Below are positions 1-64,000 of a stretch of 64,000 bases of DNA, piece after piece. A program made the position numbers and the translations under genes. The stretch covers positions 1,870,801-1,934,800 of the forward strand of contig MU004184.1 of assembly GCA_010093605.1 (NCBI GenBank), written 5' to 3'. Within the stretch, counting starts at the first letter, position 1, and each line of letters opens with the position of its first letter. This DNA is from Lophium mytilinum (Eukaryota). The notes beneath the pieces are model-generated. The model made no database searches. It saw only the letters and a list, made by a program, of their open reading frames with translations, and had not been told where the DNA came from.

Positions 1-2385
1 AAATTCGTCAGCGCAAGACTCATACGCGACGAGCTTCGAGGATATCAACGAGGAGGAGCCGAGGGGTCGCGCAGACAACAAGTCGGGAACAGACAGACAC
101 TCAACACACAAGGAAGGGAAGGGAAATGTGATTGTCAGTGTTCGCGTGCGGCCTGACGCTAGTATCAACGACGGGAAACATGACGAGTGGGAAGTCAACG
201 CCAAAAAGTCGTCAGTGGCTTATAGAGGGCGGGAAGGCGGGGACTATGTTTATGGTGGGTTACACGCAACTGCACGTGTTCTGATCGGGATCTGACTTGA
301 GACACAGACAATGTTTTCGACACGCAAGACAACAACGCACGAGTGTACGACGCAGCCGCGAAGCGTTTAGTGCGACGAGTGATGGAGGGTTATCATGGAA
401 CAGTCTTCGCATACGGCATGACGGGCACTGGAAAGACCTTTTCCATGCAAGGTACCGCAACCTCCCCAGGTGTCATTCCACTAGCTATCACGGACATTTT
501 CTCTTTCATTCGAGAGACTCCAGACCGCGAGTTTCTTCTCAGAGTAAGCTATCTTGAGATCTACAACGAGAGGATTCACGATCTGCTATCCTTGTCGACT
601 GCTACTGCGATGAATGGTACTCTACTACCACAAGAAGAAATCAAACTCCGGGAGGACAGCAAGCGCGGAGTCTACGCCACTCCTCTCAAGGAAGAGATTG
701 TACAGAGCCCTACACAACTTCTGCGCGTCATTGCCAGAGGTGACAACGCGAGGAAGGTGGCTGGAACTCAGTACAATGCACGCAGTTCTCGCAGTCACGC
801 TGTGGTCCAGATCGTTGTGGAAAGCCGCGAGAGACAGCCACCAGGAGGTACGAGCTTGCAGGACAGCAAGCGATCTGCAATTGCTCCAGGAGGAGTCCGT
901 GTCTCTACGCTGAGTCTCATTGATTTGGCGGGATCCGAGAAAGCAGCGGAAAACAAGGAGCGAAGAACTGAAGGTTCCCACATTAATAAGAGTCTGCTGA
1001 CATTGGGGACTGTCATCGCGCGCCTCTCGACGGACAAGGAAAAGGCCGATGCGGGCAAGGCAGGGGCAAAAGGAGACAAGCATTTACCTTACAGAGACAG
1101 CAAGCTCACTCGACTCCTCCAGGGCGCTCTCTCTGGAAATTCTCTTGTTAGTATTCTATGTACGATTCAGATCGGTTCTACGGGCAGCGTTGCCCTTGCC
1201 AACAGTCACACTGGCGAGACGATCAACACTCTAAAATTTGCTTCGAGAGCCAAGAATAATATTGTAAGCCACGCAAAGAAGGCGGAAGACGGTCTTGGGG
1301 AGAGAGCTCTTCTTGATCGGTATCGCATAGAGATCCAGGAGCTCCGCAAGCAACTAGAAGAGAAGTCGGCGAAAGAATCGGGAGAGGTGGTCAAGGAGGT
1401 CATCATAAGAGAAGTCTTGAAAGAGGAGGAGAAGGAGAAAGACGAAGAGGAGGAAAAGGCACGGGAAATAGAAGCGGAGCAGCGGCACGAGGAGCAGATG
1501 CTCGAGATGCAGCTTGCCAGGACCGCTTTGAAGGAGCGTATCGAGCATCTAAACCGCCTGATTCTCAGCTCCAAGTCGCTGGGAGTGAACTCTGGACGGT
1601 CGTTTTCCTCCATGGGCCTACACAACCCCACCCACAACCGTGGGTCGATATTAAGCAACAGCGATTTCCGGCCTGTATCAGCAAGGTCTTCGGCGAGCCA
1701 TTCTGCACTCGAGGTTCCTGCCGTCAATAGAACGTCGTCGGGAGGCTCAGGCGGCTCGTTTCCGTCCCCTCCAATCGGCACAGCAGTTGGGGAGACGCCG
1801 TCCGAAGAGGATGACTCTCTAGGCGAGAATGGAGATGGCACAGCCAGCCAAGCGGCACAGATCCGGGCATTACAGGCGGACCTCTCTGACAAGAACCGCT
1901 ACATTGGTACGCTTGAGAAGAGATTACTACAGGCGAGGCGATCAAGCCAGTCACGTGTTTCGATGAGCCTGTCTCACAAGGTGATTGGGGGCGACGAGGG
2001 CGTTGAGAGACTCATATCAGAGAAGGATGCAGAAATCGCAGACCTCCGCGCCAGGCTCGACGACAAGGACAGGATGGTGACGGCGCTGCGGTCTGCTGCG
2101 CGAAAGCGTGACGTTGCAGACTTAGGCATCGACACATCGTCAACAAACGAGAGCCGGCGATCGTCACATCAACGCAGCGAAGGGAGCACGGCGAGCTCCA
2201 AGTTCAAAGGGTCGCCTATCAGCCCGGTTGCGCTGCTCTCGCCTGCATCGCAGAAGTCAGGCAAGGGCGTGGATGAGATGACGCGGATCCTAGATGAGAT
2301 GATCTCGGAGCGCGTGGACGGGGCACACGGTGGTGCCAAGGGTGCATCGCGAAGCAGCCTGCGCGCGGTGAGCGAGGCCAAGTAG
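1..2385 (+). CDS. kipA: Kinesin-7 family plus-end motor (KipA/Kip2/Tea2-like), 5'-truncated by the window edge; intron 255-307
   Basis: Motor start VIVSVRVRP in the first exon; P-loop GMTGTGKT, switch motifs NARSSRSH and LIDLAGSE, HLPYRDSKLTRLLQ; C-terminal coiled coils. GT-AG intron 255-307 joins ..DYVY-D-NVFD.. Confidence 0.9.
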
Positions 2386-3959
2386 GGATACGTGTGCGAA
2401 GAAAAGGCGTGTGGGGGGATTAGGTGTTTGGTGTTTGGTGCTGGGCAGATTTTAAAGAGCGAAGGGGGCGACTCTGGGCGCAATCGCGACGGGCATTTGT
2501 GGGCGTTGGTGTCTTCCATTTTCCTTGGGGAGGCTTGAACCTTGATACCCTGTCTACTTTCCTTATATCGAGATGGCCTGATGCTGTATGATTAATCGAG
2601 GAGGGAAGAAGAGATTCGGGCGGCTACGGTAGTGATAAAGCTTAAGTCGGCTGGTATAGCACGACGGCGTCAGACAGAGCGTTAATCGGGCCCCGTGGTG
2701 TTGCAGGTTGTCGTGAGATTTGTCTCGTGCTGAAACTGTGATGGACACGACATGGTTATGTGAGAATTTCTGACAGCCTCGGATGAAGTGCGCGTTTACA
2801 TACGCAGGCTTCGACAGCAGCAAGGGTTTTTATGTAGGGTCGGGATGTGACAGCTCCCGGGTTGTAACCGCTAATTAACCTTACCTTCTCTTGCAAAACC
2901 TGGGAAACACCTGTTCACAGCGATGGAGCGCACTCCGAGCATGAACCCGGCGTCCTGTACGAGGTCTGCAGCCTTAAGCTGGGAGCATCCTGGTGGGGTC
3001 AAGCTTTTTTGCTCACGGACGAGCGCCGAGACAGTGCGCTACGCGAAACACACGACGCTTAACGACAGCGCGCAGCCTGGCTTGTTCGGGCAGGCCTTCC
3101 TGCTAGCTGGCATTGTGCTCCTTGTGCGCGTTCAATGCGGCACGGCTTGGTCGGCTGGGTGCTTGTTTTGCAAAAGCTGCGGCATGGGTGTTTGTGCATT
3201 GGAGCGGAAGGCGGGCAGATACAGATCGACTGGCGCCAGCACACGTTGAGTTCGAGAGTGTGGAGAAGAATAGATCGTCTTGCCAGTCGGGTTGCTGGAT
3301 GCCGTGAGCGATGACGTTCAGGGTCTCACGTTGACAGGCCCCTCAGGCCCCTCAAGGCCGTCGGACCCCTTCTTGGGCCCTTTGGTTGGAGCTTCTAATG
3401 GGGCAGCGTGGGCTTGGCAGATGTCGTCGCAGTCTGAAACAACAACTTGTCTCGAAGCGTCGCCCCAGATGCCAATCCCCTCATGGGTGACGCTGGGGGG
3501 ACCGACTGCCCTCGCACGCTCCTCCGCTTCATTCCGCTCGACGAGGCCTAGCTACAACCTTTTCTTCCAAGCTGTCATCCTTCGTCTACACCGCCGCGGG
3601 TCAGGCTCGTTTTGATATTGACCTCCTGCTCTGCTGCAACTCTCCCGTGCCCAATCCTCTGACCGCATTCCCAGCCCAGGCGGCCGGACGATGCAATTTC
3701 ACACATACGGCTCGTTAACCTCGTTCCCTAATTGCCTGCTCTTTCCGTTTGTTGGCCCGAAACACTGTCTCTCTCTCACCGCGCGTGCCTTTACTTCGCC
3801 GAAACCACCCACCTGCAGGCCACGGTGGACATCCAGTTTTCACTCCTTCACCGTTGCTGGCCGGCCCCGCGGTGGCCTCGCACTCGACCTACCTAGGATT
3901 GGGTGAATGTCGAGGTTGAGTCGAGCTGCCTCAATCCCGCCCACCTCACCGCCCTCGAC

Positions 3960-5848
3960 ATGATTGTAAACAGCGTCAAGAAGATGCACGCACGCCGAAA
4001 CCCTGGCCTTGTGGTCTCCTCCACCGCCTTCTCCCAACCATTCTCGCCATCCATGAACTCTGCTTCTTTTCTGTCTCCGCGATTGGCATCCCACCGCGTC
4101 CTCCTGGAAGCAACATCCCCACCACCATCGCCGAGCCTCCCCTCCCTGATACCCCGACATGGCAAGAAACCGTCTTCTGCGAGCCATTCGCGCCTGGTGA
4201 AGCGACTGCTCATTGCCTGCTGCGGTGTCACTATTATCGTTTGGCTCGGAATCCGCCATCTTTACAGCGAGCGACGGACTTGGGCTGACAGATATACGAG
4301 CGATGGGAGCAATGAATACGAAATGGTCGGCGACAGCTTCCTGCCTAGCGACCCTTCGGCCGTCATAGTCACAGACAAGAAGGAGAACCCCAAGTGGACT
4401 GTCTCCATACCGGAAAGCTACGAGTTTCCTCTGAAGCCTGCACACTATCGAGAGATATGCAAGCAGTCAATGGAATTGTCCCAGCATCTGACTGAAAATG
4501 GGAAGTCCCACACCAAGCGCTCGATGAGCTACTACTCTGAAGACCCTTATTATATGGATGTGCGAGAAGCCCAAGAGCAAGGTCTACTGCCAAAGCCTAA
4601 ACCGCATAGAAACCGTGAGATGGATGACGGTCTCACCCCTGGTGAAGAGGACGGAATGATTGTCTGCAAGAGAAGCTTAACATATGCTATGGAGACGGTT
4701 GATGCTGGGCTGGGGAACACGTTGATGGCTATGTGGATGTCATATGGTCTAGCGATGAAAGAGGGACGAGCGTGGTTCTACGACGATACGAGATGGTAGG
4801 TCTGACTTGCTAACGTTCTCCCCAATCTTAGCCCACCCCCACCCGAGTTTCGTCAGCTAATATAGACAGGCCGTATGGGAAATACTCTACTTACTTCACC
4901 CCGCCTCCAGCAGCCGGGTGTCTGCCACCGCCAAAGTCGGAGATCGTGCCTTGCCCACATAATGCGCGCCACATTGTCGTCTCTCCTGCCCTTATTACCC
5001 ACACTTTCGGCCATGCTTTCAATTACGAGTTCGAAGATGCCCGCAAGATGGAAGTGCAGCGCCAGCACAAGATCTTCGAACTCGCCCGCGTAGGATACGA
5101 AGACCTCTTCACCCTCCGCGAAGACGACGCCAGCTACGTCAAGCAACGGGCCCAAAAGCTCTACGAGCCAGTTCGGGAAGCCGGCGGCATGAGCATCGGC
5201 ATGCACGTCCGCCGCGGCGACCGCCACCCTTACGAATTCCAATACTCGAAAGACTACCTCCCCCTCGACCGCTACGTCGACACGGCGCGCGACATCTTCC
5301 TCTCGCGCCTCGGCAACTCGACCAAATCCAAGAAGACCAACGCGAAACTCGCCACCGAAATCGAGGCCCGCCACACCTCCTCCAAGATGGTCCTCGCCTC
5401 CGACGACCCGGACGTGTACCCGGACCCCGAAATGGGCGCCGCGCAGCGCGTGCAAGACCGCATCATCCTGGCCTCGAAGACGACGCTGGAGAAGACGGCG
5501 CCGAAGACGAACCCCTACATCGACGAGATCTCCGGGTGGGAGGGCGGCTTCTTCAAAGACGTCTTCTGGTCGCTAGGCCAGCCGCGCACCAACGCCAACG
5601 ACGCTGCGTCGGCCGGCCACGAGGTCACGCAGGAAGGGTCGAGGCAAGCGATGGAGCTTCGTGAGTTGGTCGGGCGCGCTTATCTCATGGACCTTGCTGT
5701 GCTGGCGCAAGCTGACGCTGTCGTCTGTACCGTCAGTAGTCTGGGCTGTCGGCTCATGGCGGTTATGATGGGCTGGGAGAGCGCGATTGAGCAGGGGAAT
5801 TGGAAGAATGTGGATGGCATGTTTGAGTGGCGGGGGATTATGTGGTGA
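3960..5848 (+). CDS. Type II membrane glycosyltransferase resembling GDP-fucose-dependent fucosyltransferases (GT23/FUT8-like); intron 4796-4869; start ATG uncertain (3960 or 3984)
   Basis: N-terminal TM (LLIACCGVTIIVWLGI). Splicing joins DDTRW-PYGKY. Motifs GLGN, GMHVRRGD, VLASDDP, DLAVLAQADAVVCTVSSLGCRL. Confidence 0.7.
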
Positions 5849-6397
5849 TCTGACTGACCCCGAGGAGAAAGAAGAGTGTGCGGAGTGGTGATGTTTTTGA
5901 GTAATAGCATTGGAGCGTTTTTGAGAGTTGTTATACCCCCATACCCATGTTTCTGCATTTGGAAGCGGGTTTTCTTGTCATTCGTTTTGATAGTCTGTTT
6001 GGATCCTGCCTGCATGGTGAGAGCGGTTTCTTACAAGCGAGCATGAGCGAGCATCAGTTGATTAGGCATTTTGATCGAGGATACAGTTTTGAGCTGGTCG
6101 AGCTTGGCATCACTTTCTTTTGTCCGGTATCAGGCATTCTGGCGTTGAGGGCGTGCGAGCGAAGCACGAGCAGCATTGGAGGCGTACACATATACTCACC
6201 CGTAAGGGGGGAGTTGATTCGGCATTAAAAGGAGCTAGCTGAACCACCGCAGATGTGGTGGTTGTAGACATCCAAATCGATTCAGAATTCTAGGAAATGG
6301 AAGATGTTCTATAAGAATGCGGTATCTACACGTGCTTATGTACCCGCTACTCCATTTACCCAAAGCATACCCATAGGTACTACTCCCCCTCTCTCAC

Positions 6398-7985
6398 CTA
6401 CATAACCAACTTCGACCCATGATACAACGGCGTCTCCGCAACCCTCCCCGCCTCCACCCCCACCCTCCTCTCCGGAAACCCCTCAAACGACACCGCATAG
6501 GTCGCGACCGAATGCGCCACCAGCCTCGCATTCACCTCCCACGCCTCCAAATCACAATTGCTGACCCCATCGCACAACTGATGATAACACGGATCAAACC
6601 ACTCCCCCTCCCTCCCCCCAAACATCTCCGCCTCCTTGCGCGTCTTCACCCCCTCCGCCCCCGTCGCGATCCCCCCGCCAGGGATCCCATGCCGAATAAA
6701 CCCATCGTAATCACTGCGCCCATCAAACGCAATGAACGTATAATTCAGCCCCTCCTTCTTATACCAGTCCACATACAGATCGCGCAGCTCCTCCGAACCG
6801 ACCGGGTTCAGCGCATTCGTCGCGTTGTACACCTGATACGCGTAGTTCGGGCTCGCGAGCATGTCGTAGTCCATAAACAACCGAATCTTCTTATTCTCGG
6901 CAGCCGAGAGCTGCGAGACGTAGTAATCGCTCCCCAACAACCCCTCCTCCTCGCCCGCCCACCACGCAAAGCGCACACAGTTCCGCACCTCATACTTAGT
7001 CAACTGGGTAGCGATCTCGAGCAGCGTCAGCGAGCCGCTGCCGTCGTCGTTGATGCCCGGGCCCTCGGCGACGCTGTCGCTGTGCCCGCCCAGCATCACG
7101 CAGTTGGATGCGTCGCCGGCGGTAGTTTGCGCGATGATGTTGGTTGTGCCGATGCTCTCGACGATGGCGTCGATGTACGCTGACGACTCGATGATGGTGC
7201 CGTTCTTCAGAGCGGCGATGTAGGGCGCGGCGTCCGCTTTCGAGATGCCGAACGTCGCGACGTGGTGCGGCGAGGGCGTGCCCAGCGTCCCGGACAAGCT
7301 GCCGTCGGCGGTGTTGTACACGACGGCGGCGAGGGCGCCGGCTTTGCCTGCGTTTTCGCTCTTCGTGCCGAAGGGGCAGGTGCCGCGCTGGATGAGGGCG
7401 ATGGCGCCTGTCGTGTTGGAGGGGTAGTCGGAGGCGGCGCAGCCGTCGTTGGCGACGAGGACGAGCGGGCCGAAGACGGGTTCTTTGTCGGTGGTGGGCG
7501 GCGTGAGGCTCATGGCCTGGGTGGAGTTGGGGGAGGCATCGCCGAGCACGAGGCGGTATTCGAAGGTGTTGCCGACGACGGCGGGGAAGGTTTGGTTCGT
7601 GATGGTGTAGTAGTCGCCGAGGGAGGCGAGGGTCGAGTAGATGTAGTCGAGGGTTGCGAGATGGCCTGAGGGGGTGGGTTAGTCGAGGGGTGAGTGATGG
7701 GTAGAGTTGGGATGGGATGCAAGGGAGGTGGAGCAAACCTTTTGAGCCTATCACGCGCGTGGGGTGGTTGTACTCGTCTATTCCGAGCTCGGCGATCTTG
7801 AACAGCTCTTTGGCACGTTTCAGGAGGGCTTTGGAGCTGATGTCGGCCTGGATGGCTTCAGAGCTGACGAGGGGTTTCTTGGTGGTGACGGCATTCTGGG
7901 GGTTTAGAGACTCGAGGAAGGGGATTTGGAGGGCAGAGGCAGTAGCACACAACAGGAACACGGCATTAGAAAAGGTTTGACGCAT
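6398..7985 (-). CDS. Secreted/vacuolar M28 aminopeptidase with PA domain (aminopeptidase Y/APE3-like); intron 7666-7738
   Basis: Signal peptide MRQTFSNAVFLLCATASA; PA domain IALIQRGTCPF; Zn ligand motifs GGHSDSV, GINDDGSG, AGEEEGLLGS, MDYDM, CYHQLCD. Confidence 0.92.
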
Positions 7986-8201
7986 AGCTATATGGCGATA
8001 GAGGATGGCCTCCAAGTCTCTTGTGTGTTGATGTTGAGCTCCGGCTGTGACAACATCAGAGCTCTATTGCAGATCCGCGATTCATGCAGCAGCAAAGGCT
8101 TGTCCCTTTCCAGCTCACCCGGCTTGGCGGTTTGAGCCAATCAAAAGCACCTAGGTATATACACGCTTCAGAACCGTGGAACGTAGCGGGACCTTGGAAG
8201 C

Positions 8202-9607
8202 CTATGCAGACTTCACAGGACGTGGAGGACCAAGTCCAAACACATCCGCACCCCGTTGATGGTTCCAGATACCGTTCGCCACCATTGCAGAGGACCACGC
8301 CGAATTCAGACCAAACCAGAGTATCACCCACACGTAGCCGAGCACTCTCCAAACCAGATGGTCACGAGCTCCCAGCTTCCGTCCCAGAACAACAAAATGG
8401 TCTTCAATCATGATTGCGAGAGCCTGGCCTAGGAAGAAGGTGAACTCGCCGCCGGTCTGTAGCGATCCATGCCATCCTATGGATCCTATTGCGTGGATGA
8501 TCGCACTGACGCCGAAACCGACAAATAGCTGAACGTATTTAGAGGCGAAAGCCCCTTTCTTGAGGCCAAGGGCGTCTCGAGCAGTGAAGAGCCCCATCGT
8601 TGCGCAAACACGGCGCATACTTTGATGCCAAGTCACCCTGTCGACTTACGTAAGCCGCTTCACCAGGAAAGCTATCGAGAGAGAGAGAGAGAGAGGGAGA
8701 CTCACGACCAAGCTTTACGCAACGTATACATCTCACGCAGATCTCCAAAAAGGGATGGACATTCGCTTGGTCTAGCCAAGTGCAGGGACACAAATACAAC
8801 TGCATTAACACAGTTTATGAACTCCAAAGTGTAATACGTGATTAGAATGTGCGTCCTTTCAGCAAGTTAGCACTCTTGTCAGTAGTCGAGTTTGGAATTC
8901 AGTTACCAGCTAAGCAAGAACTTCTTCTGATAAGAAACAGTGTCCTGAAAACCAACAGGGACGAAGCCTTCTACATCACGGAAGCTGCCCCATTGCGTTG
9001 AGGCAGTCCATGAGGAAAGAGTGTCCTCAATTAGAAAACAGAGAGCACCCCAGACGAGCATTCGTAGCACGAACTTCCTAGACGACATGAGAATCGCTCC
9101 CACAAGGCAGCTTAGATGACTCACCACCTCGAATAGTTGGCTGGGACAGTAGCAGGAACATTCTTGACTTGGTACTGTTCCCCTCGTCAGCATCGGCTTC
9201 AACGCGGCATGACGAGCTAAGCTTACACTCCAGCCGATACCACGCAGGTTGATGAAGGTGAGAAACGACCACCAGATCCTCTCGAAGAATCCCTCTGGCG
9301 CAGCCGGAGTCGCAGCTTCCGAGTCGGCGTCAGAGTCCGTACGCTTGTGCCATCCCTCCTTGTCCGGATTTGCGAGCACGATGCGGTCGATGTACGTGAA
9401 GAAAAGCAGACCGATGAGACAGCCCAGAGAGAATTGATCCCCGAAAAAGGTCTTCTCTTCTAGCAGAACGAATTGCCAAAGCAGGATACCGAGCAAAGGG
9501 AGCGTTGTTGCCGTCCGAACGAGGCTAGGCCGAAATGCCAATGAACCGACCACGACTAGGAAGAAAAGCTTCACGCAATGCTGCTGAAGGAAAGCTGAGG
9601 ACTCCAT
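8202..9607 (-). CDS. MBOAT-type (wax synthase-like) membrane O-acyl/acetyltransferase, multi-exon
   Basis: Many TM segments; NLRGIGW, PSLFGDLREMYTLRKAW..TWHQ, FGVSAIIH (catalytic His), GYVWV; reconstructed across several short introns. Confidence 0.8.
8677..8700. repeat. (GA)n microsatellite inside an intron of the MBOAT gene
   Basis: gagagagagagagagagagggaga directly adjacent to the minus-strand donor at 8705. Confidence 0.9.
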
Positions 9608-10563
9608 GGTCCGACAATGAAAACGAAAGAGTGAGGGTGTGTGCTGTCGTCGGTGGTGGGAAGGAGCATGTTCTTAAACACCACCACAGTTTACTAGCGT
9701 GCCTGCCAATCGCTCAGGGATATCATTCGGATACTCCAGCCAGTGAGACGCATCGTTCGGGCCGCTATCTTGAGCATAGGGACTTCGGCGAATCATCTCA
9801 CCACCATTACGCTGAATTGTGGGCCGGTCGGCGCCCGGTAGCCGACCTTAAGGCCTGTTTACCTGGTTAGGTCTAGTGATGCGGATACAGCAAGAGCTAC
9901 TCCGTACTGGCATTGATTTACCGTGCCCTAGTCGATTTGCGTTCTCCCAATGAGAGGTCGCGCAGTACGGTCATCAGGGACGTCGTTTATGTCCGGTTGC
10001 TAGTGAGGTGGAAGCCAAGAAAGAAGCCCGTTCTAGTTTTCGTTCGTGGTGCCTAAGCCGAAAAAATCGCCTGTCTCTCGCAGTTTAAAGGTCGCAAGCA
10101 CGCAAATTCATCCAATTGGTTGTAGGCTACAAGAAGCTTTACACATCCTGGAGGTTACAGCGCATACGCATCGACCTTGTGACTAACATGGTTTTTTACG
10201 GTTCATAAACAGGAATAACGAGAGCTACCGTTAAACGGCGGGTTCCTGCGCGATTCATTGACTTCGACATATCTTTCCTTTCCGGAAATTCGCCTTCTTT
10301 ACAGGGAATCTGTCCACTAACAAATACGAAACTTACTCATACATATAGTGTAAAGGGAAGAGTGGGGAATCTTAGTGGCCATGACACCCGTACATAGCAA
10401 AACAAAAGAAACGCGAGAGGTGGCAGTACTCTTTGTGCACTGATTTCGACCGCATGAATACAACGACGTGGAAGTTTATTTACATCATAAGCTCCGACTA
10501 AGAGTGTACTCCATATCCAAAACCCGGAAACGCCCGTAAATTCCTCTTGGCAAACAAGCGGTT

Positions 10564-13155
10564 TCAAAAGCCAGGGAAGGCATTGCGCGCGAAGTCCTGG
10601 TCCAGTGCCGTCGTACTTAGATTCGGTAGCATTTGGTTCGTGGCATCGCTCATAAATCCTATCCAGTCCTGGTCGATATCCATTGATGTCGGCATGTTCT
10701 GCCACGAGAAGTTATTGGCTAGAGGAGCGAAGTTGGCCATTCCATCCTCGTTTAGCGCAGAGTCGAAACCGGAGCTGCCTGCGTAGACGCCGTCGTACGT
10801 CATGAAAGGATCTTGTATTTGGTTCAAGGTGTTGTCAGACATTCCAACGGAAGGCATACCATGAGGGAACGGATTGGCGTCGGTGGACGAAGAGGGCGTT
10901 AACTGGGTTATCGATGGCGATGTTGCAGACGAAGTTGTTGATTTTCCTTTCCTGGGAGGCTTCGGAGGCATCACTGTCTTGTCTCCACGCCGGATCGAGA
11001 TGGTGCCAAAGTATGGGATCACAAATGCAGGCCCCTCTTCGGCTCCATAGGGGCAGTCTTCGTCGTCTGGTGGGCAATGTCCTGGTTTGGCGTCGCGAAG
11101 TTTGGTCGACATCTTTTGCAGGACTTCATAGCTTTGTGCTGCAACCTTGCCACCTTTCTCGTTCGACGCGCGGCGGAATATGTCGATGCATATTTCGATT
11201 AGCCGCCAGTCCTCTTCCATCTCTTGTGGGCTGATGCCAGCTGATGCATCCGGAGCGATGGGGAAGAGGCCAAGGAGGAGAAGGATTGCGGCCGTGAATC
11301 CGAGAAAGTCTATGGCTTTGCATTCGTATAGAGGCTCCGCACAGCCGGTACGGAGACTAGCATATAGTCGCAGCATCTCTCGAGAGCCAGCTAGACAGAC
11401 TGTCTTGCTGTACATGAATCGGGGGTTGTTTACTGATTTCAACATGAAGGGGAGGTGGAGGTAGACCCTGATTTGATGATATATCAACTGAGCCAGTAGA
11501 CGTTCTCGGAGGTCGGCAGCACTTGTTTGGCAATCGATCATAGCTCCTGACGTGTCCACCCAGGACGGATCTAGTTGATTGAACAGTGCTTCCATCTGCT
11601 GATCTAGATCAAGAGCAAAAGCGAATGATGGGTCGCCTGAACCTTGATTTCTATCAATGACCTTTCCAGCTATGATAGAGATCTTGTTGACGAAGTTGAG
11701 AGGCAGGAGGTATTTGGTCGGGGGTCCCTGGATGGTAAGGTCGCAATGTGCATCTACTACACCGGATGGCAGACCTAGGAGTAAACAAAGGAAGCGATCG
11801 CCATGGTACAGTGACCACCATATGCTTTCATGAGCTTCAGAGGTGGTACGCTTGCGATGAAGACCCTTATAACTGTTAGTAGAGAGCAGGTAGCACATGG
11901 TAGGCAGGTTCATACCATGAGTTGAGCATACATCAGGCCACGACGGAATGCAAGCCAGGCTCGACGCGGTTGACCAACATCGGAGTACCACTTGGCTTCT
12001 AGTATGAGGCATTCCATGCCTTCCAGGGTGGCAGCATACTCGTCGTCGGAAAGAACCCAGCGATCTACAGTGTTGATGTATCTATCAACATCGTCACTTT
12101 CTATGCATACACCAACACCAAGGACCAAGACGCCCAGTGCTCCTGGGCTTCCATCTTCGGAGAGGGCATGGGCAGCGTATTCGGCCAACGGGATATAGCC
12201 GGACGTGCCGGCAGTCTTCTTCCGCCAAGTCTGCCACCATTCGCCATTGGCGTTCAAGAGTTGATTAAGTTGGTCGTATGGAGGGAGTACAGACAGCAAT
12301 GCCTCTTTCGCTCGGGCACGCTTCAATTTTGACGCAGCTGCGGATGTCTCGTCAATCATGTCAGCAAGACGGTGGTCTCCGCTGCAGTGAACACGGAGCG
12401 GCTCTTGCGACTCCTGAGCACACGCAGGGGAGCCATCCTTCCTGCCTCCGTATGGACAGGACGCCTCCGACTTAGCATAATGACTCTCCGCGTTGTTCAG
12501 CTAGACGAGGTTAGGAGGAATGGGACAGGGAAATGCGAACATCAAGCATGCTTACAGCGTCTTCAAACACGGATAGTAGAGGTGCATTGCCCGTATGAGC
12601 GTTGAGCATTGGTCCATGAGCGGACGGAGTAACATCTGATGTGATAGGTGTGGGTGGGAATCGGTCTCTAGAAGGAATAGGGTCTGACGAAAAGTTCCCG
12701 CTTTTCGCCGTCTGAGGTTGCTTCTCGACCGGGCTTTTGTCGCCGCGTTCATCGAGCAGGCTCTCAACAAGAGCCTCGAGACGGGAGACTCTCTCCCGCA
12801 GATTCTTCCTTTGATCCAACACGACATCTGCGCTGGCATGCTCTTGGTCAACGCACCGCGAACCTCGAGCAAAGCACTCGGAGCAGACGTCGGGATTATC
12901 AGACGGAAAAATACAACGAATCTTTCTGCGCCGGCCTACAACAGATCAGAAACGATCCAATGACCTTCGATTGCTTTAATGCACTTCCTCATCAGGCGTG
13001 ACACGGGTGGGGAAGATTTATGTCGACCCCAGTCGCACCTCGCACAACAAAGTGACATATCAATCCTCTGAGGGACACATACATTCAAAACAACTGTGCG
13101 TCCCCTTCCGCATCTTTTTGCGGGCTGCTAGGTCAGGAGAGGTGCTCTTGGGCAT
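10564..13155 (-). CDS. Zn(II)2Cys6 fungal transcription factor with fungal-specific middle homology region
   Basis: Exon 1 MPKSTSPDLAARKKMRKGTHSCFE, intron 12936-13082, then CRRRKIRCIFPSDNPDVCSECFARGSRC (C-x2-C-x6-C-x8-C-x2-C-x6-C); later IWWSLYHGDRFLCLLLGLP. Confidence 0.92.
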
Positions 13156-13783
13156 CTTGTCCAGACCTTGTGTCTTCCAAAAGTTGAAAGCTTCAAAATT
13201 GACAGGCGGCGGAATGAAGCAAAAATCGGACGGTTCACGGACAGAGCGTAATCACGATTAGATGAATGGAGTAACGAGAGAAAAGCGGCGGTATAAAAAA
13301 CGGGGATGGTGAAAGGACACTGAGGCGGGAATACAGCCGTGCGATTTCGTCCGGCGGGCGATTGTCGATGAGTAATGGAGCATGAGCTGACAGAAACTAA
13401 AGGAACGAGCTGTGGAGCCAGTCCCTATATAATCAGGCACACACCGCCAGGCAGCACGATTACGCGTGTGTTAGATGGATGGGGTTCTCGGGGTTAAAAC
13501 ACCCTGCAGGGCTTGCCTGAAGATGAAAGGAGCGTCATGGATCGCAAGCCATCCCTGATTGAGAATACAAGGCACGTGACACAACCGAGGGATGATACCG
13601 AGATCGTCCCGACAACCCTTGAACCCTTAAAATAGAAACAAGGGTTCTGTTATCGATAAGGCAGAAATGATGTCGTTCCGTCAAAGCCGAAACACTTGGT
13701 CGTCAACTCAGAGTTTTGTCCTTCACTCCAGACTTCTTCATACATCGTATCTATTAGCATATGGTACATCTACTACCACAGCA

Positions 13784-14470
13784 ATGGCTACCACGCAATC
13801 CACCGTTGAAAAACGGGAAAGTCCAACAGCCAGACTCATGAATACAGCTCTCCCACCAAGTCCACCCCCCTCTCCGCCAAAATTGAAACAAAGGCGCAAG
13901 AAGCACGACGACCCATTCTACAGCATTCCACTAACCCAACCCATCCCGCGACCTCCGTCGCCCGAAGTTGATGTCCAAGAACCAGTCCAGTCGCGTGTAA
14001 AGACCGTGGGTGGATTCCAATCTATTTCGACCCCCCCAACTTGACTTATAGCTGTAATCTAGATCCTCCTCACGCCCATACTATCCACTTCTTTCCTCTT
14101 GTCACTCTTCATCATCAACCGTGGGGATCGCGCCGCGCGAGTTTCATCTCATCCTCAACCGCACTCTAGAGGCTTTATTGCCTACCTCTCTCCACGCGCC
14201 TGGCTCGACCCAGAACCATACCAAGACCCAACCTCTACCGCGTGGAACATGACTAGCCCTTCATCGCTAACACCAGATGATGTAGTCGCGCGGGGCAATA
14301 AAAATGGAAGAAAGAGGAGTTGGTTTATGAGGAAGAAGCACCGTGCAGTTTCACGGCTGCAGGTCGGAGATGCATTTGAGTTACGGGGACGGGTGATTGC
14401 TGCCATGGTAGCTCTTGGGCTGGCAGTTCTGGTGGGAGTGGTGTGGAGTTTGAAGCACTTGACTGGGTAG
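13784..14470 (+). CDS. Small hypothetical membrane protein (Pro-rich N-terminus, two hydrophobic segments); intron ~14005-14062
   Basis: Two ORFs joined in frame by a GT-AG intron; hydrophobic stretch ILLTPILSTSFLLSLFII and C-terminal TM VIAAMVALGLAVLVGVVW. Confidence 0.65.
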
Positions 14471-14995
14471 GGGCGCGCGTATGATGCATAGCTACTGGAG
14501 TTATTTGGGTTGTCCTTACGATTTGACGCTTCATGGTTCAGCGAAGGTGTTCATGTTGTAGGTCGGGTCCCCAGGAGTCCCTTCGATGGTTCCAAAATAC
14601 TGAAACTGTTATTCGATCTAAGAGACCAATGGCATTTCACAACTCATCCGTAGTTCTGTCGAATGAATATGTTACCGTATGCATTATAATCGCCTATAAC
14701 GAGAAGGGAACCGCTTGCACAAGATCAACCGTCCCACCTAGAACGCGGCCGGACCGACATAATCTCACAATGTCCAAACATGAATATGAACGTTGACTTC
14801 ATAGATAATCCGAAATGAAGCCTGCGCCAGCAGTACGTGCAAGTATAACGCAATAGTGTAGTACCTTCACTCAATAAAAGAAAGCCGTCCTTGCTAACAT
14901 TGCCTTGACCCAGTCAAATCTCGATAATACTGATCAAGGATTGGTCTGATTGTTGTTCATGGCATTGTATCCGTGTCATAAACGCACGCAGCGTA

Positions 14996-16517
14996 TTATG
15001 CACCCCTCACAGCTGCATTCAATCTTGACTCGTTTCTTGCTTGCTGAGGATGATCATGATAACGACAAACGTCGTAGTCGTGTGGTTCTTCAGGTAGGAT
15101 CTGCCCGGGGGATCGATGTATCAAACTCAGTGCTCGAGATCTCCTGACCATTATTTCCAACACGAGCGCTTTAGGTAGCAACTCCTCAATCGTCTCAGAT
15201 GGGTTCCCTATCTTTCGGTGTTGTCCATTCCAGTCACACGCCCACGACTCGAAAAAGTACGGGTATAGCCCAGAAGTGTTGGGGAGATTATCGAATGCCT
15301 TGACGACAGCGTGGATGTCAGGTACAAAGTGGATGCTACTCTTGACATGGATTGCGTCCATGATATCATATCGAAGCTGCGGAAAATCGTACTTATCGGC
15401 GAAAATGTACAGATCCACGAGCACGGAGTAGCTATCGAGTTGATAAGGGCCCTATCCTGGGCTCACCGTTGAGGAACTCAGCGTGCAAGTACCTAGACGG
15501 GGTCAGTTTCAAGGAGGTAATCTACAACCAGGCATTTTATACTTACGGTATCCTTTGCCAAGCTCGCAGCAATCTTTTGGCCTGCTTTTGGATGATTCTC
15601 GTATGAACCGGAAACTCACTATGAGAGAAATCTCTAAGTCTTTTCAGGTCTTTCAAGATTCTACTGTTATGGAGGATGGTGTATGGTATATCCATAAATA
15701 TTGCCTCTAGGGAATCCAACGCCAAATTCAGCGCGTCAAACGTCCTCAAAAGCTTGTCTGCAGTCTCTGCTGGACTCAATGTGCGAACCAGGACAGCAAC
15801 GTGTTCAACTATGGAAAAAGATTAGATCAGTCAGGCCTTCGATGAGCGGAATGGAACTGGGCTCACTACTGTGAAAAGCAGTATTCCGCACTGCATTGTC
15901 TTTGGGACTCTTGAAACACAAGAATGGTCTCTTTCTATCAGTCTTCCCCGATGTCCGAATCGGGTCTTGTTGCGGGACAATGCCTGTGACCTCGCTAGCT
16001 GAGGGCATGTCCGTGACATCGTCGCTTCCCCCAAGTGAAGCCGGCGCCGTAACCTCGTCACGTTCCCTGGCTGAGGCTGTAACCTCGTCGTGCTTCTTCT
16101 CTGCGAAGTGAAGCTCCATACCCTTCAACCTCTCGACGAACGCTTCTTCTCGGTTTTCCAGTGCCAGCTTTTGCGTATCAAGCCATTCCATAACGATCTT
16201 GAACAGCAAAGGTTCTACATCGTCAAGTGTGATTACCTCTTCCTCTGTTTCCCTGAAGCCTCCCTTGAATGCATTGTGGAAGTATCTTGACCAATGAGTG
16301 ATCAAGTTTTTGTGGATATGGAAAGGCTCAGCGTCCGGGCCGGCATTGACTGTTACTATTTCTGTGCCAAACGTTTTGCTTTCGGGAATCAGAGAGCTAT
16401 CAACACTAGACTCTACTAGGGGCCTCACTTCATTGAATCGCGCATGCGGTTTTGTGGCGTATGAGCACACGAGGCATCCCTTTTTGCGACCCCCGGGAGC
16501 CTGGACGCGGAGGCCAT
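14996..16517 (-). CDS. BTB/POZ protein, paralogue 1 (split BTB with inserted helical domain); introns 16379-16428, 15809-15866, 15546-(15493 or 15432)
   Basis: FGTEIVTV..FHIHKNLITHWSRYFHNAFKGGFRE..ITLDDVEPLLFKIVMEWLDTQ; C-terminal part LVDLYIFADKYDFPQLR..CRYHDH. Confidence 0.8.
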
Positions 16518-17065
16518 ACCGCAATTGAAATTAACAGTTGAATCTACTGAGTATGTAGTTGGAACAGTGCGGGGAGTCCAGCACACCCCTGGCGCCAAGG
16601 AGTCTAGGATAGGTCTAGCTTCTTCACGCGGTCACGAGGTCTACAACACGCTCTCGTATGTCTTGATATCACATTTAGTTTACCCCCCCCCCCAGGCTCA
16701 GACTGGACACCACCATGCGTAGGACAGGGTTTTTGTACACACGGGGCGGGGGACTGTACTTGCATCATTACAGAAGCTCATCGCAGCAGACCTATGTTCC
16801 TATTTCGTCCTGTACTCCTCCAAGTCCGCGAACACCTTTGACCAAGAATGGTAGTCTAGACTTAAAACGAAACTAGAAAATTTGCCAAGCTGCGGGAGAC
16901 CGGCGATGACTGGATACAACGATTTGAAAGCACCATTCTGCTGCTAGCAGTACGGTTCTTGGTGGCAGACTTGTTCAGACTGCAAATCCCTTACAAGTGT
17001 GTGCCCTGGGTCTAAACATTTCAGTTTGTCCTCGATTGCGGAGCATACAAAACACGTATGGCCTT

Positions 17066-18426
17066 TCATGAGCTCACTACCGTGGCCGTCGGGTTCGGTT
17101 CATCATTCGGGGGGTGCTCATGATAAGAGCAGAGACTGGTTTCGTACGGCATTGGGCTCAGCACTGTCCCAGGTAAGAGAAACAACTCCTTAGATCTCCG
17201 GGTCGCGATACTCGATAGTAGATCGTTGGGGAGTAGGTGGCCGATTTTAACACCTGATCCCCCTAATATAGCTTGCCCGTTCCAGTCGCCTACGTAAACA
17301 TCGAAGAAGTATCTGGAGAGCCCGGACGTCTTGGGCAGACTCTCGAACGCCTTTAGGACCGCGTAAAGGTAAGGAACGGAATCGGGGTAGTGGGAGTTCT
17401 TGAAGTGGACTTTATCGATTATGTCCCTGCGGAGCTGCGGCATGTCGTACTTGTCGGCAAAAATGTACATATCCACGAGCGTGTTGTAGCTGAACTGTTG
17501 CGAGTCGGTGTCATCTCTGTCATCTCCATGGCGAGTGTTACTAGGATAGATCAGCTTAAACGAAGGCGGCATATTGTAGTTGTTACGCACACGACTCTGT
17601 ACCACCTCCTATAAATCTCCTTGGCACGTCCTCGAATGTAGGGGCCTATAGGTCCTGGCAACATGTCCGCACCAGCCGTCGCGATGTCAAAAATAGTTGG
17701 CATGGCTTTCAAGCCATGGATGATCGAGAACGGCACATGTTTCATTGTCGCCAATGACTCCATTTCTTGCTGCAGAAACTCTAAATTATAGGTCTGCCTG
17801 ACTTCCAGTTTGGCCAAGCTAATCATTTCTTCGCGAATTTTCGGAACTGTATAGGCTGAAATTAAACACATACGAAAGGGACAATGGGTTCTGTCTTACT
17901 GATGTCGCAAAACTCATTACGCTGTGCGATGTTATGCACACGTTTGAGGCAGACATACGCATACCGATTCGGGTCCACATCCTCCTCCAACGTTTGATCA
18001 AAGGGCGAGGTTTCCGCAAGCTTCAGGTCGGACAACTCTTCCGCAGCTTTGTCCAATACCAACGTCTGCGTGTAAAGCCAGCCCATCACGATCTTGAAGA
18101 GCCAAGGCTGTACGTCCTCGAGAGCAATGGACTTGGTCTCTGCCTCAACGAAGGAGCCATCAAATGCGCCACGGAAGTAAGGCGACCAGTGAGTAAGCAA
18201 GTTTTTGTGAACGTAGAAGGGTTCAGCCTGTGGCCCAATACGCAAGGTCACCATCTCTGTACCAAACATCCTGCTTTACGGGTTTCAGAGAGGGATGAAC
18301 TTCAAGTCGCGTGTTCAGAGATACTCACGGCAGTGAAGAGCGCACGCGGTCCCTCGTCACATCAGAGCAGCTCTTTACATTGTTTTTCACAACCTTGGAG
18401 GCTGATGCCTTCTTTGCCGTGACCAT
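17066..18426 (-). CDS. BTB/POZ protein, paralogue 2 (split BTB with inserted helical domain), multi-exon
   Basis: FGTEMVTLRIG..FYVHKNLLTHWSPYFRGAFDGSFVEAE..LEDVQPWLFKIVMGWLYTQ; LVDMYIFADKYDMPQLR..CSYHEH; last intron 17541-17590. Confidence 0.85.
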
Positions 18427-18993
18427 GGCGATTGCGGTTCGGTATGACCTAGGGTCAAAGATTGAAGAGTGGTTGTTTGGGAGGCTGAGGGGGCGGGACT
18501 TTACAGCCCCCTGCGTAGCTCCTTCTAGAGCTAGCGCTTTGGACCAGTCCTAGCCGCAACACGAAAGCTTCACGAGATCACGTTTCTATCAATGTTGCGT
18601 CTGGCAGCCTTCAGAACCTTCATTAATGGCGTTTTTACAACTTCAATAGCAACAGAATTCATGCTGATTCATAGAGCAACATCTTAATCGCAAGGTTTTA
18701 ACCCTAACTAACCCGAAGTCAAATATGTGCTCGACATTGATTTCATACCGCATGCCTAGATTATATGAGGGTGGTACAGCGGCTCGTTCCTTGTACGAGA
18801 AGAACGAGTATCTCCTCTCTAACCTGTCTTCCGGGGAAGTTGCTCACGTAAATTGTAAATATTATTTACCTCTGCTAGAGACATTCTCAGATAATCTATC
18901 AGACATAAGAAATCGCGCCTAGTTCATCCATTCCATAGACTCTTCCTATTAAGGGGCTCTCGAGCCCCTTTATTCGGCGGAATGACATGATTC

Positions 18994-20325
18994 TTACTTT
19001 GAATGGTGATCGTGATACGAACAAAGACTGATATGATCGGATTGCGGTTTCATGCGTTCGTGAGACTGGTGCAGTTTAGCAGACCTCCGCATCATAACTT
19101 CCACCAGCACCGACTTTGGGAAAAGCTGCTCCACCACAAGAAGAGCCGCTCCATGATCCCCGGAATGCCTCCCATCCCATTCGTCCACGTAAACATCAAC
19201 AAAGTATCTATAAAGACCAGAGGTTGGAGGCAACTTGTGAAAGGCTTTGCTGACAGCACGGAGGTCCGGGACGAAATGCACGCAGCCCCTATTCACAGCG
19301 TGAATGAACTCAATGACATCAATTCGCAGCTGCTTAATATCGTATTTGTTGGCGAAAATATATAAGTCTACGAGGTCGGAGTACCTCGCAGCCGTGTCTT
19401 CGCGAGCTTGCCTATGACGGATCAGTCTACATCCATTAATTGCATTAACATTTTACTTACAGCCCGATTACTTTCCACTCGTCCAACATGAGTCTTGCAG
19501 ATTCCTTACATGCTTCGCCAAGAGGGCCCGGCAGCATCTTCTCTGGGGCATCTATGATATCTTCGAGCACCTGGAAAAGACCGATGGAAGAACGAAGAAC
19601 ATGAAGGTTTTGCGTCATGACTTTGATTCGATCCACGAATTGTGACAAGAGCGTTAGTTGCTTTGCACGGCCTTCACCCTCAGCCTTATACGTATTCCTT
19701 AGGACTCGCAAAATTCTTCTCAGTCTGTCGACTGCAGAACATCAAGTCAGTAACGACCTAAAGCGTGAAGAACATCGGTTCTCACTGTATTCAACAGCCG
19801 ATGATTTTGTCTCGGGTTCGATATCTTCACCCCGCTTGAAGAACAATGTCGAGAGCTCTTTCGCAGCCAGCTTCTCGACTAGCGTTTGGTCCGAATCTCC
19901 ACATCCGGTATTCTCTGGCTCCGGCAGCCTCACAGTGGGTTTGTCTAGCACTATGTTTTGGGAATACATCCAAGCTACAAAGCTTTTAAAAACCGAAGGT
20001 CTTACGTCCTCAAGGTTTATCTCCTTTTCCCCTGCCTCCTTGAAAGAGCCATTGCACGCGTTGCGAAAGTAGGGGGACCAGTAAGATATAAGGCCGCGAT
20101 GAACACAAAATGATTCCAGCCTTGAGCTCGTATGTATGGTAACTATGTCCGTGCCGCATATCCTACTTGACGGATGTTAGCAGAAGTCGGGTAGTGTGGA
20201 TGACTTCGCATATGCAAGTATACTCACCGTACAGAAGACGCGACCCGCTCCTGTGGGGCGCGACAGCAGCGCGGGGAAGATGTTTTCGAGACCCTGAAGG
20301 AGGACGAAGGTGTTTTGCGTGTCAT
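18994..20325 (-). CDS. BTB/POZ protein, paralogue 3 (split BTB with inserted helical domain); introns ~20163-20227, 19732-19785, 19412-19460
   Basis: CGTDIVTI..FCVHRGLISYWSPYFRNACNGSFKEAGEKEINLEDVRPSVFKSFVAWMYSQ (mostly missed by the ORF track); LVDLYIFANKYDIKQLR..CSYHDH; exons splice in frame. Confidence 0.85.
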
Positions 20326-21142
20326 GGCGATGGGTTGCAATGTGGTGGTAGGTGTTTGGAATGTGCGAATGGCAAGTGATTGACATCCTCAAGATGCCCT
20401 GATGCGTAGCGACTGCTTAGCGCGTTTATCGAGGTTTCACGAAGTCACGTTTTATTAGCCATGTCTTACTCACAAATCTTAATACACAGCAATAATGATG
20501 TTTTGCAAATGACTTGTATTATCATAAGACTTTTTAAGCTAGTAAAGAATGACTCCATGCTCCAAATCATGAATGGTTCGAAAGGTCGCAACGCTTGGTA
20601 AATACATGTGCCAAATGCGGACTAGGCAAATCCGCTGACCCTAAATCGCCTGCGCAAACTCCAAGTCTTCCCTCCTCCAAGCTTACTATTTACACACGTT
20701 TTCAAATGACAAATGAAGTGTTGTGTAGTCCTACTTACCGACTACTTCGTAAGCCAACAATAGGGTATCGTGCAGCCAATGCTTGCCTAGGTAATGCGCA
20801 GTGTGTCATAGCAGGGCTGTCAGTTTTAGGGGTGCTGATAGCTATTAGTGCATGAAGGGGCAATTGGATAGTTCGCTAAGTAGCTTCACACACCGTAACT
20901 TACCAAGCAGTTTATAATAGTTCCAAGAACATAATCATCTGTGGCAATCCCCAGGCTTCTGCACAGCCTCGTCCGCATTCATGAGCACAGGCAGCACGGC
21001 TACCTACTCCCAGCCACCAACGCCTTGGTTTGACTCAACGTTCCGCGCCTCCACCAATTTCGTTGTCACATATAAACCACTCAAGCCTCTCCTCAATAAA
21101 TCCAAACCATACCCTTCATTCAGTTTCGATCTACCGTCCACC

Positions 21143-22592
21143 ATGGAGTCCATTACTGATCTTCTTCAAATGCCAACCGCATCCGAAGCTCGGGGTAGCT
21201 ACTACAACTACGACCCGTTTGTGACGCTGAACCTTAGCTATCTGTGTAATCCATTAACATCATCACAGATATCTGCGGGTTCCAGAAGCAGCACGAATAT
21301 TGAGAACCTACAACCACGAATGGATCGGCCGCCTCGACCTCCAACTCAAAGAAAACAGCCAAACCCTCGCCAAACTAGCCAAAGGCGCAAACCAAGGGGT
21401 AAGAATCCAACGAGCTCTCGCCGAACGACGACGACTAGAATCCCGACACCAGCTCCTAGTCTCCGGCTGGGAGCAGATCAAAGCCAACCTGCAGCCTGCC
21501 TCGCTCAAGCTCCTAGCCCTGCCCCTCGAGATCCGCGACCAGATCTACTCTCACATGTACACGCGCTCGGAAGTCATCCCGATCCAGTACCCGGACTCCA
21601 ACACCCTGAACGGCCGCATGCTCCCCGGCGACGCGTTCTTCTACATGAACGCGGCGGTGGTGGACCCGCAAATCGCCCTCGAAGCCGCAAAGGTGTTCTA
21701 CCACTCCAACAGCTTTTCGCTGGAAACGCCAAACGCCGAGCACATCTCCCGCTTCCTCTCGACCGACCACTACGGCAGCGGCGTCCAGCCCGCTGCGATC
21801 ATCAAACGCATCGCTATCGTGCTGAAGGATGTCCGCGCTCATTTCTACGGTTACGACACGCCTACGGACCCAGACGAGGTTGAGAGGGAGCTGCGGGAGA
21901 GCATGTCATTCTATCCGACCTTGTACAACCATCGCCGCCTCGAGGCGCCGCTGCTCGCGATGCCCGAGCTCTGCGTCCTTGACGTCTCGATCGAGAAGTC
22001 GTATGAGGGCGACTTTAGATTGTTCGCGCCGCTCTTTAAGAAGCTGCGGCGACGTGGCGTTCGCGTACGAGCCATGCTGGAGTGGAAAGGCCACAGCCCG
22101 TCGTATGAGCTTATGGAGGTACCGGGACGGGTGCTTTGGGAGGACCGAGCTGGCACGGAGATGGCTAAGGACGAAAGCTCTAACTCTGACTCTGACTCCA
22201 AGGATTCTTGGGACGATGAAGACCAGCTTGAGGAGCTGCAGTCTGCGGATCTCTCGAGGCTCTTTGATGATCCTACGGATGAGGATTGGGGGTTAGTGAA
22301 AGAGAATGGAGAGCGGTTGAAGCGCGGTCAGGAGGTGGAGAAAGAGGATATGAAGTTGTGGTTTGCGACAGGTCGGATTGTGTACAAGGAGCAACTGGAC
22401 GTTTGTGAGCGGCTAGATGAGACGGAGAGGGCGGCACGTCAAGTTTCGGAGGCGGCTGCGAGCCCTGTTGTGGAGACGAGTGGTGTTTCTGAGGACGTGT
22501 CTCAGCTGAGTGACAGTCATGAAAAGACACAGTCCGATGAACTCAGATCGGCGTTGGAGGTATCTCAAGAACGCACCTCTTTGTTCGGCTGA
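21143..22592 (+). CDS. F-box-like domain protein with N-terminal coiled coil and acidic C-terminus; intron 21217-21268
   Basis: F-box-like signature LKLLALPLEIRDQIY followed by IALEAAKVFYHSNSF; intron joins NYDP-YLRVP in frame. Confidence 0.65.
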
Positions 22593-22959
22593 GGCAGTTG
22601 AACTGGTCGATAACCAGGAAGATGCATCTGACTCAGATGATTACAAGGAGGATAGGTGTTTACGACTAGTATTGTTTTGTAGGTGCACACGATGGCGTTT
22701 AGCGGGCATTACCTCATTGAGGTGCTTCTTCACCAATTTCTGCCCCTGTTATGAGCGGAATGTTCCATCATACTTGACATTTTAGATACCGAATTCGAGC
22801 GTTCCATGTTATTTTCAAGGGCATTACAACAATATATCAAGTCCAACACGTGGTTTGAATTGGACACGCAGTGATTCAGGAGCTGCAGATTCCCAGTATT
22901 TTCATATCCATACTACTTTTCTGTCCTCCAGCACACTTCCAACAATACAACCCGCAAAT

Positions 22960-24653
22960 CTACAACGTGTAGATGAAACCTGGCCGCTTATCACCCAGCA
23001 TCTCAACCTCCGCTGCAGTCTTCCCCTCAGCCCAAACATCCCGCTTCCCGCTAATCCTCCTCTTGTTCTCAGCCGCCAACAAGAATCTCGTAACGATACT
23101 CCCGCCTAGCAAAAACACTATCATGTAGGCTAACACAACCCCATGACCAGGCTTGAATCCCGGCTTATCCTTCCCTTGATAGATGTTACTGCTAACCACA
23201 CCATTCAGATTCCCCCAACCGATAACGAACCCAATGGCCACACCCTTCTTGTACACGCCTTCGAAGTTGTTCGCCGTCCACGTAATAGTATTCGCAACAC
23301 ACGGGTAAATACCCAGCGCACCGAGGAAGGTCCCCGCATACTTCACACCCGCCTTATCCGACCCCAGCAGCATCGAGAAGCCCGCAATCCCCAAAAAGCT
23401 AACCCCGATATTGCACAGCCCACGCTGATGCGTGCGATCCGCCAGCCACCCAATAAAGATCGTGAGAATAGCGGCCGCGGCATACGGCGGCACGGAGAGC
23501 AGATTCGCCTTGGTCGACGTATACCCCAGCTCAGCAATAATAGTCGGCAGGAACAGCGAGAAGGCGTACAGCGCACCGTCGCAGCCCATGTATTGGATAG
23601 CGAACGCGTACGTCTTCCAGTCCTTCACGGCGGCCCAGAAATACGCCATCTTGAACTCCTCGTGCTCGGCGGAGCTCTGCTGGTCGGCGCGCAGCCGGGC
23701 TTTGACGCGCGCGAGGTCGTGGGCGGTGAGGAAGGTGGCCTCATCGGGGAAGTCGTAGACCATCCAGTACGAGGCAATGCCGACGAGGATAGTAGCCAGG
23801 CCTTCGAGGATGAAGATCCAGCACCAGCCGTGCTTACCGCCGATGCCGTCCATTTTGGCGATGGCGGCTGCGAGGAGGCCGCCGAAGGAGCCGGCGACGG
23901 CGGCCGCGGAGAAGAAGATGGCGGCGCGGATGCCGAATTCGGAGCGCTTGTACCAGCAGGATAGGTAGTAGTTTACGCCGGGGAAGAGGCCGGCTTCAGC
24001 GAGGCCGAGGAAGAAGCGCTGGGTTGATGTTAGGGGAGGGGTGGAGAGTGGAGATGGAGTTGACGTACGGCAGCAGCGAGGCCAGAGAAGTTGTGGACGA
24101 GGCCCATGCTGGTCATTGTAATGCCCCAGAATATCATGATAATGGGAATGAAGATGCTGGGCCGAAGACGCTTGAGCAGAACATTCGTCAAGGGCTCTGC
24201 CAGCGCATACGAGACGAAGAAGAGGGAGAGGGCGGCGTTGTATTGGCCATCGGTCATGCCCAAATCTTTCTGAAGGCCATCAATCTTTGCATTTCCGATG
24301 TTCGTGCGGTCAAGGAAGGATATCAGATAGAGGAAGCACAGCTATGCCAGTTAGTACAGACATTCAGGCTGGGGTTTTCTTTAGCTGGAAAAGCCTACCC
24401 ATGGTATCAGCCTGAAATCGAGCTTCCGCAGCAATTTACGGTCCTGAAGTCCACATATCAGTAATGTCGTCACCGAATGCGGGCAGCTTTCTTGCAAAAA
24501 ACTTACAACATCAGCTCTCTCTTCATCACTCAGTCCATAGTCGGGGTCATCACTCTCTTGGTGAATGCCGGGGGCGAAATTGTAGTGTTCATGCTCGGCC
24601 GCTTTCTCCTCATCAGAGGGCGCGCGCGCACTATATTCATCTCCAGGCTTCAT
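22960..24653 (-). CDS. MFS transporter, anion:cation symporter (DAL5/TNA1-like) family, multi-exon
   Basis: LLRKLDFRLIPW, LDRTNIGNA, FLGLAEAGLFPG, WIFILEGLAT, LLSVPPY, GWGNLNG, C-terminal DKRPGFIYTL. Confidence 0.92.
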
Positions 24654-25460
24654 CGTGCTAGTCTCAGTTGAAACCCGAGAAAAAGAAGGAAGAAGGCGTA
24701 AGGGTTGAAGGCAAGCGTGCAGATAAAAGAAGGGAATTAAAGCGGGCAGGCTGCATATTAATACATGTTCATAATCATCATGTCGTCCCGTGGTGGATCA
24801 CCGCCACCCCCAGCTGCCGATATCAACGTCGGGCATCTCGGGGCAAAAAAACCACGAGATAGCTATCCCGCCAATGATTTCTCACGCTCAGCAAGCTGGG
24901 GACTGTATGTTCAAAGGGAGATAGAGGCCCGAGAGTGCCGCGTGACACCCTTCTGGCCGGAGCCTCTCATGGAGAGAGTAAGGGACTGCGGTGGGACTGC
25001 GTATACAGGGGAGGATTACGTCGGTGGGGCAGCGGGTGGGTATAAGCTGCTTGGCCGCGGCAACAAGCTGGGGATTTGGGGAGCTTGGAGCGGGGGAGCA
25101 GCCAGTTAGATAGCGGGCCAAGACGCCTGACTCCCGGCCCTGCCGCCTTCACGGCACGTCTTTCGCGGCAGCGTAGCTCAGCACGCCGCTAACACGTTTA
25201 CGCCACCATCTGAGCTTTGTTTGTGTTGAGATAGGGCATGGTGCGGACCGTGATGGAAAACGCGGGGATAAGGTTCATCGTCTAACGATCCGCTTGAAAT
25301 GAAAAACTTGTCAATTTACAGTCATGAAACGTGCCGCTAAATGAAGCTAGCATACGGTTCCAGTAACCAGATTCCAGCTTGGAATGTACAAGATTCTAAC
25401 CGTCCTATTGGAGAGGTATTGGTTTCACAGCATGGGATCGGCAAGAGATCTGGAAGACCT

Positions 25461-27377
25461 TCAGTGATCCTTTTCGGCGCCTTTCTCCCAAAACTTCCTC
25501 GTCATCTCTATCCAATCTCTTCCAATCGTCTCGACTGGTGCTCCCATTTCCCGTTCCACAATCGACCTAATCATATCCTCCTGGTCTTTTTGACTCCCCC
25601 AATTGCGCCCAAGGATGGCTGCATTCCGTGTGCTCGGTATACGCAGCATCTCTTTCTCAACCTCATACCCTGACTCCCCTGTCAACTTCTCAACCCAGGT
25701 GCACAGAGCTGCGTAGGCGGAAGGAGGCTTTGCTCCCTTCGCCAGTTTTGGAACGGCTGCTCGGAACCTAGCACCCGAGAAGTTGTGGCTACAACAAGGT
25801 ATAGCAATGAATGGAGACTGTGAAAGTGAAGCAAGCAGGGGTGCCCATCCTGTCAGCTGATCTGCGTGATTAGCAACTATGAAAGTGCCTGTCGGAAATA
25901 CGCCGTTGTGGAAAGGGGGTTGAGGATCCCAAAGTTTGCTCGATGGCTGGAACATCTCAGGGATCAAGAGAAGCTCTTTCAGATTCGCTTGCACATCTAG
26001 AGTGTATGTATTCCACGACTTTCTTCGTCGGGCGTCGAAGCCCCATCCCTTCCACCCTTCTTTGAGCAGCACATTGACAAGGAGACCGTTGCCGCATCCA
26101 ATATCGATGAAGCCGGGGAACTTGTCCTGTACTTTCGCTTTGAGGTTGTGATCGTAGATAATTCCATCTGATTTCGAGGGAACAGCGAACGGGGATATGG
26201 AGCCATCATCTAGACTGTTCGTACCCAGGCTTGCATCCAACTTGGGGTCATCTCCTGGCTCCTCTGTAGAATCCTTTGGGCTATCCCTACCTCCATACAT
26301 GTCCGTCCAGAGCTCGATTAAAAATGCAGCTATGCCAAGGTCTTCAAACACGTTCTTCGTTGGTGGAGTCTGCTCGACCCAATCTCGGATGAGATCCTTC
26401 GCATACTTGCCCTTGAGATATGTGTATGTATCCTGGAACTTTTTCTGGGGTACCACAACGTCGTGATGAACACGTTTTGTGTAGCCGTTCATTTGGCCTT
26501 GCCCATGTTTGTGCGTAATCTTCAGGAAATTGAGTGCAGTACGTTCCATTCGGGTAGTTATCTCAGTTCCAGGAAAGAGACTGTAGTGGAGAGAGAGATT
26601 CCCAGGAACGGAGCCTGGTGGCATGTTGGTCTTCCAACTGTATAGCGTCGCGACAGCCTCGACAGGCGGGTGATACCAAGGGATGTCGTCCGGACAGCTG
26701 ACATGAGGGGTCCAGATCATTAGATATCGCTCTTCCATGCTCTGGTCTAATGCGATATCATTGTCCGAGCTTGTATGAGCGCTCCCTGGTACCTGTAACG
26801 GTCTAGTAGATGTGAAGAGATGACAGGTTTGGACCAGCGGCTTGTCTAATTGCGGATTTCGCGGTATCATCTTTCGGACTACAGTCGAAGCAAGTTGATA
26901 TCCAGGGATTTCAGTAGCTACCATCCTCGGCCTATAGTCAGCTTTCATATGACGAACAAAGCTACTAAGGCTTTCAGCCGTGGTAGCGGAAGCGTCAAAT
27001 GTAGCATCGTTTTGACTGTCGTAGAAAATCTCTGCTCGAAAAAGATAGGAAGCTGTGACGTTGGGGTTCTTGAGGAGGTTGTTTGCCACGGCAAGGAAAC
27101 AATTTGGTGGAAATGAAGCCGGAGATTCGAGGACTGCCAGCCAAATCTCAGGTGGTAGTCCAAACTCGGTTTTAGGGGATTTATTGGGGAGGTCACGTAG
27201 ATTCCTCGGTTCGAAGCGTTGACTATTGGTCTTTTTTAACGACGGTTCCTCTGACTGCCTACCCATCATCAAAGAGCCATGGAATTCACTTCCGTTTGGC
27301 GACATCGCAGAGTCGGCCATCATACTAGGTTCGACACATGCATCGTGGTGCCTAGAGTCTGAGGTCGGTGAGTCCAT
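25461..27377 (-). CDS. TRM44: tRNA(Ser) Um44 2'-O-methyltransferase
   Basis: YTKRVHHD, VFEDLGIAAFLIELW, SAM motif FIDIGCGNGLLV, GFDARRRKSW, NHADQLT, IPCCSH, LRIPSTRN. Confidence 0.92.
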   Translation of the reverse strand: MDSPTSDSRHHDACVEPSMMADSAMSPNGSEFHGSLMMGRQSEEPSLKKTNSQRFEPRNLRDLPNKSPKTEFGLPPEIWLAVLESPASFPPNCFLAVANNLLKNPNVTASYLFRAEIFYDSQNDATFDASATTAESLSSFVRHMKADYRPRMVATEIPGYQLASTVVRKMIPRNPQLDKPLVQTCHLFTSTRPLQVPGSAHTSSDNDIALDQSMEERYLMIWTPHVSCPDDIPWYHPPVEAVATLYSWKTNMPPGSVPGNLSLHYSLFPGTEITTRMERTALNFLKITHKHGQGQMNGYTKRVHHDVVVPQKKFQDTYTYLKGKYAKDLIRDWVEQTPPTKNVFEDLGIAAFLIELWTDMYGGRDSPKDSTEEPGDDPKLDASLGTNSLDDGSISPFAVPSKSDGIIYDHNLKAKVQDKFPGFIDIGCGNGLLVNVLLKEGWKGWGFDARRRKSWNTYTLDVQANLKELLLIPEMFQPSSKLWDPQPPFHNGVFPTGTFIVANHADQLTGWAPLLASLSQSPFIAIPCCSHNFSGARFRAAVPKLAKGAKPPSAYAALCTWVEKLTGESGYEVEKEMLRIPSTRNAAILGRNWGSQKDQEDMIRSIVEREMGAPVETIGRDWIEMTRKFWEKGAEKDH

Positions 27378-27963
27378 CGTATCTGAAATTCAAATGCCCT
27401 GAGGGGCCAGGGACGAATCTGGCCTAATCGATTCGTGTCAATCCGTAGGTCTGGACAATAATGAATGATCCTAAGAGTGGTTGTTTGAGAACAATTGCTT
27501 GTCGTGGCAGAGTTTGCTGGTGACTGGAGGTGAATCTCGCTTGAGGTTTTTATTTTGTATCGGGACACAAACGTTTTAGTCAGTAAGATGCATGTCACGA
27601 GCTGTTCAGAAACACCATTGGAATATTATTTGCATAACAAGCGCCTCGCAGAGATTTCTGTACAAAGGAAGGGCCTGAAATTTTGTCCTCCTGACAGCGA
27701 TTTCACCTCAGATGGCTATAAGTATCGAGAACTCTCGCCGAATGAGTTTGAAGTCGTGTATGCAAGATATCTATGGCTCCTCTACCCTTCCGCAGCGTTC
27801 ATCAGCCCTTGAAAACGCTTCACCAAGATTGAAATTATGACGCCGTCAATCCTAGCTCCTCAATCCTCAACATGTTTCGATCAGAGGCGTGCCAAGCTTA
27901 AACAAACCCAAACCAGTATCAGAACCAGAACATACAATCAACCCCTAGAAGCTACTAATGAAC

Positions 27964-28591
27964 TCACACATTCGGCTTTGGAGGCTCGTAGTAATGGGCC
28001 ATCTCCAACCCAGCCCTCTTGAATCCGCACTTGACGTAGAATCCCTCGTTCGCTTCGGAGCAATCAAGAATCGTCTGAGACACAGCAGTTAGCATACATC
28101 ACCAGACTCCACCCACCTGGTCAAGCATATTGGCCAGTGCCTCGGGTATGATATGGCAAGTCTGCGGGGCCACGAACCTTATAACACCCAACCTTCTCCG
28201 CAACGAAGTTCAAGGCCTGGATGATCCTCAGCCCTAACTTCTTGCCCTGCTGGTCCTTCGCAACTGCAATATCCTCAATATGCCCCACCATGCCCAGATT
28301 GTGGATAAACTTCCGCTCTGCGACTAGTGCGCCTGTTCCAACTACGCGCTTTTTCTCGTCGACAATGGCGAGGATGAAGTAGGAGTCGGCACGCTTCTCT
28401 ATCCAGCTGTAACGCTCGTCCCATTGTGCTTCTGAGATGTCGCCGACTTGGGTCAGCACGCGTAGGACGTCGAGGAAGCCGTTGGCGTAATCGGTACGCG
28501 TCAGGGGCCGGCAGGTGTAGCCTTCGGGGAGCGCGGCGAGGACGGTGGGGGAGATGAGCTCCGGGGAGAAGAGGAGCGGGGAGTCGCTCAT
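27964..28591 (-). CDS. GNA1: Glucosamine-6-phosphate N-acetyltransferase (GNAT); intron 28075-28177
   Basis: ERKFIHNLGMVGHIEDIAVAKDQQGKKLG..GCYK|TILDCSEANEGFYVKCGF. Confidence 0.95.
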
Positions 28592-29146
28592 TGTGGGAGG
28601 TTTGTTGGAGCTGTGAGTCTTCAAGATCAGAGATTTGTCAATTGTAAAGCAGCGAGGTGTAGAAGGTCTGTCGTTCTCAATCCTTCGTACCTTTGTAGCG
28701 GGGCAATATGTTTGGATTTCGTCGATCGTAAGTAGCTTAGATTTGCGCGGATATGGCGAAATATTGGACGGACGGGCCTCAGTTGAATATATCCAAGTAC
28801 AACTAAGTTTTGGGAGTCTACAGAGAGCTTCAAAAGGTTTTATCTTTACACGTTCACGTCGATTGCTGACGGTGGAGGAGCTGAAACGCCTGCCACACCG
28901 CCAAATTGCAGCCACAGTGGCTGGTGGCACTAATGTACCTAGTACCAGGTACATATCAAGGTAGTTCTAGATTCCTTGCTGAACATCGTCATACTGCGCC
29001 GCTTCGGTGCGAAAAGTTGCTAGATGAGATCCTGTGACCAACGAAGACCGTCTCATTAACTTCTGCCCCGCCAGTTCTCCATCTCTGTTTTCTCTTCATT
29101 CTGGCGGCACTTTCCTGCGTTCCTAGACTTTTGTCTGCTTCCAATC

Positions 29147-30805
29147 ATGTCTTTCATCAGCACTCGCTTCAAATCCTTCTACAATGACAAGACACAGCAG
29201 GTGGTGCTGTTCTCGTCGACCGCCATCGCCCTCTATGGCTACGACCAGGGAATGATGTCGTTGATAAACACTAACTACAACTACCTCCACACCATGGGCA
29301 TCGCGGCCGAATCACCAATCGTTGGTATCATCGTCTCTGTCTACTATCTCGGCTGTGCCGTGGGGGCCGTATTCTTCTCTTGGTGGGCTGACAAGTTCGG
29401 GCGCAAGAAGGCCATCTTCTTCTGCCTTGCTACAGCTTCACTAGGGAACTTGATCATGTTCATCGCTGGCTTGGGATACAGCCCTGGGGCGCGCTCCGTA
29501 ATGCTGCTTGGACGAGTCGTTATGGGTCTCGGCGTTGGCGGAGTGGATTCTGTGATTCCCATCTACAGCTCCGAGTTGACGGAGACCGAGGCTCGGGGCA
29601 AAGCACTTGCACAAGAGTTTCAGTCTAATATCTTCGGATTGCTCATGGCCTTCGGAATTAACATCGGCGTCACCCGGGGACTCGGCAAGGGGAACCAGTG
29701 GGCATGGAGGCTCCCAATCATAATCATGCAGGTGTATCCAATACTGCTCCTGTCCTTTGTCAACCGGCTACCTGAATCGGCTAGGTGGTTTGTTAGAAAG
29801 GACAGGAAGGAAGATGCTAAAAAAGCTTTACAAGATGTGTTCGGGGAGGAAGGGCAGAATAAATACGACGAACTTATTGGGATAAACGAGGACGAAGACG
29901 GTCAGCACGTTACCTACTTGGAGATGATGACTCCCGGCCATCCTCAATTCCATCCTACAATGGTCACAATCATGGGGCAAATCAACCAAGCTTTGACTGG
30001 GTACGGTGCTGTATCAGTGTACGGGCCCCAGATATTCGAGGTAAGATCCAAATAACTTGATAATGAGAACCAGCTCCCAAGTGCCATTACAACGCGGGAT
30101 TCTCAAGCTTTGTTTATCAAAGATACTAACGTGCACCAGCTTCTCTCATTTTCGCCTATCCTGGCTGAGTACTTGACATTGGGTAACTACACCAGCTATT
30201 TCGTCCTCATGTCCTTCGCCTGGCTCCTCATCGACGCTCTTGGACGACGCAAACTTCTAGTCGAAAGCAGCGGGATACTCACAGCTTGCTTCCTCCTCTT
30301 GACCCTCTTTGCCGGCCTCACATCCCACAGCGACCAGCTCCATATCCCCGCCCTCGGTCCCGCCATCGCAGGAACCGTCTCCCTCTTCGTCGCGACCGGC
30401 GCCTTCGGAATCGGCTGGCTTACCACCGTCTGGCTGATCCCAACGGAAGTCTATCCCACTTACGCTCGCGCCCGTGGTACAGCCATCAGTGTCATCGTTT
30501 GGGGAATCGCCAACTTCGGTATCACGCTTCTTACGCCTATCATGTTTAACAACCTCAAGTATTACATCTTCCTCGTGTTTGCGGCTACCAATGCGATTGC
30601 TGGGACGTGGACGTACTTTTACTTGCCTGAGACTGGCGGTCGCACGTTTGAGGAGAACCAGGAGTTCTTTGAGGTCGCTAAAGAGGCGGGCTCGTGGCAA
30701 GTTAGGAAGGTCAAAGGTGGTGCTTATAAGAAGATGCCCTACAAGGGTGAGGCAGACGCGGAGAGGGTGCCGCTGTTGTCTAGGATTGAAGACCAGCTAC
30801 CGTGA
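29147..30805 (+). CDS. MFS sugar porter family transporter; intron 30041-30139
   Basis: YGYDQG, ADKFGRK, PIYSSEL, WAWRLP, LPESARW, IDALGRR, PTEVYPT..RARG, LPETGG. Confidence 0.92.
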
Positions 30806-31540
30806 AGGGCAGGTAGCGATCTTGCTCTTTCTCATGCGAATTCTGCGATGGTATTGAGTCGGTTGCGCGAGAATTCCCTAGATTCGCACTTATTCCCTAG
30901 ATATATGATCGTAGCCCAGACTCAGACCCTTAGACCGACGTAGATGGAGCGTATCTCTTAGATGTACATCATGTTGATTTGTTATAGAGAGTGTATCCTC
31001 TGATTCTTGCAGTGGCAAAAGACACATCTTGTCTTGAGCTTTGACGTTTCCTTGGAGCACTTCATCTAGCGCCATGGCCCGAAGGAAATTCAATTTCTAT
31101 CAACAGTGTCAATTTCACGTCTCACGAACACATGAGTCCAGTATCTGATCGAGAGTTTATGGAACAGTCCGTCTTACCAAATTATCAAAGCGTCCAGCCA
31201 GAGCCGTTTCAGCAGGTCGAAGAAAGGGACAATACTCCACACCCATGAGCCAAAGCTATATATATATATGGCCTGGCCTTACGATGCCAAAGTTGACACC
31301 GCGAAGGCCAGGCAACCTCCTGACCGGTCCCTAACCTGATTTCCAGGCCACTCCTGATAGGGCTATCGAGTGATCAAAAGAGAATGTGAAGCAGTGGTAT
31401 ATTGGTGTGCTGCGACCAAGCGGCGGCAATCCGATCAGCAGATACGGTGGTTTGACAAGGTGAAGAGTATATTAATTTCAATTACGACACATAGCCTCTC
31501 CTACTACAGTTACCACCATCCACCCCCCAATCCTCCTCCT

Positions 31541-32350
31541 TCACAACTCAGATCCAGTCTCAACAGCCCTCACTTCTGCCCCCTTCGCAGCCTCTTTCGG
31601 CCAATAAAAACACATCTCATCAACGACATTCCCTATCTCCCCTTCCGTCCTCGCCCATTCTTTCTTATACCCCAAAGGCCCCCACCACCCATTCCCCGCA
31701 ACGGACGGAAACTCCGTCTCGACACTCTCCTCCAACAACGCAATGTCCACCTCCAAACTGTCCACCTCTCTATACTTTCTCCCAGTCGACCCTAACTGTT
31801 CTTTCCTGTCAAGGTAGCGAGCCGGATCATTCGCCACTCGCCGCGAGAGGCTGTAGCCCAGATACAGCCCCGGGCTACGGGCGATGACTGCGCGACTCAC
31901 TGGTCTATCGAGGTAAGGGCAGAACGCGCCTACAGACGGGCCGATGAGGTCGACGGCGTTGTCGATGACCGTGATGCCCTGCGAGGCTAGGAATTTGATG
32001 TCCAGAGCGCTGAACTTCGGGTCTTGGGCGAAGAGGCGGACAGGTGGGCGGGTGGGTCCGCGAACCGTGGGTTGTTGCGGCTCGGATAGGGTGTGTGCGA
32101 TTTCTATGAAAACGACGAGTTGGGCGAGTCTTGCCTTGGATGGTAGAAGTGCTCGTATGGGCTTGTCTGTTCTATTCTTCCGTGGAAGCTGCTGTGCGGT
32201 GATGAGGCTGCCAAGGCCGAGGACTATCCAGGTGTCGATGGGGGCGGTGCGGTGGTTGAGAATGGCTTTGAGTTCTTTGGATGCTTGTGTGACTTTCCAG
32301 GCGCTTTGGAGGCTTGAGAACTCGAATTTGATTGAAGAAAGGGTGGGCAT
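31541..32350 (-). CDS. Divergent SRR1-like domain protein (start could extend to 32509)
   Basis: IVLGLGSL ... AQL ... FAQDPKFSALDIKFLASQGITVI, a pattern typical of SRR1 domains. Confidence 0.6.
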   Translation of the reverse strand: MPTLSSIKFEFSSLQSAWKVTQASKELKAILNHRTAPIDTWIVLGLGSLITAQQLPRKNRTDKPIRALLPSKARLAQLVVFIEIAHTLSEPQQPTVRGPTRPPVRLFAQDPKFSALDIKFLASQGITVIDNAVDLIGPSVGAFCPYLDRPVSRAVIARSPGLYLGYSLSRRVANDPARYLDRKEQLGSTGRKYREVDSLEVDIALLEESVETEFPSVAGNGWWGPLGYKKEWARTEGEIGNVVDEMCFYWPKEAAKGAEVRAVETGSEL

Positions 32351-32936
32351 CTTTTTGGAGGGATATTCGATGGTGAAGAGAACTGGGTGAGGTTGGGCTT
32401 TTGGAGTAGTAGTGGCACGTCTTGTGAGTGCTGCTATCGCACGGCAAATCGAAAGTGCGGAAGCAAGTAGACAGAACTTCTGCTCTATCTTTGAGGGTTT
32501 TTCCTCCATGCTTGGATGTAATGTGAATGTTTTCCCACCTTGAAGTATGGTATTGGATTTTGAAGGAAAAGGGATAAAGGTGTGAGTTGTGAAGGACTAG
32601 AGTATCATCTTGAGGGGTTTGGGCATATGTGGCCGTTGATGGTCTGGAACCAACATCATGCAAACCGAAGAGTGGGCTAAAATTAGCTTTTGTAAGTACC
32701 TTGAACCCGTGTTGTGGTTGAGCGAAACATCCCTAGTGTTGACTTCTTAAGCCTAGGTAACGCTTAGTAATGATTGGACCAAGGTTCATAGTAGGGTAGA
32801 AAATGACACATATTCAATAATTCGTTTCGTAAATTCAGCTCCAGATATTAAAATTATATATTATATTCGATGATCGACGTAGGCAAAGTGCGTACGTCCT
32901 ATTTACATTTCTCTTCAACGGGTCCAGTCATCCACA

Positions 32937-35446
32937 TCACTTAAAGGTCTGCCAGAAAGCACATCGGAGGGTAGCCGACGGGTCCCTAATATTGCCAGTA
33001 TCGGTGATGTTGAGGTTCCTCTGAGTGCTCGTCAGGCCGTAGACCGGGAAGGACGGTAGGCCAGGCTTGTTTGGGTCTCCGTCCTGCGCAAAGCTCGTCA
33101 GATAGCCTTGTAGCATTTCTGCGAGCGACGTGCTAGCAACCGCTGAGGTGTCGGAGGTGTAGTACGTGTACGGGACATCGACGGTGTGGAATCCTGTGCC
33201 GGCAGAAAAGAGGTACGAGTACGATTTGCGCAATAGCGCAGGGCCGAGAGCTGTTGCCGTGAATTGAGCGTTGCAGGTGAAGGTAAACTCCGAGAGCGCA
33301 AGCCTCAGTCGCTCAAAGGGAGTAGTGTATGGCATCGATCCGGTGTAGATGGCCGGGTACAGAGCGGCCAACTCGAGAAGCTGCACTTGCTTGATCTCTG
33401 GGAAGTACAATTTCATGTACGTAAAGAAAGCAGTGTCATTGGTGGCCGCAGGATCCGTGTAGCGATTCGCCTCATAAGTGTTATGTGCAGTTAAGATCGG
33501 AATGTTCTTGTTGAATCTTCCTTGTGCGACCAGAGTACCTGGGAGATCCGGCACGTAGTCTCCATCTGGTCCTGGACCTATCATGTACATTAGTCTGCTA
33601 TTCCCCAAAGCGAATGAAGCTATTGAAACATACCGAATTGGAAGTTGCCATAGATATCGGCATTCTGGGAGAGCTTATTGGCCACCTGGAGGTCGTAGGT
33701 GCTGAGCTCTTTCAACTCAGCTAGGCTGCTTACTCCAGCAGCATCCAGAAGAATGTTGAAGGAGCCATCTCCTTGAGACTTATAGGGTCTTTGGACAAAT
33801 GCAGGGCTTTGGATGATAGCTTTTTGGATGGGGATTGGATCCTTTGCTCCACCATACGCTGTGATATGGTGCAAGATGGACCCTCCACCGGCCGATTCTC
33901 CGATGGCAGTGACTCGGTCTGGGTCTCCCCCGAAAAGCTCAATGTACTTCTGCACCCAGTCGAAAGCCTTGCGTTGATCGAAGAAACCGGCGTTCGTCCG
34001 GCCTCCACTTGTTTTGAACTTATCGCCCTGAAGGAAACCAAATGCGCCCAGCTAAATGAGACGGTGTTAGTCCACGCACCCAAGGCGAATAGAAAGTAAA
34101 GCATTACGTACCCGGTAGTTCAGACCAATCCAGAGAGCTCCTTCGGCATCCTCAAAGCTACGGTCCAGAAGGCCAATAGGGTTTGTCATTGGCGTCCCCC
34201 ACTTAGCACCAATTTGATACCCACCACCGTGAATCCAAACCATGACAGGGACCTTCTTCCCGGCACATCTATTGTCCCAAGTGGTCTTGGAAACAACCAC
34301 GTCAAGGAAGAGACAGTCTTCACTTTCCGCTTCTCCGGGTGGGGCAGTGACAAGCTTGCTGTTTTGCCAAGGGGTATAGGCTTGGGGACAAATCTTGCCG
34401 TACGATCCGTCTTGGATACCGGCAGATCGGTTGTTGATAGGGTTCTCTGGAGCTTCGAAACGTAGAGAGTCTACGGGAGGTGCAGCATATCTGATGTTGG
34501 AGAAATTGAAATAGGTGTTTCCCGCGGGAGAGTCATATATCTGCCCAGAGTGCAAGGCATACTCGAGGTCTACGATCGGGCTTCCGGTTGCGGTGGCGCA
34601 AGAGTCAAAAGAGGTAGTCGTTGACGAAGAGGCCGCGGAGGACGAAGACACGACAGTCGAAGACGACGTGAATTCCGTAGTGCTGGATTCTGTCGAGACT
34701 GTGAATGAAGCGTAAGATGTCGTCCCATTGGCGCTATTCGAGATAGTCGATGAGGCCGCGGTGATCGTCGAGTTGGCGCTATTAGAGGTCGTCCAGGACA
34801 CCGAGGTCTCGACTGTGGAAGACGAAGCCGATTCGGTCGTCAGAGATGCCGTCGAGGTTGTTGGGATTACCTCGCTGTTGGACGATGAGGTCAGCACGAC
34901 CTCCGCAGATGTGCTTGAGAGCGTTTCCGAGGCAGCAGTCGAGATCGAAGGCGATGTCGATGCGGTCGGGGGTGATGACGGGGAGATTATCGAGCTCTCA
35001 GACGTAGAGACTACTGCCGAAGAGGTTCCAGACGTGGAGGAAGACGAAACCAGAACGGACGACGAGGCGGGAGCATATGTTGACCTCAGAGTCTCTGACT
35101 CCTCGCAAGGAGTAGAGCTAGACAACGAGACGTAGTAAGTTGAGCTTGGCACCTCAGCTGTCTCATTGTAAAGAGTTAAGCTGGACGACGGCGCATAATA
35201 GATAGTACTTGGAGTCTCGGTAGTCTCATTGCAAGGAGTAGAGCTAGACAAAGGAGGATATGCTGCCTTGGAAATCGAGCTGTAAGCTGGAGCCTTGGTC
35301 GAATACGTAAAGATTGGAGTGGTACACGAGCACGTGTAGACAGTCTGAAGAACAACCGATGTGATTGTTCCCGCATAAGAAATTTTATGACAGTAAACGA
35401 TTGACAAAAAGGAAAAGTAGAGCAGGCCAAGACCGAAGGCCATCAT
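32937..35446 (-). CDS. Secreted type-B carboxylesterase/lipase with long Ser/Thr-rich N-terminal stalk, three exons
   Basis: Signal peptide; NIRYAAPP..LRF, SEDCLFLDV, WIHGGG, NYR, FGGDPDRVTAIGESAGG nucleophile elbow, candidate triad Glu (NTYEA) and His (FHTVDV). Confidence 0.9.
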
Positions 35447-37159
35447 CCTCGCAGACTTCAGTAAGGAAATCAGGAAAGACTGTTGAGGGAGTGGACGAAA
35501 TCGCGCAAGAAGGATGGTACGGGCTACGCAGGTGGGATGACATCCAACATGTCTTGGTAAAGAGTGTAAATTAAGAATGCACCTGATTCCAGGGCCCTGG
35601 TCTAAGGCGAATACTCCCGACCTGTCGTCGTTGCGCCGACCTTCATCTCCGCAGTGAGGGCTTAGAAGATAGGCAGCCCCGCGGAGCGGTCGGAACAGTA
35701 GGCGTCCATGGTGCCCGCAACCTCAGTCGGGAGCGACAGCCGTGCAGCGGAGAGAGAGCTTTGATCGTACAGGATCCCGTCCGATGTCCCATTTTCAACC
35801 CTGTCAGGAACGGACAGGGCTTCGCCGTATGGTCAACAGGGGCCGCGGTGAGGATCAGGGATGAAAATCATCTGGAATCAACCGCAAAACTGGTCAACTG
35901 CCGGGACCTGGCCCGTCGCTGCGGCCGTCGCATGCTACGTACCTACCGGTATCATGCCATCAATATGGGGACAAAATTGGAGCTCCGCGAATATACTTAG
36001 GCCCATGAAGATGACGAAGGCGCAAGTCTACCTTCTCGTGCTTCTGCTTTCTACACGAGTGGACGACTGGGTGTGCTTACGTTTCCTGAGTGCCGAGAAA
36101 GAGGCGCGGAATGGCTGAGGCACCATTTTCCGTCTTCTCTGTATAAATTAGTGGATGTCGAGCCGATAACATGGTGTTGCAACGGGGACTGGGTGCAGAC
36201 TTGGAGTGGGAAAAGACAACCCCTTCGCTTAGATCATGCTAACGCCATTAACAGCTTAGCGTGAGGTACTTGGAAGCGAAATAGGAAAGGTACCCATCAG
36301 AGCAATACCCTCTGCAGGTTTCAACATCTTCAAGGGCACAGCTCTCTGCCGTCCTCACCCTGGTATTGAGCAAGTAGGGAATGTCTAGGCGAAGTCCATT
36401 TCTCACTCAAATACGTCCGGACAAGCCTCGGTCTTAGGCCACGTCCTTCTGGGAGTTAATATGTTCTAATCACATACGCAACTCACACGCGTCCATGGCA
36501 AGAGCTAGAACACAAGATGGCGGCCGCTTTACAGCCATCATCTATGTTGAAAGAACGGGATACTGCCTCTGTATGAGGCCTTCAGATTCCACCTGCATCT
36601 TCGGAACCCGGACTCCCGTCTTGGCTGCCCAGCGGCCGTTGCTACGGCACGAACGGTACTGCAGGGTTTCCGGACTGCGGACCGCAGTCTGCAAGGGGGC
36701 GTTTGCCCTAATCCATGCCTTAGATCCTCTCAGTTCAGATTCTCCGTGGACTATGAAGGGCCTTGTTACTGGATAGGTCAAGAGATGGCCTGAGGGTCAT
36801 TTTCTGAACTGCTTTGTCGGGTCAAGCTTCCAATTTTTCAGGTCTCAAGAAAACGCCACTCTGCAGCTTGTTTATGTAGGTCGAGGAACAATGGGGACTG
36901 GGGACGAGGGCTCACCCCTCGGGTGACAAGCAACTCAAGGTTCCTGCAGCAGCATCCGTTTGTTGCCGTGCCAGAAGAGCCCGGGAGAGCAGCAGATCGG
37001 AGAGAAGTGATGATGCCCAGGTTGCTGGGTTTTGTTTTCATGAAGACCTATATTATATGGTGTCAACTGCCAATCTTCTCCTGAACAAGTACCGTCGATC
37101 TGACAATCTTTCCTTCATAATTGCTGTTCGATTCACGATCCCCTGGCCGTGCCCTCATC

Positions 37160-38592
37160 ATGGTTCGAACGATCGATGGACACGTCCCCAATTATGTGAA
37201 CCCAGCAACCCGAGTACCTGAGTTTCTCGGCGTGCAGATCTCACTGACAGTGCTTGCCCTGATGTGAGTCTCGCAACGCCTGTGTGAAAAGTGCAAGAGG
37301 GCTGACGAGAAGTGACAGTATTGTAATACTACGAGTCTACACGCGGAAACTCTTGCGAAATGTGTTTGGCATTGAAGACTGGCTTACTATTCTGGCGGTG
37401 GTATGTGTTCCCCAAATTACGAGTCGGCAACGCACCGTTGACATGCGAATGATTCCAGTTCCTTCTCTGCGTTGCCACAATATGCTCTGGCTTAGGTGTA
37501 ATGGGCGGAACCGGACTGCACTATTACGACCTCCCGAAGACTGTGAATAAGCGGCTCGCTGCGTCGGTAAGACTAGACGACACTGAATGGAATCTGGTGA
37601 TAGAGATAAGACTCACTAACGATTACCCCTATTAGGCTTCATACGTAAATCAAGTATTGTACCAACCAGTGCTATGCTTGACAAAAGTCTCCATCTCGAT
37701 GTTTTACATAACGACCTTCGGCGTCAAAGTCCGGCGACCTTGCCAGGTCATCATAGGAGTGTCCATCTTATTCGTGATCGCTTGCACAGTTGTCGAGTTT
37801 ACTCAGTGTCGACCTACATATATGCTCTGGACGGGGACACGGCCCGAGGGATACAAATGCATCAACCAGCCCATGTTCTTCAAGGTGACCGGCTTCGTCA
37901 GCCTTGCCATTGATCTTGCCATCTTCATAGTCCCGCTTCCTGTGGTCTGGAACCTGCAAGCGCCTACCAGGACACGACTTGCGCTGATCCTCATCTTCAG
38001 CGTTGGACTGGTGTCAATGGGAGCTGAAGTCGCGCGGCTGGTAATCTGGTTCCACAAAAACGACGGCAACAGGCAGAACCCTGACTCAACCTGTAAGTTC
38101 CGCTCCACTCCATGATAGAACAGCTCTCCCCACCGTCGAGCAGCTTTTCTAAGATTAGCCCCTGCCTCCGCAATCCTCCAAACCCACCACTCACCAAAAA
38201 TCCCAGGGAACCGCGTCGACATCGTCGACTGGTCCTGCATCGAGCAAGCCACAGGCATCATCTGCGCCTCCCTCCCCCACCTCAAAGCCTTCTTTGCCAA
38301 ATTCGTGCCCGGCCTCGTCGACAGCCTCATCCACTCCTCCAAAGGCGGCTCCGGCGTGCTCGGCTCCGGCAAGAAGAGCAGCACCAACATCTCCTCCCAC
38401 ATCATCTCCTCCCCGAACCCCAAAGACTTCAAGATCGGCGACGCGACCAGCACGCCCAGCAGCCATCGATTCAGCCAACTCAAAGACGACAATTCAGAGG
38501 AGTACATGCTGGATACGATGGTGGGGCCGAGCACGCGAGAGAAGAAGACGTCGGCGATTGTACGCACGTCGGAGTGGAGTGTGGATCGTTGA
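37160..38592 (+). CDS. PTH11-like integral membrane protein (fungal rhodopsin-domain, CFEM-less GPCR-like), multi-exon
   Basis: LRVYTR..FGIEDWL, G.GLH.YD, LTKVSI..FY, FTQCRP, DLAIFIVPLPVVWNLQ, WSCIEQATGIICASLP. Confidence 0.88.
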
Positions 38593-38977
38593 TTCGGGTA
38601 TATTTTGGGGGTTTGGGGCGTTTTGGGGCTGTGGTAGATGTGCGTTAGCAAAGCGAGACGTCGATTTGACTGTTTTCCTTCGATGTCGATATTTACTGTA
38701 CTAGAACTGTCAGTGCGCCCCTAGATGTATTAACGAGTTGTTACGGCCACCATTCTCGTCTTCGAAGGGGTTACATACTTGGAAACGCACATAGCGATCA
38801 TTTCATGAAACTCAAATCGTTGCTTATCACCCGAACTTGATCGCGAAGCTGGAGAGCTGTTAGCAGTTTTATACGACACTAAAGCTCTATTAAGACACGT
38901 TAGCGCAATATCAAGACACAAAGGGATACAGTGATTCAAGGTATTCCAATTTCCAGCGCAAATGGTATCAATACAGA

Positions 38978-41012
38978 TCATACTCTCCCCTCTCCATCGC
39001 CATCTCCGTCCTCCTCTGTGTCATCGCTTGGTTCATGGCCATCGTCTCGCCACCTCTTCCTCCACCACTTCAGTCTGAACCAATCCCCGAGCCCTTCCTG
39101 CTGCCGAGACCTCCTCCTTTGATCCCCAAAGCCCCAGCTAGTACTCGCGGGTCTCCGATCTGGGCTAAGCAGCCCGGAGGTCGCCATGCTGGCATCAGTC
39201 TCGTCCCCTTCATCCGCATGCTCATGAGTGGTGCCAGAGCTTTCTCCGACCTCTGGGGCCTTTCCGAGAGAGTCGCGGGAACCCCCGAAGCCCATGCCCT
39301 CCCACCACGACCGCCGCTGGTATTGATCTACCCACGTCGTGTCTTTCCTTCGTGCAGGTAAGGTGCCTGATCGTGGTCTCGGTCGTTCGAGGTCTGCAGA
39401 TCTCCGCCCAGAGCGAAAGGAAGCGGTGTGTCGCGGATCCTCGCGATCGTTGAGTTCGTCCCATATCTCGCCGGCTTCCTGCGATATAGTCATGCGGCGC
39501 CGCCTGACGGTGGGCCGGCGTATGCTAGGGCTCAGCTTCGGGCTTGCTCTCGGGAGCGATTTGCGCTTCTTAGAATGAGTAGTTTGAGAGAATGCTGGAG
39601 ATGTCGTTGTGCGGAGAAGTGGTGTCGATTCGTCTGCGCTTCGCTTGCGCTTCTGGTCTTCTATGGATGGGAACTTTGCTCTGGGTGGTGAAAATCCGGT
39701 TTCCTCATCGAATGGATGTTCGATATTTGGAGACTGCAAGAACTCTGGTAGACCTTCTTCTTCGTCCCCACTTTCTTCATCGGACATGGTTGGATTGATA
39801 AGCCCCATTCCAGGGGTTAGTGCACTGTGAGGTGTTGGGACACGACCCCTGTGTTTAATGTGCATCGTTGGTGAAGCAGGTTCGTGGGTAGATTCGTCTA
39901 GTCTCCAGCTCAGAGCCAGGACTCCCGAGAGGAGTATAACGGTTCCAACGGCGATTAGTCCGGCGTGTAGTGCGGTTAGTCTTGAAGATTGGTGGAAATA
40001 AATCAGACCGTCCAGGATTGCAATAATATTGTAAATGCAAAAGACAAGCGGGTATAGAACGCTGGTGCTGCAAAGTTTCAATCCGCGGTGCATGTAGTAG
40101 AGCTGCGACAGAGCGAGAGCAACTAGGCCGAGTAGAATCATCCATGATTGCCACCGGTTGAACTCGTTGTGGCGGTCCACGATGGTCCGAACGAGCAGTT
40201 CAACAGCACTCTTGGCAACCAGGAGGGAGTGCGCAGAGAGAATACCACTGATGCAACCAAACAACATGCCACGCACCAGGCGGATTCGAGGTGTCGGCCG
40301 GGGGTAAAGGCGATGCAGGGCCCAGGTTCCGATCATGATGAATATGACTATGACCGCGGTGCCCCCAATCCAGAGCAGGAATTGGCGCCTGCCAAGGAGT
40401 GACAGCAACTGGTCAAGATTGTGTGAGGGCTCCGTGAGTGCACCGAATATTCCTATAAGGACCGCACCAGTGGCGACTAGGAGAGTACCGACGAGGGAGT
40501 ATCGAGTGAACGGTTCGCTGAGGATTAGGGATGCGCATATGGAATTGAAGACGAGTCCAGACTACTTTATGTCAACAACGCTCTGCATGGGAGATTGCTT
40601 ATTCAGAGGTAACATACTGCTTGTAACGTCGAAAGAACAGGCAGCGGAAGGGTAGTGATTTGTATGGTACTTCCGACCAGGTTCGAGACGATGAACATGA
40701 ACATTCCCAGCTACGCATGTTAGCCACGCCCTTCGGATCACCCAAGATATGTCTAGGGCTGCTAACCTGCCATCTTCGCCGCCTGTACGGTGGTCGCCTC
40801 GCGTGTCCATCTTCCTTCTCTTCTTCCAGGAGGTGCGATTTCCGCTGGAGAGTCAAGCCGATGCTCTGAACACTGGTGGAAAGCAGTCCAACAATCACTC
40901 CAAGCTGCACGTTGAGAGGTCAGCGCTTGCTCTCTGATTCCCTCCGACTGAATATAGGAGGGAGGAATGGACTACTCACAGCGACGCTGGCGCCGGCGGA
41001 GAGCTCCACCAT
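38978..41012 (-). CDS. NIPA/DUF803 magnesium-transporter-like membrane protein, multi-exon
   Basis: MVELSAGASVA|LGVIVGLLSTSVQSIGLTLQRKSH, PYRRRRW, ILSAHSLLVAKSAVEL, QLYYMHRGLKLCSTSVLYP; long disordered C-terminal tail. Confidence 0.85.
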
Positions 41013-41545
41013 GCTACCTTAGTATCTGGCGCGGAGGCAACGCAGGCGGGGGTCGCACACAGGCTATTGCTACCTGTACGGCGGGTGCATGCTGTAAGGC
41101 GTGTCCTGGGGTCCTTGTGGAGTGGCGGTGGGCGCGAAGAATGGCGGAGCGAGGGCTGGAGTGTTGCTGTGACGCAGCTGGAGTTCACGAGATGTTGCAC
41201 GGGTCGTTGGCAGCCGAGCAGTTTGGCAAGGATCAGCGGTGATGTCGTTGAACGTCGCTGGATGGTCGAGAGTCAATATAGAAAAGGGCCTTAGGGAGTC
41301 GTGTTTTCTAGGTGTGTAGCTGGAGGCGTGTATGCGTTCGGAAGCTATTATTCACGCATCTGCAGGCCCGCAACGCTGTCCGCTGTTCGCATCTTGAATA
41401 GTGCTTGCTTTTCACGCGTATCGCCGTTAACGATTCCTAGCGGAGCTCGACCTTCAACCTAACCTCCACCATCACCACCCCTCTACCCGCAACCCGCACC
41501 TCCACAGCTCAAGCAGAGCACCGCGACCTCCCCCAGCCATCCGCC

Positions 41546-42360
41546 ATGTCGCAGGTCCACGCCATGTCTGACGACCAGGTCAGCACAGCTCCAATGCCCG
41601 CAGCCAGGCAGCTCCAGCTCCAAGCTCCCCACACTGACCAGATGTCCTGCAGGTCGCCGGCGAGCTGAAGAAGATGACCGCCTTCATCAGGCAAGAAGCT
41701 CTCGAGAAGGCCAACGAGATCCGCCTCAAGGCCGACGAGGAGTTCGCTATTGAGAAATCGAAGCTGGTGCGCCAAGAGACAGCCGCCATCGACTCGTCCT
41801 ATGAGAAGAAGTTCAAGCAGGCCTCCATGTCGCAGCAGATCACCCGCTCCACCGTTGCAAACAAGACCCGGCTACGTGTGCTGAGCGCCCGCCAGGAGGT
41901 GCTGGACGACCTATTCCTGCAGGCTGGGAAGAAAATCCCCGATTTCACCAAGGATAAGGCCAAGTACCAGAAGATTGTGACGAACCTGATTCTGGAGGGG
42001 CTGTATGCCCTCAACGAGAGCAAGGTGCAGGTCAAGGCGCGGAAGGCCGACTACGATATTGTCAAGAAGGCTATCCCCGATGCGCAAAAGGAGTACAAGA
42101 AGAACGTGGAGAAGGAGGTCGCCATAACCATTGATGAGAGCGATCCGCTGCCCGAGGGCTCGTAAGTGACGCTCCCATAGGTTACCTAATTGCGTCTAAC
42201 GCTTCACAGGTCCGGCGGTGTCTTCGTTGTTGGTACAGGGGGCAGGATCGACATCAACAACACCCTAGAGGAGCGATTAAAGCTGCTAGAAACCGACGCC
42301 CTACCCTCTATCCGAGTCACACTGTTTGGAGAAAACGAGAATCGGAGATTCCACGACTGA
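41546..42360 (+). CDS. VMA4: V-type H+-ATPase subunit E, three exons
   Basis: [70 protein letters not shown]. Confidence 0.96.
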
Positions 42361-42878
42361 GATTGCATGTTGCAGCAGAATATGGGCAAGGTGGAGCTGA
42401 TCCGGATGAGTGGTGCAGTACTGGCTTGGCAGATGAGCATCTATGGTCATTCGGCTGCTACAGGAGTAGGAGGTCTTCCCATTTCCTGGTACATCCTCAG
42501 CGGTACTTGTAGAATATGTGGACTCTTGTTTTGGTTCTAAACTGTGCAAAGTCTTATTCCATAAACAGTAGTGGGGCACTCTGCTACACTAATCCAAACT
42601 TTACAACCACATTTTGCTCGCACCATATAGAATGTGTTGCAGGAAACCTCATACATGTTAATCCGACGCCTTGCGAAATAAATATATATTGGAATATCTC
42701 AGCAGGCCAGGCTCCATAAAGACCATTGAGCACACACATGAAGCAGCCGATCACATACATGAAACGACACTCAAATCAACTTGTACGATAGACAATTCAA
42801 TCATATGATTCCCTAAATCCCTGCCATAATGCAACCCAATTCAAATACCCTGCGCCAAGCAACATCTCATTACTCCCT

Positions 42879-43414
42879 CTATGCCGCACCCTCCTTACGC
42901 TGGCCAGTGTAGAACGCCAGCCCATAATCCTCCGTCGTGAAAGTGATCTTAGCGTCCTTGGGGAAGTAAAACACATCCCCAGGAACCGCATGCACCTTGT
43001 TGCCCGCCTCGTCCGAGATATCGAACGAGCCCTCGACGATGATCTTCATCTCGTGGTATGTGTAGGTGTAGACGAGGGGCGTGCCCTTCTCGAGACGGTA
43101 GAAGCCGCACGAGATGGGCTTTTCGGGGTCGATCTTCTCGCTGTGGGGTGAAGAGGGTTAGCTGGTATTTGAAATACTGGCTGGGAGGGGATGAATGCGA
43201 GGGGGCATGTGTCAGAAGTGGATTCTGGAGGAGATGATGCTTACCTGCTCAAGACGTCACCGAGGAAGGCGTTCTCGTTGGCAATGAGTGGTGGCTTGAA
43301 GGTCGATTGTGCCTTGGGGATGTGGGTCATGGCGACGGGTGCAGACATCTTTTCGGTTTTGGCGGGTTTGGGGGAGGAGGTGGTGGATTTGACTTTGCTA
43401 ATGAAGGTGCCCAT
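42879..43414 (-). CDS. EutQ-like cupin protein; intron 43141-43244; alternative starts at 43414 and 43348
   Basis: Not in the ORF track; spliced product ..PLIANENAFLGDVLSSEKIDPEKPISCGFYRLEKGTPLVYTYTYHEMKIIVEG..AVPGDVFYFPKDAKITF..YGLAFYTGQR. Confidence 0.88.
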
Positions 43415-44858
43415 GGTGTCAGTGAGGGATACCGAGTGTGATTGAAAGTCGATTAAGTATTACGGCGGAGAGAGTAGATTTGGAGATACGAATATGAAGA
43501 TAGAACGAGAGCATTATCGAGGGCACTCACCACTAAATAGAATATCTGTCTTGCGATCAGCAGCTAAGAAGTGACAGCTGCACAGTGAAGCTTTCAACAC
43601 AAGATAAGAAGCCTGTTAAGTATTGAAAAGGTGTGGCACGTCGGGCTGCAATTGGTAAAAGGGAGCTGGATGACCTGCAGTTGTGCAGCATACCCTATCT
43701 CAAGTTATATAGCGTATCCAGCCCTCTAGCACGCCTCTCAGCCCAGTCAGCATCAGCAGCACAGCAAGCTACCAGCTCAACGGATACCCCGCCATCAAGC
43801 CCCACCGTGCCAACGAGTGCCTCGAAGAAGGAAAGAAAGCGTGTGGCAGAGGGAAGTGTTTGCTGGATTCAGCATATTCAGGATGCGCGAGGGGCATGTC
43901 TGGGCCCGGTTGTCCACTGGAACCCCTCCGATTGTCGGGATGTGCATGCTCGTGAGACGGAGTCTGCATCGCACAGGTGGCGAGGAATTCCAGCTTCTCT
44001 GTGCCACTTTCGTCTGGCTGACTTGGACTTACTAACGCTACTATTTCCGAGAATTGGTTGCCCATAGACTAGCAATCGGTGGGTGTCGGTGTTATCGTGC
44101 AGCTATCGAGAAGAGGGGCTGGACTTGCTGCCCCAATTGGGCATAAAGCGCCAAGTGGGGAGCAGCGTGCACTTCATCCCTGCTGACCTGGGTATCTTCT
44201 TTTGACCTCATCGAAAACGCGTCTTCATTCCAGCGTTGTTGTCCTCTTCTTCGATTCTTCGAGAGTGTTGGGATAGGTGCGCGAGTCTTTAAGGGGTTTC
44301 ATCACTGTTCTGCCTCGTAAAATCGACGTTGTAGTCCTTAGACCAGAATAGACCAGGTTGATGAATGGGAGAGATGACTAAATTCAAGCAAGCCTTTCAA
44401 CCGTTTCCCGGTCAGCTCCTAGGAATAGTTCATTCTCCTCCTCGCCACGAGCGTCCGTTTCGAGTCCAACAGTCCCCAGCGACAGGCGAACCACAATTGG
44501 AAACGAAAACCCAGTGTACTGAACCACCTACGACGATTTGATGGGAGACTGGACTGTTGATGGAACTGTTGAGCAGATCTTCCCGCTTGAGACATGTCAA
44601 TGGGTTCATTGAGAACTTGGGAGTCTGGGCTCATTTCTCGTTGAGCATTCTGCAGAGAATTACAATCGTGTTGGTAGACCTACTTATACATCGAAACTCA
44701 GCGAGCACGCTTAAGAGCATAACATCACCTTTTCCCTTAACCTTGATTCCTGAACCCCATCGCTTGTGGATATCTCGCTACTACCAAATGAGAAACCAAA
44801 CTTCCTTCGAGACAAGAACAACCAATTGGGAATAACGACTCGTCCGCAAGCACTTCGA

Positions 44859-46153
44859 TCACAGGCTCACATCGTGGAAGCTCGCTTTGTCGTCCTCTGG
44901 TGTCTTACTGCCCTCCCCTTGCTTTTCTCTCACGGGCAACCCAGCTTCCACAGCTTTCTCATTGGCGCCCTCATCCTCCTCTTCAGAGCTCTCCTCCTCA
45001 TCCTCCACGCTAGGACTTGATGGCTTGAGATCTGAAGTGCGGACCTTCTGCTCGCCCGTTGCTGTCTTTGGTTCAGGGGCCTCATTCGAGACCTTCTCCT
45101 GTTCGGGGTCAAACTTAGGCGGCGGGGGCGGTGGTGTTTCCTCTTCGCTACCGCTTCTTCGGAGATCGGTCCCAGGAGAGCTCCTAGAGCTCCTCTGACT
45201 CGCAGTTTGTCTTTCAGGAGTAGGCGGTGTGACTTGAGTAGTTGGACTGGGCTGAGGTTGCTGGGGACTTCTAACTTGCTGCTGCGGCGCGCCCACCCCA
45301 GGGCCAACCTGCCTCAGCCTGGGATCTGCGTTTAGATAGTACCCTCTCACTCCCACCAGTCTGCCCTCGCGCTCGCAACCCTTGATCCAGTCTGGAACCA
45401 CCACAGGGATGTTGTTCTCCACTGCCTTCTCCCAAGCCTGACCTCTACCCTCTGTGCAGACAAAGTGCGTGGTGTCAATTCGAACTGTATCCACAATCTT
45501 TGCGCCAATCCGCTGCACTGTCGCGTTCAGCGATTCGCGCAACGCAGCAGGCATCTGGCCCGGTGTGATCGTGATGCCCGACAGCTCCGTCATCTTATGC
45601 GTCATGACCTTCAGCTTGTCGCTCGAATATGTTCCTGCGCTCGTTTTCAGGACTAAGTGGAATGTGTACTCCGTGTCAACCGCCAGGCCGCTCAACTTTG
45701 TGCTGTGAACCTCGCGGGGGTTCGGGATCGTGCCTGCCTTGCTGCCATTGCGGTAGAGCGTCAGGCCGCGCAGCGATGCGGTCGCAATATCGATGGGGTC
45801 CCATTCTAGGACGACGGAGGTCTGAGTTGCGTTCCGGCAGCGCAGCACCGGGGGAGACGGTGTCTTCTGGCCAAAGGTGCGGAATATCGTGCTTTGGAGG
45901 CTATGGAAGGCAGAGGAGGAGCGGGACTCGGATTCATGGTTGCGACTGACGGTAATGTCGACGATTGAGCCGGAGGAAATGTCTGGTGGGAGAAGGATTG
46001 ACGGGAATTCGATCTGTCCGTATGTAAGAGGGGTGCTGCGGCGGAGAGCTGGGAGCGCGTCAAGGGCATTGGAGAGCCTACCAGGCGTTTGTCTTCAGTC
46101 AGAAGCACGGCAACGCCGGCGTCGACTTTCCCAACTGTGAGAGAAACTAGCAT
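44859..46153 (-). CDS. CHS5: Chitin synthase export (exomer) protein Chs5: N-terminal dimerisation, FN3 and BRCT domains; intron ~46016-46081
   Basis: MLVSLTVGKVDAGVAVLLTEDKRL|IEFPSILLP; FN3 NATQTSVVLEWDP..TKLSGLAVDTEY; BRCT IDTTHFVC..IPVVVPDW. Confidence 0.96.
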
Positions 46154-46646
46154 GGTTTCTGGCGTGCGGATTGGACGGCGTGGTGGTGTTCGTGGTGAGA
46201 CGTTATGCCCCCAGCCAGCACTTTCCAATTTGGCTGAACTCCAAATCACGTGACTGGCATCAATCTTCTGGCAAGTACTCTAATGATATGGGTTTGTTAC
46301 TATTACAATGAACAGTCATTAGAGGAAGATACATATTCTGAAGCATCCCATTTGTTCTGCAGTAGTTCAAGATTCAGTTTTACAACACAAGTCTGCTCAC
46401 GCGTTCTCCATGCTTAGGGCATCCCCAGTGGTTTGCAAAAACCTAGGCGCCATCTTAGGTTCGAAGCTATAGAAATCAGGCTTCCTTTTAACTACGGGCC
46501 GACGTAACAGCTAGGCGACTTCCAATGGTGGTATCGAGTGAGCAAGATTCGAGCCGTCCCGGTATGAATTTGAGAGTCGAGACCTACGGACCAGGGACCA
46601 ATCGTTGCTTCACGTAGAAATAATCTGGTCTTGCTTCGTGGTGCTC

Positions 46647-47590
46647 TCAGGGAGACAGCATACCCGGCGAAGTTGACAAGCCACCGGTGCCTTTGTCCTT
46701 AGCTGGAAGGCTTGTATTATGCTGCATCAGAAAGTCTTCTCCACACTTCCTGCACCTCTCGGCTTCGATGTCCTTTCCTCCAAGCAGCTGTCCAAAAAGA
46801 CTAAGAGCAAAGCCAGTAGCGATCATGACTGTGATGAAAACGGCTCGATTGCCAATCCTAATAGGCCCGGAAGCTTGACCAACGTTTTGGATCATTGCAG
46901 AACCGAGACAGACTCCGAAACCAACAAGGAAAAGCGTGATTGCAATGCTTAGCAACTCGAAAGGAACCTGAAGCAACTGATGGGATAGCATGGAGCTCTG
47001 GATGACACGTTTCTGTGCTGCGTTGGTGTAGTAGATGCCATTGGAGAGCCATAGCCGTATAGCTAAAGGATTATCCATGAAGCTGTAAGTGCGGTATTGT
47101 ATGCACGTGAAATACACTGCGAGGAGGCTAATGATGACGGTGGCGCTAAACAAGGCGTGGGCTGAGTAATGGACTTGTTGTACGAATGGTAGTTGAAGCG
47201 CCGTCATAGCCGCTTGAGTAACAAGCGCACCCTAATGAGAGAATATGTAGTCAGCTGTGTAGTCGTGAAAGGCTCATGTTGAATTCGACGTACGATTAAC
47301 GCAATCATCTAAAATTCTGAGAGTTGAGACCGGCGAAAAGCTAGGATCTTCTCATCGCTTCCGGTGTTTATTAAGGCCTCGACTACCTCGAACTCTGAGA
47401 CATCAAACAACAGCCACGGCCTCCATTTGTACCTCTTCCCATAGCGAGATTCTGCGTAGTCGGTCTTGGGCCACGGGCTAGAGAACCCATTCCATACGTA
47501 GCGAGTTAGCAGGGGTAGACGTCCCATCATCCGTGCTGGAGCTCCGATTACTGCGAAGATTTCGATAACCAATTCACTAGGATCAGACAT
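46647..47590 (-). pseudogene. Multi-pass membrane protein gene interrupted by one in-frame TAG (47309-47311); intron 47232-47293
   Basis: Exon 1 reads ..AFRRSQLSEF*MIALI, then canonical GTACGT..CTGAC..TAG intron, then GALVTQAAMTALQLP.. in frame with the 186-aa hydrophobic ORF. Confidence 0.65.
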
Positions 47591-49118
47591 TAGATCGAAA
47601 GTTATGGTCTATTGACAGAAGCAGTTGGTAAGAGTTATACAGTGTAGTAAGGTAGAAGATTCAATTTGATATGTCCTTCTCAGCCTTGTGTTTGGCCCCC
47701 ATCTCCACGCTGCGGCTAGCTGGATGGTTGGGTCGTACAAAGTGCTACTTTGATCAATTTGCTTACCCTGCCTACCCTCCATCTCCACCCCAGAGGGCCC
47801 TCCTCGTTAAAAGGCGGTACACCACTGACGTACCTAGACATGGCTATCCATACGAGTTTGAAGACTAGAAACAAGATATGAAGGTCAAAACAGTGCAAAT
47901 CGGACTGCCACTTGACCAGTGAGATACAGGTTTTCAAGGTTCACAACATGGTGTGAAGGCTACTGCAGTCCAGATCAGACTGCCCTCTGAAAAGTTGGTG
48001 GCCTACCAGTCAGATCACCGTGCTTGGCCCGTTACACATTGCAAATTCGGCTTCGACAAGGCGCTGCAACCGGGCACCAACCATCCGTAGACGCGTATAC
48101 TGATCTGTATGGGTAGGTAAAGTGGCATAAGCAAGGTGATGCAAAAAGGCCCAGGCGATACGGTAAGTGGTGGCAAAGGGGCATATATTGAGCCAGACGA
48201 CAATCGTTCGTGAAGATGTCTTGAAAGCCATGAACCTCTGGTCCTCCAAGCGTTTAGTTCAGGCTCTACGCGCAAATAAATAGCCTAAGCAATAGCTCAG
48301 GTAATACCTGCACTCAGCTAGCTTTCATCCGTTCTTTCTACAAAGACGGTTGCACCCGCTCTGTTGACTCCGCTTTAACATGCTATTGCCTACTCGTTGG
48401 CGCAAGTCTAATCACAGCTTCTCATTGACTATACTATAGAGATGCTACAAGGGCTCTAAAGCGTTAACATTTTTATAGACTATTAGAAGAAGCCCTCCCC
48501 GCGTATCGGGTGGTGCCTATTCGCGCACATTCGGCCATAGTTTTCTCTTTCTGACTGCTTTGATCCGCCGGAATTATGTAAGTTTGATCACACGTTGACC
48601 TTACTATGTCCCAACTGAGCTACGCTGACAAGTATCTCCGCTTCACCAGGTGTCCTCACATGTTTCTGCCCATGTGTTACCTTCTCGAAGAAGTACCATG
48701 TTCGTGCCACCCAGCTCTCCAATTTGAGTGAAGCTGATCCGAGAATGTGGAAGTAGCGACTGAAATACAACGGCGACACGTCCAACTTTGGGCCGCTCAA
48801 TGTCATGGTACCTATATCTCCTTCTTACCATCACTCCTCAAGAAACTCACCGATCCCTTTCCGTATATCCCCGCCGAAACACCATCTCCTATCGCGATTA
48901 TGGAGCTAACTGACGGTTTCGACTGGGATCTCGACCAGAATTGGGGTCATGAAGACGAAAAATGGGTTCCGACTGAAAAGATACTCCGGGTGATGCGATC
49001 GACCTTCTTCATCTACGTCATACAGTATGGTCTGCCAAAGGAGCAACAAATGCTGAATGGGTCCGGGCATGCGGATAGTGGGAAGACGGTGGTTGTGTTC
49101 TACTCATCTACCATCTAC

Positions 49119-52100
49119 TTACACCAATGCCTTGTCCAGCTCCTTCTTCACAACAACGCTCTTCTCCTTCGCCAGTTCCTCCTTCAACTCGCTTCCCAAA
49201 TCCGTAATAGTCTTAGACGCGGCCACAGCTGCTTGCGCACGCCTAAGCCTACCTGCCTCGCTGAACCCTTCAAAACGGGGATCAAACAGCAATTTGACGA
49301 CGTAGTCCCTGACTTGCGCATCGTCAATCTGCGCGTGCAAGGGTGCGGCTGCGAGACGGTCGAACAGGGCCTTGATGGCGTCGAAGGAGGCGAGGTGGAT
49401 GTTGCGGGCGTGTGTACTCAATGCGCGGATGGCGAGCGGGAGGGTGGTTTTGAGAGAGTGGGTGAGATCTAGACGGCGTTAGCATGATGACTTAGGCGCG
49501 ATATTGGTATGTGAGCACTTACCGGTGCCCTCAAGAAGCCTAGGGTTGATACAGTCCATCAGCGCTTCCACCGCTGCTGCTAGAGTCTGCTCTTTGCTGT
49601 GTCGCGTATTAGTCAGGAATCGAGAGTTGTGGGAAACGGAAGGCGAACTCACATAGCAGCATTCCCCGCCGCTTCTCCGCCATCCACATCCATCTTGTCC
49701 TCATCATCCGTGTCTCCGATCAAATCCTCAACCACAGTCTTCACCACCCCTACCACTAGAGCGCTCCCCTCCTCATCCTCCCTCGCTTTCACCACCTTCC
49801 CCAACGCCTTGACCGCATGCGGCCTATACGTCACATTAACCCTCTTCGCCTCCCTAACCGCAATCTTCGACACCATCCCAGCCACCCGAGCATCCTCACC
49901 CCAAAGCTGCCGCCCGCGCTCCACAAACCTCACAAACGCTGCCAACACAACCTCTTTCCCCTCCCAAGTCTTCCCCGCCATCGCCTTCTCCAGCGCCGGC
50001 CACAGAATCGCAGCATTCGCCTTGCTAATCTCATCCGCCGCCGCCGCTGCCGCCGACGGCGAATCCGTCGTGATGCTCATAACCGCATCGGCGACCGCCC
50101 TCGCGCTCGCGTGCTTGAGGACCCACTTCGGGCTCTCCAGATGCTGGGACGCGAGCTTGACGATTTCGGGCAGGTAGAGCAGCACGCCCCTGCTGCCACC
50201 GACGTTGTCGGACCACGTGTCTGCGAAGAGCTTGGCGACGTCCTCGTTGCTGTCGTACTTGGCGACGAAGACGAAGGGGAGGATGGAGGCGGCGACGCCG
50301 GCGAAGCGGTCGGCGGCGTGCTTGGACATGGCGAGGACAATGTCGCCGGCTGCGAGGCGGGAGCGGTCGTCGTCGGAGGCGAAGTAGAGGGATTGCGTGA
50401 AAGCGATGGTGGAGAGAATTTGGGGGTCCGAGGCGAGGCGGGAGAGGTATCCTGCGGAGACGGCGTACGAGCTGGCGACAGTTTCGTTGCGGTCGTGGAT
50501 GCATTTCTGCACGAGGCGGAGGAAGGAGTCGGCGTAAGGCTTGAAAAGGAAGTTGTGGCGGGTGCTGAGGGTGACGAGAATGCGGGAGCAGCCGACTTTG
50601 CTGGGTAGTCCGACGGCGTTCTTGATCGCTGATTCAAGGTGAGATACTAGGGATTTAGTAGTTGAATCGTCAAGAAGGTCGAGGCAGCGCTCGATCGATT
50701 CGGTGAGCGGACTAGCACGCACGCTAGCAAGGCGCATGCCGTCGAGTTTTTGCTCCGTGAGGTTGTATTTAGCAGCGTTGAGATGGATGTAGTTGACTGC
50801 CTCCGGTTCTAGGGCGCTTAGGAGGCCCAGCAGTCGCTCAACGAGATCTGGGATGAATGGCCGTAGCGTCTTCCCATTGCTCTTTTTGATAATTTGGAGC
50901 AAGGTGTGGAGCGCGAATGCTCGAACTTCTTCTGCACTGGACTCAAGACCCGACGTGGATAGAAGGAAGGGTAAGACTCGTTCGAGCATTGCACTAGCAT
51001 TCTTCGTGGAGGAATCGCCTGCTTCGAGACTTCGTGTGAGGATGCCGGTCAACACACGTGCAAGGGAAGCTGCTGCTGCCCGAACGGACTCTTTGATATC
51101 GTCGAGGACCTTAAAGCACTTATCCCATATCTGGTCAAGGTATTTCTCGTACTGGGCATACGTTAGCAAGCGGCCGCGTGAATTCATAGAGGCATGCGGT
51201 ACTTTCTCGAGATTCCTTCCTTGAACTAGGTCAGCAACAGCTGCACAACAAGCCTGCCGAACACGCCATTCCTTTGTCAGAATGCTTTCCAGAAGATCCG
51301 TCATGATAGCATCAAAGTGTTGGTCGATAGTAGCCGAAGAATCTTTCACGAGAGCGTTCCAAATATCCGTCATGGAGCGTTGGACGTTCGGGTTGGGATC
51401 AAATCTAAGATAGGTTAGCACAAGTTCAAGTGTGGTCCCAGAGCTTCTTACTTGTAGCGGTAAAGCTTGGGATAAAGCTTAGGGTTCTCTGCTAGGTAGC
51501 CGTCGACGCTTGAGTCAGAAAGGACATTGCTAAGACCAAACCGTCCAAAGGCAGCGCGGCTCGACCAGATGGAATTATTAGCAGCCAGCGACATGAATCT
51601 GTATACAAGACTAGAGTCTCCGACTTCTGACGCTAAACTCAGAATGTCTTTGTATGTTGTAATAGAACCATCTCCTGTCGGCAATGCTCCTGGCTCGAAA
51701 AGTTGTGTATCTGCGGTGACACTGCCGGCCATCTTCGATCTATTGTCCGAGAAAGAACCCACGAGATCCCGGACTAGGTCGTCTTTCAGGTCTCGATCTC
51801 CTTTCTCATAAACGAGTCCGAGACCTCTCGATGCGGCTTCCTGTACGACCTCATCTCTGTCTGAAAGGCACAGCTTGAAAGCAGTTTGACATTCCGGCAG
51901 ATGTTGCTGTATTTCCGGACGATGGCCACAGAACTGGAGAAGACATAGCAGCCATATCACAGATGCTTTTTTCAAACTTGGCTTCGAATTGCGACAGCCT
52001 AGCAATGTCTTTTCAAGCACTGTACCCAGCGTTGTCTTCCTCTCTGGACTGTGTGGTGTATCCAGAGCGTCGTCCCATTCTTGTCGATTCTGTGTAGGAT

Positions 52101-55100
52101 TCTCAATGTCGACAGCCGCAGCTAGCGCTTTTGAATCCCATCCGCATGCCAAACAACTGTAAGCTTCTCCGACCGAGAACTGAACTTCAGACTGCCGCAC
52201 TTCATGAAGGCTGTAGAGCTTCTCTTCCACATAGTGGAGGTCTGACTTCTCTACGTCATCTCCAGCCTTCTCTTCTGCTATCATACCAAAATGTCCAAGG
52301 GCTAAAATAGCATTGGCTTTCCCAGATTTTGCAGTATCGTAGATCTTTTCGGCAACCTCGACGAAAGGCATGTATTCGCTAACAATGTCAGGCGTAAGGA
52401 CTTGGAAAAGGCTGAGTTGATCAATGCTAAGGTGAGAGGCTTCTTTCAAAGTGGCATCAGTAGCGCCTTTCAGCATGTCAAATAGCGTCCGGAGGTATGT
52501 CGAAAGTAGCGCCTTCGTCTCTTCGGTGGTTGATTGACGCCACTGAAGTCTGCTGAAATAATAGGATAAAGCTAGAGCTGCCCCGCTTGCCTTGTTCAGG
52601 TCTCCACCAATAGCTTCGTTCCAGACTTGCATCTTACCAAGCATCGTTGTTAGGGACGTTGATCTTTCTATTTTGTTGCAAGATTGGTGTGATACTAGCA
52701 ACCCATAAGCATGGGATGCTGCGCCTCGTCTAGCAGAGTTGTTCGAGAGTATGGAAGGTTCAAGAGAGCGGAAGTCTGCTATTAAACCTGCTTGTGTCCA
52801 AATATTCTCGGGACACAACGAGCAAAGATCGATGAATGTATCTCCGAGCGGACCAATATCTGTAGTGTCATCTTTGATAACTTCTTCAAATGCAGCTCTT
52901 AATACAATCGCAAGCGATACCGAGTGCTGAGGGTCGCTAGTATAAGCTCTTACTGCTTGACGCGCCCGTTGGTCCGTGGAGACTGTAATCTCGAGCTTCC
53001 TTTCCCACTCCGTGGAGGTTTCTATTAAGATATTCTTCTCTTCAAGCGACTTCTGCATCAGAACTTGGCAACAGAACTTAACGGCTGTTGGGAATGCATC
53101 CCCGAAGCGAGTCCTAAAATTCTTTACACGATGAAGAACTTGCGGCTCGTCGCCCTCGTCCATTTCGACATCTTCGGATTCGTGACGTTGGTCGAAGATG
53201 TACTCCACAAGCCCATCGAAATCAGGGAACGAGAAACGATCCCTGGCAGCGTTTCCCGTGACGATCTCTGACGAGACGTTGGGTGTAGCGTTTAGCATTC
53301 GATACCAGTATGGGTCGAGGCCTTTCTTTCCCTCTTCAACAACCTCATGCTTCTCCTTGTCAGCGCCGCTTGTGGCCAATATGTCAATCCACCTCGCGAG
53401 AACATCGTGGAAAGGTAGGCATCGGTTTGCGAAACGAGCAGCCACATAACGCGTGCTTCTAAAGGTCTTCCGAGCATCTGAATAGTCGCCAGTGGGAGCT
53501 TGTGCTTTGCTTGGGTGATCCAGTAATGTATACTTCAATAGTATCTGTCTGAACTCAGACCTTGCATCCTGATCCTCAAGCGGTGTGGTAAAGGCTCCTA
53601 GAACCGACGAGAGTGCTTCCTCGATGCTGACTGCAACGTCCTTTCCAGAAGTATCCTCTCTCAAAGACCGAAACAGCCAGTCTAGTAAGCCGACCGTGGG
53701 TTCGATGAGAGTGTGTTCTGGCGCGGCTTTGGCAAGAAGCCCAATCGTTTCGAAGCCGTAACCGCGGAGCTCTAGGTCCTCGTCCCTGTTCGGAGTGGGC
53801 CAGCCTTGATCTTCGATAAAAGACTTTAGGTTTTGAACCAGGCCTGGGGCTACGGTGGAGATGTCCTTGCCGGCACCATGGCGCGCAACGAAATTGACTA
53901 GCAAAAAGATTGCAGAGCGAAATTTGGAGGCTTCTCTGCCAGTTGAACGAGAAGCGGTAGCATCGTAGCTTGAAATAAGACCTTCTTCCACTATCCTGCT
54001 GATCTCTTTAGGAAACGTGGTTGAAGCCACGGATTTCGAGAGTAGCCCCAAGATCTTGATCTTCAGTGGAATACCGACTGATGGGGGCCCACCGGAAGTT
54101 GAGCTGGGGTAACTGTTAGTTGTTTTATTGATATGCAGCCGAAATGCCGGAAGAAAGATATACATACGATCCGAAATACACATTCAGTAAGCTCTGCACG
54201 ACTTCACGGTCCTCTAGATCTGTCACCGGCAATACCCGCTTGAGTATATCATCCCCGACATCAGATATTCGGGAGTTCGTATCGGCAGAAGCAAAAAGTG
54301 CTGGTAAGAATCGCTCTCTGTCGGCGAACATGCCACTCGCTAAGAACTTCGAGGTAATAACCTTAGTTTCCGGTAGATTTAGTCCCCCGTCAGCTGTGGG
54401 ATTCCACGCATCGGGTTTTCCTTGAACAGTAAGGAATTTGTATTCTTCAGCTGCTACCCCTGGGCAGCTAACGTTGGCTGCCAGCTCGTCACCCCGCTGT
54501 CTAACGATACTCAGTAGGACGAGTTTGCCGAACCAGAAAGAGAGGAACTTGGTGTCCTCATCGTCAACACCTAGAGATTTCCGCAACTCATCATCTTCTT
54601 TTCCACCTCTTGGGGGTAGTTTGAAGTAGCTAAGCAGGCGCAAAAGTAGGTGAAACAGCTGCGATCCATGCTGAGGAGACTTGGAGTAGTCGAGGGCAAT
54701 GCCACGCGTCAAGATAGGGAGAAGTTCGAGCCTTTCGGCAATCGGCAGACGCGAAATACCCTGTTGAATGTACAGGAGATCGAAATGGCGGATCAAGGGG
54801 ACATCTGGGTTCTCCTTGAACTGTTTCAAGAGGGCTTCAACTGGAAGTTTAATATGCCTGCAAGAATGTCAGATCATCCACTCCTCGGATCACTTCAAGT
54901 ATATTTGATAGAGGAGCATACTGTGGCTTGATTCGTGTATTGACGTGTTGGCAGATAGAGATGACCTAGAAATGAAAAGCGCCATCAGCGGCGTCCTTGT
55001 ATCGTTTGAGACTTGAAAGAGTATGCTGGTCAACCGCATAGGCCAAGAAAGTAGGGGATTTGAAGAAGCCGGTGAGGGTCGATGCTACTTACCTTGTTCC

Positions 55101-55269
55101 TGACGCTCACATTTGGCGAGGCCAGTTTCAGCAACAGGGGAGCAAGGTAAGTCTTCAGTATTGTCTCTAGCTTCGCGTCTGTATCGGTCAAAGCTATGCG
55201 CATTTCAACTTTGCCAACCAAGGCAAGCTCCTTGGCCTCGGGCGAGTCGGGATTTGAGGCTGAAGCCAT
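49119..55269 (-). CDS. ECM29: Proteasome adaptor/scaffold Ecm29 (HEAT repeats), multi-exon
   Basis: KELALVGKVEMRIAL..LAPLLLKLASP, LYPKLYRY|RFDPN, EWRVRQACCAAVADL, VLDDIKESVR, GLPSKVGCSR, GKTWEGKE. Confidence 0.95.
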
Positions 55270-55962
55270 TTTAGTGGCAGTAAGGCAGCCTTCACGCTCG
55301 ATTCAAGCGCAAAGATGCCTGGGACAAGGCACACACGAGAGAGAGAGGCTTCAAATATCAAGTCATGGAGGCAGGCAGGTATTGGTGGCGTGGCTGATGA
55401 TGGCGAGTGTCTGCCTTCGAAGTCGAGATCTGGCACGGGGAAAGGAGCGTATATGCTCAGAGCCGCCAGGAATCGACGGAGGCGGGCTGCTTACACTCTT
55501 CACTTGCCACCCGATCCGGTGCTGCGGCGTTTGTGTTTGTCCAGCGGCGCGTGTCCTGGTGTAATAAATTCACGTCTTGACGTTGGGCCCCTGCTTAGCT
55601 CGAAGGCACCGCCGTGACGCACGCCAGGACGCTTTCACCACCAGGGACCACCACTTACCTGCGCGACCACAAGACACATTCACCCTCTCACCCTGCTACC
55701 TACCGTCGCCTAATGCTAGGTGCACCCCGACGTTCACCGCCGCCGCCTATGTCTATGTCAACTACTTCAGTGCCCGGCCCTTAGCTGAGTTTGAGGAAGC
55801 CCACAAACGCCACCCACACACAACCCCACCAAGAAGGTTGCTGTCGCTGTCTCGACCGGCAATCCCCCACCACATTACCACCTCTGCCAGCTCCGAGACC
55901 TACATATTAGTTGCCCGTGTCGAGACCCCCCGTCAAGCCCTCGGAGAACTCCACAAGTCAAC

Positions 55963-57618
55963 ATGGACGGCCTCATTGCAGACTTCGTGAGCTTCACCCA
56001 GGCCAGTCCTGAGCGTGCAGCCCAGTATCTGCATCTTGCCGATAACAACCTCGAGCAAGCTATAGAACTCTTCTTCGAAAGCCCCAACCTGGACCTGGGG
56101 ACTACGACTACAGCCCAGCCAGCATCAAGCACAGCACCACAGCCAGCAGCAAATGCGACGAATCCAGCTCGCCCGGATCTCATCAACCTCGACTCTGATG
56201 ACGAGGACATAATGGACTTCGGCGCCGACTCGGACAATGCCACATCTGCACCAGCAGCAGGATCGCACCCAGCCATTGCTGCGGAATCAGGATACGAGAG
56301 CGACGAAGCCATGGCCCGTCGGCTGCAAGAGGAGATGTATGGGGCAGGGGCAGCTACAGAAGACATCCGAGCACCTATGGCTAGGACGACAGAGACCCTC
56401 GTTGGCCCTGGCGCAACCTGGACTCCCGCAGATGATGATATGGATGCCATGGTTGCGGAACAGATGGCTGCTCGCCGACGCCCTGGTAGGCAACACGGCG
56501 AAACCCCATTTATCCACATACTAACAACATCGCTAGGACGACCGGGAATCTTCAACCAGCGACCAATACAGCCCTCAGTTTGGGACCACGATAGCGGCGA
56601 TCCAACTGCTCGCCGACGTGATCTCTCTTTAGCTACGGCCGGAGCTTCAGATTCCTCAACGAAGTCGAGCCTGTTGGCCGAGATGTACCGACCACCTTTC
56701 GAGCTGATGTGCCAACTACCCTGGGACGATGCACGAGACGAAGGCAAAGACAGCGAGAAATGGCTATTGGTGAACATTCAGGACCCAGCAATCTTCGATT
56801 GCCAAGTGCTCAACCGTGATATCTGGAAGAACGATCAGGTCAAAGACACAGTGAAGGAGAACTTTCTGTTCATGCAGTACGCGAAGGACGACCCCCGTGG
56901 CAACAAGTACATCCAGTACTACTTTCATGCCCGGGATAGCGGAGATGCTTATCCCCATATCGCGATTGTGGATCCTCGAACGGGCGAGCAGGTCAAGGTT
57001 TGGTCTGGACCTCCAGTACCGAAGCCTATGGATTTTCTTATGCAGCTTCACGAGTTTCTTGACCGCTACAGCTTGAAGGCCAACGCTCGCAACCCCGTCG
57101 CAAATCGCAAACCAGAGCGCAAGAAGATGGACGTAAACCGGATGACAGAGGAGGAGATGCTAGAAATGGCTTTGCAAAACAGCATAGACAATGCCACGGG
57201 CCCGAAGGACGATGATCCTGATGCACTCACCAAGGCACCGGAAGGCAAGGGCAAGGGCAAGGCTGTTGAGGACGACACAACGGAACCAGCAGAACCTGTT
57301 GCGTCAGATTCTGTATTTTCACAGATATCTACCACCAGTCTACATTCTGAGCCTCAGCCTGGTCCCACTATTACCCGAATTCAGTTCAGGGACTCCAACG
57401 GCAAGAGGCAGGTTCGCCGATTCGACGTTTCTGACCCCGTTCGGAGGTTGTACGAGTGGCTGAAGGCTACACCATGGGAAGAGGACAAGGCAGGCGTAGA
57501 GTTCGAGCTTATCTTCATGGGCAAGAATCTCGTTGATGGGCTGGACAAGACGGTTCAAGAAGCAGGGCTGAAGAACGGCAGTGTCAATGTGGAGTTTGTT
57601 GGTCAATCTGACGAGTAG
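55963..57618 (+). CDS. UBX5: UBX-domain Cdc48/p97 cofactor (UBA-like, UAS, UIM, UBX; Ubx5/UBXN7-like); probable intron 56486-56536
   Basis: UBA-like start (AAQYL..NNLEQAIELFF), YRPPFELM, KWLLVNIQD..FDCQVLNRDIW, UIM TEEEMLEMALQNS, UBX TRIQFR..VRRF..LYEWL..AGLKNG. Confidence 0.9.
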   Translation: MDGLIADFVSFTQASPERAAQYLHLADNNLEQAIELFFESPNLDLGTTTTAQPASSTAPQPAANATNPARPDLINLDSDDEDIMDFGADSDNATSAPAAGSHPAIAAESGYESDEAMARRLQEEMYGAGAATEDIRAPMARTTETLVGPGATWTPADDDMDAMVAEQMAARRRPGRQHGETPFIHILTTSLGRPGIFNQRPIQPSVWDHDSGDPTARRRDLSLATAGASDSSTKSSLLAEMYRPPFELMCQLPWDDARDEGKDSEKWLLVNIQDPAIFDCQVLNRDIWKNDQVKDTVKENFLFMQYAKDDPRGNKYIQYYFHARDSGDAYPHIAIVDPRTGEQVKVWSGPPVPKPMDFLMQLHEFLDRYSLKANARNPVANRKPERKKMDVNRMTEEEMLEMALQNSIDNATGPKDDDPDALTKAPEGKGKGKAVEDDTTEPAEPVASDSVFSQISTTSLHSEPQPGPTITRIQFRDSNGKRQVRRFDVSDPVRRLYEWLKATPWEEDKAGVEFELIFMGKNLVDGLDKTVQEAGLKNGSVNVEFVGQSDE

Positions 57619-58272
57619 AGAGCTGCGTTTGGCGAGCATATTCGCGGCGTTTCTGGTGTGGCATCAAGAGCGTAAAGCATTCACGGACTCAACGGAGGAC
57701 AGCAATGGGAATCATTGCTCTGATGAATGCATGAAATGCGCGGATTTCGGAGTGCGGTGCCCTACAGGTTTGGGGGTTTGCATCACTAGATTGCCTGTCG
57801 ATTAGTAGGCTAAGCCAAGTGGTGATATCTATGATATCTTGGCTCCAAATTATCACATCTATCCCTAATACTCAAGTTCCAAGCAGACCAATGTCGGTTG
57901 TCAAATGTATTCGCTTGATTGTGTAATGCGCTTGGGCCACCTGACACATAAGTCTCGGCCTCATCGTACCAAACTTACCTTCTCCCACGCATCCAATCTA
58001 CAAACAATGATAGCAACCAATCTCACAGCAGCTATGATGTCCATGATAACCCTCGCTTCTGTGCCCCTTGGTACACTATCAGGTGTTCCGCTCTCGCAGC
58101 AGTCTGACGCTACTCTTGGTATAATTGCGTTATGCTCATCCCGCGCACAGAAGTCTTGGAACACTCTTGGAGTATCCCACTCACATGCATCCCAATCGTA
58201 CTAAATAGCAGCATCACTTGCATGTCATCTTTCCATATTTCATTCCCTCAAACTTTCTTCGTCGTCAACAAA

Positions 58273-60349
58273 ATGTCTTACTGGGGCCGCGAAGAGGTTA
58301 AAGATAACAGCCATGTGGACACCGAAGCTCAGGGAGATAGCGAGCATAGTCAAGATAGACAGCAGACAGGCGAGTCTGCACCATTGCATCGGAAGTTGAA
58401 GAGCAGGCATCTGCAAATGATCGCCATTGGAGGTCTGTACCCCTTACAAGCGGGTTTCTGCCAGCGTCTTACACCAGCTACAGCTCTATGACTTCGTACT
58501 TATAGACTTCGAATGCTCACCTTTCTCAACAGGTATCATTGGCCCCGGTCTCCTGGTAGGCTCTGGGAATGCCTTGCACCTTGCCGGCCCGGCGGGCATC
58601 CTGATCAGCTTTTGCCTTGTTGGAATTATTGTATTCTTTGTCATGTAAGCTGAGTTCTGTTCTACTACACACGTGTTTCAAAATATATCTGTAAACCTTG
58701 CTGGTGCTGCCATGGAAGATACGCTGCCGGTACTACAACCACGTGCTAATATATTTCTGATTCAGGCAGTCACTGGGAGAGCTTGCAACTTTGATGCCGG
58801 TCAGTGGATCATTTACTGAATATGCTGCTCGCTTCGTGGACGAGGCACTGGCATTCGCCTTAGGCTGGGCTTACTGGTACCTCTGGGTCACGTATGTCTC
58901 ACCCTGTTTCTCATGCCAACAGCTACTAAGTGGAAAAGGGTCCTGGCGAATGAGTACAATGCGATATCTCTCGTAGTCATGTACTGGACCGAAGTCGTCC
59001 CCCAATGGGCCTGGATTCTGATCTTCTGGGTCATTTTCTTGAGCTTCTCCGCACTCGGAGTCTTGGCATACGGCGAAGTTGAGTTTTGGTTATCTTTGTG
59101 AGTTCTCTAGCTTTTTCATCGATCTCTTGGCGTGTCATGAGCCAACAGCCTCTAGAATCAAGGTTCTTTCTATTTCAGTTTTCTTCATCATCGCTATAGC
59201 TATTTCGGCGGGTGGCATAGGCCCGCAAAAGATTGGCTTCAAGTATTGGCACAACCCTGGCGCTTTTGCGGACGGCATCAACGGAGTTGCAAAAACGTTC
59301 GTCATAGCTGGAACATTGTATGCTGGAACTGAAATGTGAGTACCGTACTCTATTCGTGACTTGTGTTGGAGACTAACTAGATGCAGGGTCGGCATCACTT
59401 CTGGAGAATCGGCGAATCCCTCCAAGGCGGTCCCTCGAGCTATTCGGCAAGTGTTCTGGCGCATTCTGATCTTCTATGTCGGAATGATGTTCTTCATTGG
59501 GGTTCTCATTCCATACGATGATAAGAGGCTTCTCGCGTCCGGATCTCGTACGGCAAGATCACCGTTGACAATTGCACTTGCGGACGCGCGAATTGCTCCC
59601 GCGGCGCACTTAGTCAACGCGCTTATTGTTGTATCCGTCCTGTCGGCCGGAAATTCGTCGCTCTATGTTGCATCCAGGACGATTACGCACATGGCTCGAA
59701 ACGGGATGGCGCCAAAGATTCTAGGGAAAGTGAACAGCAAAGGAGTACCTTGGGTCGCGTTGTTATTTACCAACGTATTTGCTTGCATCGCTTTCCTCTC
59801 GCAGTCAGCTAGTGCAGGAAAGCTGTACTCTGCATTGATTACGCTGTCTGGAGGTATAAATGCAACTCTCTCCTGCAGGTCTTTACACTGACATGCCGTA
59901 GTTGCCACTTTCATCGTCTGGGGTACGATCGAACTTGTCCACATTCGATTCCGCAAGGCATTAGAAGTACAGGGCCAAAGCATCGAAGATCTACCGTTCA
60001 AAGCTCAATGGTATCCTTGGGGCACATACGCCTGCGTAGGTGCGAACGTGTTTTTGATCTTCTTCCAAGGTACGAAGTTAGCCCTGATTTCTAGGATCGC
60101 TACTCACAAGGCGTTTTAGGCTACACGGCATTTCTGAACCCATGCAACTCTACCGACTTTGTCGTGAACTACATACTCCTCCCGGTTTTTCTCCTTTTAT
60201 ACGTGGTTTGGAAGTTCTGGCACAAAACAAAGCTCGTCAAGCTCTCCGAGATGGACACCTGGAGCGGGCGTCGGGACCCTCTCGTGGAGAATACAAACAA
60301 AACGAAGCCGTCTCTCATACATCGCGTAAAGAACGTCGTTATTGGATAG
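58273..60349 (+). CDS. Amino acid permease (APC superfamily, YAT family), multi-exon
   Basis: LHRKLKSRHLQMIAIGG|IIGPGLLVGSG, SLGELAT, YGEVEFW, YAGTE, GESANP..VPRAIRQVFWRI, GNSSLYVASR. Confidence 0.93.
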
Positions 60350-60862
60350 CCATACGTCGCGAACGCTCTGCAAGGGAGTCGATACAGGACTGTAAGAAAG
60401 TTCACTGTAGTCACGAGCAGCGGAGGAATCCGTTGGCCCCCACCTAGGACGCAATTTACTTACCAACGCCACCTCGCAGCCCAATCGTGCCCGCCTCGTT
60501 GTGTCGCTTTCACTGCATCGTGATAGGCCCGTGCAGCCCATTTCTCCGCGTCTGAGGCGTTGCCAAGAAAGCTTCCTCGTATTTCAGCTGGTCCAGGCTC
60601 AAGCTCTGCACAACGCTCCCTACATTTTGGAGCCCTTATCAGGATTAACCCTACTTTTGAGGGCTGTCCTGCATACACGGCTCGTGTTCATGAAACGATC
60701 CTGTGAGGTGTGCCGTCCGTGTGCTTTCGCGCCCTGCATATAACATGGCTAGCTCGTCGCTCTCCGCTAGCTTTTTGGTCGACCTTGGTGTTCATCTGTT
60801 GTTGTTAAACGAAGACGCTACTTTTATCGTTAAGGCGAATCCTCAAACTGTACCCGCTCATC

Positions 60863-61700
60863 ATGCATCTCCGGTGTCTCTCTAACTCAAAGCCCCTCTC
60901 GATTCTCTTTGCAACCACGATTCTCCTCAACACAATATTCGCAGACCACGGCCGCCATCCCATCGTCACCCCAGCAGCCCTCCTCGCCCCGAAGCGACAA
61001 GCAGAAACATGCGTCGAAGCAACCGACACCCTCTGCGCCGACGGCCTGGGGTGCTGTCCGATGGGCAAGTCCAACTCCACTCCCAATACCGCCACCACCA
61101 CCACCACCACCATCCCTCAACTACTAACCATCAAACCCAACAGGTGAACCCTGCACCTACACCAGCGTCACCATCCCCATCTGCGCCGGCAGCTGCAACG
61201 CCGCCTCCGTCTTCTGCGAGGGCGCCTACTCCAACGTCTGCTGCGAGGCCGGCAGCTCCTGCGACTACGCCAGCTCCGGCCTCTGCACCGCGGGGCTGTT
61301 CCAGTTCTCGAGCTTCTCGGCGGCGCCGAGCATCGCCGTGCCGTCGCTGACGGTGCCGAGTATCATCGTGCCGAGCCTGACGGTGCCGAGTTTCTCGTAC
61401 CCGTCGCTCTCGCTGCCGTCGGTGCCGTCGTTCACGCCGTTTGCCCCGACTGCGACGGAGCAGTTCACGGCGTCGCCGAAGACGCCGGATGAGACGGTGG
61501 AGACTACGGTGGGCGAGACTACGGGGACAGCTTCTGAGTCAGCGGCGATAGCGCCGACTAAGGCGTACACTGGGGGGGATGATTCGACGTCGACGGTCGT
61601 TGTGCAGTCGACGGGGGTGGCGCCGGATGGGCCGAGGGGGTTGGGGAAGGGGTTGCTGGAGGTTCTGGTTGGGGGAATTGGATTGCTGATTGGTTTGTAG
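60863..61700 (+). CDS. Small secreted Cys-rich, Ser/Thr/Pro-rich, probably GPI-anchored protein; GC-AG intron 61065-61143
   Basis: Hydrophobic leader, KR site, Cys-rich domain (CADGLGCCPMG-EPC..VCCEAGSSC), VPSxx repeats, hydrophobic C-terminus LLEVLVGGIGLLIGL. Confidence 0.8.
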
Positions 61701-62185
61701 GGAGGCGAAGAGAGGCCGAGGAGTTCGCATTTTTGTGTCCTTGGTACGATCTTTTGAATGGATGCTCAATGGATTGTTGGTTTTAGGTTTTGACAAGCTT
61801 CCGGTCCGCGTCTTGTTGATAAGTCATATCGTGAGGAATTGATGTGAGTACTCTTTAGTAAGAAAATGAGTTGAGAAGTGACGGAAAAGAGAAATATGCT
61901 TTGAATGGTTCTGTCTTAACCATTCTGCATTCGAAAGATCTAAATTGCTTGCCCGTTCATGCGATAATGTTCTACTATACCTTCATGTAATCTACTGGGT
62001 ATTCAGCAGGTGGTACTTGCTGTAAGCAAATGCATGGACATTCCCAACCCGCAAGCCGCAAACTCCCTCTAATGTTCGTCATAATCCATAACTCATGTTT
62101 CAGAACCTCCACAACCTCCAGACTCCCCACCAGCAACTCCCAACCACCCCCTTTACTCCCCCTACCATCCCATTATGAATCAAAC

Positions 62186-62816
62186 TCACGCCTCGGCAAG
62201 CAAGCTCAAATAAATCCCCCACAACACCCCCACCAAACTCCCCGCCAGCACCCGCTTCTCAACAGGAATCCACATGAAACTGACCACCGAAAACAGCGGC
62301 CACAGCTTGTACCCATCTAGCATAATCGGCCAGAACTTGTTCCGCACCTCTGCCGACGCGTTGTCCATCGCCGCGGCCCCGCTCGCGTTGATGTAGCCCA
62401 TGAACGCGAGGAAGAGCACCGTGTTCACGGCCGCGCTGATGGTCTGGTCGAGGGCCAGCTTCTTCGCTACGTTGGCAAGGTTGATAGGCTGGGGCTTGTG
62501 CGCTGGTGTATGCGGTTTCTCGGTAGCCTTTGGGGTTGGTGGTGCGGGAGGTTGGGTGGGGAAGGTGTCTTCGAGGTAGGCTTGCCAGAGGCAGTTGGGG
62601 GGCGTGTTGAGGAGGGTGTAGAAGGCGAATTTGAGGATTGGGGTAGGGTTGAGGTGGAGGGTTTGCTGGAGGTTGGTTAGTAGGGGAACGAGGGGGTTTG
62701 GAGGGGGGAGATGATCGTACATTGGCACGGTAGGCGGAGAGGGCTTGCGCGAGGATGTTAGAGGTTGCGCTGAGGATCGTTGCCTGTATAGTTTGAGAGA
62801 ATAGCTGGGACGCCAT
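62186..62816 (-). CDS. Mpv17/PMP22 family membrane protein; intron ~62667-62720
   Basis: QATILSATSNILAQ, TPPNCLWQAYLE..FP, KLALDQT, GYKLWP..SFMWIPVEKR, WGIYLSL. Confidence 0.9.
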
Positions 62817-63106
62817 GGTTGTTGATTTGGAGTAAAGCGATGTATAGAGATTCGGATGTGTGACTTTGGTCCAGGTTTTGTAGATAGACGCCGGGTCGGA
62901 CCTCGGGGTTTCAGTTGAGGATGTTATTGTATCATCAGTGGTATAAGAGCCCAGCTCCAAATGGGGTGCCAGCCCCTGGTTTTATCAAGCAACGACGTGG
63001 CCCGATGTGTATCCAGTCGTGTTGATGATTACAACTCTGGAGGTGATGTCAGTAGACAGCTTTAGAAGAGGTCGCTAATTCCTTCCCTCAAACAAGAACG
63101 GCACTA

Positions 63107-63626
63107 GCATTTGTCGTATTCAAATGTGCGTTCAGCGCTTGGCGGTTTTCTCCTGCACACACCACTTGCGTGTTCGCGCGTGCGCTTTGCAATAAAGTTT
63201 AAGCTGTAGCGCTTAAAATCTCCTAGATAGTAGAAGCTAACTATAGGAGCTATACTCTTAAGTTTTAGCCCTTAAAAGTAAGAACTGGTTATAAAATCTA
63301 GGTACTCTACGTAATAGCTGCGTGCAGCCTGAGGGCAGCCATAAGTGCTGCCGAGTACTACCCCTGCAATTGCGCGCAAGGGTAAGACTTGGCAGAGAAC
63401 TTTAAAACTAAGGCGTAGGTGTAGGTATCTCTCTAGATTTATAGCACCTCTATCCCATAATATTTTAAGCTAGAACTTAAGATATATACTAAGTACTCTA
63501 TAGAGTGCCTCTAGTGAAAATTATAGGGCTGTATACTAAAGGTTGGGTGCTGGAATACTCTGCACGCAAGTGGTGTGCAAAAGAAAACCGCCAAGCGCTG
63601 AACGCACATTTGAATACGACAAATTC
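63107..63626. mobile_element. Non-autonomous DNA transposon (MITE), ~520 bp, ~65-bp terminal inverted repeats, flanked by TA
   Basis: 63107-63172 is the near-perfect reverse complement of 63563-63626 (43-bp perfect core ATTTGTCGTATTCAAATGTGCGTTCAGCGCTTGGCGGTTTTCT); TA at 63105-63106 and 63627-63628; non-coding, TpA-rich interior. Confidence 0.85.
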
Positions 63627-63930
63627 TATCTCGCTGACCACGCTGACCTCCTTGCCTTACCTCAGCGACTCTGCCGCACCTAATATAAAACACACCCTCC
63701 ATATAGCAGTATCTTTCCTCCACCGCACTGAGCGGAATTTGAGCTTTTCACAATTGGTGTAGAATATACGTCGTTAGAACTAGAGAAAGAGTCCTCGAAC
63801 TTCATTGCCCGTCTCAACCACGTACTACCAAACCACCCACTTCCAGTATTGCTTCCACCTACAGCAAGGGCATAGATAAAAGTAAAGAGCTAGCAAGATA
63901 CCAAACAAGATCAGACCTGTCCAATCAATC

Positions 63931-64000
63931 ATGAAAAACCTCACATTCAGGGCGTACCGCCAGCCTGCCAAAAGTATGTCTTTTTGCTCCGAATGTCATC
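63931..64000 (+). CDS. Possible first exon of a gene continuing beyond the window
   Basis: CAATCATG start, MKNLTFRAYRQPAK, then a GTATGT donor-like site at 63974; too short to identify. Confidence 0.25.
   Translation, partial: MKNLTFRAYRQPAKSMSFCSECH

Follow-up and report, generated by a model that had tools for sequence, protein, structure and literature searches.

Organization of the gene array

The window analysed is a stretch of 64,000 nucleotides of Lophium mytilinum DNA (contig MU004184.1), and on its minus strand, between positions 14996 and 20325, lie three tandem paralogous BTB genes whose spliced ORFs are identical to NCBI proteins named for this species (P0001, P0004 and P0003 for genes 1, 2 and 3, respectively; Table 1). 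The proteins share one layout, in which the N-terminal half of a BTB domain (N-half) is followed by an insert of 150–180 residues and then by a conserved helix region, LVDLYIFADKYD. A preliminary description had proposed three paralogues with an N-half, an insert and conserved helices; the database proteins and the RNA contigs agree with it, and every peptide string that it quoted is present in the sequence. The splicing, which it had left to be checked against RNA, was confirmed: all nine introns, three per gene and with GT..AG ends, are joined in the contigs of run X1, and the exon that encodes most of the structure discussed below (exon B) is present in transcripts of all three genes.

Table 1. 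Features of the BTB gene array (window coordinates)
Feature	Position	Strand	Remarks
Gene 1	14996..16517	-	P0001, 432 aa; NCBI name hypothetical/BTB protein, Lophium mytilinum
Gene 1 annotated exons	16429-16517, 15867-16378, 15547-15808, 14999-15431	-	spliced ORF identical to P0001
Gene 1 BTB N-half	16156..16332	-	Pfam BTB 30.9 bits, profile positions 20-79 of 110
Gene 1 predicted five-helix bundle	15555..15906	-	P0001 residues 188-285, split by intron 15809-15866
Gene 1 exon B	15547..15808	-	262 nt, phase 1 to phase 2; encodes most of five-helix bundle
Gene 1 splice/frame problem	15432..15546	-	RNA contig after 54-nt intron reads into TAG 15432-15434
Gene 1 post-insert conserved helix region (YSVLVDLYIFADKYDFPQLRYDIMDA)	15353..15430	-	putative BTB A4-A5
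Gene 2	17066..18426	-	P0004, 400 aa; exons 18329-18426, 17900-18273, 17591-17846, 17069-17540
Gene 2 BTB N-half	18042..18251	-	Pfam BTB 40.5 bits; F-V-E aligned with SPOP M-E-E
Gene 2 exon B	17591..17846	-	256 nt, phase 1 to phase 2; no Med26 match
Gene 3	18994..20325	-	P0003, 388 aa; exons 20228-20325, 19786-20165, 19461-19731, 18997-19411
Gene 3 BTB N-half	19940..20116	-	Pfam BTB 41.1 bits
Gene 3 exon B	19461..19731	-	271 nt, phase 1 to phase 2; no Med26 match

The last intron of gene 1 appears in the RNA contig in a 54-nt form (15493–15546 removed), and the ORF of this contig ends at a TAG upstream of the C-terminal half (C-half). An open frame requires the 115-nt intron of the annotated model (15432–15546), which has canonical GT..AG ends; in P0002, an orthologue from another genus, the stretch matching 15432–15546 is in frame. 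Such a disruption relative to the orthologue, with a stop ahead of the C-half, would be expected if the array were decaying and partly non-functional, a set of pseudogenising duplicates, but the ORFs of genes 2 and 3 are intact and supported by RNA, the C-half of gene 1 is still open and 78% identical (90/116) to that of the orthologue, and the 115-nt intron would restore the frame, rare isoforms being dropped by contigs. We regard decay as very improbable.

A BTB region interrupted by an insert

The Pfam BTB/POZ profile (PF00651; gathering cut-off 20.5 bits) matches all three array genes above its gathering score, as it does P0002 (42.8 bits), and profile searches of the PDB with the N-half return the BTB domains of KBTBD4, SPOP and KEAP1 with E-values of 2.5e-7 and weaker. 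In the array genes the Pfam matches stop at profile position 79–83 of 110 (79–85 with P0002 included), and those of unsplit relatives likewise end early. The helix that would contact Cul3 carries a phi-x-E motif in all four proteins (F-R-E, F-V-E, F-K-E and F-R-E, i.e. F-[RVK]-E), and phi-x-E is given a Cul3-contact role in BTB domains in PMC3616122. From the conservation of this motif we infer a Cul3-adaptor role for the family.

Beyond the insert, 12 columns of the helix region are invariant in the four proteins, and the C-terminal region, which belongs to no Pfam family, carries an invariant C-x-Y-H-x-H. These post-insert helices would correspond, as judged from the sequence, to BTB helices A4-A5. 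The proposal that the BTB fold is split in two holds insofar as the two halves adjoin in relatives (see below), but the A4-A5 assignment is a putative one, as the exon that encodes these helices (exon C) gave no BTB match in Pfam or PDB sequence searches. A single-sequence AF2 run of the full-length protein gave a pLDDT of 40.

At all five loci of metagenomic relatives (six gene copies), no more than about 200 nt separates the tblastn match of the N-half from that of the C-half, so the insert is specific to the present lineage. Two of these loci contain uninterrupted ORFs, with a linker of 25 residues between the halves in one (L001, 2474–3148) and a low-complexity linker of ~65 residues in the other (L004, 2–520). 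An exhaustive hmmsearch of 1,835,955,588 proteins returned four matches at E<=0.001, namely the three array proteins and one spurious repeat protein. The lineage-specific family that had been postulated is thus upheld, and judging by the sequences seen so far it is confined to Mytilinidiales, in two genera of wood-inhabiting fungi.

Exon B and the predicted fold of the insert

In all three genes exon B is preceded by a phase-1 intron and followed by a phase-2 intron, and the latter lies 4–6 codons past an invariant Trp, in accordance with the preliminary description, which had the exon ending shortly after this residue. Its coordinates for exon B were exact in genes 1 (15547–15808) and 3 (19461–19731), and those for gene 2 (about 17591–17819) are corrected here to 17591–17846 from the RNA contigs and the spliced ORF. 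Since the length of each exon B is 1 mod 3, skipping would shift the frame, and exon B is therefore a constitutive part of the protein. A shuffled exon would be expected to be symmetric, flanked by introns of equal phase, and to contain the entire domain. The asymmetry of exon B disfavours simple exon shuffling, and as the predicted bundle begins ~13 residues ahead of it, so that the preceding exon already encodes the start of helix 1, the boundaries of exon and domain differ. Both features contradict the idea of an exon-shuffled module.

Modelling of the insert with AF2, from an alignment of only four sequences, gave a five-helix bundle (pLDDT 80.7, pTM 0.72) with helices at model residues 10–32, 39–62, 64–68, 72–81 and 92–107. 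The insert is thus predicted to contain a compact bundle of ~100 residues whose topology is that of either a HEAT-repeat pair or a TFIIS N-terminal domain (TND). It superposes on the TND of LEDGF (6zv0, Z 9.8 over 88/92 residues; 3hpg_J, Z 9.2 over 77/77 residues, r.m.s.d. 2.1) and on the LW domain of T. brucei (7xgw, Z 8.4 over 87/97 residues). HEAT/ARM fragments superpose equally well or better, with Z up to 11.2, and Z>=8 is reached by 76 of 48,161 PDB representatives, of which the best 50 are mostly HEAT/ARM repeats; the values for the TNDs lie below the level that the tool itself regards as discriminating for helical bundles. Foldseek returned no match at E<=0.001, its best TM being 0.66 for importin-beta. 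Among the ESM Atlas neighbours of P0001 186–288 the LEDGF/HRP2 cluster comes first (TM 0.74) and a Med26 cluster is also found, but the Atlas search with gene 3 gave no TND neighbour. The structural match to a TND that had been foreseen as a check is seen in the helical bundle and its superposition on TNDs, but not in the Foldseek search or in the gene 3 Atlas search.

Identity between the paralogues is 41–67% in the N-half, 44–52% in the C-half, 13–21% in exon B and 13–23% in the linker, so that exon B, level with the linker, is the fastest-evolving part of the protein; an identity as low as that of the linker could equally be expected of a spacer under weak constraint. The bundle might be a lineage-specific helical elaboration of the variable A3-A4 linker, a spacer or regulatory element with no specific ligand, whose likeness to a TND reflects two generic helical hairpins. 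The linkers that relatives have in this place, which are short or of low complexity, the rate at which the insert evolves, the preponderance of HEAT/ARM repeats among its structural neighbours and the failure of the exhaustive profile search to find a donor-like sequence are all consistent with this, and a precedent is offered by RhoBTB, whose first BTB domain is bipartite and contains an insertion (PMC4931677). Against it, the confidently predicted fold is kept across paralogues that are only 13–21% identical, with invariant core positions that include the Trp; the bundle is retained in P0002, the 53–56% identical orthologue; and the sub-threshold Med26 signals described below belong to the family that had been specified beforehand. 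On balance we think such an elaboration unlikely, though it deserves serious consideration.

Relationship of the bundle to the TND

In the preliminary description the insert was inferred to be a genuine TND, acquired by exon shuffling, which would capture Pol II elongation factors through their acidic TND-interacting motifs (TIMs) so that Cul3 can have them ubiquitylated. The best Pfam match of gene 1 exon B is indeed Med26 (E 0.0019, profile positions 9–50 of 52, reaching as far as the conserved Trp), but its score of 18.4 bits is below the gathering threshold of 20.6, and at E<=10 it is seen in one of the three exons, one of two full-length proteins and one of four insert parts, being absent from the orthologue P0002. 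When phmmer was run against the PDB, the third-best of 177,635 chains was the MED26 TND (6zv3), aligned end to end, though with an E of 1.2. Profile searches of the PDB with the insert retrieved no TND, and neither a TND relative nor a donor-like sequence was found in the exhaustive profile search of 1.84 billion proteins.

The TND has two hydrophobic pockets flanking a patch of 3–5 basic residues. In the last 50 residues of the bundle (alpha3-alpha5) the net charge is +7, +3, +4 and -3 in the four proteins; the region is basic in three of them and acidic in gene 3 (-3), i.e. the positive charge is not conserved. The TND is defined as a five-helix bundle that resembles a HEAT-repeat pair (PMC9987994), and the AF2 model has these five helices, but the feature is non-specific, as HEAT/ARM fragments score the same or higher. 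The TND assignment is partly supported: for it are the five-helix model, the superposition on the LEDGF TND and the LW domain and the Atlas neighbours of P0001, and against it are the sub-threshold score of the Med26 match, seen in one of four members, the missing profile relatives and the HEAT/ARM scores. The bundle may descend from a true TND. Acquisition of a genuine TND by exon shuffling, which has the exon phases and the divergence of exon B against it as well, appears to us quite unlikely. A related reading, in which Mytilinidiales-specific Cul3 adaptors carry a highly diverged TND inside the BTB fold, have TIM-bearing elongation factors ubiquitylated and may use the acidic linker as an intramolecular pseudo-ligand, is likewise quite unlikely.

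Proposed role of the family

The explanation that we favour, with a probability of about 0.55, is a small, tandemly duplicated BTB family of the Cul3-adaptor type, in which the loop following helix A3 has been expanded by a linker and a helical bundle that serves as a partner or substrate module. The loop between A3 and the next helices would have grown from 25–65 residues, as in the relatives, to 150–180 residues, the additional sequence forming a linker, acidic and probably disordered, and a compact five-helix bundle of ~100 residues. Both BTB parts would fold together, and the BTB domain would dimerise and, to judge from the motif, dock on Cul3 via its phi-x-E surface. Binding of a partner or substrate would then fall to the bundle, perhaps with a contribution from the conserved C-terminal region, and the surface of the bundle would diversify fast among the paralogues.

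A folded module evolving independently within the A3-A4 loop would mean that domain insertion is tolerated there, and would provide a naturally occurring model for the way in which Cul3 adaptors might acquire new recognition modules. If the bundle were a true TND, a reader of disordered acidic motifs would sit directly on a ubiquitin ligase and the TND-TIM interaction code of Pol II elongation would gain a direct link to ubiquitylation; it would also be the first TND found in a protein that does not belong to the transcription machinery proper, and the first folded domain known to lie within a BTB domain. The TND identity being putative, the family is for the present of value as a test case and as a curiosity of structure and evolution.

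Comparison with known systems

The bundle shares with TNDs (PF08711 Med26, PS51319, PF11467 LEDGF IBD and the LW domain) a size of ~80–100 residues, two long helices, a short one and a terminal hairpin that closes with a conserved Trp. It differs from them in scoring below the Pfam threshold, in being matched in one of four members, in lacking a profile link and a conserved positive net charge in the alpha3-alpha5 region, in its fast evolution, and in its location, which is within a BTB domain and not in a transcription factor. Its best structural matches are HEAT/ARM repeat pairs (importin-beta, CTNNBL1 and CAND1 among others; Z up to 10.7–11.2), but unlike these it is a single isolated hairpin pair with a short helix and forms no solenoid.

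BTB domains are usually compact. Compared with the Cul3 adaptors SPOP, KLHL and KBTBD, the Lophium mytilinum proteins have no MATH or Kelch substrate domain, an A3-A4 loop longer by 150–180 residues and a C-terminal C-x-Y-H-x-H region outside any Pfam family. In RhoBTB the first BTB domain, which binds Cul3, is bipartite, and an insertion of unknown function interrupts it (PMC4931677). The comparison with RhoBTB covers the interruption itself; the Lophium mytilinum proteins have neither a GTPase domain nor a second BTB domain, and a folded bundle of five helices is predicted for their insert.

Gene models and transcription of the array

Stop-to-stop ORF listing together with reading of the minus strand resolves three tandem genes of four exons each, and tblastn of the gene 1 product against the whole window finds these three copies only. 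The gene 1 model is identical to a 432-aa NCBI protein of Lophium mytilinum named as a hypothetical/BTB protein (P0001), found by word-based protein search, and an exhaustive search of protein representatives assigned gene 2 to P0004 (400 aa) and gene 3 to P0003 (388 aa). Word-based protein searches retained 1 of 182, 2 of 6,267 and 3 of 7,999 candidates, all of them self matches apart from one orthologue; the gene 1 orthologue of Mytilinidion resinicola (P0002, 448 aa) has 63% identity. Neither Kelch, MATH nor any other known substrate domain was found by Pfam searches in these four family members. The ORFs around the array match an M28 peptidase, MFS and sugar transporters, a methyltransferase and a GNAT acetyltransferase, with no functional link to the BTB genes evident. 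A plus-strand ORF antisense to gene 2 was judged to be a by-product of the coding strand.

The single public sequencing run listed (X1), whose kind is guessed in that it carries no RNA label and which was found to contain spliced contigs, holds 79% of the sampled words of the window. All nine introns are joined in its contigs, with CT..AC on the plus strand and hence GT..AG on the gene strand, and splicing the window at the RNA joints recovers P0003 and P0004 exactly. Exon B, the third exon of each gene and the one encoding most of the predicted helical bundle, is present in the contigs for all three genes; the start of gene 2 exon B, put at about 17819 in the preliminary description, is corrected by the contigs to 17846. 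One contig extends over both gene 1 and gene 2 and the space between them; possible causes are read-through, overlapping UTRs and a merge during assembly.

Exon B is preceded by a phase 1 intron and followed by a phase 2 intron, and its length is 1 mod 3 in each gene, so that its omission would shift the frame and the exon is constitutive. Insertion of an exon into an existing intron needs compatible phases, and exon B cannot enter an intron without a frame break, which argues against simple exon shuffling. Since the first helix of the bundle begins around 13 residues upstream of exon B, in the preceding exon, exon and domain do not coincide, and the exon-shuffled origin proposed earlier is contradicted on both grounds.

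P0001 is recovered by splicing the window only with a last intron of 115 nt, which this annotated form requires and which is absent from the X1 contig. After gene 1 exon B the contig splices out just 54 nt, and its ORF stops at a TAG to give 307 aa, ending before the C-half, the part that follows the insert. The Mytilinidion orthologue reads the equivalent of the 115-nt stretch in frame, and the frame of Lophium gene 1 is thus disrupted there. The C-half frame is still open, with 78% identity to the orthologue; either the reading frame is restored in a minor isoform or it was lost recently. Rare variants get lost from contigs, and the annotated form of gene 1 may exist.

Features of the BTB array in the window and of related metagenomic loci (L001, L002, L004)
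Feature	Sequence	Position	Strand	Remark
Genes 1 to 3	window	14996-20325	-	tandem
Gene 1 exon B	window	15547-15808	-	262 nt, X1 contigs
Gene 2 exon B	window	17591-17846	-	256 nt, X1 contigs
Gene 3 exon B	window	19461-19731	-	271 nt, X1 contigs
Gene 1, spliced out after exon B	window	15493-15546		X1 contig
Gene 1, annotated last intron	window	15432-15546	-	disrupted frame
Gene 1, TAG	window	15432-15434		X1 contig ORF
Gene 1, D-E-V-T-A direct repeat	window	16045-16089	-	acidic linker
Gene 1, C-x-Y-H-x-H	window	15050-15067	-	near C-terminus
Antisense ORF	window	17823-18422	+	199 aa
Contig spanning genes 1 and 2	window	14900-18273		X1, record 1, 4596 nt
BTB gene	L001	2474-3148		one open frame, linker 25 aa
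BTB gene	L004	2-520		linker ~65 aa, low-complexity
BTB copies	L001	819-1517, 2501-3130, 4093-4484
BTB copies	L002	815-1279, 2501-3130
BTB copies	L004	5-502, 1454-2128
C-x-Y-H-x-H	L001	about 3080-3130

The insert within the BTB region

The separation of the BTB core from the conserved helices that follow it was borne out, the two parts being 150-180 residues apart in the window genes and adjoining in relatives. Pfam BTB matches the N-half above cut-off in all three genes and ends at profile position 79-83 of 110; unsplit relatives, too, match no further than position 79. In the PDB, the profile of the four family sequences matched KBTBD4, SPOP, KLHL26, KEAP1 and other BTB domains through the N-half only, and the Cul3-contact motif phi-x-E aligns with that of SPOP. 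The part after the insert carries an invariant L-V-D-x-Y-I-F-A-x-K-Y-D-x-x-Q-L-R pattern; for this part (exon C) no BTB was returned by Pfam or PDB sequence searches, the PDB profile matches being at chance level. From their position and their likeness to the helices of other BTB proteins, we infer that these helices correspond to BTB A4-A5, and the two halves could then reassemble into one domain. A single-sequence AF2 model of P0001 was unusable (pLDDT 40.1).

A metagenome scan gave five confirmed loci among 224 pattern matches, and in all five (six gene copies; tblastn) the two halves are spaced by no more than about 200 nt; the ORFs were inspected in two of these loci, L001 and L004 (see table). 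With the halves near each other in relatives and 150-180 residues apart here, the insert represents an expansion specific to this lineage, at a position where the family is variable. Two or three neighbouring copies of the family occur in the metagenomic relatives as well (tblastn), so tandem arrays seem typical of the family.

Near the C-terminus a C-x-Y-H-x-H motif is invariant in all four family proteins and recurs in L001. This region is covered by no Pfam family, and the motif may be a metal-binding knuckle.

Predicted fold of the insert

The AF2 model of P0001 residues 179-288, for which the alignment consisted of the four family members only, has a mean pLDDT of 80.7 and a pTM of 0.72 and predicts five helices (model residues 10-32, 39-62, 64-68, 72-81 and 92-107). 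The preliminary description had taken the insert for a TFIIS N-terminal domain (TND). Foldseek against the PDB gave no match at E<=0.001, its best TM being 0.66 for importin-beta. The model superposes on TND chains when the 997 best Foldseek chains are re-scored. Among the 50 matches listed, these were the LEDGF TND 6zv0 (Z 9.8, 88 of 92 residues aligned), 5n88_D (numbered 347-425; Z 9.7, 79 of 79, r.m.s.d. 2.0), which is probably the same domain although its title is silent on this, the LEDGF IBD in 3hpg_J (Z 9.2, 77 of 77) and 2msr (Z 8.6, 86 of 88), and the T. brucei LW domain 7xgw (Z 8.4, 87 of 97); the top match was an IP3-receptor ARM fragment (Z 11.2), and by the guidance of the search tool a Z under about 13 may, for helical bundles, reflect just a common arrangement.

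Via a wide search independent of Foldseek, 76 of 48,161 representatives were found at Z>=8, led by HEAT/ARM fragments with Z up to 10.7. The LEDGF IBD 5yi9 (rank 44, Z 8.5, 89 aligned) is the only TND representative in the best 50 of the 76; those of TFIIS, IWS1, MED26, PNUTS and Elongin A are not in these 50, an absence that excludes nothing. In the ESM Atlas, the Atlas's own model of P0001 186-288 placed a LEDGF/HRP2 cluster first (TM 0.74), with a fungal PWWP cluster at 0.73 and a plant Med26 cluster at 0.68; similar scores went to clusters of GST_C and DUF5667 and to unnamed ones. P0003 122-250 had Nup85, vinculin and BAR-type neighbours there and no TND, though with its longer range it does not strictly repeat the P0001 search.

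Sequence signal and divergence

For gene 1 exon B the top Pfam match is Med26 (PF08711; E 0.0019, profile positions 9-50 of 52), at 18.4 bits against a cut-off of 20.6. The match drops to E 0.026 in full-length P0001, is absent from the orthologue P0002, and occurs in one of the four insert parts at E<=10; this sole signal falls in the same paralogue that has the frame problem. In phmmer of gene 1 exon B against 177,635 PDB sequences, the MED26 TND 6zv3 ranked third, end to end, at E 1.2. PDB searches with the exon B profile and the four-sequence insert profile gave chance-level matches and no TND. Among 1.84 billion representatives, the three-sequence exon B profile matched the three window proteins and, as its sole match beyond the family, P0005, an unrelated repeat protein from outside the window (552 aa, ~60-residue repeat units; E 7.7e-5 over five stretches), which was judged a composition/repeat artefact. 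At the level of sequence, then, the TND signal is steady in direction, never significant and confined to one family lineage.

Section 4 of PMC9987994 defines the ligand reading of the TND by a basic patch. Over its final 50 residues the bundle carries net charges of +7, +3, +4 and -3 in the four family members, and such a patch is therefore not family-wide. The bundle fold and the sub-threshold Med26 match speak for a true TND capturing elongation factors, the specific model of the preliminary description, but no profile match is significant and HEAT/ARM folds score equally well or higher, and we regard this as quite unlikely.

Between paralogues, identity is 41-67% in the N-half and 44-52% in the C-half, against 13-21% in exon B and 13-23% in the linker; between P0001 and its orthologue P0002 the respective values are 85, 78, 53 and 62%. 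The acidic linker of gene 1 encodes D-E-V-T-A twice as a short direct repeat, and a similar pattern is found in P0002. That this linker could bind the adjoining basic bundle intramolecularly is pure speculation.

Proposed role and relation to known BTB proteins

We favour, at slightly better than even odds (about 0.55), a Cul3-adaptor-type BTB protein in which the nested bundle is a fast-diversifying partner-binding module, perhaps with the conserved C-terminal region. The data show the gene structure, its transcription, the insertion specific to this lineage and a predicted helical bundle; beyond these, a reassembled BTB domain would bind Cul3, and the bundle would bind a ligand, perhaps together with that region. 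A literature search found no TND-like five-helix bundle nested in a BTB domain and no BTB-TND architecture, and we know of no description of a folded bundle of this kind at such a site. The insert might instead be a helical elaboration of the linker that has no ligand, an alternative we hold to be doubtful though worth keeping in mind. A bipartite BTB domain is already known from RhoBTB, whose first BTB domain is bipartite with an insertion of unknown function (PMC4931677), and if the bundle has no ligand this insertion would be comparable to the insert of the window genes.
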